This document shows, one piece after another, positions 1 through 48,072 of a stretch of 48,072 nt of DNA (positions are counted from its first letter, which is position 1; the number at the start of each line of letters is the position of its first letter). Below the pieces are notes generated by a model, which did no database searches, was not told the DNA's origin, and saw nothing but the letters and a program-made list of their open reading frames with translations. Position numbers and translations under genes: made by a program. The stretch lies in the sequence record DRR378314_231; one strand, given 5' to 3'.

Positions 1-285
1 GAAGGCGCGGCGATTGGGCAGGCCGGTCAGTTCGTCCATATGGGCGAGGCGGTAATTCTCACGCGCCAGGCGGGCGGCGCGGATATGATCCTTCAGGACA
101 AAATAGCAGAAAACTGGCGCGATCAGCATCGGCATGATCGCTGCCATGATCAGCACATCGATTGGCGTGATCTCCGGCAGCGCCTGTATCCAGATCGCCA
201 CCATCACCACTGAAGCCAACACCGACCCCGCGATTACCAGAACTCCTGTTCTGATCGCGTTCGACACATCCTGTGAAATAGACAT
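1..285 (-). CDS. Membrane-anchored GGDEF diguanylate cyclase, N-terminal part (continues beyond the window start)
   Basis: Manual translation from ATG at 285 (SD GGGAG upstream): MSISQDVSNAIRTGVLVIAGSVLASVV..., two hydrophobic helices, then LARENYRLAHMDELTGLPNRRAF, the D-x-LTGL-x-NRR motif that opens GGDEF domains. Not in the ORF track because no stop lies in the window. Confidence 0.85.
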   Translation of the reverse strand, partial: MSISQDVSNAIRTGVLVIAGSVLASVVMVAIWIQALPEITPIDVLIMAAIMPMLIAPVFCYFVLKDHIRAARLARENYRLAHMDELTGLPNRRAF

Positions 286-411
286 TGCGTCTCCCTGTCC
301 CACCGGAGATTGATCGCATAGCCGCATTAAGCGGGTCCCTATTTCCGCAGGGGAATTGGTCAGGGGCAGTTAGGGTCTGATTATCCATGATGGATCGGGG
401 CGGGGTCCGCG

Positions 412-446
412 CAGGAAAAAGCCGGCCTCATGGACCGGCTTTCCTG
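412..446 (-). terminator. Probable intrinsic terminator downstream of the 62-aa ORF
   Basis: Inverted repeat AAAGCCGG...CCGGCTTT; the A-run on + gives a U-tail on the minus strand. Confidence 0.55.
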
Positions 447-462
447 GCGTATTTGGGCGCGA

Positions 463-651
463 TTAGCGGGCCATCTGGCGCGGCTTGTTGGCAACATTCG
501 TGACGTGCTCGGCCACGGCCGGGATGAGGCGCGGGCTTTTGGACTGGCGACGCCCGAGGAAGTGAAGCGTTGCGCGGCGAGCGGCATAGGCTGCGCTCGT
601 CGTTGCGGCAGCGGTTCCGGCGGCGATGGCGATCTGTTTCCAGAGTTTCAT
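463..651 (-). CDS. Small hypothetical protein (62 aa) with N-terminal Ala-rich hydrophobic helix and basic tail
   Basis: SD AAGGAG 6 nt before ATG at 651; MKLWKQIAIAAGTAAATTSAAYAARR...; ECF-type promoter upstream and terminator downstream. Confidence 0.7.
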   Translation of the reverse strand: MKLWKQIAIAAGTAAATTSAAYAARRATLHFLGRRQSKSPRLIPAVAEHVTNVANKPRQMAR

Positions 652-680
652 GTCAGGCTCCTTTGTGTGGCGTTCACCCA

Positions 681-709
681 ATCAATGCGCGCCCTCGCCC
701 GCCGGTTCC
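681..709 (-). promoter_or_regulatory. ECF sigma (SigT/EcfG-type general stress) promoter GGAAC-N17-CATTGAT
   Basis: Minus strand reads GGAAC cggcgggcgagggcgcg CATTGATTGGG; the same architecture occurs at 1357-1385 and 14550-14578. Confidence 0.7.
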
Positions 710-716
710 GAATGGC

Positions 717-917
717 TTAGCGCCGCCCCATCACGGGTGGCATCATCCGGCGGGTTTTCAGCGCATGCGCCACATCTGACAGGCCGGGCGCGTCCGGCGC
801 GCGATCTGGGTGTTCCGGGTCCAGGCGTGCGTGGCGCAGGCCCTGTCGCACATAGGCATCTTCGGGACGGCTCGCGGCCTTGTCAGCGGCGCGGCGCATG
901 GTTTTCCAGAAATTCAT
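717..917 (-). CDS. Small hypothetical protein (66 aa), basic
   Basis: SD AAGGGAG before ATG at 917; MNFWKTMRRAADKAASRPEDAYVRQGLRH...; a TGCTATACT -10-like element lies near 972-980 (minus). Confidence 0.55.
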   Translation of the reverse strand: MNFWKTMRRAADKAASRPEDAYVRQGLRHARLDPEHPDRAPDAPGLSDVAHALKTRRMMPPVMGRR

Positions 918-1029
918 CTCAGTCTCCCTTGCTGATGTTGCGAGGGCGGGCGGAAGGCCCGCCATTTGGGGAGTATAGCACACAGGAGACGGCCGCCTGA
1001 GTGAAAGCCTTGTCAGGATAGCGCGCACG

Positions 1030-1055
1030 AAAAAGGGCCGCATAAATTGCGGCCC
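1030..1055 (-). terminator. Intrinsic terminator downstream of the 70-aa ORF
   Basis: 8-bp stem GGGCCGCA/TGCGGCCC with a 5-nt loop, followed by TTTTT on the minus strand. Confidence 0.75.
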
Positions 1056-1081
1056 CGTTTCAAGCATCAATTTTTCGCGCA

Positions 1082-1294
1082 TCAGTGCGCGGTGACCGGG
1101 TCACCATGTGGGCTGGAAACGCCCTTGTGCGCGCGAAATTCGCTAGAGGTATCTTCGCCATTGCGCGTTTTCGCAGAAGTGTTGTCCTGACGGTGTTGGC
1201 GCAGGAATTTGCGGCCATATTTCTGGCCGGCAAAGGCGGCGCCTGCAGCGCCCAGGACACCAGCGGCGATCATTAACTGATTACGGGTCTTCAT
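1082..1294 (-). CDS. Small hypothetical protein (70 aa) with N-terminal hydrophobic helix; probable paralog of 463-651
   Basis: SD AAAGGAG before ATG at 1294; [31 protein letters not shown]...; has its own promoter and terminator. Confidence 0.7.
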
Positions 1295-1356
1295 ATCGTG
1301 TCTCCTTTGGTTCGCTTCGGTTTCATGCGGGGCGGGATTGCCATCGCATTCCCCCA

Positions 1357-1385
1357 ATCAATGGGTGGGCCCCGGCCGATGTTCC
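1357..1385 (-). promoter_or_regulatory. ECF sigma (SigT/EcfG-type) promoter GGAAC-N17-CATTGAT
   Basis: Minus strand reads GGAAC atcggccggggcccacc CATTGATTGGG. Confidence 0.7.
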
Positions 1386-1441
1386 ATGACAGAGCGGCAA
1401 GGCGCTTCCCTTCCGCGCGCCGGACGGCTAAAGCCCCCCTC

Positions 1442-2209
1442 ATGACCCTGAAAACCCGCATCATTCCCTGCCTGGACGTAAAAGACGGACGCACCGTCAA
1501 GGGCGTCAATTTCGTTGACCTGAAAGATGCGGGCGATCCCGTGGCGCTCGCTAAGGCCTATGATGCGCAAGGGGCGGACGAGCTGTGCTTCCTGGATATT
1601 TCCGCGACGCATGAAGGCCGGGGCACGCTGATGGACATTGTCTCAGCCACAGCGGAGCAATGCTTCATGCCGCTGACTGTGGGCGGCGGTGTACGAAGCG
1701 CCGAGAACATGGTGGCCCTGCTCCGCGCGGGCGCAGACAAGGTGGCGATCAATTCCGCCGCCGTGGCGGACCCGTCGGTGATCTCACGCTGCGCCGCGAA
1801 GGCAGGATCTCAGGCGGTGGTTGTGGCGATCGACGCCCGGGCCGTGGGCGACCATTGGGAAATCTTCACTCATGGCGGCCGCAAGGAAACCGGCATTGAT
1901 GCGGTGGCCTTTGCAAAGGAAGCCGAAGCGCGCGGCGCCGGGGAAATCCTGCTGACCAGCATGGACCGGGACGGCACCAAATCGGGATACGACCTGCCCC
2001 TGTTGAAGGCGATCACCAGCGCGGTGAACATTCCCGTCATCGCCAGTGGCGGGGCGGGCAAGGTGGAAGACCTCGCCCCCGCGGTGATCGAAGGTGGGGC
2101 AACTGCCGTTCTGGCCGCATCGATCTTCCATTTCGGTGAAGCGACGATTGCCGAGGCGCGCGCCGCCCTTGCCACCGCAGGCGCGCCTGTTCGGCCGCTT
2201 GCAAACTGA
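1442..2209 (+). CDS. hisF: Imidazole glycerol phosphate synthase cyclase subunit
   Basis: [51 protein letters not shown] and ASIFHFG motifs; start trimmed from the ORF-track 1298. Confidence 0.97.
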
Positions 2210-2298
2210 GCCCCTTTCAGATTCGTCATAAAGGCTTCAATTGCGTCATCCGCGCATCGGCGTAGTCTTTCCCTTCAGAACACAGGAAGGGAACAAAC

Positions 2299-2715
2299 AT
2301 GAGAGGCGAGTGCATTTGTGGTGCCGTCAAGATCACCATTCCAGATATCAGCGAAGTCGCTGTATGCCATTGCGCAACATGCCGTCGCTGGGGTGGCGGG
2401 CCGTTGTTTACCGTAGACCATGATGGAAAACTGGAGATTGAGGGCGAGGAGAATATCTCCGAATACCAATCATCCGACTGGGCAGAGCGCGCATTCTGTA
2501 GCAAATGCGGTAGCCATTTGTTCTACCATCTGAAATTTCACGATCACTTCGCCCTGTCAGCCGGGCTATTCCAGGACGTGCCGCTCAAGAAAATCAGCCA
2601 GCAGATCTTCATTGATCAGAAGCCAGACTTTTACGAATTGGCAAACGACACGCCAAAACTTACCGGTGAGGAAGCATTCGCTGCATTTGAGGCCTCAAAC
2701 AACGAAGAGGACTAG
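2299..2715 (+). CDS. GFA (glutathione-dependent formaldehyde-activating)/CENP-V family protein
   Basis: GxCxCG...CHCxxCRR...FCxxCGS zinc-binding pattern. Confidence 0.9.
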   Translation: MRGECICGAVKITIPDISEVAVCHCATCRRWGGGPLFTVDHDGKLEIEGEENISEYQSSDWAERAFCSKCGSHLFYHLKFHDHFALSAGLFQDVPLKKISQQIFIDQKPDFYELANDTPKLTGEEAFAAFEASNNEED

Positions 2716-3527
2716 TCCGCAAAGGACGGCTTGCGCTTTTGCATTTCTGCAAACACCGCCTCCATCTGGTTTGGTGTACGGATGATCTTGTCCTGCTCGT
2801 CTGATTCGGCCTGCAGCAATTCCGCATCCGTTGCATACTGCATCATGTTGAAGATGCGCTTGGAAGCCTGAATGGCGTCCGGGTTCTTGTTCGCGATTTG
2901 CGTGGCAAGCGCCATCGCGTCTTCCAGAGGCGTGTCAGAGACATGGGTGGCAAAGCCCAAATGTTTCGCTTCGGCGCCATTGAAGATGCGGTTCGTATAG
3001 GTCAATTCACGCAGCACATCGTCGCGGACATTGCCGCGCCAGAGTGGGAAGCCGGCCATGTCCGGTACGAGGCCCCATTTCAATTCCATGATGGCGCAGC
3101 GTGTATCGGGATGCACGAACCGAATGTCGGCGCCGGACAGGATCTGGAAGCCGCCGCCAAAGGCAACGCCATGCGCCGCCGCGATGACCGGCGCCGGAAT
3201 TTCGCGCCAGCCCCAGGCCACATGCTGGGCGCGATTGGCAATGCCATGCGTGCGCTCGGCCAGCGTGCTGGCACTGCCGGTGACGCTCTTGGCCCCATCG
3301 CTGCCGGAATCACTGCCGAGGCTGGACAGGTCGAGCCCGGCGCAGAAGGCGCGCCCCTCCCCCGAGACAACTACGACGCGCAGGCCCTTGGTCTCTTTCA
3401 ACTGGGCGATCGCCTCATTGATGCCGTCAAACATGGCGGGGTCGAGGGCGTTCATCTTGTCGGTGCGGATGAAGCGGACATCGGCAATGCCATCGTCCAG
3501 CATGGTGATTGAGACCCGGTCTTTCAT
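2712..3527 (-). CDS. Enoyl-CoA hydratase/isomerase (crotonase) family protein
   Basis: KMNALD, AFCAGLDL, PVIAAAHGVAFGGG and ELKWGLVPD motifs. Confidence 0.93.
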   Translation of the reverse strand: MKDRVSITMLDDGIADVRFIRTDKMNALDPAMFDGINEAIAQLKETKGLRVVVVSGEGRAFCAGLDLSSLGSDSGSDGAKSVTGSASTLAERTHGIANRAQHVAWGWREIPAPVIAAAHGVAFGGGFQILSGADIRFVHPDTRCAIMELKWGLVPDMAGFPLWRGNVRDDVLRELTYTNRIFNGAEAKHLGFATHVSDTPLEDAMALATQIANKNPDAIQASKRIFNMMQYATDAELLQAESDEQDKIIRTPNQMEAVFAEMQKRKPSFAD

Positions 3528-3636
3528 GACTCTGTTCCTGATCTGGTGGCGTTTCCTTTCGTAAAAGTGCGCCAGCGGGGCCCCGCGTCAAGCGCCCGCG
3601 CTTCCTCACGTCGCGTAAGTGCGCTATGGCGGAGGT

Positions 3637-3978
3637 ATGACGGATCTTGGCTCTTCTGACCGCCTTGCTGCGGCCCTCGCTCATCTCGGCAGCACAATCG
3701 ACGCGCGCGCGAAGGAAGGTGATGCCTCAAAATCCTGGACGGCTAAGCTGCTGGCCAAGGGGCCGGAATCCTGCGCGGAAAAGGTGCATGAGGAAGGCAT
3801 GGAGCTGGCCGAAGCGGTGCGCCGCGAGAGTGATGCGAACGTCGCCAGCGAGGCGGCAGATGTCCTCTACCACGCTTTCGTCGCGCTGCGCTCCCGCGGT
3901 GTGAGCCTCGATGATGTGGCCGCCGCATTGGAAAAGCGGCAGGGTATCAGCGGGATTGACGAGAAGGCCAGTCGCTAG
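3637..3978 (+). CDS. hisE: Phosphoribosyl-ATP pyrophosphatase
   Basis: SWTAKLL..G...AEKVHEEGMEL...SEAADVLYH...R.G.SGIDEKASR; SD GGAGG before ATG at 3637. Confidence 0.92.
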   Translation: MTDLGSSDRLAAALAHLGSTIDARAKEGDASKSWTAKLLAKGPESCAEKVHEEGMELAEAVRRESDANVASEAADVLYHAFVALRSRGVSLDDVAAALEKRQGISGIDEKASR

Positions 3979-4946
3979 ACGTTGAACGCCCGGCGAACGA
4001 GTGAGGGCGCAAGCGGGGACACGGTGTGCCCGATCATCGAAAGCCCATAATAGGTGGTCGCGAGCCCCTTGGCGACGAGACGCCCCCGCGCGCCGAGCTT
4101 CATACCATCGGCCCCTTCGTCGATGCGCCTGAACGCACCTGAGAGATTCCACTTCGCCTTGCGCAGCGGGAACAGCGACGGACGCGGATCAGACTGCGGC
4201 CGGAGCGTCTGGTCCATCAACCAGGCATCATGGCCATCAATGACGGCACGCTTCAGAAAGTGGCCGAGACCATTTGGCGGCGGATGGGAAACGCGCGCCG
4301 CCGGACAGATTTCGATCTGTTCGCCTGTCTTGCGCAACTGGTCCGCCAGCACATAGCAGCGCCCCCGCACCAGGTCGCTGTCCGGGAACGGTGCGCGGAG
4401 AAAGGTTTCCCGCTCGATCAGGAAATTGTTGGCAAAGAAACGATCGCTTTCAAAAGCCTCTGTCGCAGGCGACCGCGGCGGGAAGAACCAGAACAGGGCG
4501 AAGGCCCGGTCCAGCAGGCTGACTGGTTCGACGTAGGTCTGGCCGCCGACAATAACCGCATTGCTGGTGCGACGAGCTTCCAGCAACGTTTCAAGCCAGC
4601 CCTCTTCCGGCACGACATCACTGTCGATGAAGCATAGCCAGGGCCGCGTCGCGAGGGTCGCGCCAAGATTCTTCTGCTCGTAATATTCCAGATCGTGGGC
4701 GGCTTCGATGCGGATCTCGGCGCGCGCCTCCGGATTCCAAGCCGAGTCCACGAATTGCTTCAGGGCGCTTGAATCAATGGCCTCTGGATCATGCAGGATC
4801 AGGATTTCGGCAGGGTCCGCAAACCGGTCAGCCAGGGCCGCAATCTGTCCGGACACACATTCGAGCATGTCTGCGGCGCGATCCGCCTCCGCGAGCTTGG
4901 CGTTCTCCCATTCCATGATGACCGAAAGGCCGGGATACCTTGTCAT
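3975..4946 (-). CDS. Glycosyltransferase family 2 (GT-A fold)
   Basis: KNLGA...WLCFIDSDVVPEEGWLETL (DxD motif), ANNFLIERETF; start codon uncertain (4946 or 4973). Confidence 0.75.
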   Translation of the reverse strand: MTRYPGLSVIMEWENAKLAEADRAADMLECVSGQIAALADRFADPAEILILHDPEAIDSSALKQFVDSAWNPEARAEIRIEAAHDLEYYEQKNLGATLATRPWLCFIDSDVVPEEGWLETLLEARRTSNAVIVGGQTYVEPVSLLDRAFALFWFFPPRSPATEAFESDRFFANNFLIERETFLRAPFPDSDLVRGRCYVLADQLRKTGEQIEICPAARVSHPPPNGLGHFLKRAVIDGHDAWLMDQTLRPQSDPRPSLFPLRKAKWNLSGAFRRIDEGADGMKLGARGRLVAKGLATTYYGLSMIGHTVSPLAPSLVRRAFNV

Positions 4947-5060
4947 AAAATCTGTTCCTGCCTGCCGGGACACCTTATCGCGAAAGCAATATCCGCGCCA
5001 AGCAAGGCGAATGTGCCAGCGAGGCGGGAAATCCGGATATATGCGCGAAAATTCAGCGCA

Positions 5061-5795
5061 CTATACCTCTTTTGGCGGTTTCAAACGGCGTTTGGTCTGA
5101 TGGGTGTCTGCCTTGTCGCCAGTCGGTTTTTCGCCACGCATATAGTGGCGCTGCCAGCGTTCTTTCATGGCGTTTTCCTCGCCGCCGGCGAGGCGCGTAT
5201 TGAAATCAGCGCGGCTGTCGCGCCAGGCGTCATATTCCTTCACCAGCTCCTCATTCGAGCGCAATAGTTTCCGCTCCGGCTCGATCTCTTCCAGCTTCTT
5301 GTGTTCCATCAGCGTGATGAAGGCGAAGGGCTCGCCCTTTTCGAAGATCACTTCGCCGGGGCGCGTCATTTGCCAGTTCATTGTGAACGGAAACGGTAGC
5401 CAGTCGGTCTCAACGAGGCCTGTCAGCGGGTAGATGCCATCCTTCGGCCAGTTTGGCGGGCCGGTGACCCAGACGCCCCAGCCGGGCGGCGTGCGGAACA
5501 GATGGCCTGTATGGAAGGTGACGATGCCGCGCATGAAATGAGCATCGGCAAAGCTGGCGATGGCGTTCGGATCGCCGCGGGTGAGCAACTGGATGTCTTC
5601 ATTCCGGTTGCCGCCATTCCACTTGATCTTGATGTCCATCGGGCACAGCAATTCCCAGCCGGTGGCGTTTGCCATCGTCAGCGGCAGGCAGCGATAGGGG
5701 TGGCGATCCGTGAACGCATCCATCCAGTCGCGATTGGAGCGCGCGGGCACAAGGTCTGGCGCGACATCATAGATCTTGTAGCAGTCGAGGTGCAT
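5061..5795 (-). CDS. DUF6065-like conserved hypothetical protein
   Basis: PARSNRDWMD...YRCLPLTMANATGWELLCP...GIVTFH.GHLFRTPPGW...GPPN.PKDGIYPLTGLVETDWLPFPFTMNW; family recognised from memory, not searched. Confidence 0.7.
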   Translation of the reverse strand: MHLDCYKIYDVAPDLVPARSNRDWMDAFTDRHPYRCLPLTMANATGWELLCPMDIKIKWNGGNRNEDIQLLTRGDPNAIASFADAHFMRGIVTFHTGHLFRTPPGWGVWVTGPPNWPKDGIYPLTGLVETDWLPFPFTMNWQMTRPGEVIFEKGEPFAFITLMEHKKLEEIEPERKLLRSNEELVKEYDAWRDSRADFNTRLAGGEENAMKERWQRHYMRGEKPTGDKADTHQTKRRLKPPKEV

Positions 5796-5853
5796 GGAAG
5801 CGGTATCCGGGGCAAAGCTTGACGAGGCCTCAAGTCTTGGCCCAAACGGCGCC

Positions 5854-6363
5854 ATGACTGCAACCCCCGATGATCTGTTCGCCTATCTGGATGAGTTGGG
5901 CATTGCCCACACCACGCACTGGCACGCGCCCGTCTTCACCGTGGAGGAAGGCCGGGACCTGAAAGCGTCGATGCCGGGCGGGCATACGAAGAACCTGTTC
6001 CTGACCGACAAGGAAGGCGCCATCATCCTGATCGCGGCGGAGGCGCACTCACAGTTGAAACTGAACCGGCTGCACCGGCTGATCGGGACGCGGCGGCTTT
6101 CCTTTGGCGCGCCGGAATTGATGGAAGAGGTTCTGGGCGTCACACCGGGATCCGTTACGGCGTTCGCATTGTTGAATGACCGGGAAGGACGCGTGCGCTT
6201 TCTGGTGGATGCGGCCCTGATGGCGCATGATCCGGTGAACTTCCACCCGCTGACCAATACAGGCACAACGGCCATCGCGCGGGACGACCTGGAAGTATTC
6301 GCACGCGCAACGGGACACGGGTTCGAAGTGGTGGACTTCACCCAATTGCTGGACGAGGGCTGA
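5854..6363 (+). CDS. YbaK/ProX (PrdX)-type Ala-tRNA(Pro) editing deacylase
   Basis: H.PVFTVEE...GGHTKNLFL.DK, RLSF, LGVTPGSVTAFAL and NFHPLTNTGT motifs. Confidence 0.9.
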   Translation: MTATPDDLFAYLDELGIAHTTHWHAPVFTVEEGRDLKASMPGGHTKNLFLTDKEGAIILIAAEAHSQLKLNRLHRLIGTRRLSFGAPELMEEVLGVTPGSVTAFALLNDREGRVRFLVDAALMAHDPVNFHPLTNTGTTAIARDDLEVFARATGHGFEVVDFTQLLDEG

Positions 6364-6441
6364 TCCCCTGCCCCAAAAAGGGAGGGGCCGCCCATGACAG
6401 GCGACCCCGGGGATTGACTTGCTGAAAAGTCTTTTGACTGA

Positions 6442-8946
6442 CTAATCGAATGTATACTTCAGACGCACACCCATCGAGCGCGGTGCGCCGACGTGCGTGT
6501 AGTAGGTACGCTGATAGACTGGACCGCCGAGATCATCGGACAGAACCTGATTGTAGAGATTCGTGCCAACGACGCCGGTTTCGTAGAACTCATCGAACAG
6601 ATTGTTCACGAAGAAGGTCGCCTGCCAGTCACCCGTGTCATACACCGCGGAGACGTTGGCAAGGCCGAAGGAATCCAACGTCAGGCCATCGCCAAGTCCA
6701 CCGGTCCGGCTGAGCACGTCGCCCTGCCATGTGTAGCCGGCATTGAACGCAAGTTCGCCATCTGCAAACGGCATGACATAGGTACCGAACAAGGCCAACT
6801 GGTCTTCAGGTGAGCCCGGAAGGCGGTCACCATCGCTGCCATCCAGAAGGACTGTGCCAAAGCCTGGAGGCGAAATGGTACCGACAAGACCCGGCGCATC
6901 AGCCGTCAGTTTGGCCTCAGTGTGACTGTAGCTGCCGCGGACAGACAGGTTTTCGTTTACAGCCCAGGCTCCACTGACTTCGAAGCCTTTTGATTCCGCA
7001 CCTTCGGCGTTCACCGTGATCGGAATGGATGCGTTGATCGTGGCGGAGGTGAGCTGCGGATCGGACCATTCGATGAAGTAGACGGCACCGTTCAGCGTCA
7101 CCCGGCCATCCATGAGCGTTGATTTGAATCCAAGCTCATAATTGGTTGTGGTGTCAGGACCGTACTGCGACTCATCCCGTGTGGAGATATCGCCCGCACC
7201 CGGCCCGAACTGCTGTCCCGGCAACAGCGCACAGGCGCCCTGCTGGTTGTCTGTCGGATCATAATCCGGGCAAACGCCGATACCGTTCGAGTTGCCAATA
7301 CGATAGCCTTCACTGACTGTGAAATAGCCAAGAATATCGTCAGTGAACTCATAAGACGTGTTGAACTTGAACAGAGTTCCGTCGTCTGACTGGCTGGTGC
7401 GTTCGGTGCCGTTGGGGCTGCCGGCCGCGAAGTCAGACTTCAAGCTGTTTTCCAGATCATTGATGCCGACCGGCTGCAGATAGTCGGGGCCACTGTCAAA
7501 CAAGGGGAAATCCACATCACTGAAGGATTCAAGATCGTACTCATAGTAGCGACCGCCAACCGTGACGGTCCACTTGTCTGTGATCTCAAACCCGATTTCA
7601 CCGAACAGAGCCATTTCCTCAAGCTCGGAGAAGAACTGGGAATAGTATTCCAGATCGTCCGGACGGTCGAAACCGACATAGTCCGCATAGCCCGGCGTGT
7701 ATTCCTGTGAATACGACGTGACGTCTGAGTTGTTGTAGAACGCCCCAATGATCCAGTTGAACCGGCTTTCCGTCGTCGAGACGAGGCGGACCTCCTGGTT
7801 GAAGGTGTTTTCACGGCCCTTCTCATGCGTGAAGGAGGTGAAGGTCGGGAACAACTCATAGCTGTATTCCAGAGAGATCAGCAGGTCTGTCTGGTCGCGC
7901 TGGCCATCATCGTCGAAGCGGGAATAACCTGTCGCAGAGGTCAGTTCCGCAAAGCCGAGATCAGCTGTCAGCTCAAGCGCGAGCAGCTGGTTCGTGATCT
8001 CGTTCGGCTCTTCGACGCGCTTGGCCAGTTCATACTTGCCGGTGTTGAGCGTATTGCGCCAGCTGGAACCCTGACGGCCATCAATGTCCGACTTCTGATA
8101 GTAATAGGTTGCCGTACCATCGAGCCAGTCGAGCGGCTCCCAGCGCGCAGCAAGGCGCCCCGACACCGTCCGCTCACCATTCGCGTCGGTGACGCCGCGC
8201 AGGTTTGCGGCCACATCAGACGGATCAGAAAAATCCGGATCCGGGTCAGACACGCCGATTTCCTGAACAATATAAGGATAATCGATGAAGCCGGAATCGT
8301 CTTCAAAGTCGATCGAGCCTCGGATGGCAAAGTTCGGCGCCAGCGCCTTGTTGAAGGTAAGGCCTGTCTCATAGCTGAGGGATGCGGCCTCGGAATACTT
8401 CGAGACTTCGGAGCGCACTTCGAGAAGATCACCGCCGAAATCCGGCTTGTTCGGAATGTAGCGAATCGCGCCGCCCAACGTACCCGCACCATAGAGTGTG
8501 CCCTGTGGCCCAAGCAGAACTTCGACACGCTGCATGTCGTTCAGCTTCAGGTCCACGAACAGCGGAATTTCGCCAATATAGGTTGCGACCGTGCCGCCGC
8601 CATCATTGTTGCCATCGCCGGAGCCGAGGCCATCCGCATTCAGGCCGCGCACGATCAACGGGTTGCCCTGACGGCCCCCGCGATCCACCACGTTGATACC
8701 GGGCACGTAGGACAGCATGTCGGACAGTTCGTCGAAGCCCTGCTCCTCGATCTGTTCGCCGCCAACCGCCGCAATGTTCAACGGAATGTCCTGAACGCTT
8801 TCGGCGCGGCGAGTTGCCGTTACAGTGATTGTCTGCGCGCGCAGTTCGCTGTCGCCTGAGGCGTCTTCCTGGGCATTGGCGCCCATGACCAGGCCCGTCG
8901 CAAGTACGGCGAGGCTGGTCTGTCTTAACAAGCTGGATTTCGACAT
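6442..8946 (-). CDS. TonB-dependent outer-membrane receptor
   Basis: Signal peptide, TonB box (TITVTATRR), plug motifs (LIVRG, RVEVLLGPQGTLYGAGTLGGAI), C-terminal NNLFD...PRSMGVRLKYTF; SD AAGGAG. Confidence 0.95.
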   Translation of the reverse strand: MSKSSLLRQTSLAVLATGLVMGANAQEDASGDSELRAQTITVTATRRAESVQDIPLNIAAVGGEQIEEQGFDELSDMLSYVPGINVVDRGGRQGNPLIVRGLNADGLGSGDGNNDGGGTVATYIGEIPLFVDLKLNDMQRVEVLLGPQGTLYGAGTLGGAIRYIPNKPDFGGDLLEVRSEVSKYSEAASLSYETGLTFNKALAPNFAIRGSIDFEDDSGFIDYPYIVQEIGVSDPDPDFSDPSDVAANLRGVTDANGERTVSGRLAARWEPLDWLDGTATYYYQKSDIDGRQGSSWRNTLNTGKYELAKRVEEPNEITNQLLALELTADLGFAELTSATGYSRFDDDGQRDQTDLLISLEYSYELFPTFTSFTHEKGRENTFNQEVRLVSTTESRFNWIIGAFYNNSDVTSYSQEYTPGYADYVGFDRPDDLEYYSQFFSELEEMALFGEIGFEITDKWTVTVGGRYYEYDLESFSDVDFPLFDSGPDYLQPVGINDLENSLKSDFAAGSPNGTERTSQSDDGTLFKFNTSYEFTDDILGYFTVSEGYRIGNSNGIGVCPDYDPTDNQQGACALLPGQQFGPGAGDISTRDESQYGPDTTTNYELGFKSTLMDGRVTLNGAVYFIEWSDPQLTSATINASIPITVNAEGAESKGFEVSGAWAVNENLSVRGSYSHTEAKLTADAPGLVGTISPPGFGTVLLDGSDGDRLPGSPEDQLALFGTYVMPFADGELAFNAGYTWQGDVLSRTGGLGDGLTLDSFGLANVSAVYDTGDWQATFFVNNLFDEFYETGVVGTNLYNQVLSDDLGGPVYQRTYYTHVGAPRSMGVRLKYTFD

Positions 8947-9110
8947 AAAATTCTCCTTAAGTTCCTACCTCACCTTCCTGAGCAGGACATCGGAGGGACC
9001 CCTCCCTCACGCCGCCGTCCCATACGGCAGCACGATTGTTCCCAAGGAGTAAGATTTTTGGCACGCCTGTGCGTCACCCGTCTGCAGAACAGGATGAAAG
9101 GAGCACAGCT

Positions 9111-10718
9111 CTGACCAATAATTGGGCAAATTCACCGCAAAGCGCCCTGCTAGACGAGGCAGCCGCCATGCTGGCCAGACAGGAATACCGGGAGGCGCAT
9201 GGATTGTGCATGAAAGCGCTGCAGGCTGACCCGGCAGAGCCGCGCGCCTTTTACCTGCTTGGCATTCTCACGGCGGACCATTCAAATCATTCAAAAGCGA
9301 TTGAGCTGTTTGACCGGGCTCTGGCGGTGGGGACACCCCGTTCGGACATTCTGGCGCAGAAGGCCCGGTGCCAGATCGCCCTGCTCCAGCGGGAAAAAGC
9401 TGTACAGAGCGCTGAGGCGGCGGCGAAGCTGGAACCGGATGACGCGTTCACGCTGGACACGCTTGGTGTCGTCTTCAGCCGGGCCGGCCTGCACGCGCGG
9501 TCCCTAGGTTTTTACCAGCGTGCCACAGATGCGGCGTCGGATGTGGCGGCCTATCACTACAATCATGGCGCGGCACTACAGTTTGCCGGGCGTATGGATG
9601 AAGCGCGCGATGCCTACCGCACATGTCTTGCGCTGGACCCGTCCGATACGCGGGCGCGCGCAGCCATTGTGCAGATCACGAAACAGACAGAAAGTCAGAA
9701 CGAGATCGCTCAGCTGGAGCAGGTTTTCCCGTCGATTGCGGACGATGCCGATGACGCCCTGCGCATCGGCCATGCACTCGCCAAGGCGCATGAAGACCTC
9801 AACCGTCCGGCAGATGCGATGCACTGGCTAGCGCGCGCGAAGGCCGTAAAATGGGCGGGCCTGCACCATGACGAGGCGTTCGATGCGGCTGTGTTCGAGG
9901 CCGCAAAGCGCGCGGCGGATGAGCCGAGAGCTGGCGGTTTTACAGATGCCGCGCCGATCTTCATCGTGGGGATGCCCCGCACCGGCACAACTTTGGTCGA
10001 CCGGATCCTCTCCAGTCACAGCGAGGTCACCTCAGCCGGGGAATTGGCTGATTTCGGCCTCGCCCTGAAACAATTGTCAGGCACGCGGTCGAATTATGTG
10101 CTGGATGCGGAAACCCTGGATGCCGCGGCTCGGGTGGATGCCGCGACGCTGGGCCAGACCTATATGGCGCGGGTGAAGGCCACGCTCGGCCTGTCGGGTC
10201 GGTTCATCGACAAGCTGCCGCTAAACGCGATCTATGCGCCGATTATCCTGTCCGCATTGCCAAACGCGCGGATCATCTGCCTGCGGCGGCATCCGGCCGA
10301 TACGGTGCTCAGCAATTACCGCCAACTGTTCGCGACGCGGTATCCGTATTATGATTACGCGCTGAACCTGGAAGCGACAGCGAACTATTATGTGGGCTTC
10401 GATCGCATGATCCGCCATTTCTCGGACACGCTGCCAGCTGACCGGTTTACACAAGTGCATTATGAGGGCGTCGTGGCAGACATTGAAGGCGAAGCTCGGC
10501 GCCTGCTTGACTTCTGCGGGCTTGCCTTTGAGCCGCAATGTATTGATTTCCATCGGAATGCTGCGCCTGTCGCGACGGCCAGTTCCGCTCAGGTGCGTGA
10601 GCCGCTCTACACACGCGCGCTGGCCCGGTGGAAACGCTACGAAGCCCATCTCGGCCCGGCGCTGGACATATTGGAAGCGGCTGACTGCATCCAGCCAAGC
10701 GAGCGCGCTGCCCCTTAG
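9111..10718 (+). CDS. TPR-repeat sulfotransferase (Sulfotransfer_3 type)
   Basis: N-terminal TPR helices; PIFIVGMPRTGTTLVDRILSSH (5'-PSB loop), FIDKLPLN, RRHPADTVLSNY (3'-PB). Start uncertain: CTG at 9111 follows AAGGAG; the first ATG is at 9168. Confidence 0.9.
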   Translation: MTNNWANSPQSALLDEAAAMLARQEYREAHGLCMKALQADPAEPRAFYLLGILTADHSNHSKAIELFDRALAVGTPRSDILAQKARCQIALLQREKAVQSAEAAAKLEPDDAFTLDTLGVVFSRAGLHARSLGFYQRATDAASDVAAYHYNHGAALQFAGRMDEARDAYRTCLALDPSDTRARAAIVQITKQTESQNEIAQLEQVFPSIADDADDALRIGHALAKAHEDLNRPADAMHWLARAKAVKWAGLHHDEAFDAAVFEAAKRAADEPRAGGFTDAAPIFIVGMPRTGTTLVDRILSSHSEVTSAGELADFGLALKQLSGTRSNYVLDAETLDAAARVDAATLGQTYMARVKATLGLSGRFIDKLPLNAIYAPIILSALPNARIICLRRHPADTVLSNYRQLFATRYPYYDYALNLEATANYYVGFDRMIRHFSDTLPADRFTQVHYEGVVADIEGEARRLLDFCGLAFEPQCIDFHRNAAPVATASSAQVREPLYTRALARWKRYEAHLGPALDILEAADCIQPSERAAP

Positions 10719-10780
10719 GCAACTCTGGTCATAGCTGAGCGAGGCATTAGACTTGTCCCTGACAGAGGGAGTCACACGCC

Positions 10781-11797
10781 ATGAAACACCGCCGCCTCGG
10801 CAAGAGCGCCATTTACGTGTCCGATATCTGCATGGGCACAATGACGTTCGGGTCGCAAACCGATGAAGCCGTATCGCACAAGATCCTGGATGCCTGCTTC
10901 GACGCCGGGATCAACTTCTATGACACGGCAGAAAACTACCCCGTGCCGCCAAAGGTGGACTGGGCCGGGCGGACGGAAGAGATCTTTGGCCGCTGGATGA
11001 AGACCAAGGATCGCGACCGGATCATCGTCGCCACGAAAGTGTGCGGCCCGTCTCATGGATGGATCAAGGGCTCTCAGCGCGGGGAAATGACGGCGCTGGA
11101 CCGACACAATATCCGCCGCGCGATCGAGGCCAGCCTGACACGCCTGCAGACGGACTATGTCGACCTGTACCAGACGCACTGGCCAGATCATGGCACCGAT
11201 TTCGAAGAGACGATGGAAACGCTGGACGATTTGGTTCGCGAGGGAAAAGTTCGCGTCGTCGGCTGCAGCAATGAAGACGCCTGGGGCCTGATGAAAAGTA
11301 TCGAGACGTCCAACCGTCTGGGCACGGTGCGCTATCATACCATTCAGAACAATTTCAGCCTGAACAATCGGCGCTTCGAAGATGCGCTCGCCAAAGTGTG
11401 TCGGCGAGAAGGCGTTAGCCTGATCCCGTACTCACCGCTTGCGGGTGGGGTTCTGTCAGGCAAGTATCAGGACGGCGCGCTTCCGGAAGGCGCACGTTTC
11501 TCCAGCTATCTGCAGCATGGCGGGCGCCAGACACTGATGGCTGGACGCTTCGTGAATGAGAAGTCTCTGGAAGCAACGCGCCGATACATGGACATCGCGA
11601 AGGATGCGGGCATGGCTCCGGTGACGCTTGCCACAGCGTGGTCAAAACAGCATGATTTCGTTGCGTCCACCATTGTTGGCGTTTCCAAATTCGATCAGCT
11701 GGCGGATATACTGGCGGCAGCTGACTTGGAGTTGTCAGACGATGTCATGAAAGCGTGTGATGCGGTTGCCAAGGATGTCATGTATCCGATGGGCTGA
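10781..11797 (+). CDS. Aldo/keto reductase (Tas-like)
   Basis: ICMGTMTFG, GINFYDTAENY, IVATKV, DYVDLYQTHWPD and YSPLAGGVLSGKY motifs. Confidence 0.93.
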   Translation: MKHRRLGKSAIYVSDICMGTMTFGSQTDEAVSHKILDACFDAGINFYDTAENYPVPPKVDWAGRTEEIFGRWMKTKDRDRIIVATKVCGPSHGWIKGSQRGEMTALDRHNIRRAIEASLTRLQTDYVDLYQTHWPDHGTDFEETMETLDDLVREGKVRVVGCSNEDAWGLMKSIETSNRLGTVRYHTIQNNFSLNNRRFEDALAKVCRREGVSLIPYSPLAGGVLSGKYQDGALPEGARFSSYLQHGGRQTLMAGRFVNEKSLEATRRYMDIAKDAGMAPVTLATAWSKQHDFVASTIVGVSKFDQLADILAAADLELSDDVMKACDAVAKDVMYPMG

Positions 11798-11801
11798 GGT
11801 T

Positions 11802-11853
11802 TAAAAAGGTCGAGCCCCCACCCGCTTCTGTGTCGGATGGAGGCTCTTCCTTT
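11802..11853. terminator. Probable bidirectional terminator between the AKR gene and ftsK
   Basis: Imperfect long stem GAGCC..CCACCCG/CGGATGG..GGCTC flanked by an A-run and a T-rich run between convergent genes. Confidence 0.5.
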
Positions 11854-11876
11854 GTGACCCACCAAAGCTTGTGGGA

Positions 11877-14336
11877 CTATTCCGGGCTTGGCCGTGCGCT
11901 GGCGAGAACTTCCCGCTTGCCAGCATGGTTCGGCGCAGAGATCGCGCCTTCTTCTTCCAGTCTGTCGATAACACCAGCCGCCTTGTTGTAGCCGATCTTC
12001 AGGCGACGTTGGAGATATGAGGTCGAGGCGCGCTGGTCACGCACAACAATGGCAAGCGCTTGGGCGTAGAGGTCATCCTCTTCGTCGCCGGAACTGGTGC
12101 CGAGCATCGCATCCATGACAGCTGATCCTGTGGAACCATCATCGGGCGCTTCGAGCACATCCATGACATAGTCAGGCTCACCTTGCTCCTTGAGCCAATC
12201 GACAACAGATCCAACTTCCTCATCCGATACAAACGGGCCATGAAGACGTTGGGACTTCTTGCCGGGAGCCTGGTAGAGCAAGTCACCCATGCCGAGCAAT
12301 TGTTCCGCACCCTGCTCACCAAGGATCGTCCGGGAGTCGATCTTCGTGGTGACCATATAGGAGATCCGTGTCGGGAAGTTCGCTTTGATCGTACCCGTAA
12401 TAACGTCTACCGATGGACGCTGCGTGGCCGTGATCAGGTGAATGCCCGCGGCACGCGCCATCTGTGCAAGTCGCTGAACACAGCCCTCAATTTCCTTGCC
12501 GGCAACCATCATGAGGTCTGCCATCTCGTCGATAACGACAACGATGTTGGGAATATGATCTGTAGGCAGAACTTCAGACTCATAAACCGGCTTGCCGTGC
12601 TCGTCGAAGCCTGTCTGCACCTTGCGGATCAGTTCGTCGCCATTGTTGCGATACTTGGCGGCCTTGTCGTTGAAGCCAGCCAGGTTCCGAACACCTGCCT
12701 TGGACATCAGCTCATACCGGCTTTCCATCTCGCGCACAGTCCACTGCAGCGCGTTCACGGCCTTCTTCGGATCGGTCACGACCGGGGCCAGCAGGTGTGG
12801 AATGCCCTCATAGATCGACAGTTCGAGCATTTTGGGGTCGATCATGATAAAGCGGCACTGCTCTGGCGAATGGCGGTAGAGCAGTGACAGGATCATTGCG
12901 TTTACACCGACCGATTTACCGGATCCGGTTGTACCCGCGATCAGCAAGTGAGGCATCTTGGACAGGTCGACCACGGTGGGCACACCGCCAATGTCTTCAC
13001 CCAGCGCCATCGGCAGGCTGGCCCGCGTTCCGACATAGGCTTCGGACTGGAGCAGTGTGCGCAGGAAGACCGTATCGCGATCCTCGTTCGGCAGCTCGAT
13101 CCCGATGGCATTCTTGCCGGGCACGACGGCCACACGGGCAGAGATGGCGCTCATTGACCGGGCAATATCGTCTGCGAGAGAGATCACGCGAGATGATTTG
13201 ACGCCGGGGGCGGGCTCCATCTCGAACAAGGTAATCACCGGGCCTGGGCGCACTTCCTTGATACGGCCGCGCACGCCGAACTCTTTCAGCACATCTGTCA
13301 GGCGCGCAGCCTTTTCGAGCAGGGCATCCTCGTCCACCGTGTCGCCGCGCTCCTCTGGCATCTGGAGCAGGTCGATGGAAGGCAGGCGTGTTGATTTGCG
13401 GCGACGTTCGGATTTGGTCACGCGCGGCTGGCTCGGCGCCTTTGGTTTCGACACAGGTACAGACAGGCGACGCGTCTGGATGGGTTCGAAATCGTCGTCC
13501 TCATCTTCATACATCTCATCCTCATCGAGGGACGTCTCGTCTTCCTCGTAGGACTCGTCGTCTTCCTCGTCGTAGTCGACATCATATGAGTCTGCATCGG
13601 CGTACTCCTCATCTCCTTTGACGACGCGTGCGCCGCGGTTGACGCGTTCCACCTCTTCCTCATCCACTTCCTGGGCCTTTGGCTTGAAGTGCGAAGCGAC
13701 AGAAACGAGGAAGCCACCAATACCGGTTGCCTTGCGCGCGGCATGACGCCCGGACTGTGTCGCGGCATGCTGCAACAATTGCGCATCGCGGCGACGGAAA
13801 CCCATGGCCGACAAGGCGGCCCACATGGAGGCCGCGCCGAGCAAGGCCCCCGCCCAGGTGTTCGGTGATGGTAAGAGCAAGGCGCGGAAGGGCATGGAGG
13901 CGTAATAGAATAGCGCATCCCCGACCATGCCGCCGAGCCCTGCGGACAATGGCCAGGATTCCGGCACGGGCCATGCCGCGAAAAATGCAGCGGAAAGCGG
14001 CACAAACGCAAAACCCATCAGCCAACGGCGCACGCGCGGCATGCCGATCAACACAGTACGCATGGCGCCGCCAATCATCATGGCAAGACCCGCCGCCCAG
14101 GCTGACCAGCCGAGCATCTGCCGCGACAAATCCGCAAAGATCGCGCCGGGCCCGCCGAACAGGTTTTGAACTTCCGCGTCTGTTGCTGCATTCCAGCTGG
14201 GATCGCTGGGCATGTAGGAGCCAACGCTTCCGCAGATGAATACGCCCAGACCGAAGGCCGCCGCCCCTGTCAGGATCCGCCAGATCGGGTCACTAACACT
14301 TGGGAGGTCATCTTCAGTGTAAACGTAATCTGTCAT
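11877..14336 (-). CDS. ftsK: DNA translocase FtsK
   Basis: 4TM N-terminal domain, GPVITLFE.EPAPGVK, Walker A AGTTGSGKS, IDEMADLM, ATQRPSVDVITG, gamma domain ASTSYLQRRLKIGYNKAA. Confidence 0.97.
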   Translation of the reverse strand: MTDYVYTEDDLPSVSDPIWRILTGAAAFGLGVFICGSVGSYMPSDPSWNAATDAEVQNLFGGPGAIFADLSRQMLGWSAWAAGLAMMIGGAMRTVLIGMPRVRRWLMGFAFVPLSAAFFAAWPVPESWPLSAGLGGMVGDALFYYASMPFRALLLPSPNTWAGALLGAASMWAALSAMGFRRRDAQLLQHAATQSGRHAARKATGIGGFLVSVASHFKPKAQEVDEEEVERVNRGARVVKGDEEYADADSYDVDYDEEDDESYEEDETSLDEDEMYEDEDDDFEPIQTRRLSVPVSKPKAPSQPRVTKSERRRKSTRLPSIDLLQMPEERGDTVDEDALLEKAARLTDVLKEFGVRGRIKEVRPGPVITLFEMEPAPGVKSSRVISLADDIARSMSAISARVAVVPGKNAIGIELPNEDRDTVFLRTLLQSEAYVGTRASLPMALGEDIGGVPTVVDLSKMPHLLIAGTTGSGKSVGVNAMILSLLYRHSPEQCRFIMIDPKMLELSIYEGIPHLLAPVVTDPKKAVNALQWTVREMESRYELMSKAGVRNLAGFNDKAAKYRNNGDELIRKVQTGFDEHGKPVYESEVLPTDHIPNIVVVIDEMADLMMVAGKEIEGCVQRLAQMARAAGIHLITATQRPSVDVITGTIKANFPTRISYMVTTKIDSRTILGEQGAEQLLGMGDLLYQAPGKKSQRLHGPFVSDEEVGSVVDWLKEQGEPDYVMDVLEAPDDGSTGSAVMDAMLGTSSGDEEDDLYAQALAIVVRDQRASTSYLQRRLKIGYNKAAGVIDRLEEEGAISAPNHAGKREVLASARPSPE

Positions 14337-14549
14337 GGGGTGAGGCATCTCCACTGGGGTCGCGGGGGAGCCCTCACTCTGCCGCAACACGCTTAACGCC
14401 CGGCAAACGCGCGTAAAACTTTTGCAGCGCGCAAATTAACTTTTCGGAGACCATGAGTGCCTGGACCTTGATGATTTTGAAGACCGAATTGATCCAGATC
14501 AAGAAGGCTGATCGCGTGTGCGGAATCGCGTGTATTCTCTGTAACCTTG

Positions 14550-14578
14550 GGAACTCTCAGGCCGGGGGCGCCATTGAT
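14550..14578 (+). promoter_or_regulatory. ECF sigma (SigT/EcfG-type) promoter GGAAC-N17-CATTGAT for the fasciclin gene
   Basis: GGAAC tctcaggccgggggcgc CATTGATCG, ending 32 nt before the ATG at 14611. Confidence 0.7.
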
Positions 14579-14610
14579 CGAGCGAGACCAACCCCAAAGG
14601 AGAGCTCGAT

Positions 14611-15486
14611 ATGAAACGCACACTGATCGTTCCCGCAACCATCGCCCTATTAACCGGTATGGCCGCTACGGCGCAGGAAACTAACGAATCCGCCGCAGAA
14701 ATTAACACCTCGGCCGCAATCGAGGCAGAGGTAGACGTAAACACTGATGAAAGGTCTGTTGAAGAGCTGAACGCGCTTCAGCTGGATGTTCTTGAATCAT
14801 CTGACACGACCGAGGCCAGCGAAGAGCAGATATTCACCGCGCAGGCAGACACCGACACGATGACGGCCGGTGCTGATCGCAAACATCCGACCGGCGACAC
14901 CAAGTCCCATGAATGGGACAAGGCCGACATGGACAAGCAGGTCACCGCAGAGGCTGATCTGGAAGCCGATACAGAAATGGGTATGGGCGGACCTGATTAC
15001 GCGTCTGAAACCGACGCGATGACCGATACCGCGATGCAGGGCACTATCGCCCAGCTTGCCTCTGAAGACGCCCGCTTCACGACCCTCGTTGCACTGGTTG
15101 AACAGGCCGGCCTGAATGAAAAACTGGACGCCGATGGCGAATACACTGTCTTCGCGCCGACGAATGCCGCCTTTGAAAAGCTGGACCCTGAACTGGTCAC
15201 CAAGCTGAAATCCGGTGAGGCCAACGACACGCTGAAATCAATTCTGAAGACGCATGTCGTCGAGGGTGAAACCATGAGCAGCGCGCTGGTCGAAGGCGAC
15301 AACACAGTCGCCACGATGGCAGACGCAGACTTGATTGTCCGCAAGACAGGCGACAGCGTTACAATTGGCAATGCGACGGTCGTCGCTGCTGACATCGACG
15401 CATCAAATGGTGTGATCCACGCAGTCGATACGGTCATCATTCCAGCTGATCTGGAGCTGACCGACGAAGAAGAGACAGAGTCATAA
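14611..15486 (+). CDS. Secreted fasciclin (FAS1) domain protein with a long acidic N-terminal extension
   Basis: Signal peptide; FTTLVALV..AGL, YTVFAPTNAAF, ILKTHVVEG and DIDASNGVIHAVDTVIIP motifs; SD AAAGGAG. Confidence 0.92.
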   Translation: MKRTLIVPATIALLTGMAATAQETNESAAEINTSAAIEAEVDVNTDERSVEELNALQLDVLESSDTTEASEEQIFTAQADTDTMTAGADRKHPTGDTKSHEWDKADMDKQVTAEADLEADTEMGMGGPDYASETDAMTDTAMQGTIAQLASEDARFTTLVALVEQAGLNEKLDADGEYTVFAPTNAAFEKLDPELVTKLKSGEANDTLKSILKTHVVEGETMSSALVEGDNTVATMADADLIVRKTGDSVTIGNATVVAADIDASNGVIHAVDTVIIPADLELTDEEETES

Positions 15487-15516
15487 GGCTCCTCCCCTTC
15501 TGGCCATTGTGCCAAG

Positions 15517-15558
15517 GAAAAAGCCCCGGCAGATCGCTCTGCCGGGGCTTCTTTCTTG
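15517..15558. terminator. Bidirectional intrinsic terminator (fasciclin / amtB)
   Basis: Perfect 13-bp stem AAGCCCCGGCAGA/TCTGCCGGGGCTT with a 4-nt loop, A-run before and T-rich run after. Confidence 0.9.
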
Positions 15559-15572
15559 GGAGGTTACGCAGT

Positions 15573-16952
15573 TTAGTTTGCAAACTCCGGATAGGCTTCT
15601 AGGCCGATCTCGGACTTGTCGAGACCGAGTTCCTCTTCCTCGGCCGTCGGACGCACGCCGATGGTGAGCTTGAGAACGTACCAGATGATGGCAGACACGA
15701 TCATCACGAAGACACCGGTCAGAACCACGCCGACCAGCTGGCCGATATAGTTCGGGTCGCCAGCTTCGTTCGGCATGATGGCGTTCGTGTACGAGAACGG
15801 AACCACCATTGTGCCCCAGATGCCGCAGACGAGGTGAGCCGGGATTGCGCCGACCACATCGTCGATCTTGAACTTGTCGAGCAGCGGTACGGAGACAACA
15901 ACCAGGACACCACCGACAGCGCCGATGAGTATGGACGCCCCCATGCTTGGTGCCAGCGGCTCAGCCGTGATGGACACCAGACCACCGATCGCACCATTGA
16001 AGACCATCGTGGCGTCGATCTTGCCCTTGTACAGGATGGCTGTCGTGAACATTGCCGCGATTACGCCACCTGCTGCAGCGAGGTTCGTGTTGGCGAAGAT
16101 CTGGCTGACGGAGTTGATGTCAGCGATAGAGCCAGCGGCCAACTGGGACGCACCGTTGAAGCCGAACCAACCGAACCAGAGGATAAACGTACCGAGAGCG
16201 GCGAGCGGGATGTTGTTGCCCGGCATCGGATTCACCTGCTTGCCGAAATACTTGCCGATACGTGGCCCGATGATGATGGCGCCTGCCAGAGCTGCCCAGC
16301 CACCGGTTGAGTGAACCAGAGTAGAGCCAGCAAAGTCAGAGAAGTCCCAAGCGGAGTCGAGGTAACCACCACCCCACTCCCAGGATGCCACGATCGGATA
16401 GATGAAGGCGGTCAGCAGGGCTGTGAAGATCAGGAATGGCCAGATTTTCACGCGTTCAGCGATCGTACCTGACACGATGGATGCGGCCGTTGCCACAAAG
16501 ACCATCTGGAAGAACCAGTCAGAAGCAGCCGCATAATCCCCGTGCGACTCTTCAAGTGGTGCGCTGGACCAGATGAAATCCGGAATGCCGAACAGGCCGG
16601 CGGCGACTGTGGCAGATGGGTAGGCCATATTATAGCCGATCAGCCAGAACATGATGCCCGCAACAGAGAACAGGGCGACGTTCTTGGTCGACTGCATTGC
16701 CGCGTTCTTGGAGCGGACAAGGCCTGCCTCCAGCATGCAGAAACCGGCAGCCATGAACATCACGATGATGCCGCCAATCAGGAACAGGTAGCTATTGTCG
16801 ACATAGGCGCTGGCACTTCCAGCAACGCTCTCTTCGAGCGCCGCAAGCCGGGCTTCCATGTCAGCATCCTGGGCATAAGCTGCTGCGCTTGCCATGATAG
16901 CGGCTGGCAGCAACGCTGCTCCGCGTATTGTATTTTTTAATGTTTGGCCCAT
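15573..16952 (-). CDS. amtB: Ammonium transporter
   Basis: FMAAGFCMLEAG, FFQMVFVATAASIVSG..AER, DFAGSTLVH, LWFGWFGFNG, IDDVVGAIPAH; SD GAAGGAGG before ATG at 16952. Confidence 0.96.
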   Translation of the reverse strand: MGQTLKNTIRGAALLPAAIMASAAAYAQDADMEARLAALEESVAGSASAYVDNSYLFLIGGIIVMFMAAGFCMLEAGLVRSKNAAMQSTKNVALFSVAGIMFWLIGYNMAYPSATVAAGLFGIPDFIWSSAPLEESHGDYAAASDWFFQMVFVATAASIVSGTIAERVKIWPFLIFTALLTAFIYPIVASWEWGGGYLDSAWDFSDFAGSTLVHSTGGWAALAGAIIIGPRIGKYFGKQVNPMPGNNIPLAALGTFILWFGWFGFNGASQLAAGSIADINSVSQIFANTNLAAAGGVIAAMFTTAILYKGKIDATMVFNGAIGGLVSITAEPLAPSMGASILIGAVGGVLVVVSVPLLDKFKIDDVVGAIPAHLVCGIWGTMVVPFSYTNAIMPNEAGDPNYIGQLVGVVLTGVFVMIVSAIIWYVLKLTIGVRPTAEEEELGLDKSEIGLEAYPEFAN

Positions 16953-17165
16953 CGGCCCCTCCTTCGTCACGAGACTGCAGAGCTCGGGACCCCCCGCGCT
17001 CTCCCAGAACCGATATGATTGCGGGCCCGTGCGAATGTCGCACCAGCATGGGGGATGACCGGTCTTTCTGGGGGGGCATGGTCAAAGCATGGGCAGTGAT
17101 GCGGCGAATCGCCTAAAACTCCATCATCGCTGGACGATTGCTAACAGCGTCACTAGCTAAGGCTC

Positions 17166-18404
17166 ATGACTCAAACGCACCCCCGGTCTGACCAGACGTA
17201 TGACCTCGCCATCATCGGCGCTGGCCCCGTAGGTACGACGCTTGCCATCTTGGCAGCGCAGCGAGGATTTTCGGTCGCGCTTGTTGATGCGCGCGACCCG
17301 GACGTCGCGCCACGCCCGGATACTCGCACCTTTGCGATTGTGCGCGGCAGCTGGCGTTTGCTGGGCGCAGCTGGCGTTACAGACGCGCTCTGCGGATCGA
17401 CTGAACCCCTCAACGGTCTTGAAGCAGTCGATGGCGGAACCCATTGGTTCGGTGCGCCCGGCGTGTTGTTCGGCAATGAAGACCTGCCCGACGATCCGGA
17501 CGGCCAACCCCTCGGGCAGATGGTACCCGCCGCCGCGCTGCAGGCGGCGCTAGATGGCACATGCGCAGACATGGACCAGATCCACTGGATCCGCGGAAAA
17601 CTGTTCCGGGACATGGAAACGGGCAATGCCGGGGCGATTCTCACCCTGTCTGACGAAACACAAATCAGCGCACGGCTCGTCGCGGCCTGTGATGGCATGA
17701 AATCGGCGGTGCGCGAGTCGGTGGGGACCACGACCGAAGGACACGATTACAATCAGTCTGTCTTTGCGGCGAACGTGAAGCTGGATCGCCCGCATGAAGG
17801 CATTGCGCGCCAATTGTTCACGCCCGAAGGCCCATTCGCCACGCTGCCTATGCCTGACAATCGCGCCAATCTTGCCTGGTACATGAAACGCGGCGCGGCA
17901 GAGGCAATTGCTGCCATGCCTGTTGAAGACATCAATGCCGAATTGAATGCCCGATTTGCTGACTTTGCCGGGCCCATGGAAATTGATGGTCCCTATTCCG
18001 CCTATCCACTTGTCATGCAATTGGCGACGCGGATGGTAGGGCCTCGCACCGCGCTGGTCGGCGATGCTGCACACCGGATCAATCCGCTGGCGGGACAGGG
18101 GCTTAATCTGGGCTTCAAGGATGTTGGTGCGCTGATTGATGTCATGTGTGACGCGCGGGATGTGGGCTTGGATCCGGGATCGGATGTGAGCTTGGAGCGT
18201 TACGAGAAATGGCGCCGGTTTGATGCAACGGCGGCCGCCATGTTCATGGATGGTATCGACAAGGCCTTCACGAATGACAGCGCGGTTCTTAAGCCCCTTC
18301 GGGGTCTTGCGCTTTCCCTCGCGCAAAAAATCACCCCACTACGTCAAGCACTCGCCCGCCAGGCAAGCGCCGATCAGGCCCATCTGCCGAGCTTGATGCG
18401 CTAG
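17166..18404 (+). CDS. FAD-dependent ubiquinone-biosynthesis hydroxylase (UbiH/UbiL/COQ6 family)
   Basis: GAGPVG Rossmann motif, ACDG..SAVR, ALVGDAAHRINPLAGQGLNLG, RRFD. Confidence 0.88.
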   Translation: MTQTHPRSDQTYDLAIIGAGPVGTTLAILAAQRGFSVALVDARDPDVAPRPDTRTFAIVRGSWRLLGAAGVTDALCGSTEPLNGLEAVDGGTHWFGAPGVLFGNEDLPDDPDGQPLGQMVPAAALQAALDGTCADMDQIHWIRGKLFRDMETGNAGAILTLSDETQISARLVAACDGMKSAVRESVGTTTEGHDYNQSVFAANVKLDRPHEGIARQLFTPEGPFATLPMPDNRANLAWYMKRGAAEAIAAMPVEDINAELNARFADFAGPMEIDGPYSAYPLVMQLATRMVGPRTALVGDAAHRINPLAGQGLNLGFKDVGALIDVMCDARDVGLDPGSDVSLERYEKWRRFDATAAAMFMDGIDKAFTNDSAVLKPLRGLALSLAQKITPLRQALARQASADQAHLPSLMR

Positions 18405-18706
18405 TCCGGCTTTGCAAGCTCCCGCAGGAGTTTCCAGGTATAGAGCCCGGAATCATGCCCGTCTGAAAACCTTATACGGATGGCATAGCGCCCGACTGGC
18501 TCTGCTCCGACGACAGAGATATCTTCCGGCACAGGTGCCTGTGGCGGCTTGGGTCCGCTGCCATGTCCTCGCACCTCTGCAGACGGGCTCTCTTCACGCA
18601 GGCGCTTGTAGGAAATCGTACCGGATACCCCGTCCTCGAACGCAATGGCCAATTCCTGGGCTGATTTTCTGAATGCCAATTTCGTGGGCCAGGATGGTTC
18701 GCTCAT
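18401..18706 (-). CDS. DUF971 / gamma-butyrobetaine hydroxylase-like N-terminal domain protein
   Basis: [14 protein letters not shown]...[23 protein letters not shown]. Confidence 0.85.
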
Positions 18707-18939
18707 GCGGTGGGCTCGTCATCGACTTCCACGGCATCCAGGTCTCGCGCCTCATCCGCGAGCATGATCGGAATTCCATTGCGGATCGGATAGGCAAGCC
18801 GTGCCTTCGGGGAGACGAGTTCGTCTTTTGACCGGTCATAACTGAGCGGCTGGCGGCTGACCGGGCAGATCAGGATTTCCAGTAGGCGCGGATCAACCCC
18901 GGAAGGGCCCAAGCGCTGTGTAGCGGATTCGTCGGACAT
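18703..18939 (-). CDS. Trm112 family (UPF0434) protein
   Basis: [18 protein letters not shown]...[16 protein letters not shown]. Confidence 0.9.
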
Positions 18940-18947
18940 TAGGGCCT

Positions 18948-19598
18948 CTATTGCAGCGTGCCGCCGTCTTCGCCGGACACATCCATTTCAAGCAGGGTGA
19001 TGAGCGTTTCAGCGCGATCTTTCAAGGTAGGTGCTTCAACGAGCGCCTGTTTTTCCATTACGGAGAATGGACATCCGGAGCAGAGGGCATTGACCAATGT
19101 TTCCAGCGGCGCTTCGTCCACAGCGCTCCAATCCGTCGACATGTCGTGCGCCTCAGTATAGTCGTGCAGTGCAGATACCAGACGAGACCGGTCAGGAAGT
19201 TTGGAATCTGGAACGTCTTTCAGGTCCGCTTCATAGGGTGCCCAGTCTGGCACGACCTGACGATAGGGCGTCATCACGGAAAGTTCTTCCTTCACATCAA
19301 ACCGGGCAATTCCGGTCAGCGTGATCAGGTAGCGCCCATCGCCGGTTTCCGACCACGCGGTGATCCGTCCAGCACATCCTGTATGGGCAACATCCGGTTT
19401 TGCCTTGGAGCCGCCCACAGACTGGATCATGCCAATCATCCGCGTATCCTGAATGACGTCATCAATCATGTTCAGATAGCGCGGTTCGAAAATGTTGAGC
19501 GGCAATTGCCAGCGCGGGAACAGCAACGCCCCCGGCAGCGGAAAGATAGCCAGCTCCTCGGGCAGTTCGGAAAGGCGCGTGAAGCTGGGCTGTGACAT
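18948..19598 (-). CDS. LON peptidase substrate-binding (N-terminal) domain protein, with no ATPase or protease domain
   Basis: [11 protein letters not shown]...[38 protein letters not shown]. Confidence 0.88.
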
Positions 19599-19653
19599 AT
19601 ACTCGATCTCTTTCTGGTGTTGCCTGAAAGAGGGATGTGGCGCGCCTACGCCA

Positions 19654-20544
19654 TCAGGCAAACATGAGAGACGCCAGACGACGCCGACCGCTGACGGTTG
19701 CTGGGTCAGTTGCGCCAGCCGCTTCAAACATTTGTAGCAGCTTTTCCTTGGCCTTGCCCTCTTTCCAGTCGAGGCCGGCGCTGAGGATAATCAGCAGATG
19801 GTCAATGGCGTCCCCGAAACGCCCTGCCGCGGCGTACTTTTCGGCAAGGTCGAAGCGCTGGTCATGATTGTCCGGATCAGCGAGTACAGCTGACAGCGCC
19901 TCCTCAAACTCATCCGGAGCGGCCGCGTCATCGCCCATCATGTCAATTGCCGTTCGAACGCCTTTGACGGCACTGTCATTGCGCTTGTCTTCCGGCACCA
20001 TTTCCAGCGTGGCTTCGGCGCGCTCCTTGTCACCATTGGCAAGATAACACCGAGCAAGGCCTGCCAGCGCAGTAACGTTTTCAGGTTCCTGCTGGAGAAT
20101 TGCTGCATAGATTTGGGCGGCCGTACCGATATCGCCAGCCTGGCTTGCCGCTTCTGCCTGTTCGAGCGCCTCGGCCAGCATCTTTCCGGCATCGGTGCCA
20201 CTCAGCAGCTTGTCGATAAAGGCGTTGATCTGGCCTTCCGGAAGCGCGCCCATGAAAGCATCAACCGGACGGCCCTTGTCGAAGGCGTAAACCGCCGGGA
20301 TAGAGCGCACGCCGAGCTGACCGGCATAGGCGGGGTTCTCATCAATGTTGATCTTGACCAGCTTGACCTGACCGCCGCGCGCGTCGACCGCCTTTTCGAT
20401 GATCGGGCCCAGCGTGCGGCAAGGACCGCACCAGGGCGCCCAGAAATCAACGATAACCGGCTGGTTCTCCGACGCCTCCACGACGTCTGCCATGAAGTCC
20501 TGATCGGTCGTGTCCTTGATGTTCAGCGATGCCGTATCGGTCAT
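19654..20544 (-). CDS. cnoX: Chaperedoxin (thioredoxin plus TPR; CnoX/YbbN family)
   Basis: DFWAPWCGPC thioredoxin domain followed by TPR helices and the C-terminal GRRRLASLMF. Confidence 0.85.
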   Translation of the reverse strand: MTDTASLNIKDTTDQDFMADVVEASENQPVIVDFWAPWCGPCRTLGPIIEKAVDARGGQVKLVKINIDENPAYAGQLGVRSIPAVYAFDKGRPVDAFMGALPEGQINAFIDKLLSGTDAGKMLAEALEQAEAASQAGDIGTAAQIYAAILQQEPENVTALAGLARCYLANGDKERAEATLEMVPEDKRNDSAVKGVRTAIDMMGDDAAAPDEFEEALSAVLADPDNHDQRFDLAEKYAAAGRFGDAIDHLLIILSAGLDWKEGKAKEKLLQMFEAAGATDPATVSGRRRLASLMFA

Positions 20545-20575
20545 AGGTATTGTGTCCCTTGAATATCTGCACGGA

Positions 20576-20604
20576 ACATGGGCCGCAGCATCCCATTTCG
20601 CAAG
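20576..20604 (-). promoter_or_regulatory. Putative RpoH (sigma32) heat-shock promoter of the cnoX operon
   Basis: Minus strand CTTG-N18-CCCATGT, ending 31 nt before the cnoX ATG. Confidence 0.6.
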
Positions 20605-20788
20605 GCAGCGGCCTGACACCGAAGCACGCGGTCTACGTTCATCTGGCAGTCAATTCCGGTGTTGCACTTGTTGAAGGTGAACCGCGCGCAACGAAAAGCG
20701 ACGAAAATACCTTTTTCGCGCCCTGTTTCTGCAAGGCCCGCGCGCTTAAGTACAAGGCCATTGGTCAACGAACTAAGGAGACCGCAAA

Positions 20789-21448
20789 ATGTTGAATATC
20801 CTGGCAAGCCTTGGAGCGATCACCGCAATCGCAACGTCGCCGCTCCCACTCAGCCTGCAGGCCACTGAGGCCGCAGCGCCAGCACCGCAAGTTTCCGAAC
20901 CGGCCGGCTTGAGCGAGGCTGATCGTCAGCGCCTTCTGAACCGAGCATCTACGGCCTTGGCCAAGGTTAAGACAGCCAGCGGCACGTTTGAGCAATTGTC
21001 ACCGGACTATAGCGAATCCACTGGCCGATTTGCGTTGTCGCGCCCCGGTAAGGTTCGGTTTGAATATGATGACCCAAGCCCCCTGCTCGTCGTGAGCGAT
21101 GGCACAACCGTCGGTCTTCAGGATTCCGAGCTGGAAACCACTGATCGGGTTCCCCTCGGAACCACACCGCTCGCCTTGCTGCTGGATGATGACATCGATT
21201 TCGCCACAGAGGCGGATGTGTTGGACGTAACCAACCGAAATGGCCGGGTGGAAATCACCCTGCGCGACAAGTCTGGCGAAATGGATGGCACGCTGACTCT
21301 CGTCATGCAAGAAAGCGATATGAGCCTGACCGGATGGCACACGCTGGACAGCGGTGGAAACCTGACACAGGTCCAGCTGACCGATGTTTCTTACGGTCAG
21401 CGCCTCAATCCGCGCCTGTTTGTTCTGAAGGATTTCGATAAGAACTGA
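20789..21448 (+). CDS. lolA: Outer-membrane lipoprotein carrier protein LolA family
   Basis: Signal peptide; GTFEQ...GRFALSRPGKVRFEYD.PSPLLVVSDG, PLGTTPL.LLL; SD AAGGAG. Confidence 0.88.
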   Translation: MLNILASLGAITAIATSPLPLSLQATEAAAPAPQVSEPAGLSEADRQRLLNRASTALAKVKTASGTFEQLSPDYSESTGRFALSRPGKVRFEYDDPSPLLVVSDGTTVGLQDSELETTDRVPLGTTPLALLLDDDIDFATEADVLDVTNRNGRVEITLRDKSGEMDGTLTLVMQESDMSLTGWHTLDSGGNLTQVQLTDVSYGQRLNPRLFVLKDFDKN

Positions 21449-21472
21449 CGTGTTTGCACCACACCCAAGGAC

Positions 21473-21488
21473 ATAACACATTATTAAC
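21473..21488 (+). promoter_or_regulatory. CtrA-box-like site (ATAA-N7-TTAAC)
   Basis: ATAA cacatta TTAAC, an 8/9 match to TTAA-N7-TTAAC, in an AT-rich promoter-like stretch (TTGCAC at 21454). Confidence 0.55.
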
Positions 21489-21489
21489 T

Positions 21490-21670
21490 TGATTTTTTTC
21501 TGTGGAGTGACATCTTTGCAACTGTCGATGACGAAGCAAATCGAGCGCAGCAACTGACCCCCCGCTGCAATCCTTGTGTCATCCACCGTCGGAGCCTTCC
21601 CCTCCCGACGAGACGTGTAAAGCAAGCGTCTGGCGCGCCCGAACTTCCCCGCGTTCGGGCGCGTTGACGT
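21490..21670 (+). ncRNA. Candidate small RNA with tandem hairpins bearing C-rich loops
   Basis: Hairpins at 21547-21568, 21587-21610 (loop CCTTCCC) and 21634-21663 (11-bp stem, loop TTCCCCGC) in the 249-nt lolA-xth gap; boundaries are approximate. Confidence 0.45.
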
Positions 21671-21697
21671 TTCAGGAAACACTGCTACGCAGCCTGA

Positions 21698-22501
21698 ATG
21701 TCTAATTCTCTCAAAATCGTCAGCTGGAACATCAACTCTGTTCGCCTGCGTGCGCCAAACGTCGCCGCCTTCGTGGAGGAGGAGCAACCGGATGTTGTTT
21801 GTCTGCAGGAAACAAAGTGCCAGGACGGCGAATTTCCCGAAAAGGCCTTCAAGGAAATGGGGTTGCCGCATCTCGTGCTGAACGGCCAGAAGGGCGGGCA
21901 TCATGGCGTGGCCATCGCCTCGCGTCTGCCCATCGAGCGCATCGAGGCACCAGACCTGTGCCGCCACGGACATTCGCGCGTGATCGCGGCGAAAGTGGCC
22001 GGCGTGGAAGTCCACAACATCTACTTGCCAGCTGGCGGCGATGAGCCGGATCCCGAGGTGAATGACAAGTTTGCCCACAAACTCGATTTTCTGGAGCGAC
22101 TGGGACCTGCCTACAAGAAGCAGTCAAAGACGCCGCGCGTCTTGGTGGGCGATCTGAACGTTGCGCCGCACGAAAATGATGTCTGGTCACACAAGCAGTT
22201 GCTGAAGATCGTATCCCACACGCCGGGAGAAACCGAACGACTGGAAGATTCGCGCAATCAGGCCGCGTTCGCCGACATTGCTCGCCTGGCGGTAGGGGAC
22301 CACCAGAAACTCTATTCCTGGTGGAGCTATCGCGCGAAGGACTGGGCCAAGAGCAATCGCGGACGCCGGCTCGACCATATTTGGATGAACCCCGCAGCAC
22401 TGCCCGATACGAAGATCGATACCTTCAAGATCCACCTCGCATGGCGTGGAGGCTGGAAACCTTCGGACCACGCGCCAATAAGCGTCGAAATGAAGGTTTA
22501 A
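21698..22501 (+). CDS. xth: Exodeoxyribonuclease III
   Basis: SWNINSVRLR, DVVCLQETK, GDLNVAP, YSWWSYR, GRRLDHIW and PSDHAP motifs. Confidence 0.95.
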   Translation: MSNSLKIVSWNINSVRLRAPNVAAFVEEEQPDVVCLQETKCQDGEFPEKAFKEMGLPHLVLNGQKGGHHGVAIASRLPIERIEAPDLCRHGHSRVIAAKVAGVEVHNIYLPAGGDEPDPEVNDKFAHKLDFLERLGPAYKKQSKTPRVLVGDLNVAPHENDVWSHKQLLKIVSHTPGETERLEDSRNQAAFADIARLAVGDHQKLYSWWSYRAKDWAKSNRGRRLDHIWMNPAALPDTKIDTFKIHLAWRGGWKPSDHAPISVEMKV

Positions 22502-23184
22502 GGTTGCAGGCGATACCCGCCAGCATCTGTCAGCAACAAGCGGGCATTAGCCGGGTCAGGCTCCACTTTCTGGCGCAAGCGATAGATGTGCGTTTCCAGC
22601 GTGTGGGTTGTGACGGTGGCATTGTAACCCCACACCTCTGACAAGAGCTCGTCCCGCGCAACAGGCTTGCCCTGCGCGCGATAGAGATATTTCAGGATGT
22701 TGGTTTCCTTCTCGGTCAGGCGCACTTTTCGGCCGTCTTCCGTGACCAGCAACTTCATCGATGGGCGAAACTCATAAGGCCCCACCTGAAATGTAGCATC
22801 CTCGGATTGCTCAAAGCTGCGAAGATGTGCACGCACGCGCGCCAGCAATACCGAGAATTTGAACGGCTTGGTGACGTAGTCATTCGCGCCGGATTCTAGC
22901 CCGAGAATCGTGTCGGCGTCGCCATCCTGACCCGTAAGCATGATGATTGGCGCGCGCACGCCTTTCTGCCGCATTTGTTTGCAGGCCTCGCGGCCATCCA
23001 TGTCCGGCATATCTACATCCAGCAGGATCAGGTCTATCCGCTCCGCCAGCGCGTGGGTGATCCCCTCATGCGCGTTTGCTGCCTGTAGCGTGTCGAACCC
23101 GTCATGCAGATCGAACTGTTCCGCGAGCGCTTCGCGCAGGTCTTCATCGTCATCTACCAGCAGAATGGTCTTTTTGCCTGTCAC
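22498..23184 (-). CDS. cenR: OmpR-family response regulator, CenR-like (cell envelope regulator)
   Basis: Receiver domain (LLVDDD, LLDVDMPDMDG, KPF) plus wHTH; SEDA.F..GPYEF, LTEKETNILKYLYR and VTTHTLETHIYRLRQK match the CenR type; GTG start after GAAGGAG; xth and L,D-transpeptidase neighbours. Confidence 0.8.
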   Translation of the reverse strand: MTGKKTILLVDDDEDLREALAEQFDLHDGFDTLQAANAHEGITHALAERIDLILLDVDMPDMDGREACKQMRQKGVRAPIIMLTGQDGDADTILGLESGANDYVTKPFKFSVLLARVRAHLRSFEQSEDATFQVGPYEFRPSMKLLVTEDGRKVRLTEKETNILKYLYRAQGKPVARDELLSEVWGYNATVTTHTLETHIYRLRQKVEPDPANARLLLTDAGGYRLQP

Positions 23185-23280
23185 GGGCGTCTCCTTCGAA
23201 TTCGAACGTCGCTGTGTATTGCGACTGGCGACAGATGCCATATGACTTTCCATGACGCGTGATCACAAGTCTGGGAGCAT

Positions 23281-23793
23281 TTGGTGAGCCTGAAATTTAC
23301 CGCAAGCCCGACGGGGAAATTCTCAGGCCCCGGCTTCACCGCCCGCTGCGCGCTGGGAAAGGGCGGGGTCGTTACCGCGTCACAGAAGCGCGAAGGGGAC
23401 GGGGCCTCCCCTGTCGGGGTGTGGCCGGTACGCAATGTTTTCTACAGGCCCGACCGGGTAGAACCGCCCGTGACCAGCCTGCCACTGGTACCGCTCAAGC
23501 CTTATGATGGCTGGTGCGACGCCGCGAACCATCCGCTTTACAATCGTCCGGTCTCACTGCCCTTCGCGGCCAGTCACGAAAAACTCTGGCGCGATGACCA
23601 CGTCTACGATGTGCTCGTCGAGCTGGGTTACAATGATGATCCGGTCGAAGCCGGACGCGGCAGCGCGATCTTCCTGCACATTGCCCGGCCGAACTATGAG
23701 CCGACGGAAGGCTGTATCGCGCTCGAAAAAAGCGACCTGCTTGCGGCTCTGGAACTGATGCTTCCGGGTACCGAAATCGAAATCTCGTTCTAG
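23281..23793 (+). CDS. L,D-transpeptidase (YkuD-like) family protein
   Basis: KREGDGASPVG, GWCD, YND.PV..GRGSAIFLH...PTEGCIAL catalytic His/Cys motif. Confidence 0.88.
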   Translation: MVSLKFTASPTGKFSGPGFTARCALGKGGVVTASQKREGDGASPVGVWPVRNVFYRPDRVEPPVTSLPLVPLKPYDGWCDAANHPLYNRPVSLPFAASHEKLWRDDHVYDVLVELGYNDDPVEAGRGSAIFLHIARPNYEPTEGCIALEKSDLLAALELMLPGTEIEISF

Positions 23794-24458
23794 GCTGAAT
23801 AATCGCGAGGCCCGAACAGGGCGGTTCCGATGCGCACATGGGTCGCGCCGAACTGCGCGCCTGTCTCGTAATCAGAGCTCATGCCCATGGAGAGCTGTTC
23901 CAAACCAAGGCGCCCCGCGATCTTGGCCAGAAGGGCAAAGTGAGGACCGGCGGGTTCTTCGACAGGCGGAATGCACATCAGGCCGACCACATCCAGCGCT
24001 GCCTCACGTGCTATCTGGAGCAGACTTTCCACTCCATCGGGTGAAACACCCGCCTTTTGTGGCTCTTCACCCGTATTGACCTGGATCAGATATTTCCGAC
24101 GCAGCCCTGTTTTCTCTTCAGCCTTGGCCAACTCCCGGCACAGTTTCGGCCGATCGATCGTTTCAATGACGTCGAACAAGCGCACAGCGTCCTCCGCCTT
24201 GTTTGATTGAAGCGGCCCGATCAATCGAAGTTCCAGATCTGGATAGTCTGCCTTGCGGTCCTCCCAATGCTGGTAGGCTTCTTGAACGCGGTTCTCACCG
24301 AATACTCGGTGGCCCGTCGCCAGAATCTCTTTCAGTGCTTCGTCAGGTTGGGTTTTGGTCACTGCAACCAGTGTCGGCGCCGTATCACACAGGCGCTCCA
24401 GATCGCTCAGGATCTCTGCGCGGCGCTTGGCAATTCCGGGGAAGTCCGTATCAGTCAT
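23790..24458 (-). CDS. yggS: YggS/PLPBP pyridoxal phosphate homeostasis protein
   Basis: LVAVTKT, FGENRVQE, IGPLQSNK, GLMCIPP, LSMGMSSDY and VRIGTALFG motifs. Confidence 0.95.
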   Translation of the reverse strand: MTDTDFPGIAKRRAEILSDLERLCDTAPTLVAVTKTQPDEALKEILATGHRVFGENRVQEAYQHWEDRKADYPDLELRLIGPLQSNKAEDAVRLFDVIETIDRPKLCRELAKAEEKTGLRRKYLIQVNTGEEPQKAGVSPDGVESLLQIAREAALDVVGLMCIPPVEEPAGPHFALLAKIAGRLGLEQLSMGMSSDYETGAQFGATHVRIGTALFGPRDYSA

Positions 24459-24462
24459 CGTG

Positions 24463-25086
24463 ATGGTGCAGAAACCCCAATCCGATGCGAGACGCAAGCT
24501 GATCTCTGCGGCGCGATGCGCTGGTCATCATTTGCCTTCATGGTTGCCACCTGCCCTGTTTCTCACCGATCCGAAGCGCACACCGGACCCGATCTCAGTG
24601 GCGGAAAACCTTCCTGCCGGGTGGGGAATTGTTTATCGGCACTTCGGTGCAAAGCATCGGTTGTGGCAGGCGCGGCAGTTGGCGGAGATTGCGAACCGGC
24701 GGGGACTGGCCTTGCTGATCGCGGCAGACCCCGTCCTTGCCATAAAGGTCGGTGCAGCAGGCGTGCACTGGCCCTTCGCGCAAAGGTACGCTGCCCGGAA
24801 ATGGCGAGCTCGGTTCGACCTGATGAGTGTCAGCGCGCACGGTGGCGACGAATTGCGACAGGTGGAACCGGATGTGTTTGATGCGGCACTCGTTTCCGCA
24901 GTCTTTCCGTCGACCAGCCCATCAGCCGGCACGCCGATCGGTTCGCATCAGATTCGCATTCTCTCGCGACAAAGCGATATGCCGGTCTATGCGCTGGGGG
25001 GCATAAATTCACGTAATGCGGCCTGCGTCAGTAGCTCAGCGGGTCTTGCGGCGATTGAGGGTATTCAGGACGCGTTTGGGCCCTAG
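24463..25086 (+). CDS. Thiamine-phosphate synthase/TenI-like TIM-barrel protein
   Basis: IVYRH, GAAGVHWP, SAH, LVSAVFPSTS, PVYALGGI and GLAAI motifs; start approximate. Confidence 0.75.
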   Translation: MVQKPQSDARRKLISAARCAGHHLPSWLPPALFLTDPKRTPDPISVAENLPAGWGIVYRHFGAKHRLWQARQLAEIANRRGLALLIAADPVLAIKVGAAGVHWPFAQRYAARKWRARFDLMSVSAHGGDELRQVEPDVFDAALVSAVFPSTSPSAGTPIGSHQIRILSRQSDMPVYALGGINSRNAACVSSSAGLAAIEGIQDAFGP

Positions 25087-25535
25087 AACTTGAACGCAGA
25101 CTTCAGCCGGATACCGGCTTCGACTTCGCGGGATTCCCACGTTGAGGTGTCATTCAGCTCGTCTGCGCCAACACTGACCTCACCCCCGACCGAAAAGCGC
25201 GGCGTGATGCGGAATGTCGCGCCAGCCTGCATTTCCTCGCGTGGCAGGGGAGACAAATCTGTGCGGGACACCTTGTCCAGATTCAGTTGCCAGCGCGTAT
25301 TGCTGCCAAACTGCATCGAGAATTCGCGATCTGGCTTTGCCTGCCATACCGGTTCAGCGCTGGCGGGTTTGGACTGCGCAAATTGGCGGTACCATTCAGA
25401 CTGCGCGGCAGAGGTCTCTGAAATGCTGGGGGCTGCCAATTCCATTTCGGGCGCAGGCACGGAATCTTGCGCAGCAGCTGGCATAGCCAACGCAGCGCAC
25501 AGCGCGATCCCAAAAGTTACCAAGCCCAGCTTCAT
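25083..25535 (-). CDS. ntrZ: Exported protein, NtrZ-like periplasmic regulator
   Basis: Signal peptide; C-terminal RW.L.LD...MQAGATFRITPRFSVGG.V...IRLKSAFKF resembles Caulobacter NtrZ (from memory); located next to the porin and leuS. Confidence 0.6.
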   Translation of the reverse strand: MKLGLVTFGIALCAALAMPAAAQDSVPAPEMELAAPSISETSAAQSEWYRQFAQSKPASAEPVWQAKPDREFSMQFGSNTRWQLNLDKVSRTDLSPLPREEMQAGATFRITPRFSVGGEVSVGADELNDTSTWESREVEAGIRLKSAFKF

Positions 25536-25574
25536 TTCTTGCACCTCTGAACACAGAAATAGTCAGATGGGCGG

Positions 25575-25612
25575 GTAAAGAGAAGATTAAGAATCTGACA
25601 GGGCCGCGATTC
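25575..25612 (-). promoter_or_regulatory. CtrA-box-like site plus two GANTC sites upstream of the ntrZ-like gene
   Basis: Minus strand TTAA tcttctc TTTAC (8/9) at 25575-25590; GAATC at 25591 and GATTC at 25608. Confidence 0.5.
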
Positions 25613-26793
25613 TAACGCGATAGTGTGATTTCTATCACAATGCCGTCGGGTGAATTGTTCCACTCGGCGGCAATATTCTCTTCGGATGCTACACGATCCA
25701 GGCTGTTTTCGCCATATCCGAGAGAGATTCTTGCAAATTCTGTAACATTCTGGGCGATGCCAATTTTCCATGCACCTCCTTCAAGTGACGTGAGTCCGTC
25801 TTCCGCGGCCCCAAATTCAAGCCCGATCCGAGTTTTTCCGAATGTTTTGGTCACTCCGGCAGTCCATGATTCGTAGTCCGCGCTTTGGGCAAGGCCGTTG
25901 TCCGACTGCAGCCAGGTGAAGCCGAGGGATATGGTTTCGAACTCTGCCCTGGCACCTGCCGAGAATGTGGTGACGCGATCATAGACGGATGTCGCGTAGA
26001 ACGGCGTGTCCACGTCCGCCGTGCTGGCAGCCAGCGCCGCACTTACCCGAACTCCTTGCTCCCGCAGCAATCGAGAGACGTTCACTGAGCCCTCGACCGC
26101 ATTCGTCAGCGTGATCGGCGCGACACCCGGGAGGTTCCGGTCCGCATCGCGATCAAGGCCCCTGACGTCTGCTTTGGGGGTAAAACTCAGCCCTGCGCGG
26201 ATTCCGACAAGGCGGGGTGTAGCATAACTCAGTTTGGCCGATGGCCCCGTCACATCATGCCGCGTGGTAACCATGTCGATGCCTGTCGGATCAAGGGATT
26301 GGCGGCCAAGTGCCAACGCGCTGAAGACCGACGGTGCATTTTCCTGAAAGCGTGCGGCAACACCCTCATCCCTTCCGAGGCGGACTTCACCATAACCGCC
26401 GTCTATATAGACGTAAGCCTCTTCCAGCTCGGCCCGTAAATCGACCTCGTCCGGCGCCGGCCCTGAGGCCAGACCCGTGTAGGCGCCCTGAACGCCAATT
26501 TGCGAACTGTCCCCAGGAATGAAGATACCGCTAAATCCTGCACGCTGGGGATGATCCTTTTGCGCCTCAACGCGGCCAGAAACACCAATCTCCAAACCAT
26601 TGTCCAAAATTCGGTTTGTGGATGCGCCGGCCCAGATCATGCCGAGCGCCTGCTCATCCGCATCGGGCGCCAGAACTATTGTAGCCCCGAATTCGGTTTC
26701 CGTTTCCCACGGGTTCCAGTCCTCTTCCCATTGGGCGTACGCAGCAGGCATCGCGAACAGGACCGTCAGCAGCGAGATTCCCACGACTTTCAT
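25612..26793 (-). CDS. Outer-membrane porin (Gram-negative porin family)
   Basis: Signal peptide, LDNGLEIG, EEAYVYIDGGYGEVRLG, KLSYATPRL.G.RAGLSFTP, amphipathic beta-strands. Confidence 0.8.
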   Translation of the reverse strand: MKVVGISLLTVLFAMPAAYAQWEEDWNPWETETEFGATIVLAPDADEQALGMIWAGASTNRILDNGLEIGVSGRVEAQKDHPQRAGFSGIFIPGDSSQIGVQGAYTGLASGPAPDEVDLRAELEEAYVYIDGGYGEVRLGRDEGVAARFQENAPSVFSALALGRQSLDPTGIDMVTTRHDVTGPSAKLSYATPRLVGIRAGLSFTPKADVRGLDRDADRNLPGVAPITLTNAVEGSVNVSRLLREQGVRVSAALAASTADVDTPFYATSVYDRVTTFSAGARAEFETISLGFTWLQSDNGLAQSADYESWTAGVTKTFGKTRIGLEFGAAEDGLTSLEGGAWKIGIAQNVTEFARISLGYGENSLDRVASEENIAAEWNNSPDGIVIEITLSR

Positions 26794-26899
26794 TCCAATC
26801 CTCCATCCGCCACCACGCGCAGATCAGCACTGGCGAGCCTGTAAACCCCTTGTTATACAAACGCCCGTCAACAAGGTCTTGCACTCAGGAACTTTCTTC

Positions 26900-27328
26900 A
26901 TGGTCAAATATGTTTTCTCTGCGGCAGTTGCCGGCATGCTGATGGTTTCAGGCTGCCAGTCCGGATCCGGACCCAGCGCCGAGGCGCGCGTCGTTCAGCA
27001 GAATATCGGCAGCGTGAATCCATATCTCTGGCGCGCATCGCTCGACACGTTCGAGAACATGCCTGTTGCAACGGCTGATCCAATCGGCGGCCTGATCAAT
27101 TATGACTGGAAGTCTTTTGAGACCGCGCCGAACGAGCGCATCAAGGCAACGGTCTACATTCTCGATACCCGCCTGCGCGCAGATGGCGTGAAAGTCTCGG
27201 TATTCCGTCAGGAAAAGAATGAATCCGGCGAATGGGTTGATGTCAGCGTCGATCCGGAAACAGCGCTTCAGCTTGAGAACAAGATTCTGGATCGCGCGCG
27301 CTTGCTGAAGAATTCCCAGCTGGGCTAA
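26900..27328 (+). CDS. DUF3576-type lipoprotein
   Basis: Lipobox MVSGC; VNPYLWRASLDT...P..ADP.GGLI..DW...ERIKATVYILDTRLRADG; lies directly upstream of leuS. Confidence 0.8.
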   Translation: MVKYVFSAAVAGMLMVSGCQSGSGPSAEARVVQQNIGSVNPYLWRASLDTFENMPVATADPIGGLINYDWKSFETAPNERIKATVYILDTRLRADGVKVSVFRQEKNESGEWVDVSVDPETALQLENKILDRARLLKNSQLG

Positions 27329-27364
27329 GCCCGGCCGACACATTTATCCAGAAAGGTCAGGGCC

Positions 27365-29932
27365 ATGGCGACCCGTTACGATCCGCAAATTGCGGAACAG
27401 AAATGGCGTGCAGCCTGGGACAAGGCCGCGCTATTCACCGCGAAATCTCCAGCCGAAGCTGGCGATGCACCGAAGGCATACGTGCTGGAGATGTTCCCGT
27501 ATCCGTCGGGTCGCCTTCATATGGGTCATGTGCGCAACTACGCGATGGGCGATGTTGTTGCGCGTCACAAGCGCGCCAAAGGCTATAACGTCCTGCACCC
27601 AATGGGATGGGACGCCTTCGGCATGCCGGCAGAGAACGCCGCAATGGAGCGGAACGTCCATCCGGGCGAATGGACCTATCAGAATATCGCCGCCATGAAG
27701 GCCCAGTTCATGAAGCTCGGCCTGTCGCTGGACTGGAGCCGTGAGTTTGCAACGTGCGATCCTGAATATTACGGCGCACAGCAGGGACTATTCCTGAAAT
27801 TCCTGGAAAAGGGCCTCGTCTATCGCAAGGCCTCCAAAGTGAATTGGGACCCTGTCGACAATACTGTGCTGGCCAATGAGCAGGTGATTGACGGCCGTGG
27901 CTGGCGCTCTGGTGCATTGGTCGAGCAGCGTGAACTGACACAATGGTTCTTCCGCATCACCGACTATGCAGAAGACCTGCTGGAAGAAGTGAAAAAACTG
28001 GAACGTTGGCCTGAGAAAGTACGCACGATGCAGGCGAACTGGATCGGCCGGTCGGAAGGCCTGCAGATGCGGTTCGAGTTCGACTCGGCAGCACCAGCCG
28101 GCTTCGATCACGGCATCGAAATCTTCACGACCCGTCCTGATACGCTGTTCGGCGCAAGCTTTATCGCCTTGTCGCCAGATCACCCACTGACGATTCAATT
28201 GGCTGATAAATCCGACGAGCTGAAGGCTTTCCGTGCAAAATGCGCCCAGATCGGAACGAGCGAAGAAGCTATCGAGAAAGCCGAGAAGCTCGGCTTCGAC
28301 ACCGGTCTGACCGTTAAACATCCATTTGATGACACGAAGACATTACCCGTTTGGATCGCGAACTTTGTACTGATGGGCTACGGCACTGGCGCGATTTTTG
28401 GCTGCCCGGCGCATGACCAGCGCGACATTGATTTTGCCCGGAAGTATGATCTCAACGTCACCCCAGTCGTTCTGCCTCCAGACGCCGATCCGGTCGAGTT
28501 CGATGTCGAAAGTGAAGCCTATACCGGGCCCGGCAGTATCTTCAATTCAGGCTTCCTTGATGGTTTGTCGATCGAAGACGCAAAGCGCGCGGCAATAGAG
28601 AAAATCGAAGCGATGGGCCTCGGCGAAGGGACGGTAAATTACCGCCTGCGCGACTGGGGCGTGTCGCGTCAACGCTATTGGGGCTGTCCAATTCCAGTGG
28701 TGCATTGCGACAGCTGCGGCGTCGTGCCGGTGCCTGAAGCTGATCTGCCCGTGAAGCTTCCGGATGAAGTGTCATTCGACCAGCCCGGCAATCCGCTGGA
28801 GCGGCACCCAACCTGGAAACATATTGACTGTCCGAATTGCGGCAAGGCCGCACGGCGAGAGACCGACACGCTGGACACGTTTGTCGACAGTTCCTGGTAC
28901 TATTCCCGCTTCGCCAGCACAAATGATCTGGAAGAGCGCGCCTACTGGATGCCGGTGGACCAGTATGTCGGCGGTGTCGAGCATGCGGTGCTTCACCTGC
29001 TCTATGCCCGATTCATTGCCCGTGCGATGCGCGATGTAGGCTTGCTTGACTTGCCGAACGGCGAACCCTTCGCCGGCCTCTTCACACAAGGCATGGTCAC
29101 GCACGAAACCTACAAGTCTTCAGCTGGCAAATGGCTACAGCCGTCTGAAGTCACGCGCGATGGCGATACCTGGATTGAAACAGCAACGGGAGCGGTTGCT
29201 ACGGCTGGGCCAATCGAGAAGATGTCCAAGTCGAAGAAGAACACGGTCGATCCGGATGCCATTATCGGCCAGTTCGGCGCGGACGTAGCGCGATGGTTCG
29301 TGCTGTCTGACTCTCCGCCTGAACGTGACGTCGAATGGACACAATCCGGGGTCGAAGGCGCAGCTCGATTCGCGCAGCGTTTCTGGAGTGTCTTTGACGG
29401 TTTGCCAGTAAACACTGAAATTGCACCCGGTGACGATGCTGAATCGACAGGCCTCCGCAAGACGAGCCACAAAGCCGTAGCGGCAATCGACAAGGCCATC
29501 GAAGAGTTCCGCTTCAACTCTGCCGTCGCAACGATTCATGAATGGGTCAGCGCATTGAAGAAGGCCGAGTCAGCGGGTGATACTGTGCTCGGCGCGCGGG
29601 TTGAAGGGGCATCCATGTTGGCACGGTGTGTGACACCATTCATGCCTCATCTGGCTGAAGCCTGTTGGGAACGGCTTGGACAACCGGCATTCGTGTCTTC
29701 GGCGCCGTGGCCCGTCGCAGATTCTGCACTGCTTGTTGATGATGAAGTGACAATGGCGGTGCAAGTCAACGGCAAGCGCCGTGGCGAAATCACTGTCCCG
29801 AAGAGCATGGAAAAATCAGATATCGAAGCCACCGCATCCGCTCTTCCGGAAGTGGTTAATTTCATAGAAGGCAAGTCCGTGAAGAAAATCATTGTTGTGC
29901 CCGGGCGCATCGTGAATATCGTAGCCGCATGA
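27365..29932 (+). CDS. leuS: Leucine--tRNA ligase
   Basis: MFPYPSG.LHMGH (HIGH), [10 protein letters not shown] editing domain, [14 protein letters not shown]. Confidence 0.98.
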
Positions 29933-30399
29933 GACATTTGATTGCCATCGCTGCCCTAAGCCTGATCGCAGCCTGCGGTTTCCAGCCAGTCTATTCCAGC
30001 GGCTTTAATGAAGGCCGAGCAGGAAATATTACGGTCGAAAAAATTGATGGTCGCGCAGGATACGAGCTCCGCAGAACGCTGCTTCAGGAATTAGCGATTG
30101 GTCTTCCGAATGTATCTGAGCCTGCCACACTTTCTGTGAAACTCTCGGAGAGTCTGTCGCGCCTCACCTTCGAGACGGATGGAGCGGCGACCCGGTCCAG
30201 TATTGTGTCGAGTGGGTCATATGTCTTGAACTATGGTGGCAAGCGTCTTTCGGGACGACAAGAAGCTGAGATCAGCTTTTCTGTTCCTGATAGCCCATAT
30301 GGCGATATTGCCAACCAAACTGGAGCAAGCACGCGAGCGGCGCGCCAACTTGGTAAGAAGATCGCGGATGATATCCGGCTGAAACTGTCGGCCGACTGA
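29929..30399 (+). CDS. lptE: LPS assembly lipoprotein LptE
   Basis: Lipobox [10 protein letters not shown]; conserved position between leuS and holA. Confidence 0.8.
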
Positions 30400-31433
30400 T
30401 GTTATTAAAGGGCAAACAGGCCGCTGATTTTGCCCGCAAGCCCAAACCGTCGGTCTGGGCGGTTCTCGCATTCGGCGAGGATCCGGGGCTTTCATCAGAC
30501 GCGGCCCACGCCCTGATCAAAGCCTGGACGCCCAAGGGCGCGACGATGGATGTCACCATACTGGATGATGATTCCATCAAGAAAGATCCCTCTCTCCTGT
30601 TTGATGGTCTTGAAGCCGTTTCCCTGCTGGGCGATCCGCGCGTCATTCGAGTGCGTACCAGCGGCGACAAGATTGCTGCTCTTCTTATAGAGGCAATTCA
30701 GAAAGGCGATTCTCAGGAAGAATACTATTCAGCCCGCCTGATCATCGAAGCCGGGGGCCTTCAAAAACGCTCGAAGCTGCGCGCGGCCGCCGAGTCCGCC
30801 CAGTCGACCACCTGTCTTCAGCTGTTTGCAGATGATGCCGGCGACATTGAACAACGCGTGAAGTCTGTCCTGAAGGCGGAAGGCGTCGAGATCATTCCGG
30901 AAGCGCTCGCACTCTTTGTAGGCGACCTGCCAGGTCACCGAAATCTTGCAAACTCCGAAATAGAAAAACTCGCACTCTATGCTCGTGGACTGGGCCGCCC
31001 ACTTGATTTGAACGACGTCCGGGCGTTGTCCGCCACAGATGTCGATCACAATCTTTCAGCTGCCATTCGCGCAGCGCTCGATGGAAAGCCCGCACTGGTT
31101 CACTCCACACTTGATCGCCTGGCAGTTGCGGGAACGAGTGGAATTTCGATTCTGCGCTCCCTCCAGTTTGAAACTATGCGAATGCTGGATGCCCAGTCCA
31201 GGATGGCTTCCGGGCAATCCAATCCCGGTATGAAATTACGGCCACCGGTCTGGCAAAGTGAATGGGGCATGTTCAGTGCACGACTCAGGAAATGGCCAAC
31301 CAAGCGCCTGATGCGTGTCATGGAACGCATCTATGAGGCAGAGCAACAGGCAAAGTCCGGATCAGGTAGTGCAGATCCCGTGATACGTGTACTGATGAAT
31401 GAGATCGCCCGAGCTGCAGAACTCGCCAGCTAG
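30399..31433 (+). CDS. holA: DNA polymerase III subunit delta
   Basis: LAFGEDPGL, SLLGD.RVIRV, EAGGL.K.SKLR, SEIEKLALY; leuS-lptE-holA synteny. Confidence 0.88.
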   Translation: MLLKGKQAADFARKPKPSVWAVLAFGEDPGLSSDAAHALIKAWTPKGATMDVTILDDDSIKKDPSLLFDGLEAVSLLGDPRVIRVRTSGDKIAALLIEAIQKGDSQEEYYSARLIIEAGGLQKRSKLRAAAESAQSTTCLQLFADDAGDIEQRVKSVLKAEGVEIIPEALALFVGDLPGHRNLANSEIEKLALYARGLGRPLDLNDVRALSATDVDHNLSAAIRAALDGKPALVHSTLDRLAVAGTSGISILRSLQFETMRMLDAQSRMASGQSNPGMKLRPPVWQSEWGMFSARLRKWPTKRLMRVMERIYEAEQQAKSGSGSADPVIRVLMNEIARAAELAS

Positions 31434-31437
31434 AAGA

Positions 31438-32355
31438 TCAAAGCTTGTTCCGCTTGGCCGTGAGACGGCGACATACATCATCCAGCTGTTCAAGATCGCG
31501 GTACTTGATCCGCAATTCACCGCCATTCTTTCCGTGCCGGATATCCACATCAAGCCCAATGGACCGTGACAGATCCGCTTCAAGCGCCTCGGTGTCGACG
31601 TCTTTCTCATCAGGCTTCGGTCGTGCAGATTTCGTTTCAATCGGCGTATCTTCACGCGCAGCTTTGGCATGAGCCTCCACTTCGCGGACCGTCAGGCCCT
31701 TCTCTACTGCCATCTCTACAAGTGCTTCGGGATCCGGCGCACCAAGAGCCGCACGTGCATGCCCCGCAGTTATGTGGCCAGCTCTCACATGCTCTCGTGC
31801 AGCTTCCGGCAGCTGAAGCAAGCGTAGCGTATTGGTAATGTGTACCCGGCTTTTTCCCACACTCGTTGCCAAACTGTCCTGAGTGCGACCAAAGCGCTGC
31901 ATCAGCGCATCATAGGCTTCGGCTTCTTCAATCGGGTTCAGGTCCGCCCTCTGGACGTTCTCGATAATCCCAATTTCCAGCAGCTCGAGCTCGTCGGTAT
32001 CGCGCACGACGGCGGGAATACTGGTCAGACCGGCGAGCTTGGCGGCGCGCCAGCGGCGCTCACCCGCAATGATCTGGTAGTCATTCTTCTGCTTCGGATC
32101 GGGGCGCACCAAGATTGGCTGAAGCACGCCTTTCGTCTTCAGTGACTCTGCAAGTTCTTGCAGAGCTGTTTCGTCGAACGTCCGCCGCGGTTGCTTGGGA
32201 TTCCGTCGAATTCGATCAATCGCAATCTCTGATGCGCCCTTTGCGCCACCCTCTTCCGATTTGGAATCGGGAGGCGATACCGCTTCGACTTCTCCAATCA
32301 AGGCAGACAGGCCGCGTCCAAGGCGGGAGGGTTTTGTCTTTCCGTCTTCGCTCAT
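31438..32355 (-). CDS. parB: Chromosome partitioning protein ParB
   Basis: RLGRGLSALIG, QPRRTF, GVLQPILVR, IAGERRWRAA (CTP-binding arginine patch), IENVQRADLNPIEEA, HTH. Confidence 0.97.
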   Translation of the reverse strand: MSEDGKTKPSRLGRGLSALIGEVEAVSPPDSKSEEGGAKGASEIAIDRIRRNPKQPRRTFDETALQELAESLKTKGVLQPILVRPDPKQKNDYQIIAGERRWRAAKLAGLTSIPAVVRDTDELELLEIGIIENVQRADLNPIEEAEAYDALMQRFGRTQDSLATSVGKSRVHITNTLRLLQLPEAAREHVRAGHITAGHARAALGAPDPEALVEMAVEKGLTVREVEAHAKAAREDTPIETKSARPKPDEKDVDTEALEADLSRSIGLDVDIRHGKNGGELRIKYRDLEQLDDVCRRLTAKRNKL

Positions 32356-32360
32356 TGGAA

Positions 32361-33173
32361 TCAGGCCGCGCGCGCTTTTTCACGTTGAAGAACTTCCGAT
32401 GCGAGGCGGATATAGGCCTCACTTCCCGGACAACGATAATCGTATAGAAGCGCCGGCTTTCCAAATGACGGCGCCTCGGACAAACGCACATTCCGAGGAA
32501 TGACCGTGTTATAGACCTTGGCACCAAAGAATGCCCGCACCTCGTCAGCCACCTGATCCGACAGATTGTTCCGGCGATCATACATGGTCAGGACAACACC
32601 CTGGATTTCCAGATTCGGATTCAGGCCAGATCGGATAACTTCGACGGTGCGCAACAATTGGCTGAGACCCTCAAGCGCCAGAAACTCACACTGCAATGGT
32701 ACAAGCAGCGCGTCAGCTGCGGTCATCGCGTTCATGGTCAGGGACGACAATGATGGTGGGCAATCAATCAGAATATAGTCGTATTCAACGAGTTCGCCCT
32801 GTTCTGCGCGAGCGATATATTGGTGAAGCGCATCACGCAATTTGTACGACCGGCGGGAATCGTTCGCGAGTTCGGTTTCAACACCGGACAGATTTTCATC
32901 CCCGGGAACGATGTCAAGGCGCGGCACGATGGTTGAGAGAACAGCATCCTCCAACGGAATCTGATCAACGACGATATCATAGGATGTCTGGTGACGATCC
33001 TGACGCTCGATACCAAGTCCCGTGGACGCATTACCCTGAGCGTCGAAGTCGACAATCAGGACACGGCGTCCGACGGCGGCCAATGCGGTACCGAGATTGA
33101 TAGAGGTCGTGGTCTTACCGACCCCGCCTTTTTGGTTCACAACAGCAAATATTCTGGGTTTACCGCCTGCCAC
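32361..33173 (-). CDS. parA: Chromosome partitioning ATPase ParA
   Basis: NQKGGVGKTT deviant Walker A, DCPPSL, PLQCEFLALEGL, IPRNVRLSEAPSFG. Confidence 0.97.
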   Translation of the reverse strand: MAGGKPRIFAVVNQKGGVGKTTTSINLGTALAAVGRRVLIVDFDAQGNASTGLGIERQDRHQTSYDIVVDQIPLEDAVLSTIVPRLDIVPGDENLSGVETELANDSRRSYKLRDALHQYIARAEQGELVEYDYILIDCPPSLSSLTMNAMTAADALLVPLQCEFLALEGLSQLLRTVEVIRSGLNPNLEIQGVVLTMYDRRNNLSDQVADEVRAFFGAKVYNTVIPRNVRLSEAPSFGKPALLYDYRCPGSEAYIRLASEVLQREKARAA

Positions 33174-33783
33174 GTTCGAGCTCCCTCACGATCAAGATGA
33201 CGCCTGACCCACCAGTGCGACTTGGAATCGCCTCATACGCGAAGTTCCAACTTTGCTGGGCGTCCGTCAATTCTTCTTTCCAGCGTTCGCCTTTTAGAAA
33301 AACCCCTGTGGCGCCGTTTTCCATCCAGGGCGACGCGTATTCCAGAAGTTTTGGCATCGGTGCGAACGCTCGCGCCGTCACAATTTCTGCATCGGAATTT
33401 GGTGCCGCCTCTATTCGACCCTGATAAACGGCGGCATTCAGACTTGCTTCAGTAATCGCAGCGCGTAGAAACGCGCACTTTTTTCCAACGCTCTCCATCA
33501 TCGTCACGTGCCCATTTGGACGGGCTGCGGAAACAATAAGTCCCGGAAACCCGGCGCCAGATCCCAGATCCACACAATTTGCCGCCTCGGGAATGTATGG
33601 AAGGATTTGAAAGGAATCGGCCACGTGGCGCGTCCAGATCTGCGGCCATTCACGCGGTCCGATCAAGTTTGACCGTTTGCGCCAAGCGTCCAGGGTTAAG
33701 ATTATATCGTCCAATCTTTCCAATGTTTCACGTGAAACATCGAATTCGGCGTGAAACGCCGCGCGGTCGTCAGAATTCGTCAT
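33160..33783 (-). CDS. rsmG: 16S rRNA (guanine(527)-N7)-methyltransferase
   Basis: RHVADS, DLGSGAGFPG, KKCAFL, VTARAFA and FLKG motifs. Confidence 0.95.
   Translation of the reverse strand: MTNSDDRAAFHAEFDVSRETLERLDDIILTLDAWRKRSNLIGPREWPQIWTRHVADSFQILPYIPEAANCVDLGSGAGFPGLIVSAARPNGHVTMMESVGKKCAFLRAAITEASLNAAVYQGRIEAAPNSDAEIVTARAFAPMPKLLEYASPWMENGATGVFLKGERWKEELTDAQQSWNFAYEAIPSRTGGSGVILIVRELERGRR
33724..33739. promoter_or_regulatory. parS centromere site (perfect palindrome) inside rsmG
   Basis: TGTTTCACGTGAAACA. Confidence 0.93.
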
Positions 33784-33788
33784 GAATG

Positions 33789-35654
33789 TTAACCGGCTTT
33801 CTTCCGACGCTTAACAAATCCAAGCAACGCGGTCAGTGCGCCCGGTGTAACACCTTCGATACGTCCGGCTTGACCAAGAGTCGTTGGACGAACGGCTTCG
33901 AGCTTTTGGCGAACCTCGTTTGAGAGCCCTCCGACCTTGGAATAATCCAAATCCATCGGGATGGTCAGATCCTCATCCCGACGAAGCGCAGCCACATCCT
34001 CGGCTTGTCGTTCGAGATAAGAAGAGTACAACGCTTCAATCTCAATCTGGGTTGCGATCTCATCGTCCAGATCGGCAAGTTCCGGCCAAACCGCCGACAG
34101 CGCGGTTAAATCAATATCCTTATAGGAGAGATACTCCCAAGCCGTGCGGACGCGTCCATCTTGATTGACGGCCCAACCGGCTTGCGCCGCTTTAGCCGGT
34201 GACAAGGTCAGGGCATTCAACTGATCCCGGATCTTTTGAAGCGCGGAGTGTTTCACGTGAAACACGTCTGCCCGGTGAGACCCGACACATCCGGCGGCAA
34301 TACCCTTCTCGGTAAGCCTCTGGTCGGCATTGTCTGCTCGCAGTGCCAAACGGTACTCCGCCCGCGACGTGAACATTCGGTAGGGCTCCGTCACCCCGCG
34401 CGTGACGAGATCATCGATCAGAACGCCGATATAGGCTTCCGCCCGATCAAAAATGATTGGCTCCTGGCTGGAAGAGGCGCGTGCCGCATTCAGACCGGCA
34501 ACCAGTCCTTGAGCGCCGGCCTCTTCGTAACCGGTCGTGCCATTGATCTGGCCTGCCAGATACAGACCCGGAAGAGCCTGTACTTCCAACGAGGACGACA
34601 AAGCGCGGGGGTCGACGTAGTCATATTCGATCGCATAGGCGTACTGCAGGATCTCCGCGTCCTCCAATCCAGGAATTGTGCGCAGAAAGCGCTCCTGGAT
34701 TTCCTCCGGAAGCGATGTCGAAATGCCATTTGGGTAGACAGTATGATCGTCTAGTCCCTCTGGTTCTAGAAAAATCTGGTGGCGATCCTTGTCTGCGAAC
34801 CGGTGAACCTTGTCTTCAATCGACGGACAATATCTCGGGCCGCGCCCTGCGATCGCGCCAGAATAAACGGCGGACTGGTCAATATTCTCCGCGATAATTG
34901 CGTGGGTCTCCGGCGTCGTCCATGTGATGCCGCACTGGACCTGAGGCACAGTAATTTCGTCTGTAAGATATGAAAACGGTATTGGCTCCGCGTCTGCAGG
35001 CTGCATCTCCAGCCGGTCCCACGCGATGGTCCGACCATCGAGGCGGGCAGGCGTTCCCGTTTTCAAACGGCCCATCGGCAAACCCATACCGTATAGCCGG
35101 TCTGACAATCTAATCGCCGGCGCTTCACCAACCCGTCCGGCGGGAATCCGCTTTTCCCCAATATGGATCATACCTTTCAAGAAGGTGCCGGTTGTAATCA
35201 CGACCGAAGCGGCGCGATACGCGTCGCCATTCAATCCGATCACGCCAGCGACATGATTATCTTCAACAATCAGATCCTCGGCCCCATCCTCAATGATTGT
35301 CAGGTTGGGATAGTCTGACAATTCATCCTGCATGGCTTCACGATAGAGCTTGCGATCAATCTGGGACCGCGGGCCCCAGACCGCCGGGCCTTTCGAACGG
35401 TTCAGCATGCGAAACTGAATGCCCGCCTTGTCAGCCAGGCGCCCCATCAAACCGTCGAGTGCGTCGATTTCGCGAACCAGATGGCCTTTTCCGAGCCCAC
35501 CAATGGCCGGATTACAACTCATTTCGCCGATCGTCGCGCGCTTGTGAGTGACAAGCGCGGTTTGCGCACCCGTCCGCGCCGCGGCAGCTGCAGCCTCACA
35601 GCCAGCATGACCGCCGCCGACAACGATTACATCAAATTGGTTTGTGTCGCTCAT
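33789..35654 (-). CDS. mnmG: tRNA uridine-5-carboxymethylaminomethyl modification enzyme GidA
   Basis: [50 protein letters not shown] and [12 protein letters not shown] motifs. Confidence 0.98.
34249..34264. promoter_or_regulatory. parS centromere site (perfect palindrome) inside mnmG
   Basis: TGTTTCACGTGAAACA. Confidence 0.93.
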
Positions 35655-35722
35655 GGCGCTACTTCAGATCCGGAGTTTCAGAAAGCCGCTATATAGCGGT
35701 TTGAGCCCCAAAACCCTAGGGG

Positions 35723-37057
35723 TCATTTGCCGATGCAGAATTCAGAGAACACGGCACCCAGCACATCCTCCACGCCGACTGCGCCAACCACAGCGCCCAG
35801 ATGCCGGATCGCCATTCGAACATCTTCAGCCGCCAATTCGGGACCGGTACCCAGCTCAAGTGCATCGCGCGCAGCTATCAGACAGGAGAGGCCATCAACC
35901 AAACGCACTCGATGACGAGCTCGTGTAATCACAGGCGCTTCGACCGATGAAGCCTTACCTGATATGAATTCAGACAAAGCCGTTTCCAGCGCCGGAACGC
36001 CTTCGCCCTGTTTAGCAGAGATCTTGTAATCATACGCAGGAAGGTTTGCCGCCATATCGCTGTCGGCCTTGTTTACCACAACTATATCGGTGGGCAGGCG
36101 GTAAGGGGAGGTCAGGACACTCAGGTCGGGCGCGCTCCCATCAACCATGAAGACGCGCAAATCTGCCTCTGATGCTACCCGCTCCGCACGGCGAACGCCC
36201 TCGGCTTCGATCTCATCATCAGTTTCCCGAAGTCCAGCCGTATCGGAAATCCAGACCACTTGGCCACCCATGACACGACGAATTTCAATCACGTCTCGCG
36301 TGGTGCCAGGTCGCGACGTCACGATAGCTGCCTCACGACCTGCTAGACGATTGAGCAGCGTGGATTTGCCTGCATTGGGTGCCCCAATGATCGCGATACG
36401 AAAACCGTCGCGGATCTTCTCGCCAACACCCCGGTCGCCGAGTGCGGCTTCGATATCGCCAATCAAGTTATTAAGTTTGCGGAGAACTGGCGCCGTAGTT
36501 TCTTCTGGCGCATCGTCTTCATCAGGGAAATCAACAACAACTTCAATCAATGCAAGTATGCCGGTAAGTTCCGCACGCCAGCGGTCATAGTGTTCGGTCA
36601 AACCACCCGACAATTGCCGGAGAGCCTGAGCCTTCTGGGCGTCGGTCTCTGCCTCGATAATATCAGCAACGCCTTCAGCTTCAGTCAGATCGAGTTTGCC
36701 AGCTTCGAACGCACGGCGCGTGAACTCTCCGGGTTCAGCCAGACGAACACCGGGTTCACTTGTCAGTGTACTGATTGCATGGGAGATAACTGCGGGACCG
36801 CCATGAAGGTACAGTTCGAGCGTATCTTCACCAGTATATGATTGCGGTCCCGGCATGAAAACGACCAGGCCTTCATCGATCATGTTGCCGTCTTCATCGC
36901 GAAACCGGGTCAACGTTGCGCGACGAGGCTCGGGCAAGCCACAATCCAACAAGGCGCCTGCGATCTTCCAGATCCGGTCTCCGGATAGACGGATGATGCA
37001 GATCGCAGCGGGGGGCTGGCCCGAGGCGAGGGCGCAGATTGTATCGCGCTCGCTCAT
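35723..37057 (-). CDS. mnmE: tRNA modification GTPase TrmE
   Basis: SYTGED, AEPGEFTRRAF, GAPNAGKSTL, GTTRD, DTAG, NKAD and C-terminal FCIGK. Confidence 0.97.
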   Translation of the reverse strand: MSERDTICALASGQPPAAICIIRLSGDRIWKIAGALLDCGLPEPRRATLTRFRDEDGNMIDEGLVVFMPGPQSYTGEDTLELYLHGGPAVISHAISTLTSEPGVRLAEPGEFTRRAFEAGKLDLTEAEGVADIIEAETDAQKAQALRQLSGGLTEHYDRWRAELTGILALIEVVVDFPDEDDAPEETTAPVLRKLNNLIGDIEAALGDRGVGEKIRDGFRIAIIGAPNAGKSTLLNRLAGREAAIVTSRPGTTRDVIEIRRVMGGQVVWISDTAGLRETDDEIEAEGVRRAERVASEADLRVFMVDGSAPDLSVLTSPYRLPTDIVVVNKADSDMAANLPAYDYKISAKQGEGVPALETALSEFISGKASSVEAPVITRARHRVRLVDGLSCLIAARDALELGTGPELAAEDVRMAIRHLGAVVGAVGVEDVLGAVFSEFCIGK

Positions 37058-37072
37058 GGGCCAGGCGCTCCC

Positions 37073-38362
37073 TTAGTTTTTCATGGCTTCGAAGAACTCG
37101 GAATTGTTCTTCGTCTGGCGCAGCTTGTCGAGCAGGAAGTCAATCGCATCGTTCGTTCCCATTGGCCCGAGGATGCGGCGAAGAATGTAGATCTTCGACA
37201 ATTGGTCAGCTGGAGTGATCAATTCCTCTTTCCGCGTACCGGACTTCATGATGTCGATAGCAGGGAAGGTACGTTTGTCGGCAATCTTGCGGTCAAGCAC
37301 GACTTCAGAGTTACCCGTACCCTTGAATTCTTCGAAGATGACTTCATCCATGCGGCTACCGGTATCGATCAGTGCGGTCGCGACAATGGTCAACGATCCG
37401 CCATTTTCGACATTCCGCGCGGCACCGAAGAAACGTTTCGGACGCTGCAGGGCGTTTGCGTCGACACCACCGGTCAGGACCTTGCCAGAGGAAGGCACTG
37501 TTGTGTTGTAGGCACGACCGAGACGGGTGATTGAATCCAGAAGGATAACAACGTCCCGCTTGTGCTCAACGAGACGCTTGGCTTTCTCGATCACCATTTC
37601 AGCGACCTGAACGTGGCGAGTTGCCGGCTCGTCAAATGTTGACGCAACGACTTCGCCCTTCACCGTCCGGCGCATGTCGGTGACTTCTTCCGGGCGCTCA
37701 TCGATCAGAAGAACGATCAGATAGCATTCCGGATGATTTTCCTCGATGGCAGACGCGATGTTCTGCAGCAGCACCGTCTTACCCGTCCGTGGCGGCGCAA
37801 CGATCAAAGCGCGCTGGCCCTTACCAATTGGCGCAACAATATCGATGACGCGGCCGGAACGATCCTTGCGGGTCGGATCCTGGCTTTCCATGCGCAAGCG
37901 CTCTTCGGGATAGAGCGGTGTAAGGTTGTCGAAGTGGACCTTCTTGTTGGCCTTGTCCGGTTCCTCGAAATTGATGCGGGACACATCGGTCAGAGCGAAG
38001 TAGCGCTCATTATCTTGCGGCGCGACGATTGGGCCTTCCACCGTATCGCCGGTGCGAATGTTGCCCTTCTTCAGAACTTCGGGGCTGACATAAATATCGT
38101 CAGGTCCTGGCAGATAGTTGGATTCCGGCGAGCGCAGGAAACCGAAGCCATCAGTCAGAACTTCGAGCACGCCCTGGCCGGTGATTTCCACTTCACTGTC
38201 GGCAAGTTCCTTCAGGATGGCGAACAGCATGTCCTGCGTCCGCATGGACGAAGCGTTCTCGATTTCCAGCTCTTCTGCATAGGCAAGCAGTTCCTCGGGC
38301 GACTTCGCCTTGAGATCGCTGAGTTTCACGCTGGTGATGTCGTCGAGCATGGAAGATGCCAT
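37073..38362 (-). CDS. rho: Transcription termination factor Rho
   Basis: [43 protein letters not shown] and [10 protein letters not shown] motifs. Confidence 0.98.
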
Positions 38363-38514
38363 GAGTGAATTCCGGATAAGGGGCCGCCGTCAGGTATTTC
38401 GAAGGCCGGATTTTGTCATTTGGGAGTTCTTCGCCTGCGCAAGGAGAGCGCCGCGGTTTCCGCGCATATGGGGCCAGAAGGCGCGAAACGTCAAGGGTTG
38501 CGGTGAATCCCGGC

Positions 38515-38943
38515 CTAGAACGGGCGGACAATCACCATGACGACAACACCGATCATCAAGATGAAAGGTACTTCGTTGAGCATGCGCAGCCGTCTCGCAG
38601 TAACTGTGGTGACACCACGATCTATCTTCTTGCCGATCCCAATATAATAGCCGTGCATTCCGGAGAGGATCAGGACGAGCAGCAATTTTACATGCATCCA
38701 CGGCTGACTGAGCAGGCCCTGGTTCATCACCAGCATGGTGATACCAAACACCCAGACGAGCACCAGGCTCGGGTTCAGAATAATCTTCCGCAGCTTGTTG
38801 GATGCATCCTTCATCGTCTCGAACAAGGGTTCTCCAGGCTGGCTTGAGAGCTGGTGGATTTTGTAGCGCGGGTAGATCAATAGCCCGCCCATGAGCGCGA
38901 TTACGAAAATCACGTGTAGAGCTTTTACCCAGAGATAAGCCAT
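38515..38943 (-). CDS. hemJ: Protoporphyrinogen oxidase HemJ (UPF0093/CopD-like)
   Basis: YLWVKALHVI, II.NP, WMHVKL, RMLNEVP, VIVRPF; translationally coupled to hemH (TGATG overlap). Confidence 0.85.
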   Translation of the reverse strand: MAYLWVKALHVIFVIALMGGLLIYPRYKIHQLSSQPGEPLFETMKDASNKLRKIILNPSLVLVWVFGITMLVMNQGLLSQPWMHVKLLLVLILSGMHGYYIGIGKKIDRGVTTVTARRLRMLNEVPFILMIGVVVMVIVRPF

Positions 38944-40025
38944 CAGGCGAGTTCCTTGCTTGATGGGTTGACGCGTTGACCAACTTTCGGATGCGGCTGC
39001 TTGTGAGGGCAATTCTTCCAATCGCTGGGGCACAACCGAGAGTTTGCACAAGACCGTATCGTCTGATCACTCTTGAGAGACGCCAAGACTTCATCCCGCA
39101 GCATGGAAATGAACTCTTCATGCACGCCCAAGGCTTCAACGCGCGTGTAACTGGCTGCACCGTGCTCTTCGGCTACGAGCCTGTATTCTTCGCCAAGTTC
39201 AACCAATGTTTCGATATGCTCAGATACAAACGCAATCGGCGCGATCAGAATATTCTTCCCATCTTTCGCGGCCTTTTCGATCTCTTCTTCTGTAGGAGGC
39301 CCTATCCATTTGAGCGGCCCAACGCGGGATTGGTAGCAGGGAACCACTTCCCAATCGGCGGGTACACGGGCGGCGACCATCTCGCCCATTGTCTCGCACT
39401 GCCACTGATATGGATCGCCATCCTTCACAATCTTCTCGGGCAGACCGTGCGCGGACAGGAGAAGCCGGACATTGTCAGGCTCTCCTGCAGCCTTATGGGC
39501 CTGCATGATGCGATCGACATGCGCGGAAATAAGCCCTTCAGCGAAGGGATAGCAACAAATCGTCTTCGCGGGCCCCTTGTATGCCCTGTTCCAGGCCGTG
39601 AGCGATGAACCAGTCGTCGTCGTCGAAAATTGCGGATAGAGGGGCAAAAGGATGACTTCATCCGCGCCCCAGGCTTTTACCTGTTCTGCGGCTTCTTCCG
39701 TAAAAGGGTGCCAGTATCTCATGCCAATGAAGCAACGAACCTGATCATCTGGCAGAGCTTTCTGCAAAGATGTCGTCAGGGCTTCAGCCTGCTTCTCCGT
39801 TTCAGGGAGAAGGGGGGATCCACCGCCCGCGTCCATCATCGCGTAATTCTTGATAACGGACGGTGCACGTGTTGTCGAAATGAGTCGCGCAAGGAACCAT
39901 CGAACGGGCAGGGGCGCTCCGATGATAGCCGGATCGCGGAACAGGTTTTTAAGGAATGGCCGTACCGTCTTGTCAGAATCTGGTCCGCCCAGATTAAACA
40001 GCACAATCGCGATCTTGCGGCCCAT
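38943..40025 (-). CDS. hemH: Ferrochelatase
   Basis: LFNLGGP, MRYWHPF, LPLYPQFS.TTTGS, SAHGLP, YQSRVGP..W..P and FVSEHIETL motifs. Confidence 0.96.
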   Translation of the reverse strand: MGRKIAIVLFNLGGPDSDKTVRPFLKNLFRDPAIIGAPLPVRWFLARLISTTRAPSVIKNYAMMDAGGGSPLLPETEKQAEALTTSLQKALPDDQVRCFIGMRYWHPFTEEAAEQVKAWGADEVILLPLYPQFSTTTTGSSLTAWNRAYKGPAKTICCYPFAEGLISAHVDRIMQAHKAAGEPDNVRLLLSAHGLPEKIVKDGDPYQWQCETMGEMVAARVPADWEVVPCYQSRVGPLKWIGPPTEEEIEKAAKDGKNILIAPIAFVSEHIETLVELGEEYRLVAEEHGAASYTRVEALGVHEEFISMLRDEVLASLKSDQTIRSCANSRLCPSDWKNCPHKQPHPKVGQRVNPSSKELA

Positions 40026-40029
40026 TTAC

Positions 40030-41061
40030 CTAACCCTTCCGAATAATTTCCAACACGCGTTCTACATGCGCGATAGGTGTCTCCGGCCGGATGCCATGAC
40101 CAAGATTGAAAATATGCGGCCGACCTTCGTAGGCAGAGATAAGTTCCCGAACGCGGGCGTCGAGTCTCTCACCGCCTTCAATCAGTAAAAGTGGGTCAAG
40201 ATGTCCTTGAACCGGAAAGCCTTCAGGCAAGGCCTTGTTCACGAATGATGGCACTGCTGCCGTATCGAGACCAACCGCAGTCACGCCAGTTGTCTCCACA
40301 TATTCCGGAAGCATCGCCGCGGCGCCGCGCGGAAAGCCGATGATCGGAACATCAATGCCCATCTTGCGAAGACGGGCGACAAGTTTTTGTGTGGGCGCGA
40401 TAATAACTTCCCGGAAGATATTGTCTGGAAGCCCTTCGGCCCAGCTGTCGAACAGCATGAGAGCATCCGCTCCAGCATCTACCTGAGCCGCCAGATAATG
40501 CGCCGTCGCTTCACTGATCCGATCCAGTGCAGCCGCGAGTTCGTTTGGCTTCCCGTGCGCCCAGCGCCAAGCGAGGGATTTATCCGTCTTGCCACGGCCT
40601 TCGATCGCGTACAGCCCGACGGTCCAGGGAGACCCGGCAAACCCGATCAGCGCTGTCCCATCCGGAAGTGAGCTCTTCACTCGCGAAACTGTTTCGTAAA
40701 CTGGCGACAAACGGTCAGCTGCTTGTTGGGGGGGCACTTTGTCCAGATCATTCGCTGACTCGATCTGCTGAACAATTGGGCCAATACCTTTCTCGAACTT
40801 CACGCCGAGACCCATTGTATCAAGGATCAACAGGATGTCTGCGAACAGGATGGCTCCGTCCATACCGTATCGACGTATGGGCTGGAGTGTAGCTTCAGCC
40901 GCCATCGACGGCGTGTAGCAGAAATCGAGGAAATTCTTCGCTCGTGCTCTCAGCTCTAGATATTCTGGCAGGTGGCGTCCCGCTTGCCTCATCATCCATA
41001 CCGGAGGCGTTGGGACCGTCTGTCCCTCAAGTACCTGAATCAGCTTAGGCTTGGCGCTCAT
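40030..41061 (-). CDS. hemE: Uroporphyrinogen decarboxylase
   Basis: PVWMMRQAGR.LPEY, AILFADIL, LIGFAGSPWT, FDSWA and HIFNLGHGI motifs. Confidence 0.97.
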   Translation of the reverse strand: MSAKPKLIQVLEGQTVPTPPVWMMRQAGRHLPEYLELRARAKNFLDFCYTPSMAAEATLQPIRRYGMDGAILFADILLILDTMGLGVKFEKGIGPIVQQIESANDLDKVPPQQAADRLSPVYETVSRVKSSLPDGTALIGFAGSPWTVGLYAIEGRGKTDKSLAWRWAHGKPNELAAALDRISEATAHYLAAQVDAGADALMLFDSWAEGLPDNIFREVIIAPTQKLVARLRKMGIDVPIIGFPRGAAAMLPEYVETTGVTAVGLDTAAVPSFVNKALPEGFPVQGHLDPLLLIEGGERLDARVRELISAYEGRPHIFNLGHGIRPETPIAHVERVLEIIRKG

Positions 41062-41204
41062 GCCTCAGGCCCCTTCCATCCCAAAATCAAAACAAAGCCC
41101 GACAGGGCGCTTATAACTATTAGACCGTGTAATTCGTGGAGAAAGGCCACACACAGGAATTGTCCAGCTAAATCCACAGGCGAGTCACAGGGTGTCGCAC
41201 CCCG

Positions 41205-41220
41205 GTAAGGTTTCGTTAAC
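41205..41220 (+). promoter_or_regulatory. CtrA binding site (8/9)
   Basis: GTAA ggtttcg TTAAC. Confidence 0.7.
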
Positions 41221-41237
41221 TGTCGATGCCACCGTGG

Positions 41238-41253
41238 TTAACGGCAGGTTAAC
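41238..41253 (+). promoter_or_regulatory. CtrA binding site (perfect)
   Basis: TTAA cggcagg TTAAC. Confidence 0.85.
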
Positions 41254-41350
41254 ACCCCCGCTGGAGTCACAGGAGCGAACGAAAGGGGATTCTCGCGGAG
41301 TCGAATTCCTGGCCTGTGACTCGATTGTGAATCCTTTTGGGGAAGATTGG

Positions 41351-41359
41351 TTATCCACA
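41351..41359 (+). promoter_or_regulatory. DnaA box (perfect)
   Basis: TTATCCACA. Confidence 0.88.
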
Positions 41360-41409
41360 GAGGAGTCACAGGTCTTGTGTGTGACGCGAACCTCGGCAAG
41401 AGAGAAGAG

Positions 41410-42255
41410 ATGAACAAGCCACCCGCCCGCCTCAGCATCTACTTCAATGTCCACCTGGTTTCCGACAGTACGGGGGAAACCTTGAATGCCATTCAGCGCG
41501 CTGCTTGCGCGCAGTTCCAGAATGTCCAACCACTGGAGCACAATTATTATCTCGTCCGATCCGAGCGTCAGCTTGAGCGCGTAATGCGAGAGATTGAAGC
41601 GGCGCCGGGAGTCGTCTGGTACACGATCTCCGATGAAAACCTCCGATCCAAGCTGGAAGCCTTCTGCCGAGAGCGCGGCGTGTCCACACTTCCGGTTCTG
41701 GATGCCTCTGTTGCCATGCTGGGCCGGCATCTGGGCGTCTCCGCAAACCGGGTCGTTGCAGGGCAGCATGCGCTGGACGATGATTATTTCGACCGGATGG
41801 AAGCCATCAATTTCACGCTGGCGCACGATGATGGCCAGAATGTCGATGGTCTTCGCAATGCCGACGTGATCTTGCTCGGCGTCAGTCGAACGTCGAAAAC
41901 ACCCACCAGCGTTTACCTAGCAAACCGCAAGGTAAAAGCCGGCAACATTCCCCTGGTGCCCGGCGTGCCGCTTCCTGCCTTTGTGGAAGAACTCGGCCCG
42001 AGAGGACCTTTGATCGTGGGATTGAAAATCAGTGCCGAGCGACTTGTGCAGATCAGGCGACAAAGACTGATCTCACTTCAGGAAGATGAGCACACAATAT
42101 ACGCGGACGAAGCCGCCGTGCGGGATGAAGTGACTCAGGCGAACCGTTTGTTCCAACGCAACAGGTGGAAAACGATTGATGTGTCGCGTCGGTCTGTTGA
42201 GGAAACCGCTGCGGCCATTCTGAACCTGTTGAATGAGCGGAACGCACAATCATGA
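41410..42255 (+). CDS. ppsR: Pyruvate,water/phosphate dikinase regulatory protein (DUF299 kinase/pyrophosphorylase)
   Basis: HLVSDSTGET, YF.R.EAINFTLAHDDG, LLGVSRTSKTPTSVYLA and IDVSRRSVEETAA motifs. Confidence 0.93.
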   Translation: MNKPPARLSIYFNVHLVSDSTGETLNAIQRAACAQFQNVQPLEHNYYLVRSERQLERVMREIEAAPGVVWYTISDENLRSKLEAFCRERGVSTLPVLDASVAMLGRHLGVSANRVVAGQHALDDDYFDRMEAINFTLAHDDGQNVDGLRNADVILLGVSRTSKTPTSVYLANRKVKAGNIPLVPGVPLPAFVEELGPRGPLIVGLKISAERLVQIRRQRLISLQEDEHTIYADEAAVRDEVTQANRLFQRNRWKTIDVSRRSVEETAAAILNLLNERNAQS

Positions 42256-42848
42256 GCCATCGCATAGTCCTGGCCTCTGGCAGTCAGAGTCGCCGTGCCG
42301 TGCTGGCTGCGGCTGGCGTAGAGGCTGAAACGATCAAGCCGAATGTCGATGAAGATGCCGCCAAGACCTCCTTTCGGGCAAGCGACATGAAAGTTCGCGA
42401 CCAGGCAATGCAACTCGCTGAGTTGAAATCCGTGAAAATCTCCATGCGAGAGCAGGGACTTGTCATAGGGTGCGACCAGATGCTGTCATTGGACGGTGAG
42501 CCCTTCGACAAGCCTGTCGATTTGGATGATGCTCGCAATCATCTGAAGAAACTTTCGGGTAAGTCGCATATTCTGGAAACCGCGATTGTCATCAGCGAGA
42601 ATGGCAAGCCTGTCTGGCGTAATCTCGCGCGCCCGAAATTGACAGTCCGCAAGCTGAGCGATGAGTTCATCGACACATATGTCGACACGATTGGTGATCC
42701 TTTGCTGTCTACTGTCGGAGCCTATCAGCTTGAGGGGCTTGGCGCGCAATTGTTTACGCGGATAGACGGAGATTATTTCACCATTCTCGGTCTGCCACTT
42801 TTGCCATTGCTGGATTATCTGCGCACACGCGGAGTGTTGATGTCATGA
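42252..42848 (+). CDS. maf: Maf family nucleoside triphosphate pyrophosphatase
   Basis: IVLASGSQSRR, VIGCDQ, KP, LSGKSH, GAYQLEG.G and GDYFTILGLPL motifs. Confidence 0.93.
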   Translation: MSHRIVLASGSQSRRAVLAAAGVEAETIKPNVDEDAAKTSFRASDMKVRDQAMQLAELKSVKISMREQGLVIGCDQMLSLDGEPFDKPVDLDDARNHLKKLSGKSHILETAIVISENGKPVWRNLARPKLTVRKLSDEFIDTYVDTIGDPLLSTVGAYQLEGLGAQLFTRIDGDYFTILGLPLLPLLDYLRTRGVLMS

Positions 42849-43660
42849 CGAAACTTTATGGTGTTGTCGGCGATCCGATCAGTCATTCCCTGTCTCCTGT
42901 CATTCACAATGCGTGGATCCGCGAGCACGGAATTGATGCAAGCTATGAAGCCATGCACATTCCGAAGGGGGCCTTTGCTGAAGGTCTTGAGACGCTTGAG
43001 GATCGCAAGGCTCTTGGCTTGAATGTCACCTCTCCCCACAAGGAAGATGCAATGGAGCTCGCTGAAGGAACGAGTGATGTTGCCCGGCGAATTGGCGCGG
43101 CAAATACCCTGATCCGTTTGAAAACGGGTGGCTGGCTGGCAGAGAATACGGATGCGCCGGGATTTACCGAAGCGCTCAATCGAGCCTCCATTGAAATTGC
43201 GGGTCAGAATGTCTGTCTGCTCGGAGCAGGGGGCGCCGCGCGTGCGGTGGCACTGGCACTGTCTGATATGCGGGCCACGTTGACGATCTGTAATCGGACT
43301 GAGTCCCGTGCGGAAGAACTGGTAAAGCATTTGAACATTGAGGCGGATATCAGAAGCCTTGATCATGCTGACGCCGAAATGGCGAAGGCGGATGTTGTTG
43401 TGAACACGCTCAGCCTGGGCCAGACCGGGCAATCGCTTGAACTTCCTGAAGGAAAGATGCGGACCTTCTATGATATTTCCTACGGCAAGCCGGCAAAAGC
43501 GATGCTGGGCAAAGCGGAAGATTCGGGCTGGAAAACGCTGGATGGGTTGAGCATGCTGGTTGCGCAGGCGGCTTTCAGTTTTGAAATGTGGTTCGGTATT
43601 CTGCCGGATATGGACTCTTCATTAGCCCGGTGCCGGAAGCTGGTGGAGGCAACCGAATGA
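42845..43660 (+). CDS. aroE: Shikimate dehydrogenase
   Basis: [43 protein letters not shown] and DGLSMLV.QA motifs. Confidence 0.95.
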
Positions 43661-44265
43661 TCATCCTTGGTCTGACAGGCTCCATAGGCATGGGAAAATC
43701 TGCGACCGCAGGATTGTTCCGGGATGAAGGCGTTCCGGTTTATGATGCGGACGCCGCGGTACACGCACTTTATGCAAAGGGCGGCGCCGCAGTAGAACCG
43801 GTCGAGGCCGCCTTTCCGGGGGTAACGGTTGACGGAGCGATTGACCGTATGGCCCTTCGGGAACGTGTGCTGGATGATGCAGACGCCATGCGAAGGCTGG
43901 AAGGTATCGTGCATCCACTTGCCGGCGATGCGCAGAAGCACTTTCGAGACCAGGCCCGCGATGAGGGCGCACCCTTTGTGGTCCTGGACATTCCCTTGCT
44001 TTATGAAGCGGGTGGCTATGCCTATTGCGACTATGTTGCGGTGGTTACTGCGCCTGCTGAAGTCCAGCGCGAACGGGTTCTTTCGCGTCCGGGCATGGAT
44101 GAAGACACCTTCACCTCCATCCTTGGTCGGCAGATGCCGGATGCAGAAAAGCGGGCGAGGGCTGACTTTGTAATCTCTACTGCGCATGGATTCGAGTATG
44201 CTGCGGATTGCGTCCGCGCGATTGTCGCGTTGATGGGGCGAAAGGTTGAAGAGGCAAATTCATGA
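43657..44265 (+). CDS. coaE: Dephospho-CoA kinase
   Basis: [37 protein letters not shown] and KRARADFVI motifs. Confidence 0.96.
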
Positions 44266-44963
44266 GCGAAGACATCCGCGAGATTGCATTCGATACCGAG
44301 ACCACGGGCCTTCATCATCTGGAAGGAGACCGGGTGATCGAACTGGGCGCAGTGGAGATGATAAACCACATCCCTACCGGTCGGACATTCCAGACCTTTA
44401 TCAACCCCAAGAGATCCGTCTCTGAAGACACAATCCGGATTACTGGCATAACGGATGATCATCTGAAGGACGCGCCGTTTTTTGAAGACCCTGCCGTTGT
44501 TGATGCGTTCCTCGAGTTCGTCGGCGACGCCATTCTGGTTGCCCATAATGCGGGGTTTGACCGGAACTTCCTGAACATGGAGCTGGAGAAATGCGGCCGG
44601 GCGCCGATTCCCGAAGATCGCTGGATCGATACTGCCATGATGGCGCGAAAGAAGTATCCCGGCGCGCCCGCCAATCTGGATGCCTTGTGTCGCCGCTTCG
44701 ATATCTCACTTGAAAGCCGGACATTCCACGGCGCTTTGCTGGATAGTCAGCTGCTTGCGGCCGTCTATCTCGAACTGCTCGGCGGCCGCGCCCATTCTTT
44801 CTCGTTCGAATCCGAAGAAGAGAGCAATCGGTCACAACGCACGCGGTCAGCGCGACAGCGGCCAGAACCCCTTCCGTCGCTCGTGACGGATGAAGAACGC
44901 GCCGCCCATGCAGCATTCATTGAAAGCCTGGGTGAAGACGCAATCTGGAAAAAAGTCAGCTGA
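44262..44963 (+). CDS. dnaQ: DNA polymerase III subunit epsilon
   Basis: DTETTGL (ExoI), LVAHNAGFD (ExoII), LDALCRR, HGALLDS.LLA.VYLEL.GG. Confidence 0.96.
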
Positions 44964-44969
44964 TCAGGT

Positions 44970-45497
44970 TCAGGCCTGGCCAGTTTCGCCGTTCGGCGCG
45001 GCCGGAGCGGCAGGTGCATTTCCGCCGCCCGCTGCTGCGCGCTGGTATTGCGACTGGTACAGTTGAACAAAATCGACCGGATCAATCAGCAGGGGCGGGA
45101 AGCCGCCTTCGCGCGTGATTTCAGCGATGATGCGGCGCGCGAACGGGAAGAGAAGACGCGGGCATTCAATCAGCAGCATTGGCTCCATCTGGCCCTGCTG
45201 CGCATTCTGGATCTGGAACAGACCGGCATAATCAAGCTCGCAGATGAACAGGACAGACTGTTCAGCGGTCGCCTTGGCAGAGAGTTTCAACGACACTTCG
45301 TAGAGGCCGTTTCCGTCCGCGTGAGGGGTCGCGCCGACATCAATTCCAAGATCAATGTTTGGCTGGGACTGGACCGGGCCAACGCCAGGATTTTCGAATG
45401 ACAGGTCCTTGATGTATTGACCGAGGACGCGCATGGCTGGCCCTTGAGGCGGGTTGCCCTGTGGTTGAGGGTTTTGCGGTGCGCTGGCATCTGTCAT
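44970..45497 (-). CDS. secB: Protein-export chaperone SecB
   Basis: QYIKDLSFENP, YEVSL, ECPRLLFPFAR and GGFPPLLIDPVDF motifs. Confidence 0.96.
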   Translation of the reverse strand: MTDASAPQNPQPQGNPPQGPAMRVLGQYIKDLSFENPGVGPVQSQPNIDLGIDVGATPHADGNGLYEVSLKLSAKATAEQSVLFICELDYAGLFQIQNAQQGQMEPMLLIECPRLLFPFARRIIAEITREGGFPPLLIDPVDFVQLYQSQYQRAAAGGGNAPAAPAAPNGETGQA

Positions 45498-45628
45498 GCT
45501 TATACTCCCTGAAACTCAAGCCGCGCGCCTAGCATGCGGCCCGTTAACGCGCAACGTATCACTGGCATGATGCGTTGGTTCGCTCTATCTATGTTACTAC
45601 TCAATGCGTTGGAGGTCTTTGCGCGTAC

Positions 45629-46243
45629 ATGTTTGATCCTGTGATCGAGGTTGTCATTCTTGCAGCCATTGCCCTGTTTGTCCTGTTCCGTCTCTACACG
45701 GTGCTGGGTCGGGGTGAGGACAATTCTCCTGTGCAACGTACTGAGCCTAGCGCCAAGCCGCGTCCGGCCGATAGCAACGTGCATGAACTGCCTCAGTACA
45801 GCAGGGAGAATGATCGTCCGATCTTTACCGGCCCTGCTGCAGGTGGGCTCGAAGACATTTACAATGCCGACAACAGTTTCAACGTCCCGACCTTCATGCG
45901 GGGGGCCAAGGCAGCCTATTCGATGATCGTGACCGCCTTTGCGGAAGGCGACCGCGACACGTTGCGGCCTTTGCTTGACGATGATGTGTATGAAGCGTGG
46001 GATCAGGCGATCGCAGAACGGGACGTCACCGGCGCTTCAGCCTTCGAATTGCTGCGTATCAAGCGCGCAGAGATCGAAAGCGCCGAAATGGATGGTGACA
46101 TGGCCCGCATCTGGGTGCGCTATGAGGCTGAACTGGGTGATGGCGAAGTCACTCGCACCGCCAAAGAGCTCTGGGCCTATATGCGGAATGTGACCGCAAA
46201 CGATCCGAACTGGATCCTGGATGATGTGGAAGAAGCCAAATAA
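45629..46243 (+). CDS. Tim44/TimA family inner-membrane protein
   Basis: N-terminal TM (ILAAIALFVLFRLYTVLGR), F..GAKAAY.MIV.AFA.GDR..L, DPNWIL. Confidence 0.88.
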   Translation: MFDPVIEVVILAAIALFVLFRLYTVLGRGEDNSPVQRTEPSAKPRPADSNVHELPQYSRENDRPIFTGPAAGGLEDIYNADNSFNVPTFMRGAKAAYSMIVTAFAEGDRDTLRPLLDDDVYEAWDQAIAERDVTGASAFELLRIKRAEIESAEMDGDMARIWVRYEAELGDGEVTRTAKELWAYMRNVTANDPNWILDDVEEAK

Positions 46244-46313
46244 GACGTCTCCCACAACAAAGCGCCTATCAGGGGCGTGACACTGCCCGTCATTCCATTC
46301 CATAAACGGCGTC

Positions 46314-47534
46314 ATGTTTCGACGTCTCCTCCTGCTTGCCAGCGCATGTGTTCTGGCCGCGTGCCAGTCTGCGCCGCCACCTGCCCCTGCACCGCGTCCG
46401 GCACCGACCCGTCCGGTTGAACAGGCGCCCCTGCCACCTGCTGCCATTGAACGCCCGGCCAGCTTCAGGGAACTGCCGAACTGGGAGACGGCCCCAATTG
46501 AATTGCCGCTCAGCGCCTTCAAGCGGTCTTGCGTCAAGCTGAAGGACCGTTCCGCCGGTGATTATCTCGCCAGTGTTGCGCCGTGGGCAGGATATGTCGC
46601 TGAATGGCTGCCCGCCTGCAATCTGGTGGACGATGCCGTGGACGATGAAAGCGCCCGGCAGATCCTGGAATCCCTTTTCACGCCGGTCGAGATCATTGAT
46701 CCGGCGGGCAAGAGCCGCTTCACCGGCTACTTCGAACCGTTGTATGAAGCGCGCTACACGCCCACGCCGCCGTTTACAGAACCCGTGCCGGCCTTGCCGA
46801 CAGACCTTGTGCCGAATGGCGCAAGCCCGAAACAGCGCCTGCGCAATGGCGGGACGCGGCCCTATCCGGCGCGCGCAGACATCACGACCAATGGCGTATC
46901 GGCCATTGCCTACGCGCACCCCGCAGATGTGTTCTTCCTGCAGATTCAGGGATCTGGCCGGCTGAGATTCCCAGACGGGCGCACTGTGCGCGCGGCCTAT
47001 GCCGCGCATAATGGCCATCCGTTCAAATCCACCGCCAACTGGCTGATGGAAACGGGCCGGATCACTCCGGGCGAAGCCAGCATGCAGGGCATCCGCGCCT
47101 GGATGGACCGGGCCGGGCCAATCGAGACGCGGCTGGCGATGAACCAGAACCCGCGCTTTGTGTTCTTCCGTGCCCTGCCGGAAGGGGACCCGAACCTCGG
47201 TCCGGAAGGGGCCCAGGGTGTCCCGCTGACGCCGCTATCCTCAATGGCGGTCGATACTGACATTCACCCGCTGGGTGTGCCGATGTATGTGCAGACCACA
47301 GCGCCCGGACTTGGCGGAGACTGGGCCGGTATGCTGATCGCGCAGGATACGGGCGGCGCGATCAAGGGCGCGGTGCGCGGGGACCTCTATTTCGGCACTG
47401 GCGTTGAGGCTGGCGAGCGCGCGGGCACAATGAATGCGCCGGGTCGGCTTTGGGTATTCCTGCCAAAAGGCGTGGCCGAGCGGCTTGAGCAGACTGACAT
47501 CGCGGCGCTTGGGTTCCAGGCCGGGTCGCCCTAG
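46314..47534 (+). CDS. mltA: Membrane-bound lytic murein transglycosylase A
   Basis: Lipobox LAAC; FTGYFEP, FFLQIQGSG, NPRFVFF and AQDTGGAIKG..RGDLYFG (3D domain). Confidence 0.93.
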   Translation: MFRRLLLLASACVLAACQSAPPPAPAPRPAPTRPVEQAPLPPAAIERPASFRELPNWETAPIELPLSAFKRSCVKLKDRSAGDYLASVAPWAGYVAEWLPACNLVDDAVDDESARQILESLFTPVEIIDPAGKSRFTGYFEPLYEARYTPTPPFTEPVPALPTDLVPNGASPKQRLRNGGTRPYPARADITTNGVSAIAYAHPADVFFLQIQGSGRLRFPDGRTVRAAYAAHNGHPFKSTANWLMETGRITPGEASMQGIRAWMDRAGPIETRLAMNQNPRFVFFRALPEGDPNLGPEGAQGVPLTPLSSMAVDTDIHPLGVPMYVQTTAPGLGGDWAGMLIAQDTGGAIKGAVRGDLYFGTGVEAGERAGTMNAPGRLWVFLPKGVAERLEQTDIAALGFQAGSP

Positions 47535-47543
47535 ATAGCGGCC

Positions 47544-48072
47544 ATGACGAAACGCGGCCTGACCCCGGAAGAATCCCGTGCCTGGGCGCGTGTGGCGAAA
47601 ACGATCAAGCCGATCGGGCCGGCGCAGGACAGTCTGGAAGATTTTGAGCGTGCGCTGGAGGCGGGTGAGCCGGTATCCCCGAACCGTCCGCGCAAATCAT
47701 CCGCCAGCGGCCTGATTGCTGCGGCGGGCCGGGCGATCGAAACGCCAAAACAGTCCGCTCGCGCGGCTGACCGAAAGGGTGAAAAACGCGTACGCCGCGG
47801 CCGACTGGAGCTGGCAGGCAGGATTGACCTGCACGGCCATACTCAGGCTTCAGCCGAAGCGATGCTGCACACATTCCTGAAACGCAGTCGGGCCGAAGGC
47901 GCGCGCTGCGTGCTGGTGATTACAGGTAAAGGACGCGGGGGCGAGGGGGTGCTTCGCCGGAATTTTCTGGATTGGGTTCAGGGGCCTGAGGCCAGTCATC
48001 TTGTGTCTGGCTATTCAGAGGCTCATGCGCGTCATGGAGGCTCTGGTGCATTCTATCTTTTTCTTCGTCGGT
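47544..48072 (+). CDS. Smr/MutS2-domain protein (runs off the window end)
   Basis: Manual translation MTKRGLTPEESRAWARVAKTIKP...RIDLHGHTQ...CVLVITGKG.GG.GVLRR...HGGSGAFYLFLRR; no stop within the window. Confidence 0.88.
   Translation, partial: MTKRGLTPEESRAWARVAKTIKPIGPAQDSLEDFERALEAGEPVSPNRPRKSSASGLIAAAGRAIETPKQSARAADRKGEKRVRRGRLELAGRIDLHGHTQASAEAMLHTFLKRSRAEGARCVLVITGKGRGGEGVLRRNFLDWVQGPEASHLVSGYSEAHARHGGSGAFYLFLRR

Follow-up and report, generated by a model that had tools for sequence, protein, structure and literature searches.

The 249-nt gap between a lolA-like gene and xth (21449-21697) in the 48,072-nt stretch of DNA analysed here (the window) contains a real small-RNA gene, present in single copy, about 150 nt long and predicted to extend from 21523 to about 21672. 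The anatomy of the gene, its structure, its homology and its single-copy status were established by computation. Its RNA is very probably the Hyphomonas orthologue of RusT (CCNA_R0199), which in Caulobacter crescentus is a 118-nt RNA with four stem-loops whose gene lies on the + strand, flanked by lolA and xth (Vogt et al., 2024; PMC11005374). That RNA is Hfq-dependent, with an Hfq footprint on its third stem-loop and a seed at nt 45-57 in its second, and it is repressed by NtrX and induced by dipyridyl (iron starvation) or zinc. Sixteen target transcripts are given, mainly for outer-membrane transporters, with the mRNAs of a TonB-dependent receptor and ompW being repressed, and in the same paper, figures aside, homologues are stated for the Caulobacteraceae only (PMC11005374). 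The sequence type of the gap was also found in named Hyphomonas species, which suggests that the window belongs to this genus. The nearest genome, G001, has 99% identity to the window across 21000-22100 and was used as a stand-in for the genome of the window. The features of the region are as follows.

20789..21448, + strand: lolA-like gene (outer-membrane lipoprotein chaperone), the upstream neighbour; open reading frame matching TIGR00547 at E 1.7e-16 but under its cut-off (the G001 counterpart is above the cut-off for PF03548)
21461..21469, + strand: upstream promoter motif ACA-N2/3-CAAG, aligned by the Caulobacteraceae promoter profile and common to Caulobacteraceae rusT promoters
21473..21488, + strand: imperfect CtrA-like box (TAAC-N6-TTHAC; letters ATAA-N7-TTAAC), polymorphic at 21486
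21489..21494, + strand: predicted -35 hexamer of the sRNA promoter, TTGATT, in register with the rusT promoter of C. vibrioides (L064)
21511..21516, + strand: predicted -10 hexamer CATCTT within the conserved GTGACATCTTTGCAAC, from comparison of orthologues
21523..~21672, + strand: predicted RusT-family sRNA of about 150 nt, its ends placed from register and terminator
21527..21583, + strand: SL1, a basal stem and an apical GCAGC/GCTGC hairpin (21547-21568) with loop AACUGACCCCCC, from predicted fold and orthologues
21528..21557, + strand: 9-codon open reading frame MTKQIERSN, its ATG within the SL1 basal stem; judged incidental
21587..21610, + strand: SL2, the seed hairpin, with loop AGCCUUCCCCUC, from comparison with RusT (nt 45-57 of RusT being AACCUAUCCCCUC)
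21611..21631, + strand: SL3, a weak A-rich AGACG/CGTCT stem-loop at the position of the RusT Hfq footprint
21632..21672, + strand: SL4, the terminal hairpin, with a perfect 11-bp stem (21634-21663), C-rich loop UUCCCCGC and a short U run
21664..21691, + strand: predicted xth promoter TTGACG-N16-TACGCA, its -35 inside the 3' strand of the terminator
21698..22501, + strand: xth (exodeoxyribonuclease III), TIGR00633 above cut-off

The same layout was kept among orthologues, as judged from the 30 best xth loci of a family search of 201 genomes. A TTG-type -35 is followed after 16 nt by CATCTT, and the start lies 6 nt further on. The RNA begins with a long arm, continues with a hairpin whose loop is of the UCCCCUC type and a third stem that is weak, and closes with the terminal hairpin. 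The earlier note, made from the letters of the window alone, had proposed a stand-alone sRNA with C-rich loops. The GCAGC/GCTGC hairpin (21547-21568), the CGTCGGAG hairpin (21587-21610), the AGACG/CGTCT stem (21611-21631) and the stem at 21634-21663 were all found where it had placed them, as were the short open reading frame and the CtrA-like box; in addition, a basal stem (approximately 21527-21583) was detected beneath the first hairpin. The + strand of the gap folds better than all of 200 shuffled sequences (z -3.87), with eight of 200 shuffles folding equally well for the - strand (z -1.88), and the predicted RNA by itself gave a z of -4.56. Among 48 homologues, 95.8% of the cells are paired and compensatory changes occur in 11 of 15 pairs, with SL2 and SL4 covarying, a level reached by none of 500 shuffles (a control inflated by the relatedness of the sequences). 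The SL1 basal stem also covaries, one pair showing a two-sided change in 9 of 22 sequences. The proposal of a stand-alone sRNA with C-rich loops was borne out. A scan for E. coli-type promoters and terminators found none on the + strand; the terminal hairpin is strong and is followed by only UUU, and the scan made no terminator call. The 3' strand of SL3 has an alternative pairing that lengthens the terminator stem. The CGUC at 21627-21630 can pair either upstream within SL3 or downstream within this longer terminator, both partners being conserved in Hyphomonas, and a switch at the Hfq site is possible.

The identification with RusT draws on locus, promoter and seed. The sequence of the C. 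vibrioides locus L064 agrees by eye with that of RusT in Table S3 of the Caulobacter study. A seed pattern fitting both the window and RusT was found in at least 120 stretches, and among the 80 loci listed, 76 lie between lolA and xth, one is next to xth only at a contig end and three are unrelated; the 76, among the matches listed, include both Caulobacteraceae and Hyphomonas. A profile built from Caulobacteraceae only (26 sequences, namely 25 loci located via xth synteny and L064, with L037 excluded for lack of an anchor) matched 21452-21610 at E 9.2e-7, the next best match being at 0.54, and the gap was its sole significant match in the 48-kb window. A profile of the Caulobacteraceae promoter by itself (24 sequences, two of them mis-anchored) gave a single match at E 3.2e-4. 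With the RNA part of the profile the gap ranked first, but at E 0.22. In the reverse direction, a covariance model of 22 Hyphomonadaceae RNAs scored RusT at 10.7 bits (E 0.48), and it matched the gap at E<1 in 17 of 26 Caulobacteraceae loci and at E<0.02 in five of 26. These results place most of the homology in the promoter, seed hairpin and terminator.

The window RNA shares with RusT its lolA-xth locus, its + strand orientation, the motifs and spacing of its promoter, four stem-loops (predicted in the case of the window), the terminal hairpin and a GAGAC following SL2. Its SL2 loop keeps 11 of the 13 letters of the RusT seed at nt 45-57 (AGCCU-UCCCCUC against AACCUAUCCCCUC, a region including C53). 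It differs in its predicted length of about 150 nt compared to 118-119 nt, in a longer SL1 with a conserved C-rich loop that Caulobacter RusT does not have, and in a terminator whose loop is also C-rich, whose U tail is short and which holds the -35 of xth. An hfq gene was present in all three genomes checked, and in G001 an ntrB-ntrC-ntrY-ntrX-like cluster can be read from the open reading frames upstream of hfq. The earlier suggestion of a distinct, undescribed family thus gives way to orthology with RusT.

The gene had also been read as cell-cycle-regulated, and an sRNA activated mainly by CtrA through the box just upstream of the -35 is the foremost of the alternatives, although we consider it unlikely. 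The box is present, as had been claimed; it has one mismatch, and sites as good as this are scarce, with only six positions in the window when both strands are counted. However, its best half depends on the polymorphic base 21486, which is a C in G001 and in the contigs of four out of four RNA runs and breaks the TTAAC half. CtrA activator sites are located near the -35, and a TAAC/TTAC-N6-TTHAC repeat lies at this same place in every one of the 36 promoters located among 42 orthologues, with one (12), two (21) or three mismatches (3) and never as a perfect box. The level of RusT is highest in swarmer and predivisional cells, which fits such control, but RusT itself is described with two predicted CtrA half sites and no full site (PMC11005374). 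In the ChIP tables of PMC7200025, the orthologous promoter of H. neptunium has a GcrA peak (1.9-fold) with its summit 3 nt before the predicted start; its GcrA table has 2,979 rows and covers thousands of promoters, so this peak shows activity of the promoter and not specific control. In the CtrA table (920 rows), the interval 3,684,800-3,685,399 contains neither the start nor the end nor the summit of any peak (PMC7200025). However, the CtrA-like box of H. neptunium is a poor one with three mismatches, and weak CtrA input in the clade of the window may therefore still exist. No GANTC site was found in the gap.

Other CtrA-like boxes occur elsewhere in the window. A gap between hemE and a PPDK-regulator gene (41061-41347) has a perfect palindromic box at 41238-41253 and a one-mismatch box at 41205-41220, and the gene order around it resembles the start of the Caulobacter chromosome. 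By analogy with the hemE origin of Caulobacter, we take this gap to be the probable replication origin. A further one-mismatch box (25575-25590, - strand) lies just upstream of a 153-aa open reading frame (25083-25544).

It is highly improbable that the gap is a cis element only, whether a structured 3' UTR and terminator of lolA or an attenuator before xth. Contigs of the four RNA runs used (of 24) do continue from lolA into the gap, but such contigs cannot give start, end, strand or level; three of them end within the hairpins at 21559, 21602 and 21617 and one crosses the gap, which is uninformative on a discrete transcript. In many relatives (L013, L015-L020) a further GC-rich hairpin follows the lolA stop, ahead of the sRNA promoter. 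The window has none, and transcription from lolA may therefore continue into the sRNA; its last hairpin overlaps the -35 of xth. Both features are as a cis element would have them. Against this stand the conserved promoter of the sRNA, the Caulobacter orthologue as a discrete trans-acting RNA, and the persistence of the RNA where its neighbours have moved away or other genes have been inserted. At loci where lolA and xth have come apart, the RNA follows lolA in three (L223, L224, L248) and precedes xth in six (L218, L222, L232, L233, L235, L251) and is thus tied to neither gene, and in more distant families other genes flank it on either side. It should also be noted that the distance from TTGACG to the ATG of xth is 34 nt in 24 of 29 loci and 33 or 35 nt in four, the remaining locus, at 29 nt, being one where an earlier ATG was picked. 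This fixed spacing indicates that xth has its own promoter, as the earlier note had held, and xth is probably leaderless, its predicted start coinciding with the ATG. A reading of the gap as the 5' UTR of xth was rejected on account of this promoter.

There is very little chance that the RNA also encodes the peptide MTKQIERSN. Its ATG lies 5 nt past the predicted start, where leaderless translation is conceivable, and the frame recurs in two other loci (L002 and L007), but 27 of 42 orthologues lack an ATG in their first 15 nt and 12 have frames unrelated in sequence or length; the 9-codon frame is kept in three of 42, its ATG is held within the basal stem, and the proposed dual function was not upheld. 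Membership of the cuckoo (alpha-r14/CcsR) family, which the several adjoining modular hairpins with C-rich, anti-Shine-Dalgarno-like loops bring to mind, is refuted by the loop sequences when set against the definition of the family. Every hairpin loop of cuckoo RNAs reads CCUCCUCCC, and these RNAs often occur in several copies (PMC4615179), whereas here the motif is in no loop, as the earlier note had pointed out, the three loops differ from each other, the gene is single-copy and its homology leads to RusT. The search against Rfam that had been suggested gave no match in the window at the gathering score, with three chance matches at E 2-8 in the gap region. Another likeness is to the Caulobacter RNAs R0014, R0143 and R0157, which we presume to be of the alpha-r8/SuhB/Sis type. 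A UUUCCUCCC stretch is present in these RNAs (Table S3, PMC11005374). The sRNAs of this Hfq-bound type share with the window RNA a C/U-rich stretch, and Hfq binding would be expected for the latter, but their stretch is single-stranded between hairpins, the RNAs are about 80 nt long and the gap has no Rfam match. That the hairpins belong to a dispersed repeat or arose by chance, GC-rich hairpins being common in the genome, is refuted by covariation and by single copy, since G001 has one strong match to the sRNA (the next at E 0.07) and each of 37 same-genus genomes has one.

Overall, the gap is probably the gene of a trans-acting sRNA orthologous to RusT, and its function in Hyphomonas is inferred by analogy. 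A housekeeping-sigma promoter behind lolA would drive an RNA of about 150 nt and four stem-loops ending at the last hairpin, and Hfq would bind the A-rich SL3 and the 3' end of the RNA. The C-rich loops (SL2 as in RusT, and probably SL1 and SL4) would pair with the G-rich ribosome-binding regions of mRNAs and repress several of them, and a base-pairing repressor is the likely nature of the RNA. As in RusT, NtrX may hold the promoter off until iron shortage or metal stress releases it, possibly acting at the ACA-N2/3-CAAG motif (21461..21469), which is a candidate regulator site, and the targets may be outer-membrane transporters; the chances that the NtrX/iron input and the transporter targets are the same as those of RusT appear about even. 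The transcript, Hfq, NtrX and the targets have been demonstrated in Caulobacter only. In a duplex test, the loops paired no better with the start regions of 28 TonB-receptor genes than with those of 39 control genes (p 0.40-0.52). The test was a crude one, with automatic start codons and accessibility ignored, and compared 28 of the 38 TonB-receptor genes of G001 (30 taken, two without a start codon) with 39 open reading frames of the window. No evident common site was seen by eye in the ompW leaders of five genomes. The SL2 and SL4 loops had their best short match in the ribosome-binding region GAGGGGAGG of a TonB-receptor gene (L352, G001:C1:94054-97377), which is a candidate target.

At E<=0.05, a model extending from the seed to the terminator had matches in 115 of 150 genomes of the order, with all six families represented, a tally which takes in weak matches with unchecked positions; in the Caulobacteraceae it matched 30 of 30, including the unpublished G235. 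Outside the order, 24 genomes were matched at E<0.001 in a search of 150 genomes of the class. Of the 22 such matches with a lolA position, 17 were on the same strand and 0.1-6.2 kb downstream of lolA, in 17 families, or 15 of 20 without the two training genomes. The RusT family thus covers the whole order and at least 17 further alphaproteobacterial families, a range which is new here, the literature searched (subscription journals aside) having no report of it beyond the Caulobacteraceae. Twenty homologous loci from other families had no match in Rfam. Inspection by eye of 28 loci from other orders showed no RNA after lolA in most of them, and the first model found the RNA in none of 36 genomes of genus g4. 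In three loci of this genus (L236, L238, L240) lolA and xth are apart, two being without the RNA before xth and one having a shortened form. The second-best match of the family model in the window, at 15482-15562 (18 bits, E 0.026), resembles an ordinary terminator hairpin between convergent genes. At L332 (G505:C1:3834526-3835769), four tandem short units with a AUCCCCUCC hairpin and terminator scored weakly with the family model; the locus is not adjacent to lolA and has no match in Rfam.

The C-rich loops differ between lineages. The first arm contains a run of at least four C in 27 of 28 homologues from outside the Caulobacteraceae compared to one of 19 from within, and by eye this run, often UUGCCCCCCCGC, was seen in about ten of 28 distant loci; the conserved C-rich SL1 loop outside the Caulobacteraceae is new here. 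Among 42 Hyphomonas RNAs (the window and 41 genomes), 20 have an intact SL2 seed, in ten it is worn and in 12 replaced, with the C run being kept in 41 of 42 in the SL1 loop and likewise in the terminator loop. The RNA of the window keeps all three C-rich loops. In a lolA tree of 50 rows (midpoint-rooted, with some long branches, L242 being excluded as too short), two separate losses of the SL2 seed are forced by well-supported branches. The RusT-type SL2 seed was thus lost at least twice with the other C-rich loops retained, which is also new here. In genus g2 (L226, L228, L231) the SL2 seed is lost and long CCCUCCCCUCCC-type loops are found in the first and last hairpins, and three loci of family f6 are also without the SL2 seed, their first loop remaining C-rich.

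Read most simply, the ancestral RNA would have had several C-rich loops, trimmed in different ways by different lineages. It could further be that an old and widespread alphaproteobacterial sRNA family is tied to lolA and that RusT represents its trimmed form in Caulobacter, the ancestor having had two or three C-rich loops acting as interchangeable seeds. The Caulobacteraceae would have lost the SL1 loop and use SL2, and a Hyphomonas clade (including the type of H. neptunium with ChIP data) and a second genus would have lost the SL2 seed independently of each other, SL1 and SL4 being retained. We regard this joint reading as evenly balanced between being right and wrong.

Through its identity with RusT the element acquires a name and a function open to testing, and the published core biology, an Hfq sRNA at lolA-xth, limits the surprise of the finding. 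It also extends RusT, which was published for the Caulobacteraceae only and has no match to an Rfam model, to the order as a whole and to many other alphaproteobacterial families. If the seeds are interchangeable, the main seed outside Caulobacter would be a loop beyond the reach of the RusT study. Lineages that have lost different C-rich loops form a natural series for seed change under constant locus, promoter and fold, and H. neptunium, for which ChIP data and mutants exist, carries a version without the SL2 seed.

Follow-up and report, generated by a model that had tools for sequence, protein, structure and literature searches.

Putative low-affinity DnaA boxes fused to CcrM methylation sites in the probable replication origin of Hyphomonas

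Weak DnaA boxes and adenine methylation in described origins

The DnaA consensus of E. coli is TT(A/T)TNCACA, in which position 5 is free and at least two deviating positions lead to weak binding (PMC6070618). In the origin of this bacterium (oriC), the weak sites are described as “separated by 2 bp”, being unable to bind DnaA alone and being filled from an adjacent strong site (PMC6070618), and SeqA blocks DnaA at R5, I2, I3, tau1 and tau2, which overlap GATC (PMC4285127). The DnaA box of H. pylori is TCATTCACA, with a T at position 5, and the G-box of Caulobacter is TGATCCACA, with a G at position 2 (PMC4285127). The origin of Caulobacter crescentus (Cori) has a set of elements of its own, formed by these G-boxes, the W-boxes (TCCCCA), five CtrA sites and five GANTC sites. 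In this organism one W-box overlaps a GANTC site, yet the deletion of ccrM leaves a wild-type-like DNA content, and the overproduction of CcrM leads to extra chromosomes (PMC6393856, PMC3973325). Alphaproteobacterial origins are rich in GANTC. For the question whether CcrM controls the start of replication in Alphaproteobacteria, Hyphomonas provides a much sharper test case.

The DNA analysed here (referred to below as the window, meaning the whole stretch of 48,072 bp) is part of a Hyphomonas chromosome, and its PpsR-like protein and the one of Hyphomonas atlantica 22II1-22F38 (L008) share 100% identity. Genome-wide counts were taken from the nearest of the genomes searched, G001 (3.6 Mb, 99% complete), which is not the window's own assembly. 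Like the low-affinity sites of E. coli oriC (R5M, tau, I and C), the boxes described below appear to be weak boxes overlapping an adenine-methylation site. Unlike in oriC, the methylase of Hyphomonas is CcrM (GANTC) and not Dam (GATC), SeqA was not found in G001, the methylation site sits in a fixed register (positions 2-6) in up to five boxes with its N free, and the arrays are pairs, whereas those of E. coli are runs of four. With Cori the locus shares the hemE/DUF299 position, densely clustered GANTC sites and weak DnaA boxes that would depend on cooperation and are interspersed with CtrA boxes. Unlike in Caulobacter, where the overlap is that of one W-box, the window is devoid of G-box and W-box words, its weak class is nGAnTCACA, and five of its seven GANTC sites are fused to boxes. 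The likeness to the H. pylori box concerns the T5 ahead of CACA, which is compatible with DnaA binding, but that box overlaps no methylation site, keeps T4 and belongs to a different lineage with a different DnaA. Finally, as in the GcrA-dependent methylated promoters of Caulobacter, GANTC would be what is recognised (and G001 encodes GcrA), although in Hyphomonas the sites stand in an array at the origin, in the register of DnaA boxes and not in a -35/-10 arrangement, and the ChIP support is weak and uncertain. Low-affinity DnaA boxes that overlap an adenine-methylation site are a known feature, and the present case is best filed as an instance of it for which neither the lineage nor the fixed register had been described.

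The hemE-ppsR gap and its boxes

The boxes lie in the 348-bp intergenic gap (41062..41409) between hemE (URO-D; 40030-41061, minus strand) and ppsR (Kinase-PPPase/DUF299; 41410-42255, plus strand). With rho and hemH-hemE upstream and ppsR-maf-aroE-coaE-dnaQ downstream, the gene order is the same as that of the Caulobacter origin (PMC6393856), and the cumulative GC skew is lowest at 38-42 kb of the window. Marker frequency placed the origin of H. neptunium “close to hemE” (PMC6650430). Judging by the flanking genes, the GC skew and this mapping, the gap is probably a hemE-type alphaproteobacterial replication origin.

Besides the boxes, the gap contains other elements. A CtrA box, TTAACGGCAGGTTAA (TTAA-N7-TTAA), lies at 41238..41252 and is well conserved among the 28 Hyphomonas gaps aligned (see below), the first TTAA being present in 28/28 and the second keeping one T, A and A in 28/28 and its other T in 25/28. 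A degenerate CtrA-box-like element (GTAA-N7-TTAA) is found at 41205..41219, where several other Hyphomonas have TTAA-N7-TTAA. These CtrA boxes are situated between boxes 1 and 2, and in H. neptunium the gap is strongly enriched in CtrA ChIP (55-111 RPM in bins 1-250, vs 0.3-4.6 for the input; PMC7200025, S3 Data). Additionally, a conserved GAGTC lacking a fused CACA is present at 41298..41302, inside a GGAGTCGAATTC block whose version in the sister clade is GAGTCAGATTCG, and an AT-rich block at 41110..41140, beginning with CTTATAACTATTAG, is kept in both clades and may possibly correspond to an unwinding element or to an IHF site. The promoter and terminator scan returned nothing inside the gap; one sigma-70-like site was seen within ppsR, together with two weak terminator-like sites at the start of this gene.

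The preliminary description of this DNA had reported four exact copies of a 10-mer, GAGTCACAGG, and these were recovered, all inside the 348-bp gap, at 41182-41191(+), 41264-41273(+), 41313-41322(-) and 41363-41372(+). The positions that it had given for the DnaA-type words AAATCCACA (41170) and TTATCCACA (41351), as well as for the CACAGG hexamers at 41152 and 41175, agree with ours. In the rest of the window only one copy with one mismatch was found (at 10769). A 10-mer occurring four times on either strand was seen in 0 of 5000 dinucleotide-preserving shuffles of the gap, the maximum multiplicity of any 10-mer being 1 in 4247 shuffles, 2 in 752 and 3 in 1. The genome-wide count that the same description had proposed gave 7 copies in G001 (against 4 for the reversed control), 4 of which lie in the same 190-bp stretch and arrangement of its own gap. 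For the other three (L005-L007), no box-like neighbours and no shared context were seen, gene context being taken from a listing of open reading frames. The GANTC sequence itself is also concentrated here: the gap has 7 sites, where the frequency outside it in the window would predict 0.78 (Poisson P about 2e-5), and 5 of these 7 directly precede CACA, to which they are fused.

When the copies are re-read as 9-mers ending in CACA (nGAnTCACA, in the window nGAGTCACA), a regular arrangement appears, with five boxes that all contain the CcrM sequence GANTC. Box 1 (cGAGTCACA, 41181..41189, plus strand; 10-mer copy 41182-41191) follows the ordinary DnaA box AAATCCACA (41170..41178, plus strand), with which it forms pair A. 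Box 2 (gGAGTCACA, 41263..41271, plus strand; copy 41264-41273) is unpaired and starts 10 bp past the end of the CtrA box at 41238-41252. Pair B lies on the minus strand and is formed by two GANTC-type 9-mers: its first member is box 5 (41326..41334; GGATTCACA when read on this strand), which is absent from the preliminary description, and its second is box 3 (41315..41323; CGAGTCACA when read on this strand; copy 41313-41322). Pair C consists of the ordinary DnaA box TTATCCACA (41351..41359, plus strand), followed by box 4 (gGAGTCACA, 41362..41370, plus strand; copy 41363-41372). All three pairs are head-to-tail and have a 2-bp gap (A 41170-78/41181-89, B 41334-26/41323-15, C 41351-59/41362-70). 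The “+12” spacing previously noted between a DnaA-type box and a 10-mer copy is thus, in terms of 9-mers, a step of 11 bp with a 2-bp gap, and it is found three times instead of two.

Compared with TT(A/T)TNCACA, nGAnTCACA agrees at A3, at the free position 5 and at C6, A7, C8 and A9, and differs at positions 1, 2 and 4. According to the E. coli rules, boxes with these three differences would not be expected to bind DnaA alone, which counts against a reading of the 10-mers as DnaA sites. The 2-bp head-to-tail pairing is that of the low-affinity arrays of E. coli, and it would make it possible for DnaA to be handed on to the weak box: DnaA at the better box (AAATCCACA or TTATCCACA) could pass DnaA-ATP to its neighbour.

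Conservation of the boxes in Hyphomonas and its relatives

The conservation of the boxes was followed in alignments of 19 Hyphomonas gaps, of the window with the sister clade (Henriciella-like records) and of 28 distinct Hyphomonas gaps, the latter drawn from 55 related loci returned. Aligning the hemE-ppsR gaps of relatives had been suggested in the preliminary description as a check on the 10-mers, and boxes 1 and 2 (28/28 gaps) and box 5 (27/28) turned out to be conserved in Hyphomonas. At box 1, GA.TCACA is found in 28/28 gaps, with G, A, T and C in all 28 and N being G in 25, C in 2 and A in 1; at box 2 it is again found in 28/28 (G, A, T and C in all 28), with N being G in 17, C in 6 and A in 5. 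Box 5 reads TGTGA.TC in 27/28 gaps (TGTG in 28/28, A in 28, T in 27 and C in 27), and its N, on the plus strand, is A in 11, C in 10 and G in 7. The trailing G is present in 25/28 gaps at box 1 and in 26/28 at box 2, and the spacers between the boxes vary freely, with no conserved position among the 28 gaps.

The ordinary boxes show the opposite pattern. At 41170-41178, T4 is found in 28/28 gaps, C5, C6, A7, C8 and A9 in 27-28/28, and positions 1-3 are variable; at 41351-41359, T4 is again found in 28/28 and positions 2-3 are variable (the variation at positions 2-3 of the ordinary boxes being A/T; A/G/T). A fixed G, A, T and C around a free middle base is what a CcrM site would predict and not what a DnaA consensus would predict. 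Given this reversal with respect to the ordinary boxes, we consider it likely that the GANTC in the boxes is itself under selection.

The conservation is not uniform, since the GANTC type is limited to 11/28 gaps at box 3 and to 19/28 at box 4, so that not every fusion seems to be needed. In the other 17/28 gaps, box 3 reads TGTGGAT, TGTGGAA or TGTGAAT (ATCCACA, TTCCACA and ATTCACA on the opposite strand), and box 4 has lost the GANTC in 9/28, its columns in one Hyphomonas subclade being occupied by TTGTACACAGG (GTACACA or GCACACA). The replacement words at box 3 also bear on a structured RNA or cruciform, in which copies 2 and 3 would act as a 10-bp inverted repeat with a 39-bp spacer. The copies at 41264(+) and 41313(-) are indeed exact reverse complements, but an Rfam scan of 40900-41600 gave no match at E up to 5, and in the 17/28 gaps where ATCCACA-type words replace box 3, box 2 does not change to compensate, on which grounds we rejected this structure as exceedingly improbable.

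The same columns are informative outside the genus. In relatives they hold ATCCACA, TGTCCCCA (W-box-like) or GTACACA, and also TCCCCA, TACACA and TTCACA words. In the sister clade, the columns of box 1 hold TGTCCCCAG, TATCCTCAG, GAATCCACAG or GATTCACAA, and those of box 4 hold ACATCCACAG, or GATTCACAG in one record. Box 3, for its part, is matched in the alignments by ATCCACAT and TTTCCACAG in reverse complement. All aligned records, sister clade included, retain the 11-bp pair step, and in the alignments CACA holds its register while the preceding word changes. Because CACA stays in register while the words in front of it are exchanged with DnaA-box words, these columns can be taken as DnaA-box positions, and DnaA probably binds the nGAnTCACA boxes as well. 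The word TGTCCCCAG contains the Caulobacter W-box core, TCCCCA (PMC4285127), and since the sister clade has it where Hyphomonas has box 1, the 10-mers look like counterparts of those weak boxes. The earlier statement that the 10-mers are neither G-boxes nor W-boxes is correct for the four sites themselves, where neither word is found.

The whole gap is rich in GANTC in both clades, a 350-bp gap having on average 7.6 sites in Hyphomonas (26 loci) and 6.2 in the sister clade (8 loci) vs about 2 per kb in the flanks (a density in the gap about 12-fold that of the flanks). The fusion of GANTC to CACA is distributed differently, with a mean of 4.1 fusions per 350-bp gap (3-5) in the 26 Hyphomonas loci vs 0.1 (0-1) in the 8 sister-clade loci, and is a Hyphomonas trait. 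These numbers bear on another explanation, according to which the boxes are plain weak DnaA boxes in which the embedded GANTC is idle and G2, A3 and T5 are kept by a preference of the DnaA of this lineage (compare TGATCCACA). The Caulobacter G-box does have G2 and A3, DNA content is normal in Caulobacter lacking ccrM, and in Hyphomonas the GANTC was lost at boxes 3 and 4 in the gaps counted above. However, the ordinary boxes of the same gaps vary at positions 2-3 and fix T4, whereas the GANTC-type boxes fix G2 and A3 and free position 4, and the 12-fold density of GANTC in the gaps of both clades also speaks against a preference of this kind; we regard this explanation as rather improbable.

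The composite TCCACA-N3-GANTCACA was found in 29/29 genomes of the genus vs 7/372 other genomes of the order, with 4 hits for its reversed control in the same survey. Of the 29, 21 carry it twice on one strand at a distance of about 181 bp, and 8 carry it once. Five of the seven matches outside the genus were examined (G359 and G384 being left out): those of G385, G181 and G392 lie in the hemE-ppsR gap, that of G178 adjoins a patatin-like gene and that of G371 lies at the end of a long open frame without a Pfam hit, the last two seemingly not corresponding to a hemE-ppsR gap. The composite is a simple signature with which the origin can be located in Hyphomonas assemblies. Most of the origin GANTC sites are fused, in one fixed register, to DnaA-box tails, and 29/29 genus genomes have this fusion. 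In a string search of a literature collection, GANTCACA had 0 occurrences and the papers listed for the other three strings were unrelated; similarly, our search for GANTC-fused DnaA boxes in Hyphomonas returned no paper describing them. At the level of the genome, GANTCACAG is not enriched (31 occurrences in G001 vs 47 for its reversed control) and in five genus genomes it never exceeds the reversed control, which points to an origin feature and not to a regulon. This lack of enrichment is neutral for a role restricted to the origin and gives it no independent support.

Possible readers of the boxes and the role of methylation

A CcrM orthologue is encoded in G001 at L064:1153-2235(-), with a full-length match to the CcrM of PDB 6PBD (E 4e-159), and GcrA is encoded as well. 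The statement in the preliminary description that the lineage has no known SeqA holds for G001, in which PF03925 gave 0 matches at 99% completeness, with the E. coli control being found. Domain IV of the G001 DnaA is ordinary, its PRQ, P.IG and RDHTT motifs aligning with those of E. coli, B. subtilis and M. tuberculosis, and the alignment gave no sign of a changed DNA specificity in this domain. A Tyr replacing the E. coli His of the DnaA “LHA” motif was considered as a correlate of the boxes and discarded, as it also occurs in genera without them and in the DnaA of M. tuberculosis.

A separate origin-binding protein, possibly a reader of methyl-adenine, could instead recognise GAnTCACAG and either help or block the spreading of DnaA. 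The word is 10 bp long and asymmetric, with a conserved trailing G (25/28 at box 1 and 26/28 at box 2), it has no T4, which the ordinary boxes always keep, and the composite is almost wholly limited to one genus. Additionally, HdaB-like small proteins, which resemble DnaA domain IV, are encoded in all five genomes examined, and the mild rise of GcrA ChIP over the H. neptunium gap discussed below leaves room for another reader. The HdaB-like proteins were rejected as alternative readers, given that they occur in genera with and without the boxes, and the HdaB of Caulobacter reportedly acts via HdaA and is devoid of the DNA-binding Arg-399 (PMC7049699). No genus-specific candidate was found for this role, the motif shows no enrichment in the remainder of the genome, and relatives have ordinary DnaA-box words in the same columns, as do members of the genus itself at boxes 3 and 4. 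We see a separate factor as less economical than DnaA itself, and as quite improbable.

The boxes might also be elements of GcrA/sigma-70 promoters, in which methylated GANTC would drive ppsR, hemE or a small RNA from the gap. Three transcription starts are known in Caulobacter Cori (PMC6393856), GcrA is present in G001, and in the 50-bp table of the H. neptunium data the column headed GcrA shows 38-43 RPM in bins 1-250, for an input of 9.6-15.8 and with most neighbouring bins at 8-25 (PMC7200025, S3 Data). This rise is small, and unrelated bumps of comparable height are seen close by (37-38 RPM at 1701-1800 in the same column); the ChIP peak table of the same work (S5 Data) gave no hit for HNE_3568, HNE_0001 or hemE. 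In the companion 10-bp ctrA sheet (PMC7200025, S4), it is the column “CtrA Total input” that peaks at the ctrA promoter, with the one named “GcrA” at about 0.01; given that the headers of this file look inconsistent, we draw no conclusion from the GcrA columns. The only sigma-70-like site is inside ppsR, not in the gap, and the boxes stand in the register and phasing of DnaA boxes. They do not match the extended GcrA motif, YGAKTCK. All this makes a promoter role for the boxes very improbable.

In our preferred explanation, to which we give slightly better than even chances, the four 10-mers and the fifth box (41326-41334, minus strand) are low-affinity DnaA boxes fused to CcrM sites. Selection would retain both halves of the fusion, the CACA(G) tail for DnaA and the GA.TC for CcrM. 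The earlier proposal of methylation-sensitive low-affinity DnaA sites is supported, as regards weak DnaA boxes, by the box positions, by the deviation from the consensus and by the conserved GANTC with its free N; its methylation-sensitive part meets the objections that the loss of ccrM leaves the DNA content of Caulobacter normal, that part of the genus lacks the GANTC of boxes 3 and 4, and that domain IV of DnaA is ordinary.

The geometry of the fusion suggests how the two halves might communicate. Positions 2-6 of each box would be the CcrM methylation site, and the occupation of these positions by GANTC would place the methylated adenines inside the stretch that DnaA reads, within the part of the box that it contacts, the top-strand one at position 3 and the bottom-strand one facing position 5. 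Provided that the GANTC sites of the boxes are methylated in vivo, full methylation of the gap would precede initiation and hemimethylation would follow it until CcrM acts again. The methylation state could then alter the occupancy of the boxes by DnaA or by a competitor, which we see as the likeliest ground for the retention of both halves. We advance only tentatively, with the odds leaning against it, the further idea that methylation measurably tunes initiation.

A stronger version of the preferred explanation, which we hold to be unlikely, is that Hyphomonas gates the loading of DnaA directly through CcrM methylation, without SeqA. Three to five weak boxes per origin would then be filled only when fully methylated, and a new, hemimethylated origin would be refractory until CcrM returns late in the cycle. 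If this were true, a budding bacterium would have a built-in once-per-cycle licence, and the genus-wide switch from ATCCACA/TCCCCA-type words to GANTCACA would be the evolutionary trace of the mechanism.

The control of initiation by methylation is directly testable in Hyphomonas. A genetic toolbox for H. neptunium was reportedly presented by Jung in 2015. The synchronisation of H. neptunium cells has been carried out (PMC6650430), and with synchronised cells and such a toolbox the bench tests would be ordinary ones. The gene gcrA is a DnaA target in Caulobacter, and upstream of gcrA in G001 four boxes carry the same TCCACAG tail, which counts in favour of the preferred explanation.

Fused boxes within and outside the genus

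Within a single origin, that of the genus member G390, five GANTC-type boxes (nGAnTCACA 9-mers, read as weak DnaA boxes fused to a CcrM site) lie within 220 bp (L075:1-220), and their GANTC portions read GACTC, GAATC, GACTC, GATTC and GAGTC, so that all four bases are used at N, which illustrates that this position is free. The Hyphomonas-type composite, in which an ordinary DnaA box is followed after 2 bp by a GANTC-type box, is also found in another family of the order, where the hemE-ppsR gaps of two genomes (G181 and G392) carry TTTTCCACA-AT-tGAGTCACAG (L072:1973-1989 and L073:1987-2003), with TTATCCACAG and a TTAA-N7-TTAA box (the CtrA box) nearby. The fusion has either originated independently a second time or is an old trait that has been retained patchily.

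Conserved elements between hemE and the boxes

Upstream of hemE, at 36-47 bp from its start (window positions 41097-41108), lies an inverted repeat, GCCCGACAGGGC, which is unchanged in 19/19 aligned Hyphomonas gaps and missing in the sister clade (Henriciella-like records). A T-rich run comes after the repeat on the minus strand. Possible roles for the repeat are a small terminator or attenuator ahead of hemE, a protein site, or the end of a leftward RNA (the Caulobacter origin, Cori, contains an sRNA gene). Between hemE and the first boxes, a further block, CTTAT.A.TATTA (window positions 41110-41125 and the same columns in both gap alignments, A1 and A2), is kept in Hyphomonas and the sister clade alike, and may serve as the unwinding element or as a site for IHF.

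DnaA boxes at gcrA, ChIP tables and HdaB-like proteins

In the nearest Hyphomonas genome (G001), four ordinary DnaA-box words (CTTTCCACAG, TTGTCCACAG, GGGTCCACAG and GCATCCACAC), which share the tail of the origin boxes, are clustered 145-400 bp upstream of gcrA (L063:2128-2385), and none of the four is a GANTC-type box. This cluster suggests that Hyphomonas retains DnaA control of gcrA.

In the published ChIP tables for H. neptunium, the 'CtrA Total input' column of the sheet 'ctrA promoter region' (PMC7200025, S4 Data) peaks at 15-28 RPM over the ctrA promoter and the 'GcrA' column drops to ~0.01 there; the column headers of this sheet may be swapped, and need comparison with the raw reads before these tables are reused.

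HdaB-like small proteins resembling DnaA domain IV are encoded in 5/5 genomes (G001, G390, G042, G043 and G046; L078-L082), in stop-to-stop frames of 114-136 aa. All five have DR(S/T)TV or DKSTV at the DHTTV/I position of DnaA. At the PRQ position of DnaA, four keep Arg-Gln and one has Arg-His. Caulobacter HdaB is described as being without the DNA-binding Arg-399 (PMC7049699), so these versions may be candidates for DNA binding.
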